From the human T2T-CHM13v2.0 reference genome, Homo sapiens, in the NCBI RefSeq assembly GCF_009914755.1, contig NC_060925.1: a DNA stretch of 64,000 bases. One strand, 5' to 3'. The notes under the pieces are model-generated. The model made no database searches. It saw only the letters and a program-made list of their open reading frames with translations, and was not told the origin of the DNA. The position numbers were made by a program, and so were the translations under genes. This document shows, in pieces, positions 1 through 64,000 of the stretch (within the stretch, counting starts at the first letter, position 1; each line of letters begins with the position of its first letter).

Positions 1-210
1 CTAAAATGAGCATCCCTAGGGATACCCCAGCTCGGTCCTGATGCCGTATTCACCCTAGTTCTTCATGGTCCAGCTTTAAGCCAACTGCTAGTAGTTGTTT
101 CCTGTCCCTTCTGTGAAAGTGTGGATGGTGGGGGGAATTTAACTCTTGAGCTGTTGTTCAAGCTGGGGCCTTTCAGCAAATTCCTTAACCGTTGTCTGTA
201 TACTCAACTA

Positions 211-486
<276 letters not shown>

Positions 487-544
487 TTATTCTCTCTAAT
501 GATTCCCCTACCCCAAGTGGACCACAGTTCAACAGTGTAGCCTA

Positions 545-720
545 GCAGAGAAGTCATGAACTCTGAAATCAGACAAGCCTGGATTCAAACTTCAGGTCTG
601 CTGCTTTTGGGCTGTGTGACTGTGGGGAAGACACGTAACCTCTCTGAAGCTTTGTTTTCTCATCAATAAAATGGGGGTAATAATGCCTTATTTTGAAGGG
701 TTGTTGCAAAGATTGCTATA
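545..720 (+). mobile_element. MIR SINE
   Basis: MIR core: GGATTCAAAC...GCTGTGTGAC...AACCTCTCTG...TTTTCTCATCAATAAAATGGGGGTAATAAT. Confidence 0.8.
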
Positions 721-799
721 GGATAAAGTCAATAAGGGCACAATAAAAGTAAAAATCAATATGTTTAAAACATAATTTCATAACTAGTATACGTTGATT

Positions 800-1246
800 A
801 CCCCTTCATCCAAGCGTATTGATCTTCTAGCAGCAGCCTCCAGTTTTGCTCTGGGGATCCATTTTTCCCTGACTCTTAGGCTGAGAGGTTCATGGAACAT
901 CCCCTACCCTGCTGCCTCATCCTGTATTCACAGTTACTAGTTCAGAGACAGGTCCATCAGCATCCAATCAGAGTGAATCCAACAGCTGCTATGGAAAGCT
1001 ACTAGGAAGTGACCCCCTCTGCGCTGGGATCTAAGAGATTAAAAGGGCGGAGCTGCCACGGCCATCTTGGCATCACAAGGTAGGGAGCACCAAGTATGAG
1101 CCAGGAAACAGTGAAGGCTAGAATAATTTGAGCCTGGATCAAGCCCCCATCCTTGGACATTTTAGTTACATACACCCATACGGTCTTTTTCTGAGGCTAG
1201 GGCTGGGAATTACCATCAATCACAACCAAAATCCTATCTGATTCAT
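800..1246 (+). mobile_element. Old MLT1 (MaLR) LTR, MLT1J/K-like
   Basis: CCAATCAGAGTG, GGCCATCTTG, GGACATTTTAGTTACA and terminal ACAACCAAAATCCTATCTGATTCA motifs. Confidence 0.55.
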
Positions 1247-2648
1247 GACACCTGGAGAAACTGAGCCTCAGAAAGGTGGCACAGGTGGAAAGAGATGGCA
1301 CTGCTGGTGAGTGGTGGTGTAGAGACGCAGGCCAGGCCCTCCAGCCCCGATCCTGCTACCTCTCACCCCAGGGCCTGCTGCTACCTTGGGAGGATCACAT
1401 TCAGGTGTCCAGCTGGTGGCCCCGCCACGGTACAGCAGAGACATGTGACTCTAGATTATGCACGTTGCAGCTTCTCGCATCACACTGCATGCTGGAGAGA
1501 GGGCGGGAGCACATGAGCCTTCATCCTTCAGCTGCTGGGATTTTTCCCAGGGAATGAAGTGATGAACATCCCCAGGTAGCTGCTCCCCTCGTGTTGGCGA
1601 GGAAGCTCTCGGGTGAAATGTACCTTTGGGGGTTGTGTATCTGAAGCTCTGTGTTGTTTTTATACCAGAAGAAAGAAAAAGCAGTGAGAGACATCTGGGG
1701 TCAGCTCTCTTAATATCACACAACAAATTCTGGCAAGCACCCCCCAGCTTTGAATAAATGTTATTTTGATTGGATTTAGAAGTTTGGAGAAGACAAAATG
1801 ACACATTTTCACACTTCCCTGTCAAACCAAAGTATGATTGCCAAACTGCTAAGTTTTTAAAAAGCAGGAAAGGGAACAGCTTATGTGAAACACCTTCATT
1901 GCAATTCCAGGTTTCTGGGGGGCTTTGCTGTAATTCTCATTTTCCCCTTATCGTGTACAGGTACACCTCACTTACTGGAGCTAAGGCTTTCTGGGGTGGG
2001 GACGGGCTTGGAGCCTCAGGGGAATGCTTACAATAATTTTATCAGTCAAAACATGTTTTGAATGCATTAAAGGTCCTTGTTTTTATTTTAAAGCAAACTT
2101 TGTATGAAGCATAACATCCCTTTCATGGTTGGTTTTTAAGGGAATTCAATGGGAATCCTTTTGTATAGAGAAGAATCCTTCTGCTGTGGAAAGAATTACC
2201 CTGCTGTCAACATGTCAACATCAGAAAACGCTTCTATGGTAAAAGTTAGATTAGTGACATATAAATAATGAAGAATAGTCTGTGTTGAGAAGAGTAAGTG
2301 CACTGAAGATTTATGGTAGAAGTTCTAAACTTTTCTGAGAACATTAAACAAGTGCCCAGCAGGAGAATCCTTTCTTTTGGGCTTTTTTTTTTTTTTTTTA
2401 ATTCACTCATTGGAATTCTACTCATTTTCCTGCCCACCCAAAGGCTACAGGTAATCATCTCCTTTCTTCCAAATGAACTTGCACTGTTCTCAGCTAGGAC
2501 TAACAAAGGAAACTGAGACCGCAAGTGTAAACCTGGCAGAAATCCGCTTGTTTGATTTCATCCCGCAGGTACCCTCTGCAGCCCTAACCTTGGCCACCTC
2601 TGTTGATGCTCTTCTTCCACACTGAGCCAGGTGTGGACCGTGGCGTGA

Positions 2649-3025
<377 letters not shown>

Positions 3026-3066
3026 AAAATGCACTTAATATTGTCAGATCTTCTGGTTATTAGATA

Positions 3067-3471
3067 CTGGTAGGCTCAAGTCCCCAAAACTTTGTATGGC
3101 AGATGGGATTGTTAAGGATCTTGAGATGTGGACCCAATGTCATCACAAGAGTTCTTGTAAGAGGAAGGCAAGAGGGTCCGAATCAGAGAAGGCCGTGTGA
3201 CAGCAGCAGCAGAGGTTAGAGAGATGCCATTGCTAGAAGGGGCCTTGAGCCAAGAAATGTGTGGGTGCCTCTAGAAGCCGGGAAAGGCAAGGAACTGGAT
3301 TCTCCCCTAGAGCTTCTAGAAGAAACACAGCCCTGTCTGCATCTTGATTTTAGCCCCCAAGACCCACTTTCCAGCTTCTGACCTCCAGCACTGTCAGATA
3401 ATAAATGTGTGTTCCTCGAAGCCGCTAAGTTTGTGGTGATTTGTTGCAGCAGCCTATAGGAAACTTACACA
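3067..3471 (+). mobile_element. MLT1D-like MaLR solo LTR
   Basis: GGATCTTGAGATG, GCCTCTAGAAGC..GGAAAGGCAAGGAA..GGATTCTCCCCTAGAGC, terminal TAGGAAACTTACACA. Confidence 0.85.
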
Positions 3472-5039
3472 GCCATTCACTCTGCTGAGCATTAGAATGA
3501 CACACAGTCCTCGACTCTCAGACTCACAGAACATTATCCATCCTCTCTCTGAGGATTCAGAAGATACTGAGGCTCCTACAGTGCCTTGGGGACATGATTA
3601 TGAAAATAAGTACCCATTATATTGGTTAAGAGAGAGCCTGGCTCGACACCTGGTAGAAACAGCATTTGCGCGCGCACTCTCTCTCTCTCTCTCTATATAT
3701 ATATATTTATTTAAAGGCTGACAATTTGGAGAGAGATGAAAAATACCACAATTGCTTACAATAGAACCTGACAAAATGGGGTTGTTCTGGTGCCCTGGTG
3801 CCTACCTGTGTTTGAGGGTCTCAATAGCAGGGTCCAACAACTGCAGAGAGCTGGAGATCATGTTAAATATAAATATAGGGTTTGCAGAGAGGGACCCATT
3901 CTTTTCCCTCTCTTTGCATGCCTAGTTCCTATTACTGTCACAAGGAGTTATGTGTGTGTATCTATAAGGCAATGGATGCCGTTTATCGTAATTCAGCTAG
4001 TGCACAAAATACCACATTTACACCATATTGGCACTTGAACTATTCCTTCCCCAAGAACCCTGTCCCCACGAGTATGTATCAAATACCTCCCAACTTCATT
4101 TTTTATCAAGCCTGGCCAATAAAAGCTGAAAGATCACTGAGGATTTTTCTCTTTTGTCTTAAAAAATTTTCATTTCATAACCGTACACGGAGAATCTGTC
4201 TTTAAAAATGGATGATACGTTAGCAGGAGGTTGTGTAAATATCCAGTTATTTACACATACCTAGCTGCATCTGGAAGCCTGCAGCACTGCAAATAAGGTC
4301 CATCATTGCTTCTCATTTCTGATCATTCAAGAGAATAACAATACAATAGCATGGAGTAGCTCAGCTCTTGTCAGCTGTGGGGAGTTCTCGGCCACGTTCT
4401 GTGGGTCTGGACAGCTCAGCTGCTTCCCCTACCCGTTCAGTAACATCCTGTTTATGTGGCTCCTGGACAGGCTGGCTTTGTTACTTGAGTTGCCTTCTGA
4501 GAGCTCATGGTAGGCTTTGGAGAGGCTCCTGAGGGTCAAAAGGTGCTGACCAGCAGAGAAGTTTCCCAGGGCAGGAATGCACAGAATGCACAGTCCGTTT
4601 TTCTTCTGCAATCAGTGAACACCTCTTCCTCAGCAGGAATCCACTCAGGGGTGGGTGGGTTTTAGGATTTGCCCTTAGTTATTATATGCACGTAAAACAT
4701 GTCTCGGAGGTAAATGGCTCAGGAATTGGGCTGAAAGTGTGACTGCACAGGGTAGAGCTCAGCTTTGCCTTCTAAAGGCTGAATGCACCTGGACAAGTTC
4801 CCAAACAGCAAATGTCATTTTCCCCGTCCATAAAATGATGAGGGGGAAGGGAATGGTACCCACCCCACAGGTGTTGCAGGAAGGGCATCAGGGGGTTAGG
4901 TTGAATGCCAAGTTGTTTGTACTGGTGCAGACTAAGTATTCAGTGAACGTGAGCTTTGCGTTGCTGTTAATTCAATGAGGTGGTGGAATGGATTAGGGAG
5001 GTGCACAGTTCTGAAATGCGGACATCCACGCTGCTGTGC

Positions 5040-5215
5040 CCTAGCACTGGGCGTTGTTGGGCTAGTCCTTCACCTGCTCTAAGTGTCCTATTTGGGGTAG
5101 GGAACTGTCCTGTGCACTGGCATAGGGGCTTATGAACATCCCTGGTCTCCACCCACTGGGTATCACTGGCACTTGCCCGTGGATGTGACACCCAAAAATG
5201 TCTCCAGACATTGCT
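5040..5215 (-). mobile_element. MER20 (hAT-Charlie) fragment
   Basis: TGTCCTGTGCAC...CATCCCTGGTCTCCACCCACT...CCAAAAATGTCTCCAGACATTGC. Confidence 0.8.
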
Positions 5216-5542
5216 GTGTGACAGTGCACGGGATAGTCCCCTCATACCCTATGAGAGGTGCAGGGAGGTCCCTGTCCAGTGCCTGGGTCAGTGTTGGGTG
5301 CCTCGCGGCTCTAGGTCCAGACTGGCTTCTGCTGTTCTACCTCTGTACTAACGCGATTACGATGACTGCTACTGCTGCTGCTGTTACCAATGATGATGTC
5401 TCTTAGGCTGCCCCGAGCAATTCTTTCCCTCTGCCACGTTCTCTCAGGGCATCATTGGAGATGCAACACCACCTGCACTTAAGAGAGCTGCGTGCTTCAG
5501 GTATAGCGATCTGTGTGTTGTAGCTGGTCTGAAATAACTAGA

Positions 5543-5691
5543 CCAGTGGTTCTCAACTGGGGCCATTTGGCCACATCTGGTGCTGCTGATATCCAGTGGG
5601 TGGAGGCCAGGGAGGCCCATAAACACCTAAGACAGTGCACATGCCAGCCCTCTACCCAGCATGCCAGTGGTGCCAAGGTTCAGAAACCCTG
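5543..5691 (+). mobile_element. MER20, internally deleted
   Basis: CAGTGGTTCTCAAC...AGTGGGTGGAGGCCAGGGA...GTGCCAAGGTTCAGAAACCCTG. Confidence 0.75.
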
Positions 5692-7094
5692 AATTCCATG
5701 CTATCTCATGACACATCAGTTCTAAACACATTGACTGGTTTTACCCCATTGGCAGTTTCTGTTTACACCCAGGTCTGTGGGCATATGGAAAATCACGGCT
5801 GTTGAGTAAAGGATGGAGTAAAAATATACTCTACTCCCCTCCTCCACACTTCAACACCAACCTCAATGAAACAATTCCAACTGAAAGCGGGGAGGACTGG
5901 GAAAAGAGTTGAAGAGAGGGTGTCAGTAGAGCCCAGGCTTGGCCACCAGAACAACTGGGTTTGGTTCCAACCCTTAATGCTTATGAGATGGGGTGATTTG
6001 GGGCAAGGCACCTCCGTCTCTTGGCTTCAGTTTCCTCATCTGTCAAGTGAGGGGGTGGGGCTAGATGTAAATTACCATTCTGCTCTGAAATTCCTAATTG
6101 TAACTTTGAAATCAAACTCAGTGGTCCCCCTCTCTAGGTGCTGGTGGAGAATAACTTGGATTCTGTGACCTCTAGATGGAGAGAGTGTTGTCTGACCCCC
6201 AGCTCAGAGGAAGGTGAGATAGACAGACATGCTTGAGCCCTTTGGATAGAGGGCTCTTTGTGTTCATCGAGCATTTCTGCCTCTCCTATGTCGCTTAAAA
6301 CTGTGTTAATTATGACAGTGACAGCAGCGGCTGACACGGAACACTCACTGGGTCCCAGCACTGCTCTGGACACATCTCACCTGTGTGGCATCATTTGATT
6401 CACCCCTCAGTCTCTTGAAATAGGGACCGTCATTTCCTCCACCTGACAGGGAAACTGAGGCAGCCTGATGCATGAGGCCACAAAAGAAGTGAGAGACGCT
6501 CGCTCCAAGTTGCAAGGAGGCGAGTTCTTTCCTCAGCAGATCCCAGCCCTGGCTTTACGGCTAATCATGAGCAAGGGGAATCTAAACAGCATGGTAATTT
6601 GATTTTTGAATGAAGCTAATTTGTGAGATACCATCCTCCTTAGGAGGGGAGAAATAAGACCAAAGGGAATCAAAAGAGGAAATAACCAAAGTGATCTTAC
6701 CCTCCTGCTCCAAATGCAAGCTGATGTGTTGGAGGGGAAATTCGACCTGAAGTTCAGACATGTCACAGCCAAAGGAAACCTTAAAAGCTATAATTTCCAA
6801 GGAGACCTCTGGAGGGCTGGACATGGTTACCCAGGAATCTGAGCTGACAGTTTATGCAGGCTGCCCAGAGAGCCCAGGGCCCCTTTTCTGACTTTCTCAT
6901 TCCTGTGGTTGGCCGTTGCATATTCTCTCCCTCCATACCTTGGGTGTGTAATGGGAGGTGCGCAGTGAAAATGGAGCCAGAAAAACGCGTGCAGCAGCTC
7001 ATCAGAAAGTGTAAGGGGTGATGTAAATGGGAATGATGGGCAGAGGCACACTGTTGACATCATGGTATTCAAAGGAATACAATAATATTTGTGT

Positions 7095-7320
7095 TCACTT
7101 TACTGAGAGCCTTCTAGATGCCGGGCACTGAGCTGAGTTCTTTGCTTACATTAACTTATTTCAGTGCCACAGCAATTCTGGGGGCCGGGAGGGGGCAGGT
7201 AGGATTATCATCCCCATTCCACAGATGAGGAAAACTGAGGCTCGGAAAGGTCACATGACTTGCCAAGGGCACACAGTGGAGAAGGGTGGGGACAAAGGTG
7301 GCTTGACTAAAGATCCTATC
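7095..7320 (-). mobile_element. MIR SINE
   Basis: ATTATCATCCCCATTCCACAGATGAGGAAAACTGAGGCTC...GACTTGCCAAGGGCACACAG. Confidence 0.8.
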
Positions 7321-7608
7321 CTTTTGATCACCACCCTCCTCAGATAATCTCTTCTCAAGGCTGGCCCTCTGTAGAGTCGTCTGGTTCCAGCTACCAAAGA
7401 TTCTGGTTTAATTACTCCTGGATGAAGTGGGAGTGTGTGTGTGGGGGCGGGTGTTATTTTTAAAGTTCCTTTGGTGATTGTATGGGGAGTGAGGGTTAAG
7501 AACCACTGTCCTGCATAAATATATGTGTGTGTGCTCTTGTGGGGACCTAAAAAAAGAAAAAAAATATGTATAGATGTACATATATATGTGTGTGTGCATA
7601 TTTTATCA

Positions 7609-8890
<1,282 letters not shown>

Positions 8891-10519
8891 TGTCTTTTCT
8901 TCCGTGCACCCTTGGTGTGGCTCCACCTGCCAGAAAGGCTGGACAGACACCACCCCAAATCCATGGACCCCAGAGGCTGATGCACTCGGTCAGGGCTCTG
9001 GGCCCAAGAGAGTCCAGCAGACAGAAGCCAGAGTGAGAAGGGGAGACCTCCCATTTGGACCTCCCATTTAAACCTTGAACAGGGCAGGGAAATCTGTCAA
9101 TATCCCCACTGAGAGTCCCCAGCCCTCTCCAAGCGGGAAACGAATTGACCAGCTGTAAAAATGCGATGCAGAATACAAACCAGCTTAATGGTTTTCTGAG
9201 ACATTAAAAATTAATGTTGAACATCAACACTTTGAGTGGTCAAATGTCCCCTGTGGTGCTGAATGTCTGGAAATTGTCCCCATAGGGCACAGTGGGGACC
9301 ATGGCCATAGACCTGTTTGAGGCAGTATAAATGCCCTATGGAGTAGAGGCCATTTGTAGGGTGAGCCGGGCTTAGAAGGTTCACGGGAGAGGCCGAGTGG
9401 CTTCCTCCCCTTCTCAGTCCTCTGACCTTTGTTCTCACAAGCTGTTTGTAAACTTCAGCAATTTTTTTTTTTACCATCTCTACTGTTTCTCCTCCCCTAA
9501 TTCCATAGGCAACACCTAGGATAGACTTGTAGATGGACTGCAGTTGATCAATCCTCGTGGCTACTGAACACTCAGACCCATCTCTTTTGATTTTTTTAGC
9601 CATCCAGGGCATGGAAGGGAGGTGCACACCCGCTGTGGCCACCAGCTGCTGCCTGCAGGGCTCCTCGTCTCCATCGAGCAGCTGTGAACCTTGCCGACTC
9701 CCAGGATTTGTAATCCCCACTTTCCCGTACCTATGAGGTCAGAGAAGGTGGTGTGCAGCCACAGTTGAGGACTTCTCCCTGCGGCATGATGGTGGCTCAG
9801 CAACGCTAGGTGGTTGTGGAGAGGGAGGACCATGGGCACAGCTTGGAAACTGGAAATCCACAAAAGGTTGTTCGAGAAATGCTCTGGGTTTGTTGGGCCT
9901 GAAACAGCAATATTTTTAAAAACCCCATCTGCTGCTCAACTAAGTTTAAAAATACCCCTTTATATTTTAGATAATAAAGCTCAAAATTATTCACTATATT
10001 AGATACTGCTTAATAAAATCATGGCCTAATGAGCTGCCTAATTTGTGTGTGCCAGGTTTCAACCGTCTGGGACCTGCTGGAATATGCTCTGATACTATTG
10101 ATTCCATTGCAGGTGGAATAAGCCTCCATTCTGTTGCCATGGAGGAGGCAAGAAGTTGAATTTTCATCACTCCATATAGGGCCTCTAACATGTTCCTGTC
10201 TTTTCATGATTGCACAGGGTCCAGGGCAGCCTGTGGTCCCAGGGCAGTGGGTATTCAGGTCCCTAACTGTAGCCATTAGCAGGGGACAGGCATTGGAGAG
10301 ATTGGCTATACTTGGTTTCTATCCTGGGTTTCCAGTGTCACCTCCCTCCATGCTTAGTAACTTCCTGTCTTAGTTCTTTCCAGAAGTACTCATCCAGCAC
10401 TCTGCAGGGTCCTTAGCAAGAACCCAGAGAGCTGCAACTTGGTAGGGATCCCACCCTTTCCTTGCAAAGCACAATCCAAACTAGAAGGTGCAACCTGGGC
10501 TCTAGCTACTCCTCCCTGG

Positions 10520-11555
10520 CAGTCAGCCTGCCCCTGGGACTTTGCACATGCCATTTGTTCTGCCTGGATAACTCTTTGCCTTCACTGTCCATCCCCTCAC
10601 CTCTGACCCCTTTAGCAGCTTAACTCCTCTTCTTGCTTCAGGTCTCAGATTCAGCGCCTCTCTGTTTGGAAAGGCTTGCTGACCTCCCACGTCCCTGATC
10701 AGAGTCTCTTGCACTTCCACCAGCACATCCCTGTGCACCTCTTGGCTCTGCTCTTCTTTGAGCTGGCTGTATTCTTGGGCAGGCCCTTTCTTCAGTGGCA
10801 AAATGACTGCTGGTAACCATGAATGCGTATCCCCAGATGAACCACAGGGCATCATTCCCAACAGTCCCAGCAGAAGTCCTGGGTCATTCATTTGCAGAAC
10901 ATTGAAGCAATTCCACTGTAAATCTGATTGGTCAGGCTGGGTCATGGAGCTAAGAAGTAGAGTCAGCCTCTCTCAAACCATATGATTTTATCCCAGCAAT
11001 ATAGGGAGGTGGGAATACCAGGATCAGGAGGAATATTTTGATGTTATCAAAATAAGGAGGTAGACTGGCCAGGCAAAAGCCTCAGATGATCAGTTTAGCT
11101 CCCATGGTCTACATGACACCTAGATGAGTTTCATGAGATATCCCTGCATCCAGTTGGTCTAGATTTGGCCCAGGATGATGGAAAATAAAAAATAACAGTA
11201 GTCTAAGTAAAATGGAAGTTTCTTATTCTTCCCCTAAAAGCCAGTAGCAGGCCATGCAGGATTGGCATGAGGCTCGGCTCCACAAGCCCTCAAGCACACG
11301 ATGACTTCCGTCTCCCCACCAGACCATGCCTGCGGTGTGGCCTGCATCTCTGTGCCTCAAGGTGGTGCTCCAGCTGTCACCACCCCACCCCCAAAAACAA
11401 AATGGAAGAGACTAGAAGAAGCAGCCAGGGAAAGTCTACCAACCAAAATTTCAGGAGGATTTCTGGAACACAACACCCTGTTCAGTCTATTGACCAGAAA
11501 ACTTGGTCACATACCACCCTTCGTTACGAGAAAGGCGAGGTGTGGCCATGAGCCA
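10520..11555. mobile_element. Degraded L2 plus old MLT1-like LTR fragments
   Basis: GGACTTTGCACATGCC..TTCTGCCTGGA (L2); GGCAAAATGACTGCTGG, CTGATTGGTCAGGCTGGGTCA, ATTGACCAGAAAACTTGGTCACAT (antisense MLT1-like). Confidence 0.5.
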
Positions 11556-11913
11556 CTTGAAAGTTCCATTACACTTGGACACGACACCAAAAGCACAACT
11601 CATGACCAACAACATTTATTAAATTGGACTTCATCAAAATTAAAAACTTCTTCTCTGCAAGAAACACTGGTAAGAGAATGAAGCAACAAGCTACAAACTG
11701 GGGAGAAATATTTGCAAGTCACGTACGTGACATAGGATATGTATCCAGAATATATAAAGAATTCTCAAACTCAGACATCAAGAAGACAAGTCCATTTTAA
11801 AAATTGGCAAAAGACATGAACTCAAGAGGATACTTTGCAGAAGAGGATATATGGATGACAAAGAAGCTCGAAAAGATGCCCAACATCATTAGCTATGAGG
11901 GAAATGCAAATTA

Positions 11914-12657
<744 letters not shown>

Positions 12658-13736
12658 TGGCCTAAATGAAAAAGACAGACAATACTAAGTGCTGATGAGG
12701 ATACAGAGCTACTGGATCTTTTATAGGAACATAAATTGGTGCAGCCACTCTGGAAGAGATTTGGCACTGTCTTATAAAGTGAAACATCTATCCACCATGT
12801 GACTCAGCAGCTGCATTCCCGGGTACATAAACCCCTGTGTTCACACAACAACCTGTATGTTGTGAATGTTTTTAGCAGCTCTGTGCATAATAACCCCAAA
12901 CTGGAAACAACCCAAACATTCTTCAGCAAATGAACAGATGAACCATGACTCCACAATAAAAAGGAATGGATTTTTTTTAACTTTTATTTTAGGTTCAGAG
13001 GTACATGTGAAGGTTTGGTATATAGGTAAACTTGTGTCACAACGAGGGGGAGTTGCCTTACAGGTTATTTCATCACCTCGGTATTAAGCCCACCCAATAG
13101 TTATCCTTTCTGCTCCTCTCCCTCCTCCCACCCTCCACCTTCAAGTAGACCCCATTGTCTGTTTTTCCCTTCTTTGTGTCTATGTGTTCTTATCATTTAG
13201 CCCTGACTTATAAGTGAGAACATGTGGTATTCAGTTTCCTGTTCCTGCATTAGTTTGCTAAGGATAATGGCCTCCAGCTCTATCTATGTTCCTGCAAAAG
13301 ACATGATCTCGTTTTTTATGGCTGCATAGTATTCCATGATGTTTATGTACCACATTTTCTTTATCCAGTCTGTCAATGATGGGCATTTAGTTTGATTCCA
13401 TGTCTTTTGCTATTGTGAATAGTTCTGCAGTGAACATTTGCGTGCATGTATCTTTATGGTAGAATGATTTATATTCCTCTGGGTATATACCCAGTAGGAT
13501 TGCTGGGTTGAACAGTAGTTCTACTTTTAGCTCTCTGAGGAATTGACATACCACTTTCCACAATGGTTGAACTAATTTTACACTCTCAACAGCAGTGTAT
13601 AAGAGTTCCCTTTTCTCTGCAACCTCATCAGCATCTGTTATATTTTTACTTTTTAATAAATAGCCATTCTGACCAGTATGAGATGGTATCTCATTAAGAT
13701 TTTAATTTGCATTTCTCTAATGCTCAGTGATATTGA

Positions 13737-14468
<732 letters not shown>

Positions 14469-16071
14469 TTCTCTTGTAAATTTGTTTAAGTTCCTTATAG
14501 ATGCTGGACATTAGACCTTTATCAGATGCATGGTTTGCAAATATTTTCTCCCATTCTATAGGTTGTCTGTTTACCCTGTTGATAGTTTCTTTTGCTGTGC
14601 AGAAGCTCTTTAATTAAATCCCATTTGTCAATTTTTGCTTTTGTTGTGATTGCTTTTGGTGTCTTTGTCGTGAAATCGTTGCCTGTTCTTTTGTCTAGAA
14701 TGGTGTTGCCTAAGTTGTCTTTCAGGATTTTTATAGTTGTGGATTTTACATGTAAGTCTTTAATCTGTCTTCAGTTAATTTGTGTATATGGTGTAAGGAA
14801 GGGGTCCAATTTCAATCTTCTGCATATAGTCATATGCCAGTTACCCCAGCACCATTTATTGAATCGGGAGTCTTTTCCCCATTACTTTTGTTAGTTTTGT
14901 TGAAGATTGGGTGGTCTTGGGTGTGCAGCCTTATTTCTGGGCTCTCTATTCTGTTCCATTGGTCTGTGTACCTGTTTTTGTACCAGTACCATGCTGTTTT
15001 GGTTACTGTAGCCTTGTAGTATAGTTTGAAGTCAGGTAACATGATGCCTCCAGCTTTGTTCTTTTTGCTTGAAGTTGCCTTGGCTATTTGGGTTCTTTTT
15101 TGGTTCCATATGAATTCTAAAATAGTTTTTTCTAGTTCTATGAAGAATGTTGGTGGTAGTTTGATAGGAACAGCATTGAATCTGTAAATTGCTTTGGGCA
15201 GTATGGACATTTTAATGATATTAACTCTTCCTATCCATAAACAGGGGATAGTTTTCCATTAGTTGTGTCTTCTCTGATTTCTTTGAGCAGTGTTTTGTAA
15301 TTCTCATTCTAGAGATCTGTCACCTCCCTGGCCTTCCTGATTTGGCTCTTGCCTTGGCTATTGTTGGTGTATATGAATGCTAGTAATTTTTGTACATTGA
15401 TTTTGTATCCTGAAACTTTGCTGAAGTTGTTTATCAACTGAAGGAACTTTTGGGCCAAGACTATGGTGTTTTCTAGATACAGAATCATGTCGTCTGCCAA
15501 CAGGGGTAGTTTGACTTCCTCTCTTCCTATTTGGATGCCCTTTATTTCTTTCTCTTGCCCGATTGCTTTGGCTAGGACTTCCAATACTACGTTGAGTAGG
15601 AGTGGTGAGAGAGGGCATCCTTGTCTTGTGCCAGTTTTCAAGGGGAATGCTTCCAGCTTTTGCCCTCTCAGTATGATGTTGGCTGTGGATTTGTCATAGA
15701 TGGCTCTTATTATTTTGAGGTATGTTCAAAAGGAGTGGATTATTGATACATGAAACAATGTGGCTGAATCTCAAAAGCATTATGCTGAGAGAAAGAAACA
15801 GTCCCAAAAGGTCACATAGTCTGTGGTTCCATGTATATGGCATTCTTAATAAGACAAAACTCCAGTTGATAAGAAAAGATCACTAGAGGGTAGGGGTTGG
15901 GGTGGGGAGTGGGGGTTCTGGCTATAAAGGGACAGTCCAGGGAGTGCTTTGGGTGATAGACCCCGGCCATATCCTGACTGAGTGCAGGTTACGTGAATCT
16001 ATACATTGTTAAATTCATGGATTTATACATCTCAAAAAACATCAGCTTTACCATAAAAAGCTCTGTTCCTA

Positions 16072-16240
16072 GGCTGGGTATCGTGGCTCATGCCTGTAAT
16101 CCCAATACTTTGGGAGGCTGAGGCAGGAGGATCACTTGAGTCTAGGAGGTCAAAGCTGCAGTTGAGCCATGGTTGTGCCACTGCCCTCTAGCCTGGGCAA
16201 CAGAACAAGACTGTCTCAAAAACAGAACAAAACAAATAAA
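16072..16240 (+). mobile_element. Alu monomer (FRAM/FAM-like)
   Basis: Single arm with Alu 5' start running into right-arm sequence and A-rich tail. Confidence 0.8.
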
Positions 16241-16347
16241 TGATTACTATGGCAGAAAAGAAGCATGGTGATAGTGAGGGAAGCTGGGGGTAACTGGATA
16301 ATCATCTGTACCTCATTTACCAAGGTATCCCCTTTGTTGGGCTATGG

Positions 16348-16562
16348 CAGGGTTTCTCAAACCCTGGCACTGCTGACATTTGCAGCTGGATGATTCTCTA
16401 TTGTGGGGCTGTCCTATGCCTTGTAGGGGGCTTATAGCATCCCTGGCCTCTACCCACCAGATGTCAGCAGTGTCCCCCAGCCTGCAGTTATGAGAAACAA
16501 AAATGTCTCCAGACATGGCTCCATGTCCATAGGAACAAGGCGTCACTGGTTGAGAATCACTG
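16348..16562 (-). mobile_element. MER20, near full length
   Basis: CAGGGTTTCTCAA...GCATCCCTGGCCTCTACCCAC...AAAAATGTCTCCAGACA...GGTTGAGAATCACTG (both termini). Confidence 0.9.
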
Positions 16563-19500
16563 GCTAGTCTGAGTATGTTTCAATTATTTACAACTAAATA
16601 ATTTCCCATTAGTTGTTTCCTTTCTCAGAGACCCCTTTGCTTTCTGTCTCTCTCCCTTGCCTCTTTGTGACAACTGCCAAAGAATTAGCACGGTGTAAGC
16701 TGAGATGCCTGAGGACAGGGTTCCCCAGGGCATGTGAGCCTGTGCAAAGGAGCTTCTGCTCCAGCACGTGGATGGGGGAAGCCCTTACCTTCTCCATATC
16801 CTCTCTCCACACCCATGTTACCCCATACTCATGACTTGGCAGAGGAAGACCGAGTCCAGGCAGTTATTGGTTCCAACAATAGGCCGACATTTTACTTACA
16901 TCTTAAACCCTGGGTATTTCCCTTGGCTCATTTTAGAGCTCAGAAAAGCCATTCCACTATTTAAATATGGAAGAGTAACATATTTTAATAATCATACCCC
17001 GGGGCGCAGTTTTTCCGTTGCATGAAAATATAATGGTCAAAACAGCCCGCAGCCAATTGCAGAATTATGTAAAAGTAATGAAAAGAAATCAAAACCCACA
17101 CGCCTTCCATCACGCTAGACCACCTTTGCTGTCTTGCTAAATTTTCTGCTTCACACACTTTCTAGCCCAGGATAAAGATTGTGGAGTAGTTCATATCTTT
17201 ATTTCTAAAGAGCTTTGCCTATTCCAAAGGTGTTTTAGGAGGCTGAGTTACAGAAGGACCAGTCAATTGTTACAGAAGGACCAGTAGTGGAGTTTCCTGG
17301 ATCATCTTAACATCAGGGGAAGATCAGGGGTTACTTTAGGACAGAGGGTTGCAGACTCTGGGCTGGTAAGTAAATGATAGAACAGGCTGCAGTCAGGTAG
17401 AGAGCCTGGGCCCACTCTGGAGACTGAAGTGCCTTCTGTCATCTACATAATTGTTACCGTGTGGGAATCGGGGCCTGGTATTGGCAAATTTTATGTTTTC
17501 AATGCAACTCTTAACCGGAATCTTTATTTGACCCCTTCTACTTTGTAAATGCTGCAATAAATTCAGACTGAAAAGAACAAATCTGTAATCTAGGTATATT
17601 CTGGGGTTCACCAATTTGTGATTTCTCCCGCACCTTAACCCCCTAAAGGTCAACTCTGCAGGAACGAGATGGTTGGACCTAGAGAGGGAATCTTAACAGA
17701 AAGGGTGGTGTGATCATTCTCCATTCGTTTCCTGTCTCTTCCTGATCTGCCAAGGTCCTTCCCAGCTGACCTTTCTGTTTCCTCTGTTGCCCAACTATCC
17801 CAGCCAAGGTCAGGGTCATTCCCTTCTCTCCACTGTTGAACTAAGTTAAGAAGGAACTTTTCCTTAGGAACTTTTTCAGTTTAACTCTCATCACAGAAGC
17901 ACAGAAAATATGCTTAAGCCAAAAAGCCCAAGTAAAGAAAGCAGGGTAGGAAGGTTGTCTGGACAGAATGATCACATTTATGTAAAGATCGCAACCAAGA
18001 AATTGCACACAAAATTACAGGGAGAAGGGAACACAGCAAACTATTGACAGTGATTAACTCTGGGCATGGGAATAGAGACTGTTTATCCCCATCAACTTTC
18101 TTGTATGTTTCATGCTGGGAATGTGCTATTATTAATTTATAATGGAACACATTTTTTAAAGGAAATCTTACTTGGAAACTAAATGAGAAACATTTGAAAA
18201 CAGAATGTTCAATAGTGACATTTAGTGAGCATCGATTCTTTGATCAATAACCACAAGTGTTTTTTTTTAACTTATGCAATGGTAGGACATCTGATTTTAG
18301 CTGATCTAAAGGAAAAAACAGACTTGTCCCCTCCTCTCTGTCCCTTAGATGAGATTGTTGGCAGGAAAACTAGAGCTGCAGAGAGGCTGGGCTTGACGTT
18401 TCTCCTTGGAGTTGTAATAAGGAGGGATTGGAACTTGGACACTTGACTTAGGAGCAACTTCCAAGTTGACCATTAGACACAAGGATAGAACCTTTGCTTC
18501 AAGGGGTGGTTCCTTCCGTGAATACTTAAAGGAGTTAGAGATTGGGAGTCCCTGCTGTAAAAGTGGAAAAATAATAGTGCTCACTAATGTAGTTTGTGTG
18601 TTTTGGGTCATGTCCCATTGGGAACCAGCCCCTCCCCTGGGTGAGCTGCAAATGGCTATGGTCACTGGAGTCTTTGGGGCATGAGACGTTCTGCCCTAGG
18701 TTAGACAACTGCATTTACATCTTCACATTAAATATAGGCAGTTTGGTGCACCCAGTTCTTTTAAGCTGGCAGCAAAGGAATTTGAATGAACTCATCAGCT
18801 CTGTCCACATATTTGGATTTTACAGGATGATTTCCCAAACCACTTGGAACAATGAAGTGTGCCCTGATTTGTTTGCCACTGGATCTCAGCATGGAAGACC
18901 AGAGACTGGTTGGTTGCCCTGGTGCAGGCACCACATTAATGCCCTGGTGGTGGCCAGGCCCTGAATTTTTTAGCTGAGTAAAGATTTGTTCTCTTCCCAA
19001 GGATTGATGGCTAAGGAGCTCTGATTCACATCCTTCCAGAAGGCCGAATCCACATACCATTGATAGAGAACTTGCTTTATGCCAGGACTATTTGTTGACT
19101 TATATTTTAGGGTTGAGGGAGGCACTATTGTTGTTTGCATTTTACTGATGGGGAATTAAGCACAGAGAGGTTAAGTGACTTGTGGATCGTCACACAGCAG
19201 GTAACCAGTAGAGGTGAAGTTTTAACCCAGGCAGTGTTCTCCAGAGTCGTTGGTCTTGGGAAAATGGCTAACGGTTCACGTTACACCTCAAAGCCTGATT
19301 GATCCATTGTCATAGGCCACGTTCACATTTTACTCATTACAGTGACCAAGGATGTATATAAACACATGCAGCCGAAAGAAGGTCTGAGGGTTTGCCTGCT
19401 GGTACATTTCCAGACACACAGCTTTAAGCAGTATCTGTTTTGAAACAGACCAAATGTCAAGGCGACCAACAAAGCCTGTCAATTAGGAATGCCTCCCAGT

Positions 19501-20077
19501 GTGTGGTTTAGAGCTCAGAGTTAGGGGAAAAAATGCAGCGTGAACTGTGATAAGCTGAGATGGAGAGAAAAACCAGAAACCTCACTCCAACATCATCTTA
19601 TTTTAATAATTATCATGATCCCATTAATCCAAGAATATTTGGTACCTAATTATTTTTTATTTATACTTTGTAATGTAGTGTGCGTTGGTGGAATGACATT
19701 AGAGGGAAGAAAGTAAAGGTTAGGGAGACACCATTTATAGAAAAGCCAGGTACAGGGCTTGGCACCTAAATTCTACCTCATTTAGTCTTCTTAACTGTCC
19801 TGTGACAGTGGGTGCTGGTATCTTTCCCCCTCCACCCATCTTTTTTTTTTTTTTTTTTTTTTTGCTGATAAGGAAACTAAAGCCCAGAGAAGTTTAGTAA
19901 TTTTCCCATAGTCACACAGCAAGTAATTGACAGAAGTTACTGTATTTATGGGTGTGGGTATGTGGAAGGAAGTAGGCCAGCAGGTTTTGTGGGCCATGCT
20001 CAGTCATATAAAATTATGTCAAATACATATTAAAAATTTACAAGAAACATTAAACCAAATACATATTAAAGACTTAC

Positions 20078-20375
20078 GGCTGGGCACCATGACTCACACC
20101 TGTAATCCCAGCACTTTGGCAACCCAAGCTGGAAGGATTGCTTGAGCCCAGGAATTCAAGACCAGCCTGGACAATATAGCAAGACCTCACCTCTACTAAA
20201 AATTAAAAAATTAGCCAGGCAGTTGTCCCAGCTACTCAGGAGACTGAGGCAGGAGGATGGCCTGGGCCCAGGAGTTGAACCTGCAGTGAGCCATGTTCGT
20301 GCCACTGCACTCCACACTCCAGCCTGGGGGATAGAGTGAAACCCTGTCTCAAAAACAAACAGATAAACAAAAAAG
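20078..20375 (+). mobile_element. AluJ element
   Basis: GGATTGCTTGAGCCCAGGAATTCAAGACCAGCCTGGACAATATAGCAAGACC, diverged dimer. Confidence 0.92.
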
Positions 20376-22241
20376 ACACAATGGGACCAAGAGCCAACAG
20401 AAGGGTTTTCTGATACTGTATATGAGAATGTAGATCTACTTTCAGTATCTTTTGACTAAGAAAAATCCAACTAACATGGAGGCTATGATAATTCAATATT
20501 GCTTTACATAAATCTGCATTTTATTAGTCAGCAGGTTCCTGATGCATTGAAAACCATGCACATGTTTCTATTGCATTTAGAAACACTACCTATAGGTAGG
20601 GTAGTGCTTGGTGCTTTTCTGGGTTTCTGGACCATGTAATTAACACCAAGGGCCTGATGGGGTCCATGGCTCCCCAGGTTGGAAGCAAGTGGTTTAGGAA
20701 ATCAAGGAGAAAACAAATTGAATACTGACTTTCCCAAATGCTACCCATGCATATAGAGCAAGAAAGTGTGGTAGAGGGAGAGGAGAACCTACCTCCGCAG
20801 TGACTTTCCTAAAACTCCATGAATCTCAAGAATTCGGAGAAAGTCACTCAAGCTCATTCAACACATATTCAACCCAAGAGCATCATTAAGATAAAATCGT
20901 TTGCTCTCTAAATGACCAAATTAGGCATTGCAATTAGAGCACAAACACTTCCTGGTAATTCCTCATCTCATTTTCAACTTGCCATGCTTGGCTCTGTGAG
21001 CCTTTGAGAGAAAGAAGCCATTGTTGAAAATGGAATGTGATTTTCACTAGCTCCAGTGTTTAGGAGAAATATTTAGACTTATTTTGATGGCAGGAAGTCA
21101 TATAGCCTTCTCCATTCTGAGGATGGAGGGGTGAGTGGGGGATCTCTATACCTGTGAGTTTCTTGTCAGTTTGCCTGTAATGATTGGGGAGGTTTTCTTT
21201 AACTTTGACATCTGTCTTCCCTGGTATTTAGCAGGGATCAGAGGAATAGTGGATAATATGTGAGAGGTCACCCTGTCTCCTCTTAACTTTTCCTACCAGG
21301 TTGGGGAGGTTATTTGTGAATCATTAGAGGTCAGAGTTTAGCCCCATAGTGGACCCTGGAACTACGAATGTTTCTACAAGCAGGAATCACCTGGTACAAA
21401 ACCATTGACTCAGTCTTGAGGGTTTCATTCTATGGAAGCATTGTTGAAAAGAACAACATTTGACTGGATTTATTTTCCAAAATTTTGACTGGGGCTTTTT
21501 TCCCCCCACGAGAATAACTGCAGGGTCTAAGATGAACCGTGTGAGCTCTAGCATTAGAAGAAAAGACAAAGCATAATGTAGCTCATGAAGTTTTTATGGC
21601 TGGTTAATGCGTCTTAGTCTGCTGTGATTAAATGGCCAATGTGGCTCAATCTGGAAGCTTCCTACTCGCCTTCTAACTTCTTCACATAATAGACAGGTAG
21701 TTCGAATGATACCCATGATCCCACACAATCCTTTTGGGATGGAAATAGTCCCTGTAAGGGGAAAATCATTGAGCAGTTTGTAGTTTTTCAAATTTTACCT
21801 TCTTTTGCTTTAAATTAATTCCTACAGAACAGGACATTTTGGTACTGAAATGAGGTCTGTACAGGGCAGATCACCAGGCCATATGTGAGGGCCACCTTCA
21901 GGAATGAAAAATCAAAAACAAAACAAGCTAAGCAGCAGAAGACAAATTCTGTTCAGGACACTGCATCTTTATGTTTGCAAGGACTTAGCCCAGGCATGTA
22001 ATTTTGATCCTGTTATAAATCTGTGACAAGTGCTCTTCACTTTAAACAACTGGAGGCATCCCTGAAAAGTTGTGTGATATTTTTACCCAATTTGCTTTCA
22101 TTTAAAATTGCCATTTCAGAGTCATCATATTATCTTCATTCTTCATTATTTTTCACTTGACTGCAGCTTGGAATTTTTTCTACCTTCTTCCTCCTCCTGT
22201 TTCTCTGTCTCAGCATCATATATTTATGTGTTGGTTCATTC

Positions 22242-22838
22242 GACCACCCACCCACCCATCTGCCTATCCATCCACCCACCCACCCGCCCATCCACCTATC
22301 CACCTATCTACCTATCCGCCTATCCATCCACCCACCCACCCATCCATCTGCCTATACATCCACCCACCCACCCACCCACCTGTCCATCCACCCACCCACC
22401 CACCCATCCCCCTCTCCATCCACCCACCCACCCACCCACCCATCCGCCTGTCCATCCACCCACCCACCCACCCATCCACCTGTCCATCCATCCACCCACC
22501 CACCCATCCACCTATCCATCCACCCACCCACCCATCCACCTGTCCATCCACCCACCCACCCATTTACCTATCCATCTATCCACCCACCCATGTACCTATC
22601 TACTCTCCCCCATCCACCTATTCACCCATCCACCCACCCACTCATCCACCTATCTACTCACCCACCCATCCACTCATGCACCCACTCATCCACCCATCCA
22701 CCCACCCATCCATCCACCCATCCACCCACCCACCCACCCATCCATCCACCCACCCATCCATCTACCTATCCATGCACCCATTCATTCATCCACCCATCCG
22801 TTAATCCATCCATCCATTCATCCACCCATCCACGCATC
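22242..22838. repeat. (CCCA/CCAT)n imperfect tetranucleotide tandem repeat, ~600 bp
   Basis: Directly visible; source of the His/Pro-rich and Gly/Trp-rich spurious ORFs. Confidence 0.97.
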
Positions 22839-22884
22839 CAGAAAACATTTCATGCTTATGTGCCAGGCCATACACACCAGTTTA

Positions 22885-23072
22885 ATGATTTTCAAGTTGG
22901 GGAGATTTTGCTACCCCGCCCCCATGGCAATTGGGGACATTTTTGGTTGTCACAGCTGGGAGAGAGGGGGGTGCCACTGGCATCTGGCAGGTGGAGTCCA
23001 AGGATGCTGCTACTCATACTGCAGTGCCCAAGAAAGCTGGCCTAAATGTAATATGTCAAGCTGGAGAAATTC
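22885..23072 (+). mobile_element. MER20
   Basis: GGGGACATTTTTGGTTGTCACAGCTGGG...CACTGGCATCTGG...AGGATGCTGCTA. Confidence 0.75.
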
Positions 23073-23375
23073 TGCTGACTCCGGGATAAATAACTGAGTT
23101 CCTGACCATATGAAACTTACCGTCTTGCAGGGGAAGTGGACAGATAAACAGGGAGATTGTGCTGATGCTGCTGTTGAGGTCATAGGTGTTTGTGGTCATT
23201 TCTCCTTTGGAGGGTGGTTCAGAAACAAGTCCATTCATGGATCTGTGAAAAAATTCTTCTCTGGAGAGGTCCAGTAGGAATTGGAAAGTGAGGGAAAGAG
23301 GCTGGATGAACAAAGGGTCACAGGTGTAGGTTTGGGACACATTGTGGGGCCTGAAATTTGGAACCTTAAATGAGG

Positions 23376-23736
23376 CAGAGGTAATAAGCTCAGATGCCTG
23401 CAGGTGCCAGGTATGGTGGCAAGGGTAGCAATAAGTGGCAGTTGATCCAGCTCCCTGGGGCGTGTTGGGGCCCGTGGGAGACAATGGGGTCCCTGAAGGA
23501 GGCAGTGGCCACCCAGCCCCAGTCAGCTGGCTCCATCTGAGAATGTAGGCCCGGGGCGGCCAGACCGGTCTCAGTTTTCCATAAAAGCTGGAAGCCCGGA
23601 CTTTGTAGGAAATCTCCTGAGTTTTAAATGTGTATAACTCATCCCAGATTTGTTTAAAAGGATGAAAAACAAAAAACACTGTTCAAGCCAAACAAAACAC
23701 ACCCGTAGGCCACATCCCTCGGGGTTTTGACCTCTG
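23376..23736 (-). mobile_element. MER102-like hAT-Charlie element
   Basis: CTCAGATGCCTGCAGGTGCCAGG...GAAATCTCCTGAGTTTTAAATGT...GCCAAACAAAACAC...TGACCTCTG. Confidence 0.7.
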
Positions 23737-23901
23737 TTCTCAGGATAAAATGAGTCAAGGCTTGTAATACCAACATGGTGCCTGGGAGACAGTAGGCATT
23801 CAATAAATATTGGTTAAGAGTGAATAAAGGTTAAGTCAAAATCTGGCAATAAACCCTGAAGAGCACCTAAGGGTTCTCTAAAATGAATACTTTACCTAAA
23901 T

Positions 23902-24421
<520 letters not shown>

Positions 24422-25052
24422 TTAACTCAATGCCATGAGGAGTTTGCTGTAGTCTGTTGGTGGACAGTCAGCCGCAGGTAGAGAACCCAGAAAGAGGTCC
24501 CTAAATCCCCCCGCTGCCTCTCATGCTCTGCTGTATCAGTCCTGGGGAGGAACCAGGAGGAGAGGAGTTTCATGCAAAATAGCCCCCGCTTTAAGACTCA
24601 CTCACCTAAATTTACCTGTCTCCTTCCCACCCCAGCCCCCCACATTTCCAGGTCACACTGTGAGCCTCCTCTGCAGTGGAAAACAGGTATGTTCACCCCA
24701 GGATGGGCATCCACCTCCTCCTCCCTGGACAGAGATCACTTTGTGGCTGCTTTTGAGGCCTTTGGGATTTCGTCTTGGGCCTGGTTGCTTCTTTGGTTAA
24801 TGTTTACAGAAGCACTGTGCAAGACTGGACATGCTGGCAGCTTCTCACACCTCCAGCCCACCTGTTGGAAAAGGGCTGGAGGAATAGTCCCCTCCTCTCC
24901 AGGGATGCCAGCCTGGCCCATGTGTCCACAGGTACAAGGAGGACACTCTCACCCAGGTCTTGGATGGAATCAGTAATTAAAGCAACAGGGGGATTCTGGA
25001 GCAGCTGTTCATTTTGTTGAACAAGAGTAGCTGGGGGGCCCACTGACCCAGG

Positions 25053-25222
25053 CAAGTGGTTCTCAAACTTGAGTGAGCCCGAGAACCTCCTGGAGAGCCT
25101 GTTAAGCTGTTGGGCCCAGCCCCAGAGTTACTGACTCAGAAGGTCTGGGCCAGGGGTCTGAGGATTTATGTGTTCCGTGGTGCTGCTGCTCCTGGCCTAG
25201 GGGCTGCACTTTGTGAACACTC
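25053..25222. mobile_element. MER5A-like hAT-Charlie element
   Basis: AGTGGTTCTCAAACTTGAG...CTGACTCAGAAGGTCTGGG...GCACTTTGTGAACAC. Confidence 0.75.
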
Positions 25223-25862
25223 ATCTGGCCTCTGGTGAACACTCATCTGGCCTCTGGTGAAGACTCCAACCCCCTTCCTCTATCCATTTTCTCCCCAAGG
25301 CAGAGAAAGGAGGATGGGAGGCTAGGGGGTGTTTAGGAACCCACCTCCTCTGCTCTTTCTGGATTCTCTACCTGTCCACCAACAGACCACAGCAAAGTCC
25401 CATGGCATTGGGTTACATTGTAACTTGCTCCGCAAGTATGAGGCTGGTCCGATAAATTTATATCCCTACCAGCTTCTTCTTTTCATAATTATTTTTCTTG
25501 TCCCTTTGATAATGTGGTGCATTCAGGTGGGTCTCCGGGTCATTACAGTGAATTAGTGAAATCCCTCTTTATGGGTTTCTGTTTGTTGGAGCTTAACGGA
25601 GGTGGTTTAAATCACCAGCCGTCAGAATTGCCTTCTCCAGCAAGTGCTTGGATAATGCTTCATTATAAGCAGGCTTAGCTGCTGCGACAGATATAGATTA
25701 GAACAATTTGCTTCTCTGCTGATGGGGAAACTGTGACATGACATTTTGGTGGCTGTGGTACAGAGCTGTTTTCCAGAAAGGAAAAGCCTCTCGAACTTTT
25801 GCATCTACCGAATAATTCAGCTGTGTATGCTTACATGCTGCTACGGGTCTAGGGGTGGGAAG

Positions 25863-26308
25863 TGTGCCGAACCCCTGTCGACTCCAGTGGGGATGGCACC
25901 AGGTTCAAGCGGCCAAAGAAGGGACCCAGAGCCAGCAAATGAGACACAGGGTTTTACTGGGGGCTTACATACAGTGGAGAGAGCCCAGCAGTGGTGTGCT
26001 GGGCAGGGGAGCCGCAACAACTTGCTGAAGGCGTGCAGCTTATACAGCGTTTTCACTTGGCACCCTCCCCTTAACAACCTCTGCCTGGCAACCTTCATTC
26101 AACCCACACTTGGGACCTCCATCCCCTGTATAGCCTGTGTTCCATGGGACAGGATGGGGGCTCAGATGTTCCTCAGAGACAAGGAATGAATCTCTGGGAT
26201 GACCACTCCCAGATTCCCTAGCTCAGGACACACGTTCAGGCGCATCTGCCATACAAGGTCATTCTCGGGGTAGGCTTAAGGTATTGCTGTCAGATGCATT
26301 TGCCATCA
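25863..26308 (-). mobile_element. ERVL solo LTR, LTR47-like
   Basis: TG...CA termini; matches recalled LTR47 motifs (CTGACAGCAATA.CTTAAGC, GAGGAACATCTGAGCCCCC, GGGGTTCGGCAC on the minus strand); 5-bp TSD GGAAG/GGGAG. Confidence 0.7.
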
Positions 26309-26565
26309 GGGAGGGAGCTGCTCTCTCAGAGTCGGATGACCCACTTATCCCAATTTGCTTGGGACTTTTCTGGTTTCAGCAGTGACAGTTTCCGGTCCCA
26401 GAAGCCTTAGTTCCACCTAACCCAGACAGTGGGGTCAGCCTAGCTCAGAGGAGGATGCTGGCTGGAAACCCCAGGCAGGCAGAGCTCAGAAGTCTCAAGA
26501 TACCAACAATTGCCACCCAGTTTTGAGTACTTACGTGCCAGATGCTCAATCCTCATGTCTCACAT

Positions 26566-26951
26566 TGTATTAGTCCGTTCTTGCATTGCTATCAAGAACT
26601 ACCTGAGACTGGGTCATTTCTAAAGAAAAGAGGTTTAATTGACTCACAGTTCTGCAGGCCCTACAGTAAGCACGGCTGGGGAAGCCTCAGGAAACTTACA
26701 GTCATGGCAGAAGGCAAAGGGGAAGCAGGCACAGTCTTACATGGCCGGAGAAGGAGGAAGAGAGCCAAGGGGACGGCGCTACGCGCTTTTAAACCACCAG
26801 ATCTCGTGAGAGCTCACTCACTATCACGAGAACAGCAAGGGGGAAATTCATCCCCATGATCCAAGCACCTGCCCACCAGGCCTGTCTTCCAACACTGGAG
26901 ATTACAATTCAACAGGAGATTCGGGCAGAGACACAAATTCAAACCATATCG
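26566..26951 (-). mobile_element. MSTA-like MaLR solo LTR inserted in a MIR
   Basis: TGTATTAGTCCGTTCTTGCATTGCTAT...GCCTCAGGAAACTTACA...CAAACCATATC; TSD CACAT/CATAT. Confidence 0.9.
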
Positions 26952-27146
26952 CATATCATCCTTCAAACAATGCAAAATCGTGCTATTATCACCATTTTAC
27001 AGGCCAGGAAACTGAAGTTGGCGGAGATTCCTCTAGCTGGCAGAATGATTCTGGCCACTACACAGTCAGGCCACCAACCTAGGGCTGTCTTCTTCAAAGC
27101 CCATGGTTTTAGGGAGCACCTCCTAGGGTGGGGTGAAGAGAGAGGC

Positions 27147-27463
<317 letters not shown>

Positions 27464-29020
27464 TAAAATGCAGATTGGTGGACCTAGAGCTTCTGCTACA
27501 ATATATCAGGGGTAAGCTCCAAGAATTTGCATTTCTCACAAGTTTCCAGGTGATGCTGATGCTAGTGGCCCAGGGACCACACTTTGGGGACACTTAAGTA
27601 CTACCCCACTTGGGCTGTGTGAGTTGCCGCCTTTGCCGCACTGAGGACCTGAAGTTTAGGAGGCATCTCCCTATCATGAGCATTCCTAAAGGGTGGGATT
27701 TGTGCAGTCCTGTCATGAAGACTGGGGGCTCTTGGGCTGTGTCTTGGGCCCAGGACCAGACATGAGTTAAGCTCCTTGAGACAGGGACAAGTCCTTCTTG
27801 ATTCCAGGTGAACCTTCCCCATCCCCCCAGAGCACAGCCTGGAACCCAGTAGGCTCTCAGCAGAAATTGTGGAATGAATGAAATTCTCCCTGTCTCCTGC
27901 TCCTAGTGTTTGTTTGTTTGTTTTTTGTTAGTCTCCTGCTCCTAGTTTTTTGTTTTATTTTGTTTTGTTTTTTTAGTTAGCCCAAGACAAAGCTGGATTC
28001 TTGCTCAGGTGACACTCATGCCACGTGAAGTGGTCTATCTTGAGACCAAGGCGTGGAGTCCATAGGCACATGGCAGTGCAGGCACCTGGCGCTGGTGTCC
28101 CAGACCCTGGAAAAGTCAGTGTCCTTAGGCAAAGCAATTGCACCTGGAGTCTTGTAGCGACCTGTGTGCAGTAGGGCTGGGGAAGCCTTGAGAGGATCTG
28201 GAAGGGGGAATTTCCAAAGCACTTGTTAGGAGTGGAATCACAGCATTTATAAAACCCCGACAGAGCTGGAGCGGGACCTGCCACATCTTAGCTCTGTGAC
28301 CTTGGGTGAGTTTTTTCAAATTCTCAGTGCCTAGTGAAGATCATAACTAGGAGGGACCTGGGATACAGATGATACAGAAATTGTGTTTGGGACATAGTAA
28401 GCACTAAATAAATGTGAGCTGATATTTTTATGTATCATCATTATTATTCACTGTTTCACCAACTCTGAGCCTCAGTTCCTCTATCTGTGAATGGGAGTAA
28501 AATTCCTTCCCTGTAGGAAGGGGCAGTTATGTGAACCAATGTGTGCAAAGTATTGTGCACAGAGCCTGGGTCCTAGAAAGTCCTCGAAAAATGTCAGCTG
28601 GCCTCAGTACCTATAACCTTTCTACATCAAAGTCTTTTGAGAATCTGATAAAAACTGTGGACTTGGAAAATATATGTATATATATATATGACAACATTTT
28701 CCACTTTGGGACAGGGAGTTTGGCTCTCTAAGCCATCTCTTGAATCAGATTTAGAATCTCTGCAGTGGAAGGGAACTCACTTAGGCTAGTGTCCACTGGT
28801 GAGTTCTCTGCATCCCCACATTCCCTCGCCCCACCCTAGACTCCCCTACATGTGAAGCCTCCAGTGTCTTCACTACCAGGTTTCTCCACTGCGTGCTGCT
28901 TTAGGGCACTCCCAGCAGGATGCAGTTTACTGTAATTCACACAGGAATGTTTAAGAGACTGGCAAGAGCTTCCACTTTCACCTGCTTTCACGTTATTTAT
29001 GTTTTAAAAGAGGCTGCCAG

Positions 29021-29332
29021 GGCTGGGAGCAATGAATGGCTCACGCCTGTAATCTCAGCACTTCAAGAGGCCGAGGTGGGAGGATCACATGAGGCCACAG
29101 TTCGAGACCAGCCTGGCCAACATGGTGAAACCCCATCTCTACTGAAAATACAAAAATTACCTGGGCATGGCGGTGCACATCTGTGATCCCAGCTACTTGG
29201 GAGGCTGAAGCACAAGAATTGCTTGAACCCCGTTGTAGTGAGCCAAGATCCTGCCACTGCACTCCAGCCTGTGTGACAGATCAAGACTCTTGTCTTAAAA
29301 TAAAATAAAATAAAAATAATAAATAAATAAAT
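29021..29332 (+). mobile_element. Alu element (S/Jb-like) with a small right-arm deletion
   Basis: Dimer lacking GGGAGGCGGA after TTGAACCC; (TAAAA)n tail; TSD AAAAGAG(G/A)CTGCCAG. Confidence 0.93.
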
Positions 29333-31456
29333 AAAAGAGACTGCCAGGAAAGGACAGAATCTAGCCAAAGGAATGTATTACAAATGGTGGAATTAGAGAT
29401 AGTTCTATAGGTCACTCAGGCGAGGAGATGGCCTTTTAACCTTAATGAAATCTAGGACACTCTGGGGTTTTATGGGGGAGTCACATGGGGGGAAGTATTG
29501 GGAAGATAAGGGAATAAAAATCATCACTTACCTAGCCTCTCTGCTCACCTTTAAGTCCAAAGAGTTCCTTTTCCTTTGCTATCTCCGTAGGCAGCACTTT
29601 ATGTTGTGTTTTTTATAATCAGAGGAAACCGATGGCACCATAAACTTCTAGAAAGTCAACTACCACCTTGGTTCTGTGTGGGAAAGTAAAATTTTATGTT
29701 TTCCATAAATACAAGATGAAGACAGCATTTAAAGCCTATCCCTGAATTGGATAGATCATTTTAAAGTGAGTTTGTTGCATTTAGAAACCATGATCCCTAT
29801 TGGCCCTACAACAAGGCAATTTTCATATCAGGCAGGTCCTGGCATCTGGGGAGACTGGCTGTTTCCTTTGTTGCCAGGGAAATCATTTCAAAATGGAAAA
29901 AACCCTGAATGCCAGCCCCCAGCAATCTTCAAAACAATACACATTCTTTAAAAAAAAAAAAAGAAAGCCAAACAACAAAACAATAGGTAACACAAAACCC
30001 AGTACATTACTGTACACTAGAAAGGTTTTTTTCTTTCCCAACTGAAGGGATGAAAGGGCATCATAATTTTGTTTTCAAATGTGTTTAAGAACCTGTTATT
30101 AAAACGGAATTAAACCCAAGTCCCAGGGCAGCCGCTCTGCAACTACCGGGAGATAATCTTGATAATGCGATTAGGGCCTGCTTCAGTGGGGCTGGGAGGG
30201 GAAGGGAAGTCGAGATGCCCAAGCGGGAGCTCTACTGAGTCACCTGCAACTGCCCGTGCCCGAACACAGATGCCTCGATCTCCCCATAACCGGGCAATGG
30301 ACCCCTGCTCTTGGGAGCTACTAGGGGCCTGAAACAATAAGACGAATAATAACATTTATTGATGGCTCCCTATAAGCTGTGCTAAACTTTCACATGTATT
30401 TTCTCATTTCTATCCTGCAAGGCAGATACTGTCATAGACACACCTGCACACACACCCATGTTCAGACCAGTGCAGAAATCATCAATGCTGATGCTGTCTT
30501 GATGGACAATTTTGAAATTTCCTTCATCACAGATCTTTTGCACCCATCGGAGTTCTTAAAATATTGCTTGAAAATATTCTTTATCTCTCCAAGTTTCTCT
30601 CTCTCTCTCTTTTTTTTTTTTTTTTTTTTTTTGGCTTCACTGAAGCCACACGGCTGATCAGCACCAGAGCTGGGATTCAAACCCAGGTCTGCCGATGGCT
30701 GAGCCTTGCCTTTCACTGCTATGATCTATCTACAGGATTGTGTGGTTTGGTACCTAACTGCAAACGACTCAGATCTCTTGGAAAACTTTTATGTACTAGC
30801 AATCTCCACTCCCACTCCACAGCGAAATAACCAGGCGGCTGTGATTGCTGCTGAAATCGTGGCCAATGACGAACAGAAAGTGGCTGTGCAAATAAGATCC
30901 TCCTCATTTATGTTACATTTTAGCCTTTGCTTTTTTATCCATCTGGAAAGCAATGCCCACTCTGCACCTCTATCTAATGGGCCCGTTCACCAGCAGGCTG
31001 TGACAGCCGCATCCTCCACAGCACTGTACTTTCACCGGAGACATCTGAAGTCGCAGAATAACGTCACTGATTAAGAGGCCAGAGGAAAGAAGGAAGTAAG
31101 TGTTCGTTGAGCTTTGACTCTGTGCCGAGCCCTGTATTAGGCCTTTTACTTACTAGATCTCATTGAAATGTCACAAAAATTCTGTGAGGGAGATGGTGCT
31201 CTTCTCCCCATTTGTAGATAGGAGAACTGAGGCTGGAGAAGCTGAGCAATTCTTGGGCCAACAGGAAAGGGTGATGTTACTTGCTAGAGGTCAGAGGCAG
31301 TGAATAAAGGCTATGAGGACAGACCTACTCTCTGATAATTCCATCTGAGCGGTCTGTAGCCCTTTCTGCCTGGTTGAGCCATCTTTATTTTCTCATGGAT
31401 GGTCTCTTGAGGCCCCATGGACCTGTGGCCAGTTGAACATTATTCTGGGTTAAGAG

Positions 31457-31660
31457 CAGAGCTTGGCAAACTTTCTCCACAATGGGCCAGATAGTAACTA
31501 TTTTAGGCTTTGAGCAACATATGGTCTCTGTTGCACTATTCAACTCTGCTGTTGTAACAGGAAAGCAGCTGTAGACAATATGTAAATGAATGGATTTGGC
31601 TATGTTCCAATAAAACTTTATTTACAAGAACAGGTGGTGGGCCGTAGTTTGCTGATCCTG
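31457..31660 (+). mobile_element. MER58A (hAT-Charlie)
   Basis: GGCAAACTTT...GGGCCAGATAGTAA.TATTTTAGGCTTTG...CCAATAAAACTTTATTTAC; perfect 8-bp TSD GTTAAGAG (31449-31456 / 31661-31668). Confidence 0.92.
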
Positions 31661-31678
31661 GTTAAGAGCATAGTTTCT

Positions 31679-32074
<396 letters not shown>

Positions 32075-32717
32075 TTAGATTCTGAGAAATGTTCCTTATA
32101 CCATGAGCCTCAGTCTCTTCATCCATAAAGTGGGTCTGTAGTCACACCTACCTCATCTGAGGTGTCTGTGTGCCCTGGGTCAGGAAGGAGGCAAGAGGAG
32201 GCTCCCAGGGGAGTGGTCAACTCCATCAGCTTCATTATTTCCTCTCCCCCAGGGGCAGGCTTTAGCCAGCGGCCGGCAGGACTGGACAGCAGCTGTTTCC
32301 TTTGAGCGATTGCCCTGTTACTAGGTGTCAGTGTGGGCACAGGTCCAAAGGAGGCTGCTGGGACCATCCGCAGTGTCGGGGAAGTGGGTTGCTGACACCA
32401 TAGGCCAGGGTGGTTTACTTGATACTAAGCCCCAAGAGTGGGCAGAGACACCCCATGAAGCTTCTCACTTCCAGTCTGAGCATGTTTGGGTCGGCTCCAT
32501 CCCTTGTCTTCGGGACTAAACAGGAGGCCGATGTTAGGCTGTGGGAGGACGAAGTTCAGCTAACACATCAGGTCCCAGGCACCATTCCTAGCAGCTCCTC
32601 CCTCCAAACCATGAGTATTTTGGTTCTTAAAAGCTAAGTACATTTCTGTTTTATATGATGTGATTATCTTTACCTCTGACCAATACTGGTCTTTCTTGAT
32701 ATCTTTCTTTTAATGGG

Positions 32718-33048
32718 GTGTGTGTGAGTGTGTGTGTGTGTATATGAGTGTTTGCCTGTGTGTGTGTATGTGTGCATGTGTATATGTATGAGTGTGTGTT
32801 GGGGAAGGGAGGGAGGCAATTCACAAGAAACACCTCTCTCTCCTAAACTTCTCATTTTTCTAAGAAAGACACTATTTACTGATCACCTGCCATGTGCCAA
32901 GTACTAACCTGAGTGCTTTTCATCCATTATTGCCAATACTTATATATATATGTATATATTATATATGTAAATATATATATACACATATATATGTATATAT
33001 TATATATGTAAATATATATATATATGCACACATATATATATATATATA
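32718..33048. repeat. (TG)-rich and (TA)-rich microsatellites
   Basis: TG-rich 32718-32800; TA-rich 32940-33048 at the tail of the adjacent antisense Alu. Confidence 0.9.
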
Positions 33049-33332
33049 TTTTAGAGAGGGGGGATCTCACTGTGTTGCCCAGGGTGGAGTTCAGTAGCAC
33101 AATCATAGCTCACTGTAGCCTTGACCTCCTGGGCTCAAGCGATCTTCCTACCTCAGCCTCCTGAGCAGCTGGAACAGCAGGCGTGCATCACCATGCCTGG
33201 CCAGTTTTAAAATTCTTTTTTTCCATACAGACAGAATCTCACCATGTTGTCCAGGCTGATCTCAAACTCCAGGACTCAAGCAATCCTCCTGCCTTTGCCT
33301 CCCAAAGTGCCGGGATTACAGGCACACCCAGC
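33049..33332 (-). mobile_element. AluJ element
   Basis: ATCATAGCTCACTGTAGCCTTGACCTCCTGGGCTCAAGCGATC. Confidence 0.92.
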
Positions 33333-33659
33333 AATGTGTGTATATCTTTTAAGTAGTACATGGGAGGCATTCTTACTCCTATTTGCACATGATGAAACTG
33401 AAGACAGGAAGGGAACTTGGTTCGCCGGGGCCACACAGGCAAGAGAGGGAGAGTCAGGAGCCAAGCCCAGACCTACCTAATACAGAAGCACTTTTTTCCT
33501 TTCTCGATTGCCAGCTATCCCTTCTCTCTTTAACCCATCCTCTGCAGAGTCAGTGTTCAGAGGTGTCTTTCTAGTACATATTTTGGAGCAGAGTTTGACA
33601 TTCCCTGTCAAGTTAAAAGGACACCAACGTATTTCATATCCTCATATTAAAAGCCAATG

Positions 33660-34582
<923 letters not shown>

Positions 34583-34633
34583 TTAGTGATTCCTACCTGA
34601 TTATGCATCAGAATCTTCTAGTAAGCTCGTTAA

Positions 34634-35021
<388 letters not shown>

Positions 35022-36539
35022 GGATCCATATTTTTATTTGGCTCCTCTGCTGGTTCTAATGCAACCAACCCAGTGTTTGAGAACCAACAGCACAAATGAT
35101 CCTTCTGCCCAGGCATGGGACTGGTTCGATATTTTTACATTTGGGGTTGTCCATGTACCCCTCTTTATTCCGCTGCCCCAACAAAGATGGTCCTTTCCAC
35201 TTAGATACCTGTGACCAACCTCATCTTGTGTCACACCACCAGCATCCAGCCAGATCCTGCGGACAATGGGGTATTCAAACAAACAGGAGATCCATGGGCA
35301 CTGAGCAGACCTCTCTGTCCTCTTCTAGCAATCTTTAAATATGTCCAGTGGCTGCCTCTTTTTTTTTTTATTACTGCTGTTGCACTGAAAATGTGTCATC
35401 ACTGTTTGCTGTGCAACCTTTTCATCCCATGGACTAGTTTGGCATCAAAGGAATGACATTTATCGACTCTGCTGATAGAATGATTGATGAGTAAGTCATG
35501 CAATGGTTTCAGTCCCCGTCAAAATCAATTATTTAAGGGCTATACATTTATATTTGCTGTCAAGAAGCCTGACGTCACCAGAGTCAACCTTCAGGTGCGT
35601 GTTAGGGGCTGGGGTGGGTGTGGGGAGGCAGAATAGTGGCGTGGTTGAGGGCACAGGTTCTGTAGGCCAACTCCAGGCCTGGAATCAGGGCCAGAACCTC
35701 TCAGTGTATCCGTTTCCCTGATATGAAAAGTGGAGGGGCTAACCATCCTTACCTCCTAACGATTCAGTTAGAGAAAGCCCGGAGACCATTAGACACTGGA
35801 CTTGGCCCACTGTCAAGCCTGAATCTTCACCATTATCATCACAGCTCTCCATAGCCTAGTTGTTCTGTTAAAGCACACGGCTGCCTAGTTCGGGACAAAG
35901 TCAGCCCCTCCCCACTAAAGGCTGAAGTGCACCACCAGTGTCCAAGGGTGTCATTTTCCTTTGGCAGTTTGGAGGCTACAAGAAGGAGAAGCTTTGCTCA
36001 AAAAAAAAAAAAAAAAAAAATAACATACAGAAAGGTCAGGAGATGGATAACAATGTCTTCGGAGATGAGTTGAGCTGAGACCTCAGCCATCTCATCCTTG
36101 GAATTTAAAAAAAAAAAGCTTTACAGAGAAGCATATATTTTTTATTAACAGCCCAGCAATATCTATAATGACGGAGAGGGTCTGCCGAAAGAATAGAGCC
36201 TCCTACCCCAACTTCTGGCCCCCTTTCCCTGCCGTCTCAGCGAGGATCTGTGTATCTACCAGAGAAGATCTCGTGTGTGGTTATTATAGAAGTGATTGAA
36301 TATGGGACAAAGCATTATGGTCTTGTTGGGTGAGTCGGTATCAGCAGGATTTGTAGAGGGTTTTGTTTTCTTCTCCTCGCCCCCTTTCCCTGTTCTTTGT
36401 AATGTCTGTGTTTACAGGAATAGGACTTGCATTTGCTTGTCTATAATAAAGAAGTTATTAATTGGATTAAAAAGAAGGGAAAGGTTTTCAAGGAGGGAAA
36501 CCAAGAGATTCAGAATTTGGGGAGTTGCATGTAATTAAA

Positions 36540-37238
36540 ATATTCATTTCCTGTGGCTGCCAGAACAAATTCCTACAAATTGAATCACTTAAGGCAGCAG
36601 AACGTTACTGTGTCTGTTGAGAAAGCTGGAAGTACAAGATCCAGGTGTCCACAAGGATACACGCCCTCTGAAGCCTCTGGGGGAGGATACTTCCTTGCCT
36701 CTTTCGGCTTCTGGTGGCTCCAGACACTCCTTGGCTTGTAGCAACGTCACTCCAGTCCCTTTCTCCCTTTCACGGGGCCTTCTCCGTGCCTCTGCGTCCT
36801 CTCCTCTTCTTTTTTTAGTTTTTGAGACAGAGTCTCACTCTGTCGCCAAGCTGGAGTGCAGTGGCATGGTCTTGACTCACTGCAACCTCAGCCTCCTGGG
36901 TTCAAGTGACTCCTGCCTCAGCCTCCCGAGTAGCTGGGACTACAGGCGTGCGCCACCACACCCAGCTAATTTTTGTAGTTTTAGTAGAGATGGGGTTTCA
37001 CTGTGTTGGCCAGGATGCTCTCGATCTCTTGACGTCGTGATCCGCCCACTTCGGCCTCCCAACCTGTCCTCTTCTTATAAGAGAACCAACCGTTGAATTT
37101 AAGGCCCACCCTAAATCCAGGAAGACGTCATCTCAAGATTCTTAACTAATCCCATCTGCGAAGATGCTTTTCCAAATAAGTTTTCCATTCTGAGATTCCA
37201 GATGGATGTGAATTTTTTGTGGACACCATTGAACACAC
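36540..37238 (-). mobile_element. MLT1B/C-like LTR interrupted by a 5'-truncated AluSc-like element (36810-37062)
   Basis: CATTTCCTGTGGCTGC...CCCTCTGAAGCCTCTGGGGGAGGAT...CATCTGCGAAGATGCTTTTCCAAATAAG; Alu stops at CGGCCTCCCAA. Confidence 0.85.
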
Positions 37239-39349
37239 TCTGGCTGTTTACTCCATCTGCCAGCTGGGATACTCACAGGACAGATGAGGAAAGTGAAGCA
37301 TACGGAGCCCTGGCTGTCCATGGAAATAGAACAGAGTCCATCAGCATCCTCAGAGCACATGGTTTTCAGCTCTCCTTGAAGGCGCGGACCTCCAGAAGGG
37401 TTCACGTCACCTTGATGAGGGGACTCGAAGGTGAATTTGCACTGGGTTCCCTTTCAGCCAAGCATCAGTTTGCTCCAACCTCTTGAGCACACAGAAGTTG
37501 AGAAAAATTGTTATTTTAGCAAGAACACTAGAGGACTGTGCTGTTCTCTGAACCACGTTCATCTGATTATGCATTTGAGGGTATGAATTAATCCACGACA
37601 CAGGAACACTGAATAAGTTGTGCTTTGCCAGTCGGGCTGCCTGTGTTTTATCTGAACAAAACATCTGACTTTAACCCCAGGCAGATTTCTCTTCAGGTTG
37701 TAATTATTCTGGAACAAACAGAGAATTTGGGAAGGGGCATCCCAGTGGGAACAATGATACCTCCTGTGTGGAAGGATTCCCACTGGAAATTTTCAAAACA
37801 CAGTGTACTGAAGTTGACCCGGATAACTGCTGGCTGCAATCCAGCTTACCCTCTTTTATGTAGATGAGTTCTCAAAAAAAAAAAAAAAGAATGAAAATAA
37901 TTTCATTTTCAGATTAGATACCATTCTATACAACTCGGAGTGATCAAATCGCTCCTTGAAGCCAAACCGGAACAAAACCCAGATTCTCTACACTTAACAC
38001 CTTAAATCCATCTTCTTCATCTTCCTTTTGAAAATGAAAATCCTTTAAGCTCCAGGCGCAGGAATAAACACTGATGTGACTGTTGCTCAGATAGGAAGAT
38101 TACCAGGGAAAAAAACACCAATTCTGAGGTTGCTTTCAAATGCTATGATTGTATGGCCCCAAAGGGACTCTTCTACACCTCTAAATAAATTCTTCCACTA
38201 TTAACGAGAAGGAAAATGAGAGGGAAATGAAAGTCTCCGAGAAACCTGGGAACTTCATATGTAATTTCCTTTCTTGCAAATAGAAGGCCCTTGAATCAAA
38301 ACTTTTCATGCAGGCCCCTTTCACTCTGGCCTGCTCTGTGGGAACCTATTCTGCTTCAGAAGTTTATTGAACTGAACGTCCCTGGGTGAGTCCATCAGCG
38401 GTTCATGGCTGTCCTTTGTCCCAGCTTTCCAGTCCTATGTGAAGTGGCAGGAAAAGGAATTTGGGCCCGTATCTCAGATGAGGAAGCTGAGGTCTAAAGG
38501 CACAAAGAGACCTCAGAAGGTCTCCTCACCCAAGTGCTGAGTTCTTTCTCGGGAGTAGCCAGTGGACTTGAAAAAGGGTCGATTTTGCCCCTCTCCCAGA
38601 GCCCACCTGGGGAAAGGGCCGAATCCCTTCTTCCTGTTTCCCCTCCTCCTTCCCCACCTGTCCCTCCCCACTTCCTCTCTCTTCTTCTCTGTGAAGCAGG
38701 AGGTGTTGCCTCCTCCCCTCCCTGCTAGGATGTTGATGCTGCTTTAAAAATCTGTCAGCAGCTGCTCCCCAGGCCTCCGTAAGGTGATAGTTTGTCGCAG
38801 GAATTCAGACTGTAAACGTCATCTCCCCTTCTGCGACATGCATCTGAGAGCTCCTATTTTTGAAAAAATAATAGAATAGGTGCATGCTAATGGCATGAAG
38901 CCGGCTGCAGCTCACGCAGCTTGACATCAATTTGTAACTGCAATATGTTATATATTGAAAAGGAGTTTGCGTTTGGAATTCTCTTCTCCCAGAGCAGTAC
39001 ATAGAATAGAAACCATGCAGAGACCCCGGAGACCCTTTCAGACAGAGAACATTTATCATGGCCTTGGACAAAGGGGGATTTTCAAAGGTTTATGCTATTC
39101 GTAAACATCTTTTAACCCATTGTTATCAAGGTGTTTCTTCTATTGCTTGGAAATGATGGGAAACTGAAGACACAGAGTGGGACCTTTATTCAAGGCTAGG
39201 AGTTGGCCTGGGGTGCAGCCACCATCCACCTCCACCCCAACTTGGGAAGCCCTGGCTCTCTTCTGTGAGAGGATGGATTTTGTTAGCATCTCCAGTCTGC
39301 TGAAAAGGGGCCGTCTGGGCTCTGGAGCTTTCCTGTGAGCTGGCTGAGT

Positions 39350-39487
39350 GCTCTGGGTTGCTATTAGGAGCCAGTAGGTAAAGGTCAGGGGAGGCTGCCA
39401 AACATCCCACAATGAACAAGACAGTCTCCCCACAACAAGGAACTATCTGACCCCAAATGTCCACAGTGCCAAGGTTGAAAAACCCTG
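39350..39487 (+). mobile_element. MER20 3' half
   Basis: GCTGCCAAACATCCCACAATG...CCCACAACAAGGAACTATCTGACCCCAAATGTC...GTGCCAAGGTTGAAAAACCCTG. Confidence 0.85.
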
Positions 39488-39528
39488 CTCTAATTCAACC
39501 CTTTTGATTTCCAAATAGTAGAACCAAG

Positions 39529-39847
39529 AGCTGGGCGCGGTGGCTCACACCTCTAATCCCAGCACTTTGTGAAGCTGAGCGGGGAGGATTGTTTGAGGCC
39601 AGGAGTTTGAGAACAGCCTGGGCAACATATCAAGACCCCATCTCTACACAAAAATGTTTAAAAATTAGCCAGGTACAGTGGTGTGCACCTATAGTCCCAG
39701 CTACTCAGGAGGCTGGGATGGGAGGATCGCTTGAGCCCAAGAGTTTGAGGCTGCAGTGAGCCAAGATCGTGTCATTGCATTCCAGCCTTGGTGACAAAAT
39801 GAGAGCCTGTCTCTAAGAAACAAACAAACAAAAAACAAATAATAAAA
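39529..39847 (+). mobile_element. AluJ element
   Basis: GGAGGATCGCTTGAGCCCAAGAGTTTGAGGCTGCAGTGAGC; (CAAA)n tail. Confidence 0.93.
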
Positions 39848-40362
39848 CCGAGGCCCTGTGAACCTCGTCTCCAATATTAAAACCTCTCCCAGCTGAAACC
39901 ATCCTTTGTATGTGTATTTTAAAATAGTTCAGTGCAATGAGAATTAATGAACAACTGACCAACTTTTCCTGGGTACCGCCAATCTATCAGAGGCTACCAA
40001 GAAGTACAAATCTGCCCTCAAGATTACCATTGACTTGAGGAGTCATCTTTAAAAGAGAACAGCCATATAAGATGGCATCCCCTGTACAATGGCAAACTGG
40101 TGGCCCCTAGCTGATCTGGTCTATGTAGATACTTTATTTGGCCCGAGAGTCTTCTCCCTTCCCTTCCCTCCCCAGCCCTCCCCTCCCCTTTTTCATTCCC
40201 TTCCCTTTTTCCTTCCCTTCTTCCATCCTGCTTTTAGGCAAAAACTTAGACTCTTTAGTATACTATAAGTTTCTCTCCCCACAAGATAGTTCATCTTTAC
40301 CAGCCCCAGAGGTGCAAGCCCACCTCCTGAAGGCATTTGTGTTTGTGTCCTCCTAGTCAAAG

Positions 40363-40908
40363 GCAGGGGTATTCAAGCCTGAGCGAGCCTCAGAGGCACC
40401 TGGAAGCCTCGTTGAAAACAGGTTGCTGGGTCCCACCCTAGAGCTGCTACCTTCTGCTTCAGTAGGTCTGAGGTGGGGCCTGCTGATTTACGTTCCTAAC
40501 ACGTACCTAGGTGATGCTGCTGCCACTGCTCCAGGGGCTACACTTTGAGAACTCAAGGATTCTCAAATGATAGTATGCATCAGAGTTACCTGGGGAGCAG
40601 GTGAAAGCCCCGGATACCATGAACTCATCCCCTCTGATTCTGATTCAGTAGATCTGGGGAGGGGCCTGGGCATCCCTACTTTGAACAGGCCTTCCAAATG
40701 AGCCCGATTCATACCAAGAATTTGAGAATCATTGCCCTTAAGAGTCCAATAAGTGGTATAGGCCAGTGCATGTGGATTTGAATCTCTTGTTAAAACACAG
40801 ATGCTGATTCAGTAGGTCTGGGCTCAAGGCCTGAGATTCTGCATTTCTGGTTAGTTCTCAGGTGACCCCTGTGCAGCTGGTCCAGGTGCCACACTTTGAA
40901 CAGCAAGG
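40363..40908. mobile_element. Three adjacent MER5A/MER5B-like elements
   Basis: Three copies of the (GA/GC)TTCAGTAG(G/A)TCTG core, each followed by a TTTGAGAA/TTTGAACA-type terminus. Confidence 0.7.
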
Positions 40909-40915
40909 GATAGTC

Positions 40916-41126
40916 CAGTGTTTCTCGACAAGGGGTGACTTACCTTCTGAGGAACATTTGACAATGTCTGAAAACATTTTTAGTAATCACGGCTGGAGGG
41001 TGGGGAAAATTCTACTGGCATCCGGTGGGTGGAGGCCATAGATGATGTCAAACATCCCACAGTGCACAGGAAAAACAAAAGATTCAATCCCAGAATTGGA
41101 ATAGTGCTGAGGTTGAGAGGTCCTGT
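40916..41126 (+). mobile_element. MER20
   Basis: CAGTGTTTCTC...ACATTTGACAATGTCTGAAAACATTTTT...GGGTGGAGGCCA...AATAGTGCTGAGGTTGAGA. Confidence 0.85.
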
Positions 41127-41269
41127 GGTAGAAAAAGGCATTGAGAAGTTGCCTAATCACAGATGTTGAGCCAGGGTGGTCAGTGAAGGCTTCCTGGAGG
41201 AGGGGGTACTTAAATGAGGGCTGTTGTCCAATATTTGGTTTATCTAGGGTCTCCCTTCTCCACAGCGCA

Positions 41270-41445
41270 TGCTGCTATCTAATATATATTTAACTTACAT
41301 GTCTTACTTACAGCATTTCCCCTGCTAGAATGCAAACTTCAGAAGGGTTAGAACATCTGGTTGGTTCATTTAGGTATCTGCAGTACCAAGAACAGTGCCT
41401 GGCACATAGTAGGTGCTCAGTAAATAGTAAATGAATGAGTGAATG
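41270..41445 (+). mobile_element. L2 3' end
   Basis: AGAACAGTGCCTGGCACATAGTAGGTGCTCAGTAAATAGTAAATGAATGAGTGAATG. Confidence 0.85.
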
Positions 41446-44400
41446 GCAGAGTCTTTGGAGAAACAGAAAGGAGGCTGGTGCTGGGTCACGTACTGGGGGA
41501 GATGGCAAAATTATTTGTGTCATCATTCTTTCACTCCCCCATTCACAAAACATATTAAAGACCTGCTTTGCACCAGCTCCCTAGGCACAAACCCTTGATC
41601 TGTTCTTCGTCAAGGCTATGAGATAGGCCCACCACTTATTTATTGCTTTTCAGACATTGAGAGAAGGGCAGTAGAATTTCCCCCCGTGGGCAAAGGGCCC
41701 ATCCTTTTTTTTTTAAAGGACTGTTTGAAACATCCTAATTTTATGATGCCAGCAAAGGAATCTCTGTATATGATAAAGAAAAGTAAAAATGAAAACAAAT
41801 GTTTATATCTCTTTTCAATTCACTGCTTTTCTTTTTTAACCTCATTTCCATCCAGAAAGTTCTTGCCCCGTATTTTTTGAAAATTGGAAAATCAGACCCT
41901 TAATTTATGTGTCTGCATTTGCTAGAGTGAGCGGAGGAGTGTGGATTCAAAGGGCCTCTTTTTAGAACATTCCATTTTCCCATTAGCGCAAGCCTCTGAG
42001 GCACCTTTGTGCTACTCTCTTTAGAAAAGAGAATATTACAAAAACACGTTCTAATTATTGTTGGCCTTTCATTACTTTAGAGCTTCTGCACAGCCTAGAA
42101 ATGAACATCCTTGCCTCAGAATTTTGTCCTTATTTTTTTTTTCTTTTGGGAGATGTGTCATCCCTACAGGGCTATTTATGAAGCCCAAGCTGGCAGAATT
42201 TGTCTAATGTGCGTAATGTAGAAGAGGCCAACACCATAATGAAAGGAGCACCTCTGAGCTCATTTGCATTCCCCCAGCTGGTTGGGAAACAAAAGCCCAC
42301 TCCGTGCTACACTTCATGGTTCACTTATTGTGGTTCATTTCCTCCAAATCGAGTGGTAGGTTAAAAAGAAAAGAAAGTCAAGTCTTTTCTGCAGTGTCCT
42401 CTGCCCGGCATTCACAGCTGGGTTTTAATGTGGACAGGTTGTTGTTGCATCTGGAGAAGGAAGAGTCTTTGAACATGATGTGGCCCGAACCCTCCCTTTC
42501 GACAGGTCAATTCCATAACAGTCTGGCTCTTTCTCGAAGAGCTCCCAAGGCCGAGGATCATTGAAAGCTCAGTCGTTTTAGATCCCGCCCAAAGAATCAG
42601 CTCTCTCCTCTCTGGCTGTGTCCAGTGTATTACCTGTTGGTATCCAGGCACTTAGGTGTGGGTGGAAGAATTGCTCTCTGACAAGTTTCAGCAGACACAG
42701 AATTTATCAAAGGCTGTCAGGGGGCTCACAGAATCCAGAAGGTCAGAGAACCAGGTTCGGAGCAGCTACACAGCAGGAACAATGCCCAGACCCCATTGCA
42801 GGATTGCTTTGCGGAGACAGCAGCACTGCCATTGCTGAGCACAGGCACCAAAAAGTGTGGCCCTGACACCATACACCAACAGCCACCTCTAAGCTGCTGT
42901 CACTGCTGTCTCTGGGCACAGGATAGGGCTACCATAGCCTTCTCCGAGATCTGTCTGATGCCCTCTTCTCTGAGCCACAAGCTTCTACCTCAGAGTCTGG
43001 CTTAGGCACAGCCTGATCGTTGGATCCCAGGCCACGTGCAAAAGAGGCCGAGAACGTTTCTGGCTTTTAATTTGGAAAGATGTAGGCTTATAACATTGGG
43101 GAACTCCTGAAACAAAAATGGTGTTCAAAGATCAGCGTGGCCCAAAAGAATGACAGATGCCCATTAGCCTAGGAAGGCCTTACCTTGGTACATTATATCA
43201 CAGCTGGAGGTTACAGGGCAGCAAGAGACGGAGGCCCTTCAAAGGATTGCCACTGTCCCTGTGTCCCATCACAGGCTCAACTGCACTGAGATTTTACCAG
43301 CCCCCCTCTTCCAGTCCTTGACTGAAGGTGGATTCTGCGAGGAACTGACCAGGGCTGGCCCTGGATGGACACATAACCATGCCTACAACCCACAGCAAAG
43401 CTTCTTGGACACCCAGGTGGTGGTTTCAAAGTGGCCCATTGCACTGAGCCTTTGTTTCCTTCTTGGAAGCAACAGCCGTGGGCTTGTGATAATTTGATTG
43501 TTTTGAAATGGGAACAAGTGACTGCCTGAAGAAGGGCATGCATGATGTGAAGGCAGTTTGAAGAATGCCTGAAATTCAGAACGTCAGGGAGGAAGCGTCC
43601 TTCGAGATCATCAGGGCCAGCCCCTGCATTTCACAGTAGGAGCAGCTGGAGAAGGAAGACGTGTTGTTGGATCCATCAGCTGCTGTTGGATCCATTGTGC
43701 TGCCTCAAGGATGCAGGCTGTGGAAACAGGGAGCTGCAGATGCCTGAGTGACTTTGACAGAAACTTACCAGGAATTGACGTAGTTTAACATATTTATCAA
43801 ACAAAATCTTTGCTGAATTCTTGGCGCCGGTCAACCCCTTCCCCTTCCCTCCGTGTGCTTTCTCTTCCCAGGCTAAGGAGTCTTAACACCTTAATGTTCA
43901 GAATCTCAGAGAAGGTCCTGTGTGTCATCAAGTCCAGGGATTCTCAAAGTCCTCAGTCCTCCTTTGTCAGATTCACCACTGGACTTTGGTTAGAAGCAAA
44001 ATTCCTGAATCACTCTGCAGTGATGCCCAGGGATGTGAGTTTTTACAAAAGCTTCTCAGGTTATTTGTAAGCACGTTGAAATTCAAGAACCCGTAGATCT
44101 AATCCAAACTCCTCATCTTATGCATGGGGAAATGGAGACTCAGAAGAGAAGTACAGAAACTTGCTCAAAGGTGAACAGATGGCCACTAGCAGAGCTGAGC
44201 CTAGAATTTTCTTATTCATATTTCTAGTCCTTTATTTCTGACTCTGATCTTCTGGCTTCTCCAGCAGATCTCTTTTTTTGTATCTAAATTAGGTGGCATT
44301 GAAAGTCAACAGCAGAACTGAAAGTGAGCCCTATTTTATGCCAAGAAGATCTTTCCTGCAAAGTTGTGAGATGCATTTGCTCTTAAATGCAGCTGTGGTC

Positions 44401-44841
44401 ACCAAAAGAACCATGAACCAGCTCTGTTGAGGATTTGATCAGTTTAGTGGACTCGTTGCTGAAAGCAAAGGTCACCCTGGGCTCCTGGAAGGAAGGGGCA
44501 CTTTCTACATGCCAGATGAGTGCTTAGTGGCTTACACACCTCCCCTGTAATACTCTCCACCTTCTTCAGGGATACATGCTACCTTCCCCAGGTAGATTTT
44601 ATTCATGCAACCCTAGACCTTGCCACTCACCAGGACGAGTTAGGCACTTCTAAGCTTAAGCGGAGGACAAAGGCCAAATGTCTTGACCACTTGTCCTTGT
44701 TCACTCTGGGATGCTGCTATTGATGTTTCTTTGGCAGTGTAACTGGGTCCTGTAGCTGAAAGTAGACAGAGATTCAGTTTAAAAGGAAAATTAACTGGAA
44801 ATCATTTTATCTCCAGATGTGCCCAATGCAATTTTATCTTG

Positions 44842-45070
44842 TTTTCTTTTCTTTTCTTTTCTTTTTTTTTAAGACTGGGTCATTCTGTTGCCCAGGCTGG
44901 AGTGTAGTGGTGCAATCATAGCTCACTGCAGCTGCGAACTCCTGGGTTAAAGCCATCTTCCCACCTCAGCCTCCTGAGCACCTGGGACTACAGACACGCA
45001 CCACCACACCCAGCTATTTTTATTTTATTTTTGTAGGAACAAAATCTTACTGTGTTGCCCAGGTTGGTCA
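44842..45070 (-). mobile_element. 5'-truncated AluJ
   Basis: ATCATAGCTCACTGCAGC; ends in the left arm; TSD AATTTTATCTT (44830-44840 / 45075-45085). Confidence 0.9.
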
Positions 45071-46585
45071 GGATAATTTTATCTTCAAGGCTCCCACATT
45101 CCCTCACTCCGAGGTGCCCTGTGCTGGCATTGAGGTCAGTCTCGTGGTGTTAGTTATTTAGATGTGACTACACTGTTTGGTGTGGCACATTGGGGCAGCT
45201 GGTTTATTCCTCCTACCAAGGATGTCCTGGCTGCCTGGAGCAAGAGCCACAGGCTGCCACCAGGCCCCACTGCCTTCACACCAAGAGGGCAGCAGGATGG
45301 GGTTGTCTGACGTTGAACTTGAAGTAGGATTGGGTTGAACTGACTGTTGAACTGGAAGTCAAGTTCTCAGAGTGCGTCTGGGATACTCAGCATCAGGAGA
45401 GGGCCCGCAGGGCAACCCTCAGACATCTGGTAGGAAATGAGCTCCAGGGCACTTGGGGGTGTTCTCTTTGAAAATATTTCCCTCTTATTTTCACTGCTAT
45501 TTTTTGCAATGTTTGTCCTTCTACTTGGAAGATTCTCCTGGGTCTTTCATGCCTGTGTCCTCAGTGCCTGGACAAGTGTGTGGCATCCAGTCAAGGAGGG
45601 CAGGAGGCTGATATCCCCCACCTGCCTCTCCCCACTCCAATCTACCATCTCATTTCTTTATTATGTCCTGTTTTCTCTTTTTTGGCATGCCTATTACCCA
45701 TCTCCATCATTAGAACTTACATTTCAGAGCTGAACTCGGTCTTCTTCTAATCATTCCATGCCTGATACCCTGTAGATACACAGTAAATATTCTGGGGAGT
45801 GGATGTTAAGTAAAAGTACGTGCTCAATAATTGTTTGTTCATTGCTTGAGAAATGGGGACTTTGGGGGAATAGCCAAGGTTGTTCTCAGAGAACCTTCTG
45901 GCCCTGTGTTTGATAGAATAGAGAGTCCCCTCTTGCCTTGTGGATTATTTTCATTTTCTGTTGCTCTGAGTGGCAGTGACTTTCCCTTTGGCCCTGCTCT
46001 ACACCCCGAGTATGGTTGGCCCCCTCCAAGTCTAAGCACAGGACATCTGAAAAAGGGGCCAAAATATAGGGGAGGTGAAGGAGATGCTGACCGGACGTGT
46101 TGGGAATGAAGGGGGAGAGTGACCAGCACCTGCAACTTGAGAATCCTCAGGAAAAGACCCAGGGATGAGATTTGGTTGTTCCTGGTTTTTTTTCCGGTTT
46201 GAAAGAGCTGTTTTCCCTCCTCGGATGCTGGCATTGATCCACTTTGAATTAGCTGTTGACTCCCTACTGGGATTACCAAGAAGATGATCTTTAATTACAC
46301 TCCTTCCCCTGCCTGCAAGGCCAAGCTGAAATGATCTGTCATATTCTGTTGGATTCCCTCTATATGCAAAATGTCAGGTCCTTCTTGTCTAACCCAGAGA
46401 CATTGAGCTTGAGGTTAGGAGGATCGACTTTGATTCCCTAGCCTGTGTCTAGCCAGCTAAGCAGCCTTACCTAGGGAGGCCACTTCACGTCCCTGAGCCT
46501 CAGTTCCCGTCTCTGTGATAGAAAAGATGATGCTTGCTCTGTCCTCCTGAAGGGAAGGTTGTAAAGACTGAATAAAATAATGAAT

Positions 46586-47042
46586 GGGAGCTAAAAAGTG
46601 GAGACAACCCAAATGTCCATGAGTTGATGAGTGGGTAAACAGAATGTGGTATATCCATACAACGGAGTATTATCCGGCAGTGAAAAGGAATGAAGCAGTG
46701 ATTCATGCCACAGCATGGATGAACCTTGAAAACATCATGCTAAAGGGAAAAAGCCAGACACAAAAGGCCATATATTGTATGATCCCATTTATATGAAATG
46801 TCCAGAACAGGCAAATCCATAGAGTTGGAAAGCAGATTGGTGGGTGCCAGGAGCTATGGGGAGGGGAGAATGGGGAGTGACTGCTAATAGGGATAGAGTT
46901 TCTTTTGGGGCTGATGAAAATGTTCTGGAATTATGGAGTAGTGATGGTTGCAGAACTTTGTGAGTATACTAAAAACCACTGAATTGTATACTTTAAAAGG
47001 GTGAATTTTAGGGTATAAGTATTATATCACAATAATAAAATT
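46586..47042 (+). mobile_element. L1MB 3' end inserted in a MIR
   Basis: CATGGATGAACCTTGAAAACATCATGCTAA..AAAAAGCCAGACACAAAAGGCCA...CACTGAATTGTATACTTTAAAAGGGTGAATTTTA. Confidence 0.9.
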
Positions 47043-48125
47043 AACACACATATAGGAAAGGACTGAGTAAGCTATAGGATCCATAGCATTGGAGTGTTAC
47101 CATCATCAACAGCATCCTCTTCATATTCTAGCATTTATTTAGTGCCAACTGTGTGCCCAGCAGTATGACAAGAGCAGTGCATACCTCTCTTTGTGTCATC
47201 TTTGTTTTGTAAAGAAGACCGAGGATTAGAGAAGTGAAGGCCCATGATCAAGGTTACAGGTTACAGGGCTATTAAGGGGCTGCCTGGACCGCAAAGCCTA
47301 GACCCTTCCCATTATCCCATGCTGCTATCTCACTTCAAGGGCTTCTGAGGGATAATGATATAACTTATTTTTTGGAGACCTAGCCATTGTTTAACTTAAA
47401 ATGGTTCTTAGGACTTCACTGGTGATACCCAAGACTCCCATTGGAAAGGCAGAAATATCTGCCTGGTCAGTGTAAGTGAACCTTCCAAGCTGTAGAAATT
47501 GACTGGCTCATGAGTGACTCACCCATGAGACTAGCCAGTGGTCTCTTTGGCCTGTGGGGTAAGAGTGGACTCCAAGAATTCTGAGAGGTGATGACAGACT
47601 CTAAGACACCCCAGGGGCCCATTTTCAGACCTTGGCGATGACAGGCACCTACCCAGAGGCTTAGGAAGACCATCCCAGGGTTCCTCTGGGAAGGGTTGAA
47701 AATCAGCTTTGCAATCACATCATGTGGAGAGGAGGACACTTCCAGGCCTTGGGAATTATTTATTGATGGGATTCCCTTGAGCCTGCTCCCATCTGTGAAG
47801 AGAGACCGAGGATGTGGCCTGCTAAGTCCAGAATAGCCAGGGTCTGCACCAGTATATCAAAAAGCTGCTGAGTGGAGACAGAAAACTCTGTAACTGTCAA
47901 TGGGGTATGCAGAGTACAGCAGCCCCTCAGGGGAGGTCCCAGAACCTCCCAGGTGTCCATGCAGCTGGTATGTGTGCTTTACGGAGAAAACACAGATAGC
48001 TTGTGCAGAAATGGGCTGTTTGGGGGCCCTGAGCTGCTCCTCATGCCCTACGAAGTCTGACCCCAGAATTGGGAGTGACTGTCTGGTGTGGCAGAAGGGA
48101 CTGAGAGGCAAGGGGCTCTGGCACC

Positions 48126-48684
48126 TCTGATGGTTAAATTAAGTGTCGACTGGATTGGACTGAAGATGCAAAGTATTGTTTCTGGGTGTTGCCGGAAGAG
48201 ATTAACATTTGAGTCAGTGGACTGGGAGAGGAAGACCTGCCCTCAGGAAGACCCACCCACAGGGTGGGTGGGCACTAGCCAATCAGCTGCCAGCGCGACT
48301 AGAAAAAGCAGGCAGAAGAAGGTGGAAGAAGCTGACTTGCTGAGTCTTCCGGCCTTCATCTTTCTCCCGTACTGGAGGCTTCCTACCCTCGAACATCAGA
48401 CTCCAAGTTCTTAGGTTTTTGGACTCTTGGACTTAACACCAGTGGTTTGCGAGGGGCTCTCGGGCCTTTGGCCACAGACTGCAGGCTGCACTGTTGACTT
48501 CCCTACTTTTGAGGTTTTGGGACTTGGACCGAGCCACTGCTGGCTTCCTTGCTCCTCAGCTTGCAGGCGGCCTATCGTGGGACTTTACCCTGTGATCGTG
48601 TGAGTCAATTCTCCTTAATAAAGTCCCTTTTGTATATACATATGCCTATTAGCTCTATCCCTCTAGAGAACCCTGACTAATATA
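48126..48684 (+). mobile_element. MLT2A2-like (HERV-L) solo LTR
   Basis: GATGGTTAA...GATGCAAAGTATTG...GAGATTAACATTTGAGTCAGTGGACTGGG...CCTCTAGAGAACCCTGACTAATA; perfect 5-bp TSD GCACC. Confidence 0.92.
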
Positions 48685-49135
48685 GCACCTTAGCTCCAGC
48701 TCCCATGGGCTGTTTGATGCAGGGCGAGCCCCTTCCCCTCTCAGGCTCAGGTTTCATTATTTACTACAGATGGTGTTAAACTGCAAAACCAGTGAGTCCA
48801 CCTTTACTCAGCAAGCCTTTGCTATGGCCCTACTCTTTGCCTGGCTCTCAGCAAGGGGATGGGGATATAATGGTGGATATAATATAGCCCTTATGTAATA
48901 TATCCCGTATGTAATAGGGGATATATAGATGGGGATATAATAGGACCGAAAAAGGGCATCAGCCTCACCTTTTTGGAGCTTACAGGTTAGTGAGGGAACC
49001 AGAGATTAATTACATAATCCCAAAAACGTATAATTACAGATTGTGGTAAATGCTGTGAAAAAGCAGCAAATGTTTCTGTTAATGCACAGACTTTACCTTT
49101 TGCAAGCCTACTATGTGCCAGACACTCGTCACGCT

Positions 49136-49699
49136 TGTATAAAATGTACCTGGAATTTTGCCTTTATTCGGGTATGGTGAAGTCCATAAATCAAGAGACA
49201 ATTACCGTTGAAAATATAGTTTGTTACTTACAGTTCTCAAGAGAAGCGGGCAGGCCAGGCCATGTAGGGCCGCATGAGGAAGTACCAGGGTCGGTTAGCA
49301 GGCTGAAGGAGGCAAGGGGAAAGCCTGGGCCAGAGCTTTTGTTGGGTCTTTTTTTTTTTGGAAGGAATAGGCAAGGCAGAGTAAGTACACCAAGTAAGTT
49401 TAGGATTGGATTGTTTGAATAACTTAGTTGAGCTCTGGGGTGCAGGGGTGGTCCCTTTTTGTTGAATGCCTGGCCCTGGGGTGATATGGGGTAGGGGGAA
49501 TATTGGTTTGGTATGTGACAGTTTGATAAAGGCAGTGGTAGGGGCTGTGGGTTCCGGATTGGTTGATTTGCATAGCAAAGGTGCGTTCACAGGCAGGTTG
49601 TTTGCTGTCTCTAGGAACTAACACTCCCTCCCCAGGTCTGAAAGGCACCAAGATGTCCAAGCATTGTAAACTCTAGAAAATAAAAAACATGACCAATCA
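49136..49699 (-). mobile_element. MER74-like ERVL solo LTR
   Basis: Antisense of CATGTTTTTTATTTTCT...GACATCTTGG...TCCTAGAGACAGCAAACAAC...ATGCAAATCAACCAATCC. Confidence 0.75.
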
Positions 49700-50189
49700 G
49701 GTGCCTTACGTGTTTGTATTGACCTTTTAAATCCTCACATTTGCCCTGTGAGGTAGGTACTAGTGACAGCAGCATCCCCATTGTTCAGATAGGGAAACTG
49801 AGGCTTAGAGAGGTAAGAAACATGCCCAAGGTCACTTGGCTAGTCGGATAGGCATCAGGTTTTGAACCCAGACAGTCATGCTCCACCACTGGGGCGCCTC
49901 AGAATCTCATTCCTGTCTCGGTCTTGTCTTGTTGAGCATAATAAGTGAGGAGTGATTTGTGGCTAAGGCTCAAGGAGGCACCACTTGTGTCAAGGGTGAA
50001 GGATGCAGTGAGGAAGGAAAGGCTTTGAGACCAACAGGACAAGAGGGAGAAGGTGGCTGGGGCACAGCTGACCATGCAACTCGCCTGTGGAATGTTTAAA
50101 GCCGGCAGATGCTGGGCCCCCACTCCAGACCTACTAAACCAGAATCTCTCTGGGAGGTGATATTTTTAATTAAATTCCCTGAGTGACTC

Positions 50190-51478
50190 TTTTTAAAATT
50201 ATCTTTTTAAAAAAATTACGGTATGATTCACATACAGTGAAATGCACAGATCTTAAATGTACGGTTTGATGAGTTTTGACAAGTGCATACACTGATGGTA
50301 ATTCACACCCCTACCAAGACACGGAATCTTTCCCTCATCCTGGAAAACGCCTTTGTGCTCCTTCCCAGTCCGTTCCTACGTAGCCCTCCCCCTACTCCTG
50401 CAGCTATGGCTCTGAGTTCTATCAGTATAGATTAGTTTTGCCTGATCTAGAACTTTATCTACGTGGATCCTAGAGTATGTGTACTTTTATGTTGGGCTGC
50501 TTTCACTCAGCAAAATATTTTTTTTTATTATTTAAGTTCTGGGATACGTGTGCAGAATGTGCAGGTTTGCTACACAGGTATATATGTGCCATGGTGGTTT
50601 GCTGCACCCATCAACCCGTCACCTAGGTTTTAAGCCCCACAGAATAGGTATTTGTCCTAATGCTGTCCCTCCCCTTGCCTCCCAACTCCCAACAGGCCCC
50701 GGTGTGTGATGTTCCCCTCCCTATGTCCGTGTGTTCTCATTGTTTAACTCCCATTTATGAGTGAGAACATGTGGTGTTTGGTTTTCTGTTCCTGTGTTAG
50801 TTTGAGATTCATCTAAGTTGTTGTGTGTTTCAGTAGTTCATTCATTTTGTAGCTGAGGAGTATTACATGGTATGGTGTGTTTTAGGCTGTTGTTGCATTG
50901 CTGTAAGGAAATACGTGAGACTCGGTAATTTAGAAAGAAAAGAGCCTTCATTGGCTCCTGGTTCTGCAGGCTCTACAAGAAGCATGGTGCTGGCGTGCTT
51001 GGCTTCTGAGGAGGGCCTCAGGTAGCTTACAGTCATGGCAGAAGATGTAGAGGGAACAGGCACGTTACAGGCAAAAGGAAGAGCAAGAGAGAGAATTAGC
51101 AGGAGGTGGCACACATTTCAAGCCACTAGATCTCCTGTGAACTCAGAAGGGGAGCTCCCTCATCATCAAGGGGGCTGCCCAAGTCATTCCTGAGGGATCC
51201 GCCCCCATGATCCAAACACCTCCCACCAGGCCCCACTTCCAACACTGGGGGTTACATCGCAACATGAGGTTTGGGTGGGGACAAATACCTACACTATATC
51301 ATGTGGCTATGCCACAGTTTATCTATTCATTCTCCTATTGATGGACACTTGGATTGTTTCCAGTTTGGGCTACTCGGAGTAAAGCTACTATGGACATTTG
51401 TGTTCAAGTCTTTTTGTGGACATATGTTTTCATTTCTCCTGGGTAAATATCTAGGACTGGAATGGTGAGGTTGCCCGT
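50190..51478 (-). mobile_element. Old L1 (L1MD/ME-like) 3' end with nested L1PA 3' fragment (~50520-50803) and MST LTR
   Basis: AAATGCACAGATCTTAAATGTAC..TTTGATGAGTTTTGACAA; inner GTGCAGGTTTG...GTGTGTGATGTTCCCCTCCCT; resumes at 51302. Confidence 0.8.
50876..51301 (-). mobile_element. MSTB-like MaLR solo LTR
   Basis: TTGCATTGCTGTAAGGAAATAC.TGAGACT...GAGGGATCCGCCCCCATGATCCAAACACCTCCCACCAGGCCCC; TSD TATGG/TGTGG. Confidence 0.88.
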
Positions 51479-51660
51479 GGGTGACTCATTGCAGCCAGCC
51501 CAACACTGACATTTCAGAAACTCTGGACAGACCAACTCATGACTGTAATTCTTTTGAGCTCCAAAACTCCATTTTCAGCTTGAAAGTGGCATTTGCAGTT
51601 GCTACATTTTTTTTAATGGTGGTAAAATAGACATAACATAAAATTTGCCATTTTAACTAT

Positions 51661-51667
51661 ATATATA

Positions 51668-51742
<75 letters not shown>

Positions 51743-52033
51743 GAGACGGAGTCTCGCTCTGTCGCCCAGGCTGGAGTGCAGTGGCGCAATCTTGGCTCAC
51801 TGCAAGCTCCGCCTCCCGCCTCCCGGGAGGCGTTCTCCTGCCATTCTCCTGCCTCAGCATCCACGAGTAGCTGGGACTACAGGCGCCCGCCACCACACCC
51901 AGCTAATTTTTTGTATTTTTAGTAGAGACAGGATTTCACCATGTTAGCCAGGATGGTCTCGATCTCCTGACCTCGTGATCCGCCCAGCCTCTCAAAGTGC
52001 TGGGATTACAGGCGTGAGCCACCGCGCCCGGCC
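51661..52033 (-). mobile_element. AluY with (TA)n-extended tail and internal rearrangement
   Basis: AluY diagnostics; TSD CATTTTAACTAT (51649-51660 / 52034-52045) encloses the (TA)n tract. Confidence 0.94.
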
Positions 52034-52320
52034 CATTTTAACTATTTTTAAATGTATTGTTCAGCAGCATTAAGTTACATCCACATTGTTGCGCAACCAT
52101 CATCACTATCCATCTCCAGAACGTTTTTCATCTTCTCAAAGAGCAGCTATCCCCATTAAACACTAACTCTCCATTCCCCCTTCCTTCCAGGCCCTGGCAT
52201 CCACCATTCTACTCCCTTTCTCTATGGATTTCACTGCTCTGGGTAACTCGTAGCAGGTGAATCATACAGTATTGTTCTTTTGTGACTGTCTGGCTTCACT
52301 TATAATACCTTCAAGGTTAA

Positions 52321-52635
<315 letters not shown>

Positions 52636-54490
52636 AGAATTCCCTTCTTTTTTAAGGCAGAGTAATATCCCATTGTATATAGAGACCACATTTTGTTGTT
52701 ATATTTTTAATGGAAAAAAAAATGTATTCTAAAAGAAAACAGAGTTTTTAAAGGAACGTGGAATTACCTTGCCCTAAACTATAAATTCTTCCCTTCCTCA
52801 CATATTTACCTGTTAATGCTCATGACACTCTAGACCCAGGAGGTCTTTAAATGCAAACAAGTCCACACAAGGTAGATGCTACCATCTTTTTATTGTAAGA
52901 GATGGACACATACAGGATCAGCAGCTGCCACTGGCAGCTCTTCTCTCCCATTTGAACTGGTTTCCCAGGAAGTCTGTTAAAAATCCTCTCTCCTTTTCTT
53001 TTTCAAGAGCTTCAGTTCCTACCAGAGTCTGAAAAGTAGATCTCTTTGTTTATATTTCCCTTGGCTGTTTTAAAGCCTTATTTGTCATATCTGACATAGT
53101 GCGAGTTCCCTATCAGATATGAGAGGAGGCGCCTGCTGACAGCGTGATGGGATGGGAAATGTGAGCTGAAAGCCATTTAGACTCTGACCCTCAGTGCCTT
53201 CCCAGGAACTGGAAGCTGCCAAGAGTCTCAGTGGTAGGAACGACCCTGATAAAAACAGGCAGAGTTAATTGCCTGGGTGCTGAGTCGCTCCAGAAGTGCA
53301 AGGAAACAATAAAGGTCGTAATTAAAACTCAGTTGCTCGAATTTGAGAGTTACAGCCTGTCTCAAAGAAGATGCGTAGGTCAAACACACGAATTATATTA
53401 ATGGGACGTGACTGCAGAGATGAAGTGCAAAGATATTCCACCCATTCTCCTCCGGGGGCTCCTACTGAGCCTTTCAACCTCAACTCAAGATGCTATTAGG
53501 CATTCTTGGACCCTCCAATGACCACTCTCTCCTTCCAGCCTCCACTGCTTCCCCTACGTTTTCTCCACTCCAGCCCCTGTGACATGGTGTTGACACACTG
53601 AATGCAGTCAATGAATAAATGATAAATGGATGCACATTGCGTGTCACTTATTCACGACCCATTTATTAACCTCATTAGAGTATCAGCTCTGTTAAAGCAG
53701 GGACTGTCTCATCTTCTCCCCAGCTCCCAGCCCCCCTATCTGGTACCAAGGAGATCCTCAGGAAAGGTTCCCAAACTTAGAAGCATAGTGCACATCCTGT
53801 AGTATCCTCATTAGTGCTGTGCAGTGCGTGCTTCCTCTCCACCCTGTATCCTCAGCATTGCTGAGACAGCCATTATTTCTTCTTAGTTATTATTTTTTGG
53901 ATCCTCGGCATCTAGCCCCTACCTAGCACATAGTAGGAGTTCAGTGCAATACACACTGATTCTTGAATGATATTTCAGCAGCAATTCCATTTTTCTTATG
54001 CACTGGAGTATTTGTATTTCTTCTGAAATACAACAAGAGTTGTACTCCAGTACCTTGTCTATCCCACTTTATTCTAGAATAGAATTAGGGAGGCTGTCTT
54101 GGGCTTGGGCTGTCTACGCAGAGTTTTATTACTCAGGTACCAAGCTAAGCCCTGGCCCCGTATCAAGCTCCTATAAGTGTCTCTTATCATCTTCACAAGG
54201 CTTGATGTGCTTGCTTTTTTGTTGAGCCTTTTCATGGACATTGTAGACTCCAGGAATACCAATCTCAGGGCAGTGGCTTTGCAGGTTTACCTCGTGGAAT
54301 CAGCGTTGGGGCTGTGGGCAGAGGATACTTGATTGGTATTAGGGTTGCACAGACCAAGTTTGATCCCAGCTCCACCACTCATGGGTTCTTTGACCTCAGG
54401 AGCAAGCTATTTCACCCTGAATGCCGTTTTTCCCATCTGCAAAATGGGGATAAATCCTGCCCACTACTACATGATGCAAGGGTTGGTTGG

Positions 54491-55006
54491 TGTGTTCATT
54501 TCCTGTGGCTGCTGTGGCACATCACCACAAGCCAGGTGGCTTGAAACAACACAAATTTATTCTTTTATGGTTCTGGAGGCCAGAAGTGTGGACTGAGTCT
54601 TATGGGGCTAAAGGCAAAGTGTTGGCAGAGCTGGTTCCTTCTAGAGGCTCCAGGAGAGATGTTTCTTCGCTCTTTCTAGCTTCTAGAGGCTGCCTGTTTT
54701 CCTTGGCTTGTGGCCCCTTCCTATCTTCAAAGCCAACAGTGTAGCATCTTCTCTCTCTGACTCTGCTTGCCTCTGTTTCTGTTGTCACATGGCCTTCCTC
54801 CCAGTCTGACTTCTCCTGCACTCATCTTATCAGGACCCTTGCAATGACATCAGGCCCACCTGGATAACCCAGGATCATTTCCCCACCTAAAGATCCTGAA
54901 TCCCATTTTCAGAGTCCCTTTTAAATACTATGCAAGGTAACATATTTGTAATTTCTGGGGATTTAGGATGGGGACATCTTTGGGGGCCATTATACAGGCT
55001 ACCACA
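54491..55006 (-). mobile_element. MLT1C/D-like solo LTR inserted in a MIR
   Basis: TGTGTTCATTTCCTGTGGCTGCTG...GGGACATCTTTGGGGGCCATTAT..AGGCTACCACA; TSD GTTGG/GATGG. Confidence 0.87.
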
Positions 55007-55098
55007 GATGGGATTGTGTACATGGTGACATTCATGTAACTGAAGTGCCATATTGTCCTATGTGCTCCATCCCGAGAGTAAAACTCGTATCTGAGGCT

Positions 55099-55560
55099 CT
55101 CTTAGTTTGGGTTCCACCAGAAGCAAATTCTGAGACAAGGATTCAAGAACAAATAGTTTATCTGAAAGATGCCAGAACACCAGTAGGGCCTCAGGAAAGT
55201 GAGATATGAAAGGGAAGGCAGCCACTCAAGGGTGAGTTTCCATGCCAGCTCCCACTGGGAGAATGGAGCTTAATCCTGCCGGAGAAACTCTGGGAGCTGG
55301 TATAGAGCATGCTTCAGAGCTACACAACCTTAGGGGTGAGGGAGCTGGGGTATTTATACACCAATTCCCATCAGTCGTTGGTATGGGAACTTCCCACAAT
55401 TCTGTGCCACTGGTCTGATGTACAGGTGGCAGGCTGAGCTCCAGCAGGAGGGGAAGGCCTCAGATGAAGAAATGCGGGCAGTGGTAGCTAGAAGTCAGGC
55501 CAATGTGCACCCATGTACTGAGGGCCAGGGGACATGGGCAGAGGATTGGCAGTGTCTTCT
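55099..55560 (-). mobile_element. LTR16-like ERVL LTR
   Basis: GGGTTCCACCAGAAGCAAATTCTGAGACAAGGATTC...GGGGTGAGGGAGCTGGGGTATTTATACACCAA. Confidence 0.65.
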
Positions 55561-56015
55561 ACAGAGGACCAGGGCCTCCAAATGCTCTTGGCGGCATTCG
55601 GCTCAGCACCTGCCTGAGCATCTCTGCTCTTGCAGTCAAATCGTTCGCCTGCTCAGAGTCACTTGTGGTTAGTTTCAAGCCTGTGTATGCCAGTTGTACT
55701 GTTATTTAATGAAACTAAGGTGAAAACTTGTTAGGAGTCAATTGCTTTGGGAGAAATGCTGTTTAGTTAGATACGGTCAAGACAACTATAAAAGATGGTG
55801 GCAGAGGATAAGGAACCACAGAACTCTAGAAAGAGTAGTTGTTTCTCACTCACTTTAGAGAATCCCCAGCTGGAACTCATAGATGATAAATTACAGCTAT
55901 GGCTTCTGTGTGTGTGCGCACGTGTGTATTCAATTCCCATAACTCCGTGGGATGGGTATTATTCCCATTTTACTGATCATTGGTGAAGAAACTGAGGCCC
56001 AAAGAGATGGAGTAA

Positions 56016-56410
<395 letters not shown>

Positions 56411-58959
56411 CAGTCTGCCACTCTTGAAGATCGTACTGGAATTTCTAGAGCTGATACCATCCCACATTGCTGGGAGGGATTCAAGGCAGATATATGTGGT
56501 CCCCTCGCCTCTCCAACTTGAGAGAATTCCTTCATGGAAAAAGAGAAATTATGTCTTTATTCTACTTTTCTTAACTTATTTTTACAATGAACATCATTGC
56601 TTCTTAATGGACTGTGGGAACACCTGAAAATCATAGCAAAATCAGCCTGACCCTTCACCTTCTGGCAAAAGCGACCTAGCAGAAACTCTAGGCACCCTCC
56701 CTCAGCTTTGCCTAATATCGGGTGTAGCGGGAAGCCCAGAGGAGAAGGGCCTGGCACTGGCCCTGGCTTCTCAGAGACCTCTGTACCTCTGGGACTACGA
56801 CAGCCACAGGAATCAAACATCCACACAGAACATTTGCGGTGGGGCTGCATGGCCCAAGGCTTCCATTTCAGCCCTGAGTCCCTGGGCCTAGGCTCCCTCT
56901 GGAATTCTATTGTTCAGAAAGAGGGAAAAGCCTTCACTGATACAGAGCTTATTAACCAAGCTATTAACGCCCTGGGCTGGCTGGGTTTCTTCTTCTGTTT
57001 TCATGGTGCTCCCTGCAGAGGCGGCTGGGAAACAAACCTTTCCCTAGGAGGGCTAGATCCATAACAGCTGCCTGGAGACCTGTCAGGACACTAATGTGGG
57101 GGTGGCTGGTGTGCTGCACTTGCTCCCCTCTGAATGAAAAATTGACCAACTTATACTATGGTTACCAGCATTCAAGGTACCCTCCCTTATTTTCACTGAG
57201 GTGGCTGGTTGGCTGGTATGATAATTACTTCTGTATTAAAATGGCAGCCCCCATAAGGCTGGGTCGAGGAAGTCATGGACCATGTTTACTCACCATGTAT
57301 TAAGCACCTGCTGTGACTGGCCCTGGGCTAGGCACTGTGGGCACAGAACTAAGATGCACCCCTTTGCTGGAACAGAGAGATGACGTCAACAAGCATTGGT
57401 CAGTGCAATGAGAGAGGTGAACTCAGAGAACTGGAGGAGCCCAGAGAGGGGACAGCTTCTGCGGCTCCAAGGGAGGTGTAGTAAAGAAGGATATGCATAG
57501 GTGGTCACAAGGGAACTGAGATGGGGAAGATGAGGCTGGATGAGGCAAGTGGAGAGGGGGAAAAGCGTGTGTGCTCTGGGCAGCCCAGGCCCCAGCAAAG
57601 AGTCCAGAGGTGCATTAGAAGAACTTTCCAGGCCAGCGTGTAAGACACAAGGGGGGAGGATAAGTCTGTAAACAAATGCCAGTCAGTGGATCTTGCCAAG
57701 GAACTGGGATGTGACTCTGTGAGTCGTCACTAGCTGTACCTGCACTTTACAGCATGAAATGTAGCTGCAAGTGGGAAGCAGGGGACTCGGATGATTTATC
57801 GGGGCAATAATGAATCATATCTTAAGAGTTTTCTGTGCACTTTCATGGGGCTCACGTTGATAGGCAAATTCTGTTCTGCAGTTTTAATTATGCAAACCCA
57901 GGAGGCAAGAATTATTCTTTTTCATTTTCAACATGGAGACCAAAGTCCGTGCACTGGACCCACACCAGCAACTTGTGCTGTGGCTCAGTGGTGCCCAGTG
58001 CCCACGGCACAGGGTGGTCAGGGGCTTGGCATCCTGCAACATGGACTACAAGATGTCACAAGTTCCCAGCATGCACTTCTGATATAGGAACACGCCAGTC
58101 ATAGTTTGGCTCTACCCCCACCCGTGCCCTAGACGTCTCTACTCCTGGAATTTTCTGCTGCCACCATGTCACTCCCCTCTGCTTTTACTGTCTTCATACC
58201 CAGCCTCTGGGCACAACAGAGCTGGGTTACAGACAGGCTGCCATTTCCCAAGTTGCGTTCTAGCTAGCTGGCCATGGAAGGGAAGATCCTGAGATTGGGT
58301 TTGGTTCCAGCTGTGACTGTGGGCACTTTCCCTCGCTGGGCCTGTTTCTCATTTACTAAAAGACAGTGTTGAGCTAGATGGCCTCTCAAGTTCTTCCAGA
58401 GGCTGCATCGATTGTGCTCACCACCGTATTCCCTGTGCCAGGCAGCAGGTGCTGGGTCTGAAACTGTAAAATGAAGGCATGCACACTCATCACGTGCCCG
58501 GCAGCATCTGCCCTGGGGTAGACATCAAGGAGGATAAAATGAGACCTCTGCCCTCAAGCATCTTGTGTTAGAAATCTATCAGGAAGTGGGTAATTAGAAT
58601 ATGGCATGGGCAAGTATAAAACACGATGAAGTAAAAAGTACAAAAGCAGCAGCAAGGGAGGGGCTGTTCTGTGGATTCTTTAATTCTGTTTCTTCTCAAG
58701 GGAGAAGTCTTAGCAAAAGAAGAAAGCTCAACATGATTGCCCACAGTTCTCAGTGCACACGTACTAGAACCTTGCCAAGGACACTGAATGGTCAGGTGTC
58801 TGCTGTCTTTTAATTCACGGATGTATTGTCTTGTTATTCTGTATGCAGAGAAAAAGGCAAATAATATGCATAGTCCCTTTCACAGCTGAGAGGACAAATT
58901 TGGACAAAATCATATGTAGTTTTTCTTTTTTAAAAATGCCAGTAAGAGTTGATTGGTAA

Positions 58960-59353
<394 letters not shown>

Positions 59354-61534
59354 TCAGGGCCTGCCTCTGTCTGGCAGTGACTCCCACCCAAGTGATGACT
59401 AACAAAGGGCGTGAGGGTCTTTCTCCCATTCGCTCCTGATTGTAGAAGAGGCCTCTTCCATATGCTGGACAAAGCTGCCGGAGGATGTTGATGGGGGTGG
59501 AAATACCCTCTAGCCCAGCAAACCTTTACCTTTGGAACACCTGTGTTTATGGCAGCTGGAGAGTTTTACTAGATGGTTGCAAGATGAAGTGTAAGAGAAT
59601 TGGTCTGTTTGGATTACTCCTAGGCAGGATTCCGTTGACACTGATGGAAGAATCAGGAGTGACTTTCCCAGTGAAAAGCCAGAGTGACCAAGAGAAAAAA
59701 AGAAACAGGTGCACTACCCTGCTAGCTGCCAGAAGCGTCATGGAAACTCCTGCCCAGATGGCAAGGGGCTGCGAAGCTAGAGAAGCCCACCCCTCAGGGG
59801 CTGCTTAGACCCTGGCAGGGATGTGTTCATCTTGTCCCGGGGCAGAGGGCGTGGTGAGACCCTCAGATGGCAGGAGACCCGTGGAGACCATCAAGGACCA
59901 AACAGATGTTACATGCAAAGCTAGGCACCTGTGTCACTGAGCAAAAGAACATCATTTCCCAGGGTTATTCCCAATTAACAGAGTGAAAGGGGCATCTGAG
60001 TGCCTGCAGGGTTTCCATCTTCTCTGTGGGAATCAGTCACGGGATAAGCTGGTTGGGGTTCCTAAGCCCTGCTCTAAGGCTGCAGAAATCTCCCTTTATG
60101 GCCAAAGCAACCTGCTGCGTCAACACCGTCACCTCCTACAATCAGGTAAATGGCTGCCCTCCATGAACAAATGAAGACGGGCTGCACATCTCATCCGGCA
60201 GACTCGCCACACTCCGCCGCGGCAGTGCTCATCATGAATCATGCATCTGCGGTCCTGCTGGCTTTTTTCCTTGTCTTTTATTTCTCAAGCGCTGGTAATA
60301 TACAAGGCCCTATAAAAACATGTACTTGGTGCAATCCCACATAACAGTGAACCTGAGATGGCCCATCTGATGTTTTTACATGGGAGCCCCAGATTTAGGG
60401 AGGCCACTAAGCTGAAGTAGATGTCAGGGAGAGAGAGGATTCACCACATTTATGTATTCACGCTGCAGACCGAGCTGGGCGTTCTCTGCGGCCAGTCTGA
60501 AATGGCACATAATGACAGTCCTCCTCCTTGTCACCAAAACAATCGGTGGTTCACATGACTGACTTGGGGTGACAGCAGAGGGAAGGGTTTTTTTTTCATG
60601 CTCTTCCCCCCATTTCCAGTTCTATTAAGTCAAAGAGGAAGATCACATTCTGCTTTGGGGCAGAGCCATTCACCAAGAAGGAATGCTGCTTCTAAAACAA
60701 ATCCAAAGCTCTTAGCAGGACAAGATGCTTTTATTCAGACCACTATTGTATGCCAGCCATAAAACCTCCTTAATAACTTTGCCTTAGATAGACCTCTAAT
60801 ATCCATAATTCATTCAAGAAGACTGACTCTGGAGACCTCACTGTGGTTTATCTTAGTTTTGTGTAATTACACTCCCCGCCCCTCCTCACCCAGGGTATGT
60901 GCTGTGATTTTCACAGATGTTGAGATACCTGGTTTTATTGTTCCTCACTCCTGATCCATTCTTATTCTTCCTAATTTTGCAGATTCATTTGCTGGATAAG
61001 ACCACTTGGAAAACAAATGCATGTTTTCATACCTAATGTTGAATTTACATTTTTATCTCAGGTGTATAGAGATAATTATGTGGCAATTAAAGGCAAATGT
61101 ATACTTTTTCAGTCATGACTAGGGATTACTCTGCTGACTAAACAAGCGCTGACTTAGATATTTAACTGAATGTTAAATTTTTTAAAGCTTTGGGGATTTT
61201 TGACTATTGATGGATGGCTCGGTACTTTTAAGTTTCAGGTGGGGAAAAAAAAATCTCCTGACTTTGCATCTTATATTTAGGTGTCCTGGTATTATGTGGT
61301 CGATTTCTTAACTACACTTGCAATGTATTGAAAGTGAACCCAGTAAGATACAAGCAGTATGTACACTATGATTCCACACATGTACACACATGCACACAAA
61401 CTCTACAAATATATTTATACATGTATATATACATATGTTCATTTTTCCAGACATCTTTCAGTGCATGCATGAAAGAATAACAGTATTAACAGAGATGAAC
61501 TCTAGGTTTATGGGATTTTGTTGTCTTCATCTTT

Positions 61535-61839
61535 TTTTGTTTGTTTGTTTTTGAGACAGAGTCTCATTCTGTTGCCCAGCCCGGAGTGCAGTGGCACAAT
61601 CTCGGTTCACTGAAAATTCCGCCTCCTGGGTTCAAGTGATTCTCCTGCCTCAGCCTCCCGAGTAGCTGGGATCACAGGTGCACACCACCACGCCCAGCTA
61701 CTTTTTATATTTTTAGTAGATACGGGGTTTTGCCATGTTGGCCAGGCTGGTCTCAAACTCCCGACCTCAAGTGATCTGCCCGCCTCAGCCTCCCAGAGTG
61801 CCGTGATTACAGACGTAATCCAAACAACCTCGCCTGGCC
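61535..61839 (-). mobile_element. AluS element
   Basis: Full dimer; TSD TGTCTTCATCTTT (61522-61534 / 61840-61852). Confidence 0.95.
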
Positions 61840-62447
61840 TGTCTTCATCTTTAAACATCATTGTTTCCTATCTTTAGGGAGAGCTCACCTGCTCTCCATC
61901 CAGCAAGCACCTGATCCAGGCCACCTGAGCAGGTAGCAGAGCTCATCACAGCTTATCTTATCTGCCAATTTCTTCCTTTTTTTTTTTTTTTACGATGAAT
62001 TCATTTATTTTATGTATTAAATTAGACAAAGAAATAAATATGCAACTGGATAAAAACAATCACATTCTTATACTACCTGAACACACAGTAGTGGTAAAAA
62101 AAAAAAATAAAATAATGAATTGTAAAATGGGCCCCAGGATTTAATGCAAACATCACCCTGTACAAGAAAAGTTTCAGGCTTCTAGCTTCACCGAATCTAG
62201 TACTAAATGTGCTTCTTTATATTCCTCAGTGTCTTCCAAGTCTTTTTCACTTTCTAACATCTGTTGAAGATCCAAATATGCAGCTTCCAACCTGCGCTGG
62301 CAATCTGGGATCATCATCTGGGATTCTTGTAGGATCTCTGCCTGCTTTTTAATGGCATAATTTTCACCATCTTCGGCTCTCATTTTTTCGATCTTTTCTT
62401 CTTGTTATTTTGCTTCTTTTCCATACGTCAGTTTTTCTTTGACCGAC

Positions 62448-62611
62448 CTGCAAACCTCTGATGGCTCTCTATTACCAAGCAATTCAACTTTTTCTTGTAA
62501 TATCATGACTTTTCCCTTGCTTCTTTGGAGCACTTCCAGCATCACTAGTGGCACTCCGTATGGGTCTCGTGGTGTTATTTAAGATTTACATTCAAGGTTT
62601 ACAAGATTGCA
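62448..62611 (-). mobile_element. Internal Tigger2-like (TcMar-Tigger) fragment, transposase 5' region, at the TBCA exon1/exon2 junction
   Basis: Minus strand GACCCATACGGAGTGCCACTAGTGATGCTGGAAGTGCTCCAAAGAAGCA..GAAAAGTCATGATATTACAAGAAAAAGTTGAATTGCTTG matches the recalled Tigger2 consensus (..ATSDAGSAPKKQRKVMTLQEKVELL); no TIR, no TA TSD. Confidence 0.8.
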
Positions 62612-62697
62612 CACTTCACCACACTAGTCTTGATCTTGGTTGGCCTCATGCAAGGGTTGGCCGTGGTCCCTTGAGCACTGCAAGAAGAAGGAGCAGA

Positions 62698-62990
<293 letters not shown>

Positions 62991-64000
62991 TCGAAGGACA
63001 GGCAGAGACACCAGTTTCTTATTCAGGTCCTCATAGCAATTTGACCAGTTCTGGTCTTCTCAGGGGTCGTTTTTAAAGGGAATGGAAATATGTCCCTGCT
63101 TCGACCCTAAGCAACTACCCTTGACTTTGACTTTGGTGTCCAAAAGCTCCATGTTGATTTGTTAAGTAGGGCTGATTATGTCTCGCCTTCTTCAGGGACA
63201 GTGGTCCTCAAGGTTGTTTTGGCTTTCGGACAACTTGGATAGGACAAAAGGACTGTCCGCCTCCTTATCACCTCCTTCGCATTTGCCGTTCTTAATAGAA
63301 CCCCTTCTGAGATAGGGAGGCAGTTGTTTCTCCCGGCAACAGGATGCTAAGGGAGGGGTAGCAGAATTAATTGTATCTTCCCACCAGGAGGAAGGAACCA
63401 CAGTGCTGTCATTCTAAATGTTGGTATTGCGTCTCTGGGTCTAGCCTGCGTGTTGAGAGCCATCACCTGGAAGAGGAGGATCCTAAGCTGAGAGAGGGAA
63501 ATTCTTAAATCAGCTCATGCTGGACTCGTCTTACGTTGTTTTACCCTGAATCTGGAAAGCATAGCAGAGTCATGGGGTGGGACTGCCTGAAACGGCGGTC
63601 TAACCACTGCTGGTATAGAAACTTAGATCTTGCCCATCACCTTACCCTTGACCTTCCCTCTTCTTCCATAAACCGTCTGTGGGATGAGTGTGTGTTGTGC
63701 GTGATTCAGCTTACACCAGACTTGTCACCTGTCATTCAACAGGGTCTGTAACTGTTGCTTTAGTTTCAGAGGCACCCGTTTTTCTTGGGTGTTTGGAGGC
63801 GAGTCTGGAAGTATGTTTCAGGGAAGGGACCAGATATGTATTTCAAGGTTCAGCATGTTAAGTTGTGCTTGCTCTCCAGGCGCTCAGCTCAGCCCCCATT
63901 AAAAAGGCTGAACTGGAGAATTGTAACAACATACAGAGGGGTCCTGAGAGCCTGCCCCACACTGCGACCATGATGGTCTGTTACTGGAGAAGGTTTAAAA

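What the first reader, a model, noticed from the sequence alone, without database searches (positions are those of the whole stretch)
62448..62611. TBCA retrocopy preserves an exonised Tigger2 cassette exon: a fossil of an alternative TBCA isoform
Seen: on the minus strand the TBCA-like coding sequence runs 53 nt from the mutated start (62664-62612, ending AAG TG), is interrupted by 164 nt of foreign sequence, and resumes at G TCG GTC AAA GAA AAA (62447) with no loss or duplication of TBCA bases. Recalled knowledge: TBCA exon 1 carries 53 coding nt (AAG CG|G TTG GTC); the insert matches internal Tigger2 sequence, and in the Tigger2 consensus its first bases (TGCAAT) follow ...GTTTAG, an acceptor-like AG. 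The insert ends in CAG, a typical exon 3' end. It has no terminal inverted repeats or TA duplication, so it does not look like a transposition into the pseudogene. Inference: L1 machinery copied a TBCA mRNA that had spliced in a Tigger2-derived exon from intron 1.
Basis: partly seen in the sequence, partly recalled or inferred. Interest (0 to 1): 0.85.

Follow-up and report, generated by a model that had tools for sequence, protein, structure and literature searches.

The report
TBCA retrocopy carrying a transposon-derived exon
This dead copy of the TBCA gene was made from a messenger RNA that had spliced in a piece of an old Tigger-type transposon from TBCA's first intron, so it records a rare splice form, which is a known kind of genomic fossil.

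Summary
On the minus strand, 53 nt of TBCA exon-1 coding sequence (62664-62612) are followed by a 164-nt foreign block (62611-62448). TBCA exon 2 then resumes at 62447 with nothing lost or duplicated.

I located the parent gene in the same assembly (chr5, minus strand). The break falls exactly on the real exon 1/exon 2 junction. The foreign block comes from one particular Tigger-type transposon copy inside TBCA intron 1, in sense orientation:
- It is the only genomic copy that aligns from insert base 1.
- An AG acceptor sits directly before that base.
- It shares a private 13-nt tandem duplication with the insert. A 23-mer across that duplication occurs exactly twice in 3.1 Gb: in the insert and in this intronic copy.

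The other two retrocopies with an exon-1 part (chrX, chr4) join exon 1 to exon 2 directly.

Two things do not fit cleanly. Today's intronic copy has no GT/GC donor in register with the insert's 3' end. The insert's last 28 nt are abnormally scrambled.

The extra exon brings a stop codon after 22 codons. Retrocopies as records of splice forms are already known, so this is a new example of a known kind, of moderate interest.

The parts
63011..63020 (-). Candidate 5' target-site duplication of the retrocopy (AAGAAACTGG)
   Evidence: 9 of 10 identical to 61965-61974, which lies just past the poly(A). Placement is right, but 176 of 2000 shuffles reach the score, so it is weak on its own.
62993..63008 (-). 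First bases of the retrocopy's 5' UTR, cut off from the rest by a later Alu. 62993-63007 is one copy of the Alu's target-site duplication.
   Evidence: family D9 (62684-62698 and 62993-63007, 73% alike). Read.
62699..62992 (+). Alu inserted later into the retrocopy's 5' UTR. It is sense on the + strand, and its A-tail reads as T-rich on the minus strand.
   Evidence: (sequence), D9 (flanking direct repeat), and the hub's repeat mask 62692-62990. The name Alu is my reading of the sequence; no repeat library was run.
62665..62698 (-). TBCA 5' UTR part of the retrocopy
   Evidence: retrocopy positions equal to window 62698-62614 align to the parent exon-1 region (L039 4275-4191, 77.6% over 85 nt).
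62612..62664 (-). TBCA exon-1 coding part: 53 nt, start codon mutated to ACG
   Evidence: 40 of 53 identical, no gaps. 12 of 13 differences are transitions, as expected for a CpG-rich exon after copying.
62448..62611 (-). 164-nt cassette derived from the Tigger-type copy in TBCA intron 1
   Evidence: first 139 nt are 115 of 126 identical to C5:78231654-78231779. It is the only copy aligning from base 1, and AG stands directly upstream in the intron.
62577..62602 (-). Private 13-nt tandem duplication inside the cassette, shared only with the intron-1 copy
   Evidence: D11 (two 13-nt units, 85% alike); present in the insert and L007, and in 0 of 28 other copies; the junction 23-mer is exact at 2 places in the genome.
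62448..62475 (-). Scrambled 3' tail of the cassette. It ends in ...GAGGTTTGCAG, which follows the family's ...GAGGTCTGCAG.
   Evidence: 17 matches, 8 mismatches and 5 gap events, against 115/11/2 in the first 139 nt. Fisher p = 7e-5. No other source in intron 1 or in the genome.
62341..62447 (-). TBCA exon 2 part
   Evidence: 97 of 107 identical, no gaps.
62254..62340 (-). TBCA exon 3 part, joined directly to exons 2 and 4
   Evidence: 80 of 86 aligned bases identical.
61992..62253 (-). TBCA exon 4 part: end of coding sequence (stop at 62176-62174) and the 3' UTR through the polyadenylation signal. One base is lost at the exon 3/4 join.
   Evidence: 214 of 240 aligned bases identical.
61977..61991 (-). 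Poly(A) tail, 15 A
61965..61974 (-). Candidate 3' target-site duplication (AAGAAATTGG)

Best explanation
TBCAP2 is a processed (L1-type) retrocopy of a minor TBCA messenger RNA. In that RNA, exon 1 was spliced to a latent acceptor inside a sense-oriented Tigger-type DNA transposon copy, 26.4 kb into the 67-kb intron 1. About 164 nt of the transposon were kept as a cassette exon. This stretch covers the end of the transposon's leader and the first codons of its transposase. The cassette was then spliced to exon 2.

The cassette puts a stop codon 22 codons into the reading frame and shifts the frame. The isoform was therefore a non-productive 'poison exon' form.

The RNA was reverse-transcribed and inserted on chr1, antisense within a KAZN intron, roughly 30-50 million years ago. 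Since then the copy has decayed, taken an Alu into its 5' UTR, and suffered a clustered mutation in the cassette's last 28 nt. The intronic source lost 12 nt and changed at the cassette's 3' border.

Shown: the junction positions, the source copy, its orientation, the acceptor, the stop codon.

Inferred: that the 3' border was a splice donor, the age, L1 as the copying machinery, and a germline origin.
For: (1) The break is exactly on the parent's exon 1/exon 2 junction, with no TBCA base gained or lost.

(2) Of 39 non-self matches scored genome-wide (691 first-look candidates, 40 scored), only C5:78231654-78231779 on the minus strand starts at insert base 1. The other 38 start at bases 11-31. 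The same holds in pairwise alignment of 29 copies.

(3) That copy lies between TBCA exon 1 (ends C5:78258189) and exon 2 (starts 78190940), on the gene's strand.

(4) The intron reads ...TTTTTTGTGTTTAG directly before the first cassette base. AG is at this position in 22 of 29 family copies, so it is a family-wide latent acceptor.

(5) The 13-nt tandem duplication is a shared private character, including the same C-to-T change in its second unit. It is in the insert and the intron copy, and in 0 of 28 other copies. The 23-mer across it is exact at 2 places in 3.1 Gb, with none at 1 mismatch. The 2-mismatch chr7 hits are an unrelated 13-mer array.

(6) Cassette core identity to the intron copy is 115 of 126. 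That matches exons 2-4 against the parent, 391 of 433 (Fisher p = 0.86). One shared age fits both.

(7) Retrocopy hallmarks are present. Exons 2/3/4 are contiguous, a 15-A tail follows the parent's polyadenylation signal, and a plausible flanking duplication exists.

(8) Two of two other retrocopies with an exon-1 part join exon 1 to exon 2 directly. The cassette is therefore an isoform feature, not part of the standard mRNA.

(9) Stop after 22 codons, both in the retrocopy and in today's gene sequence read the same way.

(10) Published context: sense-strand intronic Tigger elements carry cryptic splice sites. SAFB proteins keep them silent in somatic cells, and a subset of those events is active in testis (PMC10901741, abstract and passages).
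Against: - In the colinear alignment the intron after the cassette's last base reads CTGCAT, not GT or GC. The family state there is also ...CTGCAG then CTG in most of the 29 copies. The nearest GC is 1 nt upstream and the nearest GT is 8 nt upstream. End-position scores cannot separate these: 3, 2 and 1 points under one scoring scheme.
- The last 28 nt of the cassette are far more altered than the rest.
- The intron copy lacks 12 nt that the insert and the family have. A later deletion must be assumed.
- By substitutions alone the intron copy is not uniquely closest. It is 0.913 identical, against 0.913 for L002 and 0.921 for L028.
- The retrocopy's target-site duplication is not significant by itself (176 of 2000 shuffles).
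- No transcript evidence could be consulted. TBCA does not appear in the 5 held supplementary files of PMC10901741.
Confidence: 0.85

Rival explanations
1. Only the 5' join was made by splicing. The 3' join (cassette to exon 2) arose when the copying reverse transcriptase jumped within a partly processed TBCA RNA, from the intron/exon-2 border to the Tigger segment, helped by the AG that ends both stretches.
For: There is no canonical donor in register with the cassette's 3' end, in today's intron or in the family state. Both stretches end in AG...TTTGCAG in the cassette and ...TTATAG before exon 2. Template switching by L1 reverse transcriptase is known; this is recalled, and no paper was read here.
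Against: The jump would have to start exactly at exon 2's first base, with only 2 nt of shared sequence to guide it. The other three borders (exon-1 donor, cassette acceptor, exon-2 acceptor) are all canonical splice sites. The template would have carried a 40.7-kb intron remnant.
Confidence: 0.07
2. The block entered the pseudogene after it had inserted on chr1. It came either by transposition of a Tigger element or as filler DNA captured during break repair, and it landed on the exon junction by chance.
For: The block is transposon sequence. Its scrambled tail could be read as a repair scar.
Against: - It is an internal 164-nt fragment with no element ends and no TA duplication.
- It sits on the exact exon junction, with no TBCA base lost.
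- Its source is the one family copy, out of at least 691 candidates, that lies in the very intron removed at that junction. That copy is in sense orientation and starts right after an AG.
Confidence: 0.02
3. The block is from a different, unsampled or since-lost Tigger copy, or the resemblance to the intron-1 copy is convergent. On this view the retrocopy records something other than a TBCA intron-1 exon.
For: Substitution identity does not single out the intron copy. One other copy (L014) shares several single-base states with the insert in the alignment. Only 40 of 691 candidates were scored.
Against: The exact 23-mer scan covered the whole genome and found only the two places. L014 is only 0.864 identical overall and lacks the duplication. 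The location of the match inside TBCA intron 1 would then be a coincidence.
Confidence: 0.03

Closest known systems
Processed pseudogenes and retrocopies as archives of past transcript isoforms (Shemesh et al. [quoted passage not shown]
   Same: A retrocopy keeps the exon structure of the mRNA it was copied from, including non-standard splice forms. PMC4772013 states that retrocopies have served as archives of transcript isoforms and cites these papers (passage seen).
   Different: I saw only the citing passage. The 2006 paper itself is not held, so I cannot say whether TBCAP2 is in its lists. Here the recorded exon is transposon-derived and non-productive. Its source copy has since changed at the 3' border.
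Exonization of sense-oriented intronic Tigger DNA transposons, normally suppressed by SAFB proteins (PMC10901741, Nature 2024)
   Same: A Tigger-type element on the host gene's strand supplies cryptic splice sites. The paper reports new splice sites enriched in L1 and Tigger elements after SAFB knock-down, and says a subset of such events is active in testis (abstract and passages).
   Different: The paper describes mainly gene-trap-like use, where an acceptor is followed by the element's polyadenylation site. Here an internal cassette is spliced on to exon 2. TBCA is not in the 5 supplementary files held. SAFB involvement here is inference only.
Poison (stop-carrying, decay-prone) cassette exons
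   Same: The cassette is not a multiple of 3 (164 nt then, 151 nt colinear today). It brings a stop after 22 codons, far upstream of the last exon junction.
   Different: No evidence of regulation, conservation or present-day use. It may simply have been splicing noise.
Chimeric retrocopies made by reverse-transcriptase template switching (recalled from the literature; no paper read here)
   Same: Foreign sequence joined to a gene's retrocopy.
   Different: Such chimeras join separate RNAs end to end. Here the foreign block is internal, comes from the gene's own intron in sense orientation, and is bounded by the gene's own splice sites on three of four sides.

Membership tests
Processed (L1-type) retrocopy of TBCA | Parent exons joined without introns | tested here: met
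   one continuous 463-nt match in the window, against three separate exon matches on chr5; exons 2, 3 and 4 abut.
Processed (L1-type) retrocopy of TBCA | Poly(A) tail at the parent's polyadenylation site | tested here: met
   15 A directly after the stretch that aligns to the parent's 3' UTR end.
Processed (L1-type) retrocopy of TBCA | Flanking target-site duplication | tested here: inconclusive
   9 of 10 match at the right places, but 176 of 2000 shuffles score as well.
Exonised transposon cassette exon of the parent gene | Source element lies in the parent's intron at that junction, on the gene's strand | tested here: met
   C5:78231629-78231779, minus strand, inside intron 1.
Exonised transposon cassette exon of the parent gene | AG acceptor immediately before the cassette's first base in the intron | tested here: met
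   a T-rich run, then GTGTTTAG, then TGCAAT.
Exonised transposon cassette exon of the parent gene | GT or GC donor immediately after the cassette's last base in the intron | tested here: inconclusive
   today's human intron has CT in register, GC at -1 and GT at -8. The relevant sequence is the allele of tens of millions of years ago, which these tools cannot reach. The cassette tail is too scrambled to fix the register.
Exonised transposon cassette exon of the parent gene | Transcripts with exon 1-cassette-exon 2 junctions | not testable with these tools
   No RNA-seq or EST resource is on hand. Text searches for TBCA with Tigger and with exonization found nothing on this exon.
Tigger2 (named subfamily of pogo/Tigger DNA transposons) | Match to the subfamily consensus in a repeat library | not testable with these tools
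No Dfam or Repbase is on hand.
Tigger2 (named subfamily of pogo/Tigger DNA transposons) | pogo-type transposase with a CENP-B-like N-terminal DNA-binding domain | tested here: inconclusive
   a 114-aa frame of a sister copy (L006) gives CENP-B_N at E 2.8e-4 and 20.9 bits, just under the 21.2-bit cut-off.
Direct DNA-transposon insertion into the pseudogene | Element ends (inverted repeats) and a TA target duplication | tested here: not met
   the block is an internal fragment and its flanks show no TA duplication. In one search it aligns to the interior of 29 family copies.

The most novel reading that the evidence does not exclude
The retrocopy is the only surviving record of a TBCA splice form whose donor no longer exists. 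There are two routes to this. A complex local mutation in the intron-1 Tigger copy may have created a donor on an allele that was copied in the germline and then lost. Alternatively, the donor was destroyed later, at the two changed bases now seen at the border. That would give a dated birth-and-death history for a transposon-derived poison exon. Combined with the reported testis activity of Tigger exonization, it suggests old retrocopies could be mined systematically for germline-only, transposon-derived isoforms that no RNA data set can show.
Probability: 0.3. Interest if true: 0.55.

Novelty: new member of a known kind. Interest (0 to 1): 0.4.

Why it matters
- It is a clean, base-exact case where a pseudogene preserves a splice form that is non-productive and probably short-lived. 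Such forms are hard to see in RNA data.
- It shows that a sense-strand Tigger-type copy in TBCA intron 1 was used as an exon in the germline tens of millions of years ago. That fits recent work on the suppression of Tigger exonization outside the testis.
- It shows that the RefSeq span of TBCAP2 (61985-62448) stops at the cassette. The span misses the exon-1 part, the 5' UTR and the cassette itself.
- It does not reveal a new mechanism.

Tried and rejected
- The 89-nt exon-1/5' UTR query found only itself genome-wide. Exon 1 was found instead by fetching the expected chr5 stretch and aligning.
- I asked whether the last 28 nt are a second mini-exon from elsewhere in intron 1. A short-word BLAST over the 78-kb gene region gave only chance words of 8-10 nt. 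A 60-nt genome query across the tail found only the window. Rejected.
- I asked whether the donor was the GT 8 nt upstream (GAG then GTCTGT). Rejected, because the 8 nt after it in the retrocopy still follow the transposon at 7 of 8 positions.
- A count of 'shared derived states' on a MAFFT alignment was spoiled, because the insert's first 35 nt were misaligned around the duplication. Its ranking is discarded. Pairwise alignments and the exact 23-mer scan replace it.
- The chr7 hits with 2 mismatches to the 23-mer were fetched and are a plain 13-mer array with no further match.
- Literature: TBCA with Tigger gave 2 irrelevant papers. TBCAP2 gave 1 irrelevant paper. TBCA with exonization gave 1 paper, which lists a different cryptic exon.
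- Earlier findings of this scan were not open. The Shemesh 2006 paper is not held.
- The ORF list added nothing beyond.

Full report
**What is in the window**

Read on the minus strand, the stretch 63020-61965 holds these pieces in order:
- a short A-rich direct repeat (63020-63011);
- about 16 nt of TBCA-like 5' UTR;
- an Alu-like insert (62699-62992), flanked by its own 15-nt direct repeat (family D9);
- the rest of the 5' UTR (62698-62665);
- 53 nt matching the TBCA exon-1 coding part, with the start codon changed to ACG (62664-62612);
- a 164-nt foreign block (62611-62448);
- TBCA exons 2, 3 and 4 without introns (62447-61992);
- 15 A (61991-61977);
- the second copy of the A-rich repeat (61974-61965; 9 of 10 identical, but 176 of 2000 shuffles do as well).

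**The parent gene**

The window's own assembly could be searched. The exon 2-4 part of the retrocopy finds 7 places:
- itself;
- two other retrocopies (chrX at 89%, chr4 at 80%);
- a 3' fragment on chr5 at 158.9 Mb;
- three separate matches on the minus strand of chr5 at 78.17-78.19 Mb, which are TBCA exons 4, 3 and 2.

Exon 1 is too decayed in the retrocopy to be found by search. I fetched the expected stretch and aligned it. One search shows three things:
- The parent exon 1 has 53 coding nt and ends ...GTGAAGCG, followed by GTAAGG.
- Exon 2 begins GTTGGTCAAAG after ...TTATAG.
- The chrX retrocopy joins the two directly.

The chr4 retrocopy does the same. The foreign block therefore sits exactly on the real exon 1/exon 2 junction, and no TBCA base is missing or doubled. 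Exon 1 aligns at 53 of 53 columns and exon 2 at 107 of 107 columns without gaps.

**Where the block comes from**

A genome-wide search with the 164 nt gave 691 first-look candidates, of which 40 were scored. These are members of one dispersed repeat family. Among the 39 non-self matches, 38 start at insert bases 11-31. One starts at base 1: C5:78231654-78231779, minus strand.

This place lies inside TBCA intron 1, on the gene's strand. It is 26,409 nt below the exon-1 donor and 40,688 nt above exon 2. In the intron, the base before the block's first base closes a T-rich run ending GTGTTTAG. That is a canonical acceptor. AG stands at this position in 22 of 29 family copies, so the family carries a latent acceptor just upstream of its transposase start.

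The decisive character is a 13-nt tandem duplication near the block's 5' end (D11). It is present in the insert and in the intron-1 copy, with the same base change in the second unit. It is absent from 28 of 28 other copies aligned. The 23-mer that spans it occurs exactly at two places in 3.1 Gb, the insert and C5:78231749-78231771. There is no place at 1 mismatch. The two overlapping chr7 hits at 2 mismatches are an unrelated 13-mer array.

Substitutions alone do not single out the intron copy. It is 0.913 identical, against 0.913 and 0.921 for two other copies, because all copies are about equally far from the family's common form. The cassette core is 115 of 126 identical to the intron copy. 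Exons 2-4 are 391 of 433 identical to the parent. These proportions do not differ (p = 0.86), so one shared age fits both.

**What kind of repeat it is**

A 114-aa open frame of a sister copy covers the same stretch. It gives a borderline Pfam match to the CENP-B N-terminal DNA-binding domain (E 2.8e-4, 20.9 bits, cut-off 21.2). That fits a pogo/Tigger-type transposase. The cassette spans the end of the element's leader and the first codons of that frame.

**Consequence for the protein**

Read from the TBCA start, the cassette brings a stop after 22 codons. This holds in the retrocopy and in today's gene sequence read the same way. Its length is not a multiple of three: 164 nt in the fossil, 151 nt colinear today. 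The isoform was non-productive.

**What does not fit**

- First, the donor. The cassette's last 11 nt follow the family sequence...GAGGTCTGCAG in most copies. So the cassette did run through that point. But the next bases are CTG in the family and CTGCAT in today's intron, where the border reads ...GTCTGTGG then CTGCAT. A GC lies 1 nt upstream and a GT 8 nt upstream. Alignment scores for these ends differ by one or two points only. The GT at -8 is excluded, because the retrocopy continues colinear with the transposon for 7 of the next 8 nt.
- Second, the last 28 nt of the cassette show 17 matches, 8 mismatches and 5 gap events against the intron copy. The first 139 nt show 115/11/2 (p = 7e-5). 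No other source for this tail exists in intron 1 or in the genome.
- Third, the intron copy lacks 12 nt that the insert and the family have. A later deletion in the intron explains this simply.

The donor therefore remains unverified. It may have been a weak GC donor with a 1-nt change since. It may have been a donor on an allele that no longer exists. Or the join may have been non-canonical.

**Mechanism**

The best-supported account has four steps:
1. Exon 1 was spliced to the Tigger-type acceptor.
2. The cassette was spliced to exon 2.
3. The RNA was copied and inserted by the L1 machinery in the germline.
4. The copy decayed and later took an Alu.

The splice positions on three of four sides, the source and the stop codon are shown. 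L1 as the copier is inferred from the poly(A) tail, the intron loss and the A-rich flanking repeat.

The age of roughly 30-50 million years is inferred from about 9-10% divergence of exons 2-4. The neutral rate of about 2e-9 per site per year is recalled, not computed here.

A germline setting is required for any inherited retrocopy. It is made more plausible by the report that SAFB proteins suppress cryptic splice sites in sense-strand intronic L1 and Tigger elements in somatic cells, and that a subset of these events is active in testis (PMC10901741, abstract and passages). TBCA is not named in the 5 supplementary files held for that paper.

**Rivals**

- Later insertion into the pseudogene is all but excluded by the junction position, the source, the orientation and the AG.
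- A reverse-transcriptase jump for the 3' join alone would explain the missing donor. It needs a jump from exactly the first base of exon 2, on a template with a 40.7-kb intron remnant.
- A different source copy is excluded by the genome-wide 23-mer scan.

**Comparison with what is known**

That retrocopies archive transcript isoforms is established. PMC4772013 says so, citing Shemesh 2006 and Podlaha and Zhang 2009 (passage seen). The 2006 paper itself is not held, so I cannot tell whether this locus is listed there. Exonization of Tigger elements is also known.

Text searches found nothing on this exon or this pseudogene. Supplementary tables of transcriptome papers, which I could not search broadly, may still list it.

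This is a new, well-documented member of a known kind, of moderate interest.

Noticed in passing
window 62699-62992, flanks 62684-62698 and 62993-63007: An Alu-like element inserted into the retrocopy's 5' UTR after retroposition, with a 15-nt flanking direct repeat (73% alike). It splits the first ~16 nt of the TBCA 5' UTR from the rest.
   Followed up: partly
window 61985-62448 (RefSeq TBCAP2 span) against 61965-63020: The annotated pseudogene span ends at the cassette's 3' border. It omits the cassette, the 53-nt exon-1 part, the 5' UTR and the Alu. The full retrocopy is about 1 kb long.
   Followed up: yes
window 62448-62475: The cassette's last 28 nt carry a cluster of substitutions and small indels (8 mismatches, 5 gap events), far above the rest of the retrocopy. 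No template for it was found in intron 1 or in the genome. Unexplained.
   Followed up: partly
L007 / C5:78231629-78231779 (TBCA intron 1): Today's intronic source copy lacks 12 nt that the insert and the other family copies have. The deleted stretch and the sequence after it both begin with CCA, which suggests a slippage deletion after the retrocopy was made. The two bases at the cassette's 3' border (CA in the family and the fossil, TG today) have also changed.
   Followed up: partly
L002-L030 (29 family copies genome-wide): 22 of 29 copies keep a T-rich run plus AG just upstream of the transposase start, on the sense strand. The family carries a ready-made acceptor wherever it sits in sense orientation inside an intron.
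   Followed up: partly
L032 (C23:32639860-32640310) and L033 (C4:102224333-102224745): Two other TBCA retrocopies (chrX at 89% and chr4 at 80% to this one) have the standard exon 1-exon 2 join. The chrX copy keeps a longer 5' UTR and is very close to the parent, so it is much younger. A 3' fragment lies at C5:158892456-158892625 (L035).
   Followed up: partly
TBCA intron 1, hg19 chr5:77,026,223-77,026,280 (from PMC8801146, Table 2): A different, SNP-dependent 58-nt cryptic exon in TBCA is in print. By my rough coordinate conversion it lies about 18-19 kb from the Tigger-type cassette, so it is not the same exon. The conversion uses recalled gene coordinates and was not checked by any search.
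   Followed up: no
L047 / C7:98288001-98288036: A short tandem array of a 13-mer resembling the duplicated unit, with no further similarity to the cassette. It is a chance look-alike.
   Followed up: yes
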